Shown one piece after another: positions 1 through 11,574 of a stretch of DNA of 11,574 bases. Numbering within the stretch: position 1 is the stretch's first letter; each line of letters opens with the position of its first letter. The notes below the pieces were generated by a model. The model was not told the origin of the DNA and made no database searches. It saw only the letters and a list, made by a program, of their open reading frames with translations. Origin of the DNA: Bdellovibrionales bacterium. Its GTDB lineage: Bacteria; Bdellovibrionota; Bdellovibrionia; Bdellovibrionales; UBA840. The DNA lies in NCBI GenBank assembly GCA_037969075.1, contig JBBKWS010000169.1, positions 1 to 11,574 of the forward strand, read 5' to 3'. Position numbers and translations under genes: made by a program.

Positions 1-16
1 TCTTAAGCCCGAGATG

Positions 17-130
17 CTAAAAGAGTTTCATTAGAAGTATTATCGTCCGGACCAAATAATTAAATATTTTTACGACCGACTTTAATAATTCTATTTTCTT
101 CCGATAAGAACAGTATCTTGTTCTGTTCAT
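17..130 (-). CDS. Small cationic amphipathic peptide, 37 aa (MNRTRYCSYRKKIELLKSVVKIFNYLVRTIILLMKLF); candidate type I toxin
   Basis: Translated by hand; it is absent from the ORF track. The minus strand reads GGAGG-ccat-ATG (SD at 139-135, ATG at 130) and stops at TAG (19-17). The same GGAGG-N4-ATG spacing occurs at the beta-barrel gene (1107) and the HNH gene (11446). It has 9 K/R, 1 E and a hydrophobic C-terminal half. Confidence 0.5.
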   Translation of the reverse strand: MNRTRYCSYRKKIELLKSVVKIFNYLVRTIILLMKLF

Positions 131-227
131 ATGGCCTCCATTTCTGGATGCTCTTCCATAAACCTCAAATTTGTTTGGGGTGCTGGCTAGAGCTACTAGA
201 GCAAAGTGGGGGCCATTTTGTTTTGTT
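131..227 (+). ncRNA. Candidate structured small RNA (long irregular hairpin with U-rich tail), antisense to the SD/5'UTR of the 37-aa ORF
   Basis: 131-143 ATGGCCTCCATTT pairs with 204-216 AAGTGGGGGCCAT (13 bp, 2 G-U). 149-154 TGCTCT pairs with 198-203 AGAGCA. An apical hairpin forms at 162-169/174-181 (ACCTCAAA-tttg-TTTGGGGT), and TTTGTTTTGTT follows. The G-U pairs become C-A mismatches on the minus strand. The ends are uncertain. Confidence 0.4.
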
Positions 228-305
228 GGTAGAACTGCATTAGCGAAAATTTGTCCGAATTATTATTTTTATATCGGACTATCAGCCGAATTACAGGTGA
301 AAACT

Positions 306-524
306 ATGGTGGATTTAAAAAAAGATTTAATGACTCAAAAAGATGGGGAGTATTTGAATAAGAGGATTGATAATCTTGATAATCGCGTCGATTCACTAGA
401 AAGATCTATGAAAGATGGCTTTACCGTTTTGCGTGATGAGATTCGCCTGCAGCCCCTACGTATTATTATTTATCTCGTGGGCGTAGTCGGTAGCTTCTTG
501 GGCATTTATTCGTATTGGCAGTGA
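306..524 (+). CDS. Small coiled-coil protein with C-terminal transmembrane anchor, 72 aa (DUF1640/CCDC90- or XhlA-like architecture)
   Basis: The start is moved from TTG 171 to ATG 306, which is preceded by AGGTGA. It has the heptad-like stretch LNKRIDNLDNRVDSLERSMKDGF and the hydrophobic tail IIIYLVGVVGSFLGIYSYW. The family call rests on architecture only. Confidence 0.65.
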   Translation: MVDLKKDLMTQKDGEYLNKRIDNLDNRVDSLERSMKDGFTVLRDEIRLQPLRIIIYLVGVVGSFLGIYSYWQ

Positions 525-567
525 TCGGACGCTGCCAATACTTAAGATAGGATTTTTACCGAAGCTA

Positions 568-1107
568 CTAAATATCAAACGGTGCGCTAAGAGATAACAT
601 CAAACCTTTTTCTTTTACATTACTTACGCTAACATCGTTTAGCTTGTCGTATTTACCAGAAAAGTATTCGACGTTAATGTCGATAATGGGTAAAACCGTA
701 ATACCCAAACCTAATTTGTAGCCAGTGCCATCTTCGGCTTTATATTTATAACCACTGCCGCTAGGTTCGTAATCTGCTTGATAATACCCAGCCCAAGCAC
801 GAAGAGGCGCGATGGGTATATCCATTCCGGCAGTCACTCCTGTTCTCGTCATAGTTCCTTCAAGCTTTACGTTTACTCCACCTTCAGGCTCCCATGAGAG
901 GTCTCCGGTTGAGTAGTCTAGAGCAATAAAAAATGTGGATGCAAAGGTGAAACCAACTCTTCCACCAATCATCGGACCCTTTGCAGCGGTACCATCGTTT
1001 CCGCTTTCAATGGCAGTGATGTTATAGCCAAGGTAAGGCTCTAAAAGTAAGCCGGCACTGGCATTTGACGCTGAGAAAAATAGGATTAAACCAAGAATAC
1101 GTTTCAT
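568..1107 (-). CDS. Outer-membrane beta-barrel protein (probably small 8-stranded type), 179 aa
   Basis: The start is moved to MKRILG (ATG 1107, GGAGG-tttt-ATG). A signal peptide ends in ASA. Alternating beta-strand patterns occur throughout (LLLEPYLGY, GGRVGFTF, GYKLGLGITVLPIIDINVEY), with C-terminal strand LMLSLSAPFDI. Confidence 0.85.
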   Translation of the reverse strand: MKRILGLILFFSASNASAGLLLEPYLGYNITAIESGNDGTAAKGPMIGGRVGFTFASTFFIALDYSTGDLSWEPEGGVNVKLEGTMTRTGVTAGMDIPIAPLRAWAGYYQADYEPSGSGYKYKAEDGTGYKLGLGITVLPIIDINVEYFSGKYDKLNDVSVSNVKEKGLMLSLSAPFDI

Positions 1108-1126
1108 AAAACCTCCGTACCATATT

Positions 1127-1155
1127 AGAATGGCCGTATATATACGAAATTGCAA
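1127..1155 (-). promoter_or_regulatory. Putative sigma70 promoter of the beta-barrel gene with a 12-bp palindrome in the spacer
   Basis: The minus strand reads TTGCAA (1155-1150)-N17-CATTCT (1132-1127). The perfect palindrome CGTATATATACG lies at 1135-1146. Confidence 0.4.
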
Positions 1156-1169
1156 GGATAAGAAAGGTT

Positions 1170-1198
1170 TTGTAACCAATAGCTGTATAGGCTAAAAT
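1170..1198 (+). promoter_or_regulatory. Putative sigma70 promoter of the BI-1/YccA gene
   Basis: TTGTAA (1170-1175)-N17-TAAAAT (1193-1198). A second TATAAT lies at 1205-1210, and SD AAGGAG precedes ATG 1231. Confidence 0.45.
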
Positions 1199-1230
1199 TT
1201 TTCTTATAATAAGACGATAAAGGAGAATCT

Positions 1231-1974
1231 ATGCGTTCAGGAAATCCAGCTTTACGAGAAAATGTGTTTCAAAACGAGAGACAGAAATCACTAGCTAGTG
1301 CTGAAAAGATGACTATCGCAGGCACAACAAATAAAACTGCTATACTATTGGTAATTACATTTTTAGCAGCGGGCTATATGTGGAATTACATCCAGCAAAA
1401 TCCAACGGCCATTGTACCGGCATACTTATTTGGGAGTGCAATAGCAGCGTTTGTACTTAGTCTTGTAATTATCTTTAAAAAAACAACGGCTCCTTATTTA
1501 GCCCCTGTTTACTGTGTGCTTGAGGGGGTATTCTTAGGAAGTATTTCTTTATTTATGGAGCAAAAGTATCCTGGTATAGTTACTCAGGCAATTGTAGCTA
1601 CGTTTGGCGTACTTGCAGGATTACTTGTGGCCTATAAGACCCAGCTAATTAAAGTAACTGAAAACTTTAAATTAGGTGTTTTTGCCGCTACGGCAGGAAT
1701 TGCATTTATATATTTAGCTTCTTTTATCGCGGGTTTCTTTGGTGTGCAGGTTCCTGTTCTACACGAGTCCTCTCCCATGGGAATTGGCATTAGTGTTGTG
1801 ATTGTGATTGTAGCGGCCCTAAACCTTGTTTTAGATTTTGATTTTATTGAAAACGGCGAAAAAATTGGGGCTCCTAAGTATATGGAGTGGTATGCAGCCT
1901 TTGGTTTGTTGATCACATTGATCTGGCTGTACTTAGAGCTTCTTAGACTCTTAGCGAAAATCAAGGATCGCTAG
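1231..1974 (+). CDS. Bax inhibitor-1/YccA family integral membrane protein
   Basis: About 7 hydrophobic segments, N-terminal MRSGNPAL and C-terminal LVLDFDFIE...GAPKYMEWYAAFGLLITLIWLYLELLRLL, all typical of the bacterial BaxI_1 family. Good SD. Confidence 0.92.
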   Translation: MRSGNPALRENVFQNERQKSLASAEKMTIAGTTNKTAILLVITFLAAGYMWNYIQQNPTAIVPAYLFGSAIAAFVLSLVIIFKKTTAPYLAPVYCVLEGVFLGSISLFMEQKYPGIVTQAIVATFGVLAGLLVAYKTQLIKVTENFKLGVFAATAGIAFIYLASFIAGFFGVQVPVLHESSPMGIGISVVIVIVAALNLVLDFDFIENGEKIGAPKYMEWYAAFGLLITLIWLYLELLRLLAKIKDR

Positions 1975-1978
1975 GCTT

Positions 1979-2007
1979 TTGACAAAGTGGTTTTGCGGTG
2001 CTGTAGT
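1979..2007 (+). promoter_or_regulatory. Putative sigma70 promoter of the 2033 gene
   Basis: Perfect TTGACA (1979-1984)-N17-TGTAGT (2002-2007). Confidence 0.4.
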
Positions 2008-2032
2008 AATGACAAATATATAAGGGGGTCTA

Positions 2033-2482
2033 ATGAAGTCTATTTTTATCGGTCTAATGTTACTGTCGTTTAATGTGTTTGCTGATGGTGTTGAAATGGT
2101 TGAGCAAGAGTCTACGTTTACATACAGCAGTAATCGTGCATATTACGCTTGTAGTTATGCAGAGGCTCAAACTAAAAAATACATCCAACAAATGGGTGGA
2201 GAAGTTGTAAAAGTTCGCTGCTCTGGTGGTTTTCCAGATTCACCATTTGTAACGGTAAATATGCATTTTACTAACTTTAAAGCGTCTAACAGTGCTGATG
2301 CAATGACTAGCGAGTGGATGGTAGTGAAAATTCGTGGTAATGAGTCTTGCGAATTTAACAAGAAGTTAGTTGAACACTTACTTCCGCAATTTGAGACTAG
2401 AAATTTACAAGCCAGAGAGTTCTGTAATGTATCAGAAGGCAGATATCAGTACGCATTTGAATCATTAGTTGCTGCTGAATAA
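2033..2482 (+). CDS. Secreted hypothetical protein, 149 aa, four Cys (probably disulfide-bonded)
   Basis: SD AAGGGGG, signal peptide MKSIFIGLMLLSFNVFA, motif YYACSYAE...VRCSGG, and a terminator downstream. Confidence 0.8.
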   Translation: MKSIFIGLMLLSFNVFADGVEMVEQESTFTYSSNRAYYACSYAEAQTKKYIQQMGGEVVKVRCSGGFPDSPFVTVNMHFTNFKASNSADAMTSEWMVVKIRGNESCEFNKKLVEHLLPQFETRNLQAREFCNVSEGRYQYAFESLVAAE

Positions 2483-2502
2483 TAGTAGTATTTACCATAT
2501 CT

Positions 2503-2532
2503 AGCGGGCCCTAGTGGCCCGTTTTCTATTTT
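2503..2532 (+). terminator. Rho-independent terminator
   Basis: Hairpin AGCGGGCC-ctagt-GGCCCGTT followed by TTCTATTTT, about 20 nt after the stop at 2482. Confidence 0.8.
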
Positions 2533-2564
2533 ATCGCTCTATATACGAAAAACAAGAATCCTTA

Positions 2565-2594
2565 TTGTCTTTTTAGTCACTAGTATTTTATAGT
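2565..2594 (+). promoter_or_regulatory. Putative sigma70 promoter placing the transcription start at the ATG (leaderless)
   Basis: TTGTCT (2565-2570)-N18-TATAGT (2589-2594)-N6-ATG (2601). No SD is present. Confidence 0.45.
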
Positions 2595-2600
2595 AGATCT

Positions 2601-3626
2601 ATGGTAGCCAATCTTATTGTAAAAAACTATTTACGTCTTCGCAGCGCTCTATACTTAGCAGAATCATTGCCGGTCATTAATCTGCAGAAATGGGTTTCAG
2701 ACTCATTTAGTACTTACAAGGTGAGTGCTAAAGAACTGAAAACTCTTGAAGTTGAAGTTGAAAAGCTTTTTGCTGAGGACGCAAAAAATTTTTCTACAGG
2801 TGTTTATCCCATTGAGCTATTAAAACCTGAGTCAGTAGTAAAACACACAAAACGATTTGCCGGTATATTAGCGGATAATATATTTGTGACCTGGAGAAAA
2901 CGTGGAAAACAAAATAAAAAGTTTTCTAAAGTAGCATCTAGAGATTTAATGGCGGTTCCAGAATACTACCGTCGTAACTTTCATTTTCAGACGGATGGAT
3001 ACTTATCTAAGGATTCTGCAGAAATGTATGATCATCAGGTTGAAATTTTATTTAAAGGTACTTCACACTCAATGCGTAGAATGATTGTGCCGCAGCTGAA
3101 AAAATATACTGATAACGAAGATTTACAAATTTTAGAACTCGCTTCTGGAACAGGAAACGCAACCAGGGCTCTAGCTGCTAGTTTTAAGCGGGCCTCTATT
3201 ACTTGTGTGGACTTAAGTGATGCCTATCTAAAAAAAGCGCAAGACGAATTAAAGCAGTATAAAAATATAAATTTTTTGCGAGCCAAAGCTGAGGATCTAC
3301 CTTTTAAGGATGCTAGTTTTGATGTAACCGCTAGCATATTTTTGTTTCATGAGGTGCCAGAAGTTATTCGTAAAGAAATCATATTAGAGGCGAAGCGAGT
3401 GCTTAAGCCAGGTGGTCTGTTTGTTTTTATGGATTCATTGCAACTAAAAGATAATCCTAATTTAGATTGGGCTCTTTTAGACTTTCCAAAAAACTTTCAT
3501 GAACCTTTTTATAAAAACTATGTGTCTAACCCAATTGAGAGTACATTTACAGAATGTGGCTTTGAAGTTTTAGGGGTTAAAAATACTTTTTTATCAAAAG
3601 TTGTTGTCGCCAAAAAGGTAGATTAA
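2601..3626 (+). CDS. Class I SAM-dependent methyltransferase (UbiE/Methyltransf_11-like domain with N-terminal extension)
   Basis: Motif I ILELASGTG, post-I CVDLS, motif II AEDLPFKDASFD, then FLFHE and RVLKPGG. It also has the PEYYRRNFHFQTDGYLS...YDHQVEILF segment of a widespread subfamily. The substrate is unknown. Confidence 0.9.
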   Translation: MVANLIVKNYLRLRSALYLAESLPVINLQKWVSDSFSTYKVSAKELKTLEVEVEKLFAEDAKNFSTGVYPIELLKPESVVKHTKRFAGILADNIFVTWRKRGKQNKKFSKVASRDLMAVPEYYRRNFHFQTDGYLSKDSAEMYDHQVEILFKGTSHSMRRMIVPQLKKYTDNEDLQILELASGTGNATRALAASFKRASITCVDLSDAYLKKAQDELKQYKNINFLRAKAEDLPFKDASFDVTASIFLFHEVPEVIRKEIILEAKRVLKPGGLFVFMDSLQLKDNPNLDWALLDFPKNFHEPFYKNYVSNPIESTFTECGFEVLGVKNTFLSKVVVAKKVD

Positions 3627-3629
3627 GAT

Positions 3630-4571
3630 TTATGGCTGAAAGCCATTTGTAACACCTTTGGTGTTAATGCTAACGGCATTATGTGGATGCAAACTTTCTT
3701 TATGGTCTACTTGTAACCAAAAATCAGTAACACTGTCTTCGTTATCTAAAGCTGCATGTAATTTTCTGGCAGCATCTTCGCAAAACATCAGGTTGCTTGC
3801 GTTTAGACGAGCGAATTCTTGTTCATCTTCACGTTTTACTGCGGTTTGCACAGGAGTGCCTAGGCTATTCTCAAGTAGATCGATGAATTTAACAAAGTCA
3901 AAATTTTCAACGTCGTTATCTAGGCGAAGTTTTACCTTAGCCTCACTTCTTTGCGAATGAGGAGTGGCTACAATATTTTTACTTTTTCCAAGCCATTCAT
4001 AAACTTCATTCACATCAATTTTTTTATCTTTAAATTCACCTTTAAAATGTTCTTGAATTAGCTGTCTAGATAGAGCCGCAGAGCATGGACAAGTGCTTGA
4101 GTATAAAACTTCAAGTCCAATAGAAATATTAAATTTCCCGTTTTCTATCTTACTGTCAACTTCAACAGGATAAGATCTCCATCCGGCATAATCACTAAGT
4201 AGAGCTGGACGAAGCACTAAAAGTTCAAATTTTAAACGAAGTTGGGCGCTAGTACTTAGATCTTTGTGAGAGGATATAAAATGTGTTAATATTTTTTTAA
4301 TGAGTTTAGTGTCTAGAGTATTTTTTTCGAAGCTATCTTGTGCCTCTAAAAATAATCTAGACATATGAATGCCTTTGGCTTTTGCGTCTGCCAAGTTAAC
4401 AAACATATCTGCGCGTGCGGACACGGTAAGTTTTTGCTGATTTACTAAGACATGCAAAGGAAGTTCGACCTGAGTCATTCCAACTCGGTCCAACGGAATT
4501 GCTAAGTCGCCTTTTATGGACTCAGCTACATCGGGTAATTGTTTTTTGGTTTTTGTCTCAGTCGTAAGCAT
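3630..4571 (-). CDS. folE2: GTP cyclohydrolase IB (FolE2)
   Basis: Family motifs KGIHMSRL, YSSTCPCSAALSRQL, ATPHSQRS, TAVKREDEQEFA...NLMFCEDAAR and HKESLHPHNA. Confidence 0.95.
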   Translation of the reverse strand: MLTTETKTKKQLPDVAESIKGDLAIPLDRVGMTQVELPLHVLVNQQKLTVSARADMFVNLADAKAKGIHMSRLFLEAQDSFEKNTLDTKLIKKILTHFISSHKDLSTSAQLRLKFELLVLRPALLSDYAGWRSYPVEVDSKIENGKFNISIGLEVLYSSTCPCSAALSRQLIQEHFKGEFKDKKIDVNEVYEWLGKSKNIVATPHSQRSEAKVKLRLDNDVENFDFVKFIDLLENSLGTPVQTAVKREDEQEFARLNASNLMFCEDAARKLHAALDNEDSVTDFWLQVDHKESLHPHNAVSINTKGVTNGFQP

Positions 4572-4687
4572 ATATCCCTTTAACCTCAGGGCCTACGTGT
4601 ACCTTAAAAAGGCTCATTTACCAAGTATTTTAATCCTAAGAGTGTACATAAGAAAATAGGGGTGGGTGGCTTAACATATTGAAATTA

Positions 4688-5473
4688 TTAGTCTATGTTT
4701 TTAACCAAAGTACTCACGGTTTGATAAGCTGCAAAGAAACCAAAGCTTGCAGTTATGTAACTGGCAGTACCATAGCCAGTAGCACAATCAAGCGGTCCTG
4801 CGATGTCGCTGTTTGCCTCACAGGCCTCTGGTAAATGGGGTAGTTCAGTCGAATAAATCGCCATCATGCCAAACTTTGCTTTTTTTCCTCGGGGGAATTG
4901 ATATTTTTGTCGTAAATACTTTCTTAGCTTTTGAAGTAATGGGTCGCTAATAGTTTTGCCTAAATCATCGATAGTGATTTTGGTAGGGTCCATTTTTCCA
5001 CCAGCTCCACCTGTAATTACTATGGGTACATCTTTGTCTCGGCAGACCTTTACCAGTAAAGCCTTAGCGCTTAAAGCATCTATAGCATCTATGACCACAT
5101 CGTATTTTGTTTCAAAAATACTCTCAACATTGTCGGATGAAAAGAACTCTTCAATAGTTATAACTTTACAATCAGGATTAATATCAATCAGTCGATCTTT
5201 TAAAACCTTAGCTTTAGCTTTTCCAACAGTAGAGGTTAGGGCATGTAACTGACGATTTGTATTTGTGATACATACTTCATCGTAATCTACTAGTGTGATA
5301 GTACCCACGCCAGAGCGAACCAAAGATTCGGCAGCCCAAGATCCGATACCGCCAATACCTACAATCAGTATATGAGATTTTTTTAAACGATCAAGTGCTT
5401 CATTGCCTAAGAGGCGCTGAATTCCCGAGAATCGGTTTTTTTGAATAAGGGTGTCTGCGTCTGTCTTTTTCAT
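4688..5473 (-). CDS. tcdA: tRNA threonylcarbamoyladenosine dehydratase (ThiF/E1-like; TcdA/CsdL)
   Basis: RFSGIQRLLG, GIGGIGSWAAESLVRSGVG, DEVCITNTNRQLHA, GGAGGKMDPT, DPLLQKLRKYLR and LDCATGYGTASYITASFG. Confidence 0.9.
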   Translation of the reverse strand: MKKTDADTLIQKNRFSGIQRLLGNEALDRLKKSHILIVGIGGIGSWAAESLVRSGVGTITLVDYDEVCITNTNRQLHALTSTVGKAKAKVLKDRLIDINPDCKVITIEEFFSSDNVESIFETKYDVVIDAIDALSAKALLVKVCRDKDVPIVITGGAGGKMDPTKITIDDLGKTISDPLLQKLRKYLRQKYQFPRGKKAKFGMMAIYSTELPHLPEACEANSDIAGPLDCATGYGTASYITASFGFFAAYQTVSTLVKNID

Positions 5474-5547
5474 GAGTAGAAGTATTATGGATTACATTGT
5501 GAACTTGTATTTGAAAAGCTTTTTTATCATTAATTGAGATCAAACGT

Positions 5548-5576
5548 AAAACGGCCACTGTAAGGTGGCCGCTTTT
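5548..5576 (-). terminator. Rho-independent terminator of the lipoprotein gene (potentially bidirectional)
   Basis: AAAA-CGGCCACT-gtaa-GGTGGCCG-c-TTTT, a GC-rich hairpin with T-runs on both strands, about 20 nt after the stop at 5596. Confidence 0.8.
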
Positions 5577-5595
5577 AAAGGTCTGTAGTTTTAGA

Positions 5596-6297
5596 TTAAA
5601 ATCGACTAATGTTCTCTAAGTTAGTTTTAAAAGTACCTAACTCATAACGTCTTAAGCTATGAAGTTCGGTCAATGTTTTATCAATAACTTTAATTGATAC
5701 CGTCCATTCGTTCATTGCAGCATCTGTTTTTGTCAGCTCTAATGACAAAGTATCTTTTTCAAATTCAAAGTCAGCAAATACCTTAGCTCCAACAATAGCC
5801 CCTGTTAGTTCAAATATTTCAGTAGTGCCATCACCTCGAACGCTAGTTGAAATCGCATTTTTTGAATCAAAATGGTAAGTCTTATCGATTTCATGAATAG
5901 TAACGTTTAGTAAGAATTCTGCATTGTTTCCGATGATGTCATGTAGCTTGAATTTTGCAGTAGCTATCTCGTATACAGGACCTGTAAAGGTATCTGTAAA
6001 ACAGCTTAAATCTACACCGTATTGATTTAACAGAGATTGTGTTGATCTAAGAAGTGTAACGGACTTATCTGTCTGAGCTTGTAAGCTAAGATCTCCAGCA
6101 TCTACTAATAGTGATGGTGCAAGTGCGCACACGTCAACAGAAGCCGCTGATCCACCGCCAGATGGTGTTGGTTCAGAAAAGGTTGGTTGGCCGCTAGCCT
6201 TAGGCTTAATGGCTTCTAGTTCGCTACAGGCGATAAAGCCAGAAAGGGATAGTAAAATAACACTTGTATGTATAATTCGGTTCATTAGTTTTTCCAT
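5596..6297 (-). CDS. Hypothetical lipoprotein, 233 aa
   Basis: SD AAGGAG. Signal peptide with lipobox FIAC, followed by a P/S/G-rich linker (SGQPTFSEPTPSGGGS) and a beta-rich C-terminal domain. No family recognised. Confidence 0.8.
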   Translation of the reverse strand: MEKLMNRIIHTSVILLSLSGFIACSELEAIKPKASGQPTFSEPTPSGGGSAASVDVCALAPSLLVDAGDLSLQAQTDKSVTLLRSTQSLLNQYGVDLSCFTDTFTGPVYEIATAKFKLHDIIGNNAEFLLNVTIHEIDKTYHFDSKNAISTSVRGDGTTEIFELTGAIVGAKVFADFEFEKDTLSLELTKTDAAMNEWTVSIKVIDKTLTELHSLRRYELGTFKTNLENISRF

Positions 6298-6322
6298 ATG
6301 TTCTCCTTAACGTATTACTAAT

Positions 6323-6339
6323 AAGCAGTCTTTGTGCCA
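6323..6339 (-). promoter_or_regulatory. Sigma54 (RpoN) -24/-12 promoter of the lipoprotein gene
   Basis: The minus strand reads TGGCAC-AAAGA-CTGCTT, with exact GG-N10-GC spacing and a close match to TGGCAC-N5-TTGCW. It lies about 25 nt upstream of the start codon in the correct orientation. Confidence 0.75.
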
Positions 6340-6386
6340 CGTCTACAGCGACTCTGTTTGATTTGAAGAGGGGGACCTTTTACAGG

Positions 6387-6403
6387 GCGACAAATTCTGT
6401 CAC
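6387..6403. promoter_or_regulatory. Dyad, candidate enhancer-binding-protein site
   Basis: GCGACA-AATTC-TGTCAC, about 75-90 bp upstream of the predicted sigma54 start site and abutting the -35 of the divergent gene. Confidence 0.35.
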
Positions 6404-6432
6404 TTGCCATTAGGTCAAAGCTGCTAAATACT
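6404..6432 (+). promoter_or_regulatory. Putative sigma70 promoter, probable leaderless transcript of the hydrolase
   Basis: TTGCCA (6404-6409)-N17-AATACT (6427-6432)-N7-ATG (6440). No SD is present. Confidence 0.4.
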
Positions 6433-6439
6433 AGTGTGT

Positions 6440-7252
6440 ATGAAAAAATTATTGCTCTTGCCCACTTTGCTCTTAGTCGCCTGTGCCCATATACCTCCTA
6501 ATTTTGATGTTCATAAGGACCTGGTTTATAATACTAGCCCTGAGACGCTTCAGGGTGACCTGTATTTACCTAAGAAGGCACAAATGGCACCTCTTGTGGT
6601 AACCATTCATGGTGGAGGTTGGACAGGCCGAACAAGAGCTGACATGAATGATGTGGCCACAGAACTAGCTAGTCAGGGATTTGCGGTTTTTAATATAAGC
6701 TACAGACTTGCTCCTAAACATAGGTTTCCAGCGCAAATAAAAGATATTAGAGCGGCTCTTAGATATTTAGAGCAGCATAAAACTGAATATAGATATGATA
6801 TAAATAAGGTCGCACTTTTTGGCTATTCTGCAGGGGCACATTTAGCCGCTTTAGTTGGAATGGCAGATGATCTAGAAGTAGGAAAAGCTGATACCGTAAA
6901 GATCAAGGCTGTAGTTGCTGGCGGAACACCTGCGGATTTAACAAAATATGAAAACTCTGAATCTGTTGTTAAATTTATGGGCGGCACCTATAAACAGATG
7001 CCCGACGCGTACAAAAAGGCTTCTCCTATATTTTATGTGAACAAAGGGGATCCGCCTATCTTTTTATATCATGGTACGAATGATTGGGTGGTTGAGTACC
7101 AACAGATGTTAGATTTTAAGCGTAGACTTGAAGAAGAAGGGGTGGGGGTTGAGACTTTTACAATACCTATTCTTGGCCACATAGCGATTTTTTTGTATTC
7201 GGATACTTCGGTTGATAAATCCATTGTATTTTTAAAAGAACAACTAAAATAA
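6440..7252 (+). CDS. Alpha/beta-hydrolase (HSL-like carboxylesterase/lipase), predicted lipoprotein
   Basis: The start is taken at ATG 6440 (MKKLLLLPTLLLVAC, lipobox LVAC). It has oxyanion motif HGGGW, YRLAP, nucleophile GYSAG, acid HGTNDWVV and catalytic GH. Confidence 0.9.
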   Translation: MKKLLLLPTLLLVACAHIPPNFDVHKDLVYNTSPETLQGDLYLPKKAQMAPLVVTIHGGGWTGRTRADMNDVATELASQGFAVFNISYRLAPKHRFPAQIKDIRAALRYLEQHKTEYRYDINKVALFGYSAGAHLAALVGMADDLEVGKADTVKIKAVVAGGTPADLTKYENSESVVKFMGGTYKQMPDAYKKASPIFYVNKGDPPIFLYHGTNDWVVEYQQMLDFKRRLEEEGVGVETFTIPILGHIAIFLYSDTSVDKSIVFLKEQLK

Positions 7253-7264
7253 AAAACCGCCATC

Positions 7265-7314
7265 TTATATAACTAAGTTTTATAAAAGCATCGATTTCTG
7301 CTCACTTGAGCAGA
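7265..7314. repeat. Two adjacent inverted repeats (operator-like dyad and hairpin/terminator-like palindrome)
   Basis: TTATA-T-AACT-A-AGTT-T-TATAA (7265-7285) and TCTGCTCA-CT-TGAGCAGA (7297-7314). TATAAT lies at 7353-7358. Confidence 0.5.
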
Positions 7315-7436
7315 TTCCTTGATCACTCATAAGTAGCCTCACTGATTTACCATATAATAAAGACAGGATTTTTGTAATAAGCTGTTCTGCCTTTAGGCTT
7401 ACCAGTAGTTTCACTTCTTTTAGTGTAGGAGATTAC

Positions 7437-8786
7437 ATGCAGGCATTACGCAAAGATTTAGGTTTATTTTCGGCGTTTAGTATAGTGGTAGGGATAGTTA
7501 TTGGATCAGGTGTATTTGTGAAACCCGCAATTGTTCTGATGCAAACACAATCCGTAAAGGTTTCGCTACTAGCTTGGCTTGTTGGTGGCTTAATTACACT
7601 AGCAAGTGGTTTGACTGTGGCAGAAGTAGCAGCACGTATTCCTAAAACCGGTGGTGTGTTTATCTACATGAAAGAGATTTACGGCGATAGGCTGGCATTT
7701 ACCGCGGGTTGGATTTTTACCTTGATCTATGGGCCCGGGTTGATGGGAGCATTATCACTATACTTTGCTTTTCTTGTGACGGGATTTTTTCAGATAAGTT
7801 CTCAGTATATAATTTTCATCGCATTATTGGCATTAGGTTTTTTAACTACGGTAAATATTGTGGGTACCAGATATGGTGGCCTAGTACAGAGAGTCTCAAC
7901 AGTTATTAAATTTGTACCTATATTAATGATCAGTGTGTTTGGATTACTATATGGAAATGTAGGAGATAATGTTTTTTTGTCTACTGCGACTACTGTAGGT
8001 AAAGATTTTACTTTTGCTAGTTTTGGCGTGGCAATATTAGCGACCCTTTGGGCCTATGATGGCTGGATTCTAGTTGGTAACGTGGCAGGAGAATTAAAAG
8101 ATGCTAGTAAAACTTTGCCTAAGGCTATAGTTGGCGGTTTATTAATTGTGATCTTAGCTTACCTTGTAATTAACGTAGCTTTGTTTGCACTTTTACCGAT
8201 TGAAGTAATACAGCAAAATAGTTCTAACATTTCGCTCTTTGCAGCTGAAAAGTTATTTGGAGCCTATGGTGGAAAAATAGTTAGCTTAGGTATTATTATT
8301 TCGATTTTTGGCTGTCTAAACGGAAGTATTCTTGCCTCTCCTAGAATCCCGTATGCCATTGCTAACACCGGAAAATATCCAAGGCTTCAGTTTTTGACTA
8401 GATTGCATTCAAAATCTGCCACCCCAATTGCAGCTATCTTGTTGCAAGTACTTGTGGCCACAGCAATGATTTTATTTGCTAACCCAGATGTCCTTACAGA
8501 TCTGGCTTTATTTAGTGTATATGGCTTTTATGTGCTGGTGATGATTGGTCTGCGTAGCCTACGAAAATCCAATCCGACATTTGTTGGTTATAAGACACCG
8601 CTATACCCACTAGTTCCAATGATCGCAATTATCGGAACCATCTATATATTAGGAAGTGTTATTTTAGAAAAGCCTGTACTAAGCGGTCTATCAATTGTTT
8701 GCTGCGTGTTAGGATATTTGTTATATCCTCTATTACGGCAGGACGAGCGAGCCAATACGTCTTATGTGGAACAAAAAAAGGTATAA
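7437..8786 (+). CDS. APC superfamily amino-acid permease, LAT family (SteT/YkbA-like exchanger)
   Basis: SD AGGAG and about 12 TM segments. Motifs VIGSGVFVKP (TM1), IPKTGG, IYGPG, WAYDGW (TM6), SIFGCLNG (TM8) and YKTPLYP closely parallel B. subtilis SteT as I recall it. Confidence 0.92.
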   Translation: MQALRKDLGLFSAFSIVVGIVIGSGVFVKPAIVLMQTQSVKVSLLAWLVGGLITLASGLTVAEVAARIPKTGGVFIYMKEIYGDRLAFTAGWIFTLIYGPGLMGALSLYFAFLVTGFFQISSQYIIFIALLALGFLTTVNIVGTRYGGLVQRVSTVIKFVPILMISVFGLLYGNVGDNVFLSTATTVGKDFTFASFGVAILATLWAYDGWILVGNVAGELKDASKTLPKAIVGGLLIVILAYLVINVALFALLPIEVIQQNSSNISLFAAEKLFGAYGGKIVSLGIIISIFGCLNGSILASPRIPYAIANTGKYPRLQFLTRLHSKSATPIAAILLQVLVATAMILFANPDVLTDLALFSVYGFYVLVMIGLRSLRKSNPTFVGYKTPLYPLVPMIAIIGTIYILGSVILEKPVLSGLSIVCCVLGYLLYPLLRQDERANTSYVEQKKV

Positions 8787-8863
8787 ACTTTTCAGTTTGA
8801 GCTAACAATATTCAAAAATGAAGTGAAGTCTGTTACACCTTTTTTTAGTCAAAGGAGACTATT

Positions 8864-9274
8864 ATGAAACTAAAACTCACTGCAGGTTGTTTATTGTTGT
8901 CTTTCATTTGTTCAAACGCACTTGCACAATTTGATGGACCTTGCTTGGCTATCTACAGAACAAACAAAGACTTCATTTCATCGGCACTAGAAGAAAGCGA
9001 AAAAATCTATGTTAATCGTGTTGAACTTAAGAGAAGCGGATCAAAAGGTGTTGTGACCATTTCATCTGATGATACAGTTGAAAAGTTTAATGTTGAACAG
9101 CAGTGTAATGGAAGTGTGAAAGCTGAGCTTGTAGAATCACAGGCCGTGTTTGTTTGTAAAGAAGTAATTGATTGTATGCCCAATGCACCGGATAGAGACG
9201 CTAAGTATTGTTCGCAACGATATGTTGAATGGACCAGTGAGAACTGTGACAAAGAAGTTATAGTTATACATTAA
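8864..9274 (+). CDS. Secreted hypothetical protein, 136 aa, six Cys in the mature part
   Basis: SD AAGGAG, signal peptide ending ALA, and a C-terminal Cys cluster CKEVIDCMP...YC...W...NC. Confidence 0.8.
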   Translation: MKLKLTAGCLLLSFICSNALAQFDGPCLAIYRTNKDFISSALEESEKIYVNRVELKRSGSKGVVTISSDDTVEKFNVEQQCNGSVKAELVESQAVFVCKEVIDCMPNAPDRDAKYCSQRYVEWTSENCDKEVIVIH

Positions 9275-9309
9275 TTATAAAATAGTTGTAAGGAGGTTGG
9301 AGGTATTAT

Positions 9310-10941
9310 TTAAGTAGAGGCAGCTAGTTGCGATTTTTTCTCTACGTAATAGTTCCAATCACCATCATAGATAACGAGTTGATTTTTATCTAACTCGAAA
9401 ACCTTGGTAGTAAACTCACTTAAAAAATGTCTGTCGTGACTTACTATCATCACCGTACCATCGTAAGTTTTAATGGCTTCAAGTAATACCTCACGAGAGG
9501 CGATGTCTAAATGGTTGGTAGGTTCATCTAAGATAAGTAGGTTAGTAGGGCGGGCTAGAATTTTCGCTAATACCACACGGCTCTTTTCTCCGCCAGATAA
9601 TATAGATACACGTTTGTCGGCTTCATCTCCTGAAAATTTTAAACATCCCAATAAACTTCTTAAGTAACCATTGCTTGCTTGCGGCAGACTGGCCTGCACT
9701 TCTTCAAGTACGGTATTGGCAGGATTTAAAACATCCAATGCGTTTTGACTAAAGTAGCCAATCTCTGTGCTGGCCCCAATTGTAATATTACCTGAAGTTT
9801 CTTCTGTGTGACCTGCTATGATTTTTAAAAGAGTGGATTTACCTGCACCGTTGACCCCGACAACTGCTACTCGGTCCAAGCGTCTAACAAGGGCCGAAGC
9901 GCCAGAGAAAACCAAAGTTTCTTTTTTGTCATTAGACGAGTATATTTTTTTAAGATCTTCAAAAACAACCACATCATTACCGCCTCTAGGTGATTTAGGC
10001 CATTCAAACTTGATGGCCTGCTCTTCCGTAGGGACTTCGATTCGATCAATCTTTTCTAATTTTTTAACTCTTGATTGTACTTGTGCCGCGTGAGAGGCAC
10101 GGGCAGCGAATCTTGCGATAAACTCTTCTTCTTTAGCCAGCATATCATCTTGGCGTTTTGCCGCAGCAATCAATTGTTCTTTTCGAATTTCTCTCTCTTT
10201 TTCGTAAAAATCGTAGTTGCCGCCATATGTTGTTATAGATTTGTTGGCGACTTCAAAGATTTTATTTACAAGCCGGTTCATAAAATAGCGATCATGGCTT
10301 GTCATTAATAGTGCGCCCTTATAATTTTTTATCCACTCTTCTAGCCAAACAATGGATTCTAAATCTAGATGGTTGGTGGGCTCATCCATTAAAAGTACGT
10401 CAGGATTTAGAGTTAAGATTTTGGCAAGGGCGATTCGCATTTTCCAGCCGCCACTAAAAGTAGAAGTGTCACGGTGATGGTCTTCGGGCATGATACGAAG
10501 GCCCGTTAATATTTCTGCAGCTCTTGCGTCTAAATCATAGCCACCCAGACGCTCGAATTCAGTTTGCAGTTCTCCGTAGACTTCAAGAGTCTTCGTCATT
10601 TCATCTTCGCTCATTGGTTCGGCTAATTTTTGTTCTAATTGTAAAAGCTGGTTTTGCAGACCCGTGACTTTGCCAGCTGCGGATTTAACTTCTTCTAAAA
10701 CGGTGCGACCTCCCATTTCTTCGATTTTTTGGGAGAAGTATCCAATCACACACTTGTCAGGTTTAGATACGGTCCCTTCATCAGGACGCTCTTCTGCTAA
10801 AATTAATTTAAAGAGTGTGGTTTTGCCATTGCCGTTGGGCCCAACTAAACCGATCTTTTCACCTGTATTTAGTTGGATGCTTGCATTTTTATATAAAATC
10901 TTTGGGCCGTAATGTTTGGATATATTAGATAAGTGAATCAT
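9310..10941 (-). CDS. ABC-F family ribosome-associated ATPase (YheS/YdiF-like)
   Basis: Two nucleotide-binding domains without TM segments: GPNGNGKTT/FSGGWKMR/DEPTNHLD/SHDRYF and GVNGAGKST/LSGGEKSR/DEPTNHLD/SHDRHF. The linker reads FIARFAARASHAAQVQSRVKKLEKI. Confidence 0.95.
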   Translation of the reverse strand: MIHLSNISKHYGPKILYKNASIQLNTGEKIGLVGPNGNGKTTLFKLILAEERPDEGTVSKPDKCVIGYFSQKIEEMGGRTVLEEVKSAAGKVTGLQNQLLQLEQKLAEPMSEDEMTKTLEVYGELQTEFERLGGYDLDARAAEILTGLRIMPEDHHRDTSTFSGGWKMRIALAKILTLNPDVLLMDEPTNHLDLESIVWLEEWIKNYKGALLMTSHDRYFMNRLVNKIFEVANKSITTYGGNYDFYEKEREIRKEQLIAAAKRQDDMLAKEEEFIARFAARASHAAQVQSRVKKLEKIDRIEVPTEEQAIKFEWPKSPRGGNDVVVFEDLKKIYSSNDKKETLVFSGASALVRRLDRVAVVGVNGAGKSTLLKIIAGHTEETSGNITIGASTEIGYFSQNALDVLNPANTVLEEVQASLPQASNGYLRSLLGCLKFSGDEADKRVSILSGGEKSRVVLAKILARPTNLLILDEPTNHLDIASREVLLEAIKTYDGTVMIVSHDRHFLSEFTTKVFELDKNQLVIYDGDWNYYVEKKSQLAAST

Positions 10942-10948
10942 TAGACTT

Positions 10949-10977
10949 CAAGTAACATAGAATCTTTGGGGATTCAA
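10949..10977 (-). promoter_or_regulatory. Putative sigma70 promoter, possible leaderless ABC-F transcript
   Basis: The minus strand reads TTGAAT (10977-10972)-N17 (ending TGT)-TACTTG (10954-10949)-N7-ATG. No SD is present, and the -10 lacks the final T. Confidence 0.3.
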
Positions 10978-10981
10978 AATA

Positions 10982-11446
10982 TTACATGCTATCTACTTCT
11001 CTAACTAGTTCGGGTATACGCTCTAGCTGCATTTTTCCTTGTCGGATCATATCTACAGCCTGTGCTTGAGTGATTTTGTTAGCAGCTATCTTATTACACA
11101 GTTTTGATTCTAGTGGATCAGTGATTTTGTAGACGTTCTTTTCTTGCGGCCATAAATTATCGATTTCATTGCTGCCGCCCATACAAAGAGGGATGTAATG
11201 ATCTATTTTGTAACTACTTCTGCGATGACCTACGGTAAAATCGTATTCATCTTCATATACTTCAATAATATCTGCTTTTAAACTAGAGCTTACGCTTCGC
11301 TCACAATAAGGAATTCTTTCGTTATATCTAAACTCGGTGGGCGTAGTACAAAGACTGCCTGGAGTTAAGTGTTGATCGGGGTGTATTGGGTATGAGCCTA
11401 ATACACTTGCGAAGCTAATAGCTAGACTAACAATAAATAAAGACAT
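10982..11446 (-). CDS. HNH-motif (His-Me finger) nuclease-like protein with N-terminal signal/anchor, 154 aa
   Basis: GGAGG-acga-ATG, hydrophobic N-terminus MSLFIVSLAISFASVLG, PDQHLTPGSLC, and HNH core YKIDHYIPLCMGGSNEIDNLWPQ. It has four Cys, not arranged as CxxC pairs. Confidence 0.8.
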   Translation of the reverse strand: MSLFIVSLAISFASVLGSYPIHPDQHLTPGSLCTTPTEFRYNERIPYCERSVSSSLKADIIEVYEDEYDFTVGHRRSSYKIDHYIPLCMGGSNEIDNLWPQEKNVYKITDPLESKLCNKIAANKITQAQAVDMIRQGKMQLERIPELVREVDSM

Positions 11447-11453
11447 TCGTCCT

Positions 11454-11518
11454 CCAAATAGTCCGGCATTTATGGCGCCGGGTAGAAACGCTGGCCCGTA
11501 TTGCCAGCTTATACTTGG
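11454..11518 (-). ncRNA. Purine riboswitch aptamer, guanine-type (C74)
   Basis: Minus strand: P1 CCAAGUA / J1-2 UAA / P2 GCUGGC / L2 AAUACGG / P2' GCCAGC / J2-3 GUUUCUAC / P3 CCGGCG / L3 CCAUAAA / P3' UGCCGG / J3-1 AC / P1' UAUUUGG. Every junction and loop has the length and core nucleotides of the xpt-type purine aptamer. Confidence 0.93.
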
Positions 11519-11527
11519 TACTCTTAT

Positions 11528-11556
11528 GGTCTACCGAGCTTATTTAAGTTTTGCAA
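11528..11556 (-). promoter_or_regulatory. Putative sigma70 promoter of the riboswitch-HNH transcript
   Basis: The minus strand reads TTGCAA (11556-11551)-N17-TAGACC (11533-11528). The predicted start near 11521 is only a few nt before P1. Confidence 0.55.
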
Positions 11557-11574
11557 TGAAAAAATTATAGGCTA

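Follow-up and report, generated by a model that had tools for sequence, protein, structure and literature searches.

A guanine-class riboswitch upstream of a putative exported HNH-like nuclease gene and of unrelated nuclease-type genes in Bdellovibrionota

Results

A purine riboswitch lies directly upstream of an HNH-like gene

The window (the whole 11,574-nt stretch of DNA analysed, one complete contig) encodes on its minus strand a 154-aa protein (ORF 11446-10982) with the hydrophobic N-terminus and the motifs DHYIPLCMGGSN and NLWP that the original prediction had described. The lone Rfam match in the entire window, and the sole RF00167 match in the source genome, is a full-length Purine riboswitch immediately upstream of this gene (cmscan, 11536-11439, minus strand). 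It scores 62.9 bits with an E of 2.5e-9, where the gathering score is 37, which confirms the complete aptamer predicted there. Only 38 nt of contig remain on the upstream side of the Rfam match, up to window position 11574; the entry for the HNH-like protein in the protein collection lies on a contig of 26,776 nt. Coordinates of all features are given in Table 1.

Table 1 Features of the riboswitch and HNH-like gene locus, in window coordinates
Feature	Position	Strand	Basis or remark
ABC-F ATPase gene 40 nt past the HNH-like gene, with possible read-through	9310..10941	-	Pfam; no minus-strand terminator between
154-aa HNH-like (His-Me finger) protein gene, N-terminal hydrophobic segment, Bd2091 orthologue	10982..11446	-	homologues, invariant residues
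Small predicted hairpin, Shine-Dalgarno paired with first codons, abuts P1	11439..11453	-	RNAfold
Shine-Dalgarno GGAGG; its first two G also end the 3' strand of P1	11451..11455	-	sequence
Purine riboswitch aptamer, guanine-I pocket	11454..11518	-	RF00167 62.9 bits, covariation, invariant pocket
Aptamer P1	11518-11512 / 11460-11454	-	
Aptamer J1/2	starts at U22 = 11511	-	
Aptamer P2, 6 bp	11508-11503 / 11495-11490	-	
Aptamer L2, GG at its end	11502-11496	-	
Aptamer J2/3 GUUUCUAC, 8 nt; U47 = 11488, U51 = 11484	11489-11482	-	
Aptamer P3	11481-11476 / 11468-11463	-	
Aptamer L3, CC at its start	11475-11469	-	
Aptamer C74	11461	-	
-10-like hexamer, weak, poor consensus match (inferred), 17 nt after -35	11528..11533	-	
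-35-like hexamer TTGCAA of probable promoter (inferred)	11551..11556	-	43 nt upstream of U20

The ABC-F gene that follows is probably not part of the module, given that such a gene is found after the HNH-like homologue in 2 of the best 80 of 352 loci. The remaining neighbours (568-8786) comprise an outer-membrane beta-barrel protein, a Bax-inhibitor-1-like protein, a methyltransferase, folE2 GTP cyclohydrolase, a ThiF-family protein, a BD-FAE esterase and an amino-acid permease; the window ORFs 2033-2482, 5596-6297 and 8864-9274 matched no Pfam family.

The aptamer carries a guanine-I pocket

The pocket positions named for the guanine class, U22, U47, U51 and C74 (PMC9295807, PMC10556655, PMC6847200), are present in the window aptamer and in 58/58 homologue aptamers, which upholds the class originally assigned. 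The L2 GG and L3 CC bases were likewise found as predicted and are invariant in the same 58 aptamers, as is the A21-U75 pair. Related classes could be ruled out base by base. The adenine riboswitch needs U74, where all 58 homologues have C74; the 8-oxoguanine riboswitch is defined by loss of U47, which is kept in all 58; 2'-dG-I has C at the equivalents of 22, 51 and 74, in contrast to U22 and U51 here; and guanine-II and xanthine-II are incompatible with an 8-nt J2/3 lacking any insertion, the latter also needing U51G. The 2'-dG-II riboswitch shares its scaffold with the window aptamer and is defined by C51, two extra nucleotides in J3/1 and G-C as the P1 pair nearest the junction (PMC6847200), all absent from an RNA with U51, a 2-nt J3/1 and A21-U75. 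By every sequence test applied, the window RNA is a member of the guanine-I class.

The aptamer is conserved with the HNH-like gene

Genome contigs yielded 352 confirmed relatives, of which the best 80 served as homologue loci; their leaders were scanned with a model derived from 25 Bdellovibrionota aptamers, the window's own included. An aptamer lies directly upstream of the gene in 58 of these best 80 of 352 loci, so the pairing proposed from the single locus is kept among its relatives. Rfam, which is independent of the phylum model, confirmed an aptamer at 18/18 positives tested and at 0/22 negatives. The other 22 homologues lack an aptamer, 11 of them coming from records titled Bacteriovoracaceae or kin, and the HNH-like gene thus does not require it. 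Across the 56 distinct homologue aptamers, in an alignment fitted to the riboswitch model and so biased towards it, 93% of cells are paired and 16/19 pairs show two-sided changes, versus 28-37% pairing in slid-partner controls (the kin compared are not independent). The aptamer is thus real, and selection acts on its structure.

Records titled Oligoflexus/Oligoflexales carry the module too, and we therefore speak of prey or environmental nucleic acid as the possible substrate. One assembly holds two HNH-like paralogues, one with and one without the aptamer (L046, L068). Two records titled Streptomyces griseus and Nitrosovibrio (L050, L082) carry the Bdellovibrionota-type gene and aptamer, and are probably mislabelled or mis-binned.

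The downstream protein is a small, putatively exported nuclease-like protein

A total of 256 homologues were retained from 272 candidates, with those bearing names all belonging to Bdellovibrionota and the nearest named one sharing 80% identity with the window protein. A profile search of 50%-identity representatives returned 2472 sequences at E<=0.001 and 72 at 1e-30. Residues D82, H83, N93, N97, D110 and E113 are invariant in 118 aligned homologues, as are R40, R50, R76 and the four cysteines C33, C48, C88 and C117. An HNH-type D-H dyad followed by GG-N and N-L motifs is thus conserved throughout these 118. When the set is widened to 151 representatives including remote ones, D82 is found in 150, H83 in 149, N97 in 148, E113 in 141 and D110 in 85. 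We take H83 to be the general base, D82 with D110/E113 to form the metal site and the cysteines to form disulfides, by comparison with His-Me finger chemistry.

The matches to known families are all weak or below cut-off, and we therefore use the name HNH-like. Pfam HNH_5 scores 16 bits on the window protein against a cut-off of 27.5, and is matched at E<=0.1 in 112/118 members (best 1e-4, again sub-threshold). The structure model (pLDDT 93) contains a strand-strand-helix core (strands 79-83 and 98-102, helix 103-121), a candidate beta-beta-alpha-metal fold. Foldseek gave Cas8f-HNH as best match at a weak E of 0.078; in the VIA comparison the best match (Z 4.1) is an unrelated helical protein, with two HNH domains next at Z 4.0, the HNH-domain matches having an rmsd of 3.6-4.4 over 72-77 residues and NucA-type nucleases following at Z 3.0-3.4. 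Together, the top fold and profile matches are HNH_5, HNH, Endonuclea_NS_2, GVE2 HNH, Cas8f-HNH, Serratia NucA and Sda1. A sequence search of solved structures gave nothing significant (best HNH match E 0.8), Pfam and NCBIfam hold no family of its own for the 154-aa protein, with nothing relevant from NCBIfam, and atlas clusters were unnamed Bdellovibrionota ones plus one with HNH on 11% of members. The protein resembles HNH/His-Me finger nucleases in its DH...GG.N...NL motif, and differs from them in being a stand-alone 154-aa protein with a signal-like N-terminus, four Cys and D/E at the expected helix metal-ligand place.

A hydrophobic N-terminal 10-mer is present in 111/113 Met-starting members versus 2/118 in mature regions, and K/R precedes the hydrophobic stretch in 94/113 relatives. 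The window protein itself has a strong h-region (KD 2.66) but no K/R before it, making it an atypical signal peptide. We conclude that the HNH-like protein is small, probably exported and nuclease-like. A phage origin was rejected, as tblastn gave no match for the protein in 50,697 phage records.

Related riboswitches precede unrelated exported nuclease-type genes

RF00167 was found in 24/151 genomes drawn across Bdellovibrionota, with 33 matches in total and an identical tally from the phylum-built model; the HNH-like gene is present in 54/151. Both this survey and the homologues bear out the Bdellovibrionota context that had been proposed. The genes following the 33 aptamers are 21 HNH-like (20 by family profile, 1 by position directly before a family match), 7 endonuclease I (2 by Pfam, 5 by sequence likeness), 3 EEP, 1 PD-(D/E)xK-like and 1 EamA. 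The EEP proteins could be either nucleases or phosphatases, and the PD-(D/E)xK-like protein is signal-bearing, has no Pfam match and gives weak NERD/PD-(D/E)XK leads.

In the family of genome G136, 98/121 genomes carry 1-4 aptamer copies. We examined 87 loci from this family, 27 of them returned automatically and 60 picked so as to favour multi-copy genomes; 24 further matches lie outside the 87, and some loci are shared with the set of 80 homologues. Here the following genes are 41 HNH-like, 23 endonuclease I, 11 PD-(D/E)xK-like, 8 DUF3465-like (Pfam on 5, 3 above cut-off and 2 below; 3 by eye), 2 EEP and 2 EamA. No pur, xpt, pbu or gua gene follows an aptamer at any of the 33 phylum-sample or 87 G136-family loci. 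The association with exported nuclease-type genes put forward for the single locus hence extends to four unrelated families across the phylum. Judged by gene order, what fronts several unrelated, putatively exported nuclease-type genes in Bdellovibrionota is the same predicted switch, and its targets are not those of purine synthesis. The placement of the aptamer on such genes suggests that nucleic-acid digestion is lowered once purine is sufficient.

Such gene contexts raise the question of the ligand. The regulon and its OFF logic could be the same while the RNA is a hidden specificity variant sensing a nucleoside or another purine (guanosine, 2'-dG or xanthine), since guanine-I riboswitches do not typically accompany such genes, and unusual gene contexts have earlier predicted changed ligands (PMC9295807, PMC10556655). 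The lineage also has features of its own, namely a 6-bp P2, A or U at position 73 (40/18) and A or U at position 24 (42/16). Against this, the first-shell bases are all of guanine-I type in 58/58 aptamers and A21-U75 is kept; there is no U51C and no J3/1 or J2/3 insertion, whereas each validated variant changes these elements; and the 2007 purine alignment shows a 6-bp P2 for Lactobacillus and Enterococcus as well (PMC2258182). We therefore regard a changed ligand as unlikely, and retain guanine-I recognition as the preferred assignment.

Bdellovibrio bacteriovorus HD100 carries two of these loci

The 2007 purine alignment lists, with organism, taxonomy and sequence, two HD100 rows, NC_005363.1/3414604-3414703 and 2004933-2004835 (PMC2258182). 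Gene coordinates place Bd3507 at 3414695-3415564 and Bd2091 at 2004362-2004841 (PMC3627812), so that each HD100 aptamer ends on a start codon, that of Bd3507 or of Bd2091. The protein of one homologue locus (L028) has the same sequence as a named B. bacteriovorus record and falls in the HNH-like family at E 4e-71, which identifies Bd2091 as the orthologue of the window protein. Primer E040, from work on the bd3507 leader (PMC7925074), covers, as reverse complement, the 3' end of the aptamer, the Shine-Dalgarno and the start codon, and matches our loci L002, L003 and L005 exactly; the published plasmid pEBF11 fuses this leader to mCherry (PMC7925074).

Bd3507 is an endonuclease I that shares with the window protein a riboswitch placed on the Shine-Dalgarno, and has a signal peptide, growth-phase expression and secretion into the bdelloplast (PMC7925074); it differs in belonging to another family (PF04231) and in its length of 289 aa. 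A Bd3507-mCherry fusion was secreted into both bdelloplast and supernatant, and the bd0934 bd3507 double mutant had raised DNase activity with no clear transcriptional cause, for which increased translation or an unidentified nuclease was suggested (PMC7925074). The words 'riboswitch' and 'purine' do not occur in the main text of that paper, and Bd2091 is absent from its exported-DNase table and from the main text of PMC3593177. A literature search with the name Bd2091 gave, among the matches listed, only chemistry.

By reported RPKM values, Bd2091 goes from 10.7 in the attack phase to 335 after 3 h of growth, and its growth-phase induction is given as 26-fold. In the proteomic data of PMC12546842, Bd2091 (5 peptides) reaches log2 2.14 at 2 h and is below its starting level by 5 h, and Bd3507 peaks at 3-4 h. 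This timing fits feedback, without proving it.

These observations bear on a second alternative, in which the switch is real and the HNH-like protein, rather than acting as a feeding nuclease, is a periplasmic nucleic-acid-binding protein, a weakly active one, or a defence against incoming DNA. The family and fold matches are indeed all sub-threshold, D110 is present in 85/151 remote representatives, and the regulon also includes DUF3465 proteins, which have no assigned function. Yet D82, H83 and N97 are each kept in 148-150/151 of those representatives and E113 in 141; the gene is predicted to be co-regulated with endonuclease I and EEP proteins; the timing of Bd2091, as far as reported, matches prey digestion; guanine repression makes no sense for a defence gene; and the phage records hold no match. 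We consider such a non-feeding role improbable, slightly more so than a changed ligand, and a nuclease acting on outside nucleic acid remains the preferred reading.

P1 overlaps the Shine-Dalgarno sequence

The overlap of P1 with the Shine-Dalgarno (Table 1) is a feature absent from the original prediction. Given this arrangement, P1 formation would act as a translational OFF switch, and the platform looks like direct Shine-Dalgarno sequestration rather than a terminator. A terminator platform was rejected: none is found on the minus strand, and the sole terminator-like match is P2 read on the plus strand. In the window the start codon lies 14 nt past C74, and in 51/51 parsed homologue loci (7/58 failed the parser) it lies 11-18 nt after C74. 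An SD-like motif starts within P1, counted generously, in 43/51 parsed homologues.

The leader also appears to be short. The -35/-10-like pair above the aptamer was not called by a consensus promoter scan of the window. TTG(C/A) recurs 42-48 nt upstream of U20, a distance range picked after viewing the leader data, in 31/57 distinct homologue leaders, against a mean of 3.9 and a maximum of 11 in 1000 shuffles. Its recurrence at a similar distance points to a probable promoter just upstream of the aptamer, and the leader of ~75 nt would then be made almost wholly of aptamer. RNA contigs (no reads) are divided, 2/4 ending within the aptamer at different points (L028 1557 and 1567) and 2/4 running through it. 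The sole TSS table of PMC3627812, which covers attack-phase genes, has no row for Bd2091.

Folding calculations give a less simple picture. RNAfold predicts the hairpin over the Shine-Dalgarno of the window copy both with and without P1, and a similar hairpin with changed pairs is possible by eye in the closest relative, L031 (n = 2). By nearest-neighbour folding, the cost of opening the ribosome footprint has a median of 7.85 versus 6.95 kcal/mol, the share of P1 being small; a P1-related drop of >1 kcal/mol is seen in 15/58 aptamers, and the window copy gives 6.8 versus 5.8. As the folding models omit ligand and tertiary energy, this result speaks neither for nor against switching.

Some purine riboswitches turn translation ON, for example Vibrio add. 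Control other than a simple OFF switch, whether a ligand-independent hairpin, a start freed by ligand (ON, for disposal of excess nucleic acid) or mRNA decay, would draw on that precedent, on the predicted hairpin over the Shine-Dalgarno and first codons in both states and on the weak computed P1 effect, but it is the least probable of the three alternatives. P1 keeps its pairing even as its 3' strand remains SD-like, the 11-18 nt from C74 to the start leave no room for a separate anti-SD platform, and a ribosome binding site inside the P1 3' side is a described direct-attenuation design of SAM-I (PMC2258182).

Discussion

Proposed feedback control of a putative exported nuclease

We consider it likely that a guanine-I riboswitch represses translation of a putative Sec-exported HNH-like nuclease, which would be one member of a Bdellovibrionota regulon for digestion of outside nucleic acid. 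A promoter just upstream, suggested by the conserved -35 element, would produce an mRNA with little other than aptamer in its leader. When guanine or hypoxanthine is plentiful, the ligand would lock the three-way junction and P1; as the Shine-Dalgarno begins in the P1 3' strand, and this strand falls under the ribosome footprint, initiation would be blocked, the geometry being visible in the RNA and the switching presumed from it. When purines are low, P1 would open and the protein would be made and exported, as the family-wide hydrophobic N-termini suggest, with disulfides. Nucleic acid would then be cut at a putative D82-H83...N97...D110/E113 metal site, and the salvaged purine would shut the gene off again, as end-product feedback.

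The original prediction was of a starvation-triggered scavenging system. The link between the purine switch and a nuclease-type gene is supported, and product feedback on ongoing digestion fits better than an emergency response to starvation, because the genome has a pur cluster and expression of the orthologue rises as the predator grows within its prey. The cluster in question (C26:1236-6698, L111) comprises the de novo genes purF-purE-purC-purD-purN and a purL-like start, so that scavenging of nucleic acid is not obligatory, and purine auxotrophy as the driver was accordingly rejected. The role would be feedback tuning, not auxotrophy. No RF00167 purine riboswitch was found at the pur cluster of the source genome. 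Across the phylum, GARS_A is above cut-off in 132/151 genomes, a loose measure which also catches other ATP-grasp enzymes.

A known riboswitch class with a probable new regulatory role

The window switch shares with the guanine-I riboswitch of B. subtilis xpt type the three-stem junction, the L2-L3 kissing bases, the U22/U47/U51/C74 pocket and the predicted OFF logic (PMC9295807). It differs in its exported nuclease-type targets, as opposed to purine synthesis, salvage or uptake, in having the Shine-Dalgarno in P1 instead of a terminator platform, and in its Bdellovibrionota host. This is a known riboswitch class in a new regulon and regulatory role. Weinberg and co-workers reportedly associated 2'-dG-II riboswitches with exported nucleases in 2017. 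The literature searched holds no paper tying a purine riboswitch to Bdellovibrio nucleases, though Singh and Sengupta 2012, Weinberg 2017 or riboswitch supplements may list such contexts.

A broader and more tentative reading, which we hold as possible rather than probable, is that the guanine riboswitch was repurposed in Bdellovibrionota as a master feedback control of extracellular nucleic-acid digestion, with one aptamer recruited to at least four unrelated putative exported nuclease folds (HNH-like, endonuclease I, EEP and PD-(D/E)xK-like) as well as to DUF3465 and EamA genes. If so, Bd2091 would be the translationally de-repressed DNase behind the raised activity of the bd0934 bd3507 mutant reported in PMC7925074, giving a testable account of an unexplained phenotype, and the DUF3465 and PD-(D/E)xK-like proteins would be exported nucleic-acid-processing proteins. 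A well-studied riboswitch class would gain a different job, the rationing of exported hydrolases rather than biosynthesis or uptake, and the predator a molecular sensor for metering the digestion of prey nucleic acid. Bd2091 is an overlooked candidate nuclease, missing from published Bdellovibrio secreted-nuclease lists (PMC7925074, PMC3593177), and three uncharacterised protein families acquire candidate roles through regulon membership.

Variant loci

Signal-bearing DUF3465 (PF11948) proteins are found under the riboswitch at L119:955-1410, L149:1131-1610, L178:189-641, L143, L160, L137, L196 and L202, which hints that they process nucleic acid from outside. At L137, L143 and L160, a Shine-Dalgarno and TTG are present at the usual distance and the DUF3465 gene begins another 110-200 nt downstream, a layout possibly reflecting a leader peptide with translational coupling. 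The PD-(D/E)xK-like proteins (L112:1283-1882, L122, L134, L146 and others; 11/87 loci) form an unnamed, signal-bearing family of ~190 aa with a GELD...EVKCW signature and only weak NERD-type matches; a weak homologue is encoded in the source genome (contig C178) without a riboswitch. The EamA transporter genes (L026:1630-2625, L186 and L189) have a longer spacer of 40-51 nt and no Shine-Dalgarno in P1, which makes them candidates for purine or nucleoside transport under another type of platform. Upstream of two endonuclease I genes (L183 and L184), the P2/L2 region is enlarged to 33 nt instead of 19.
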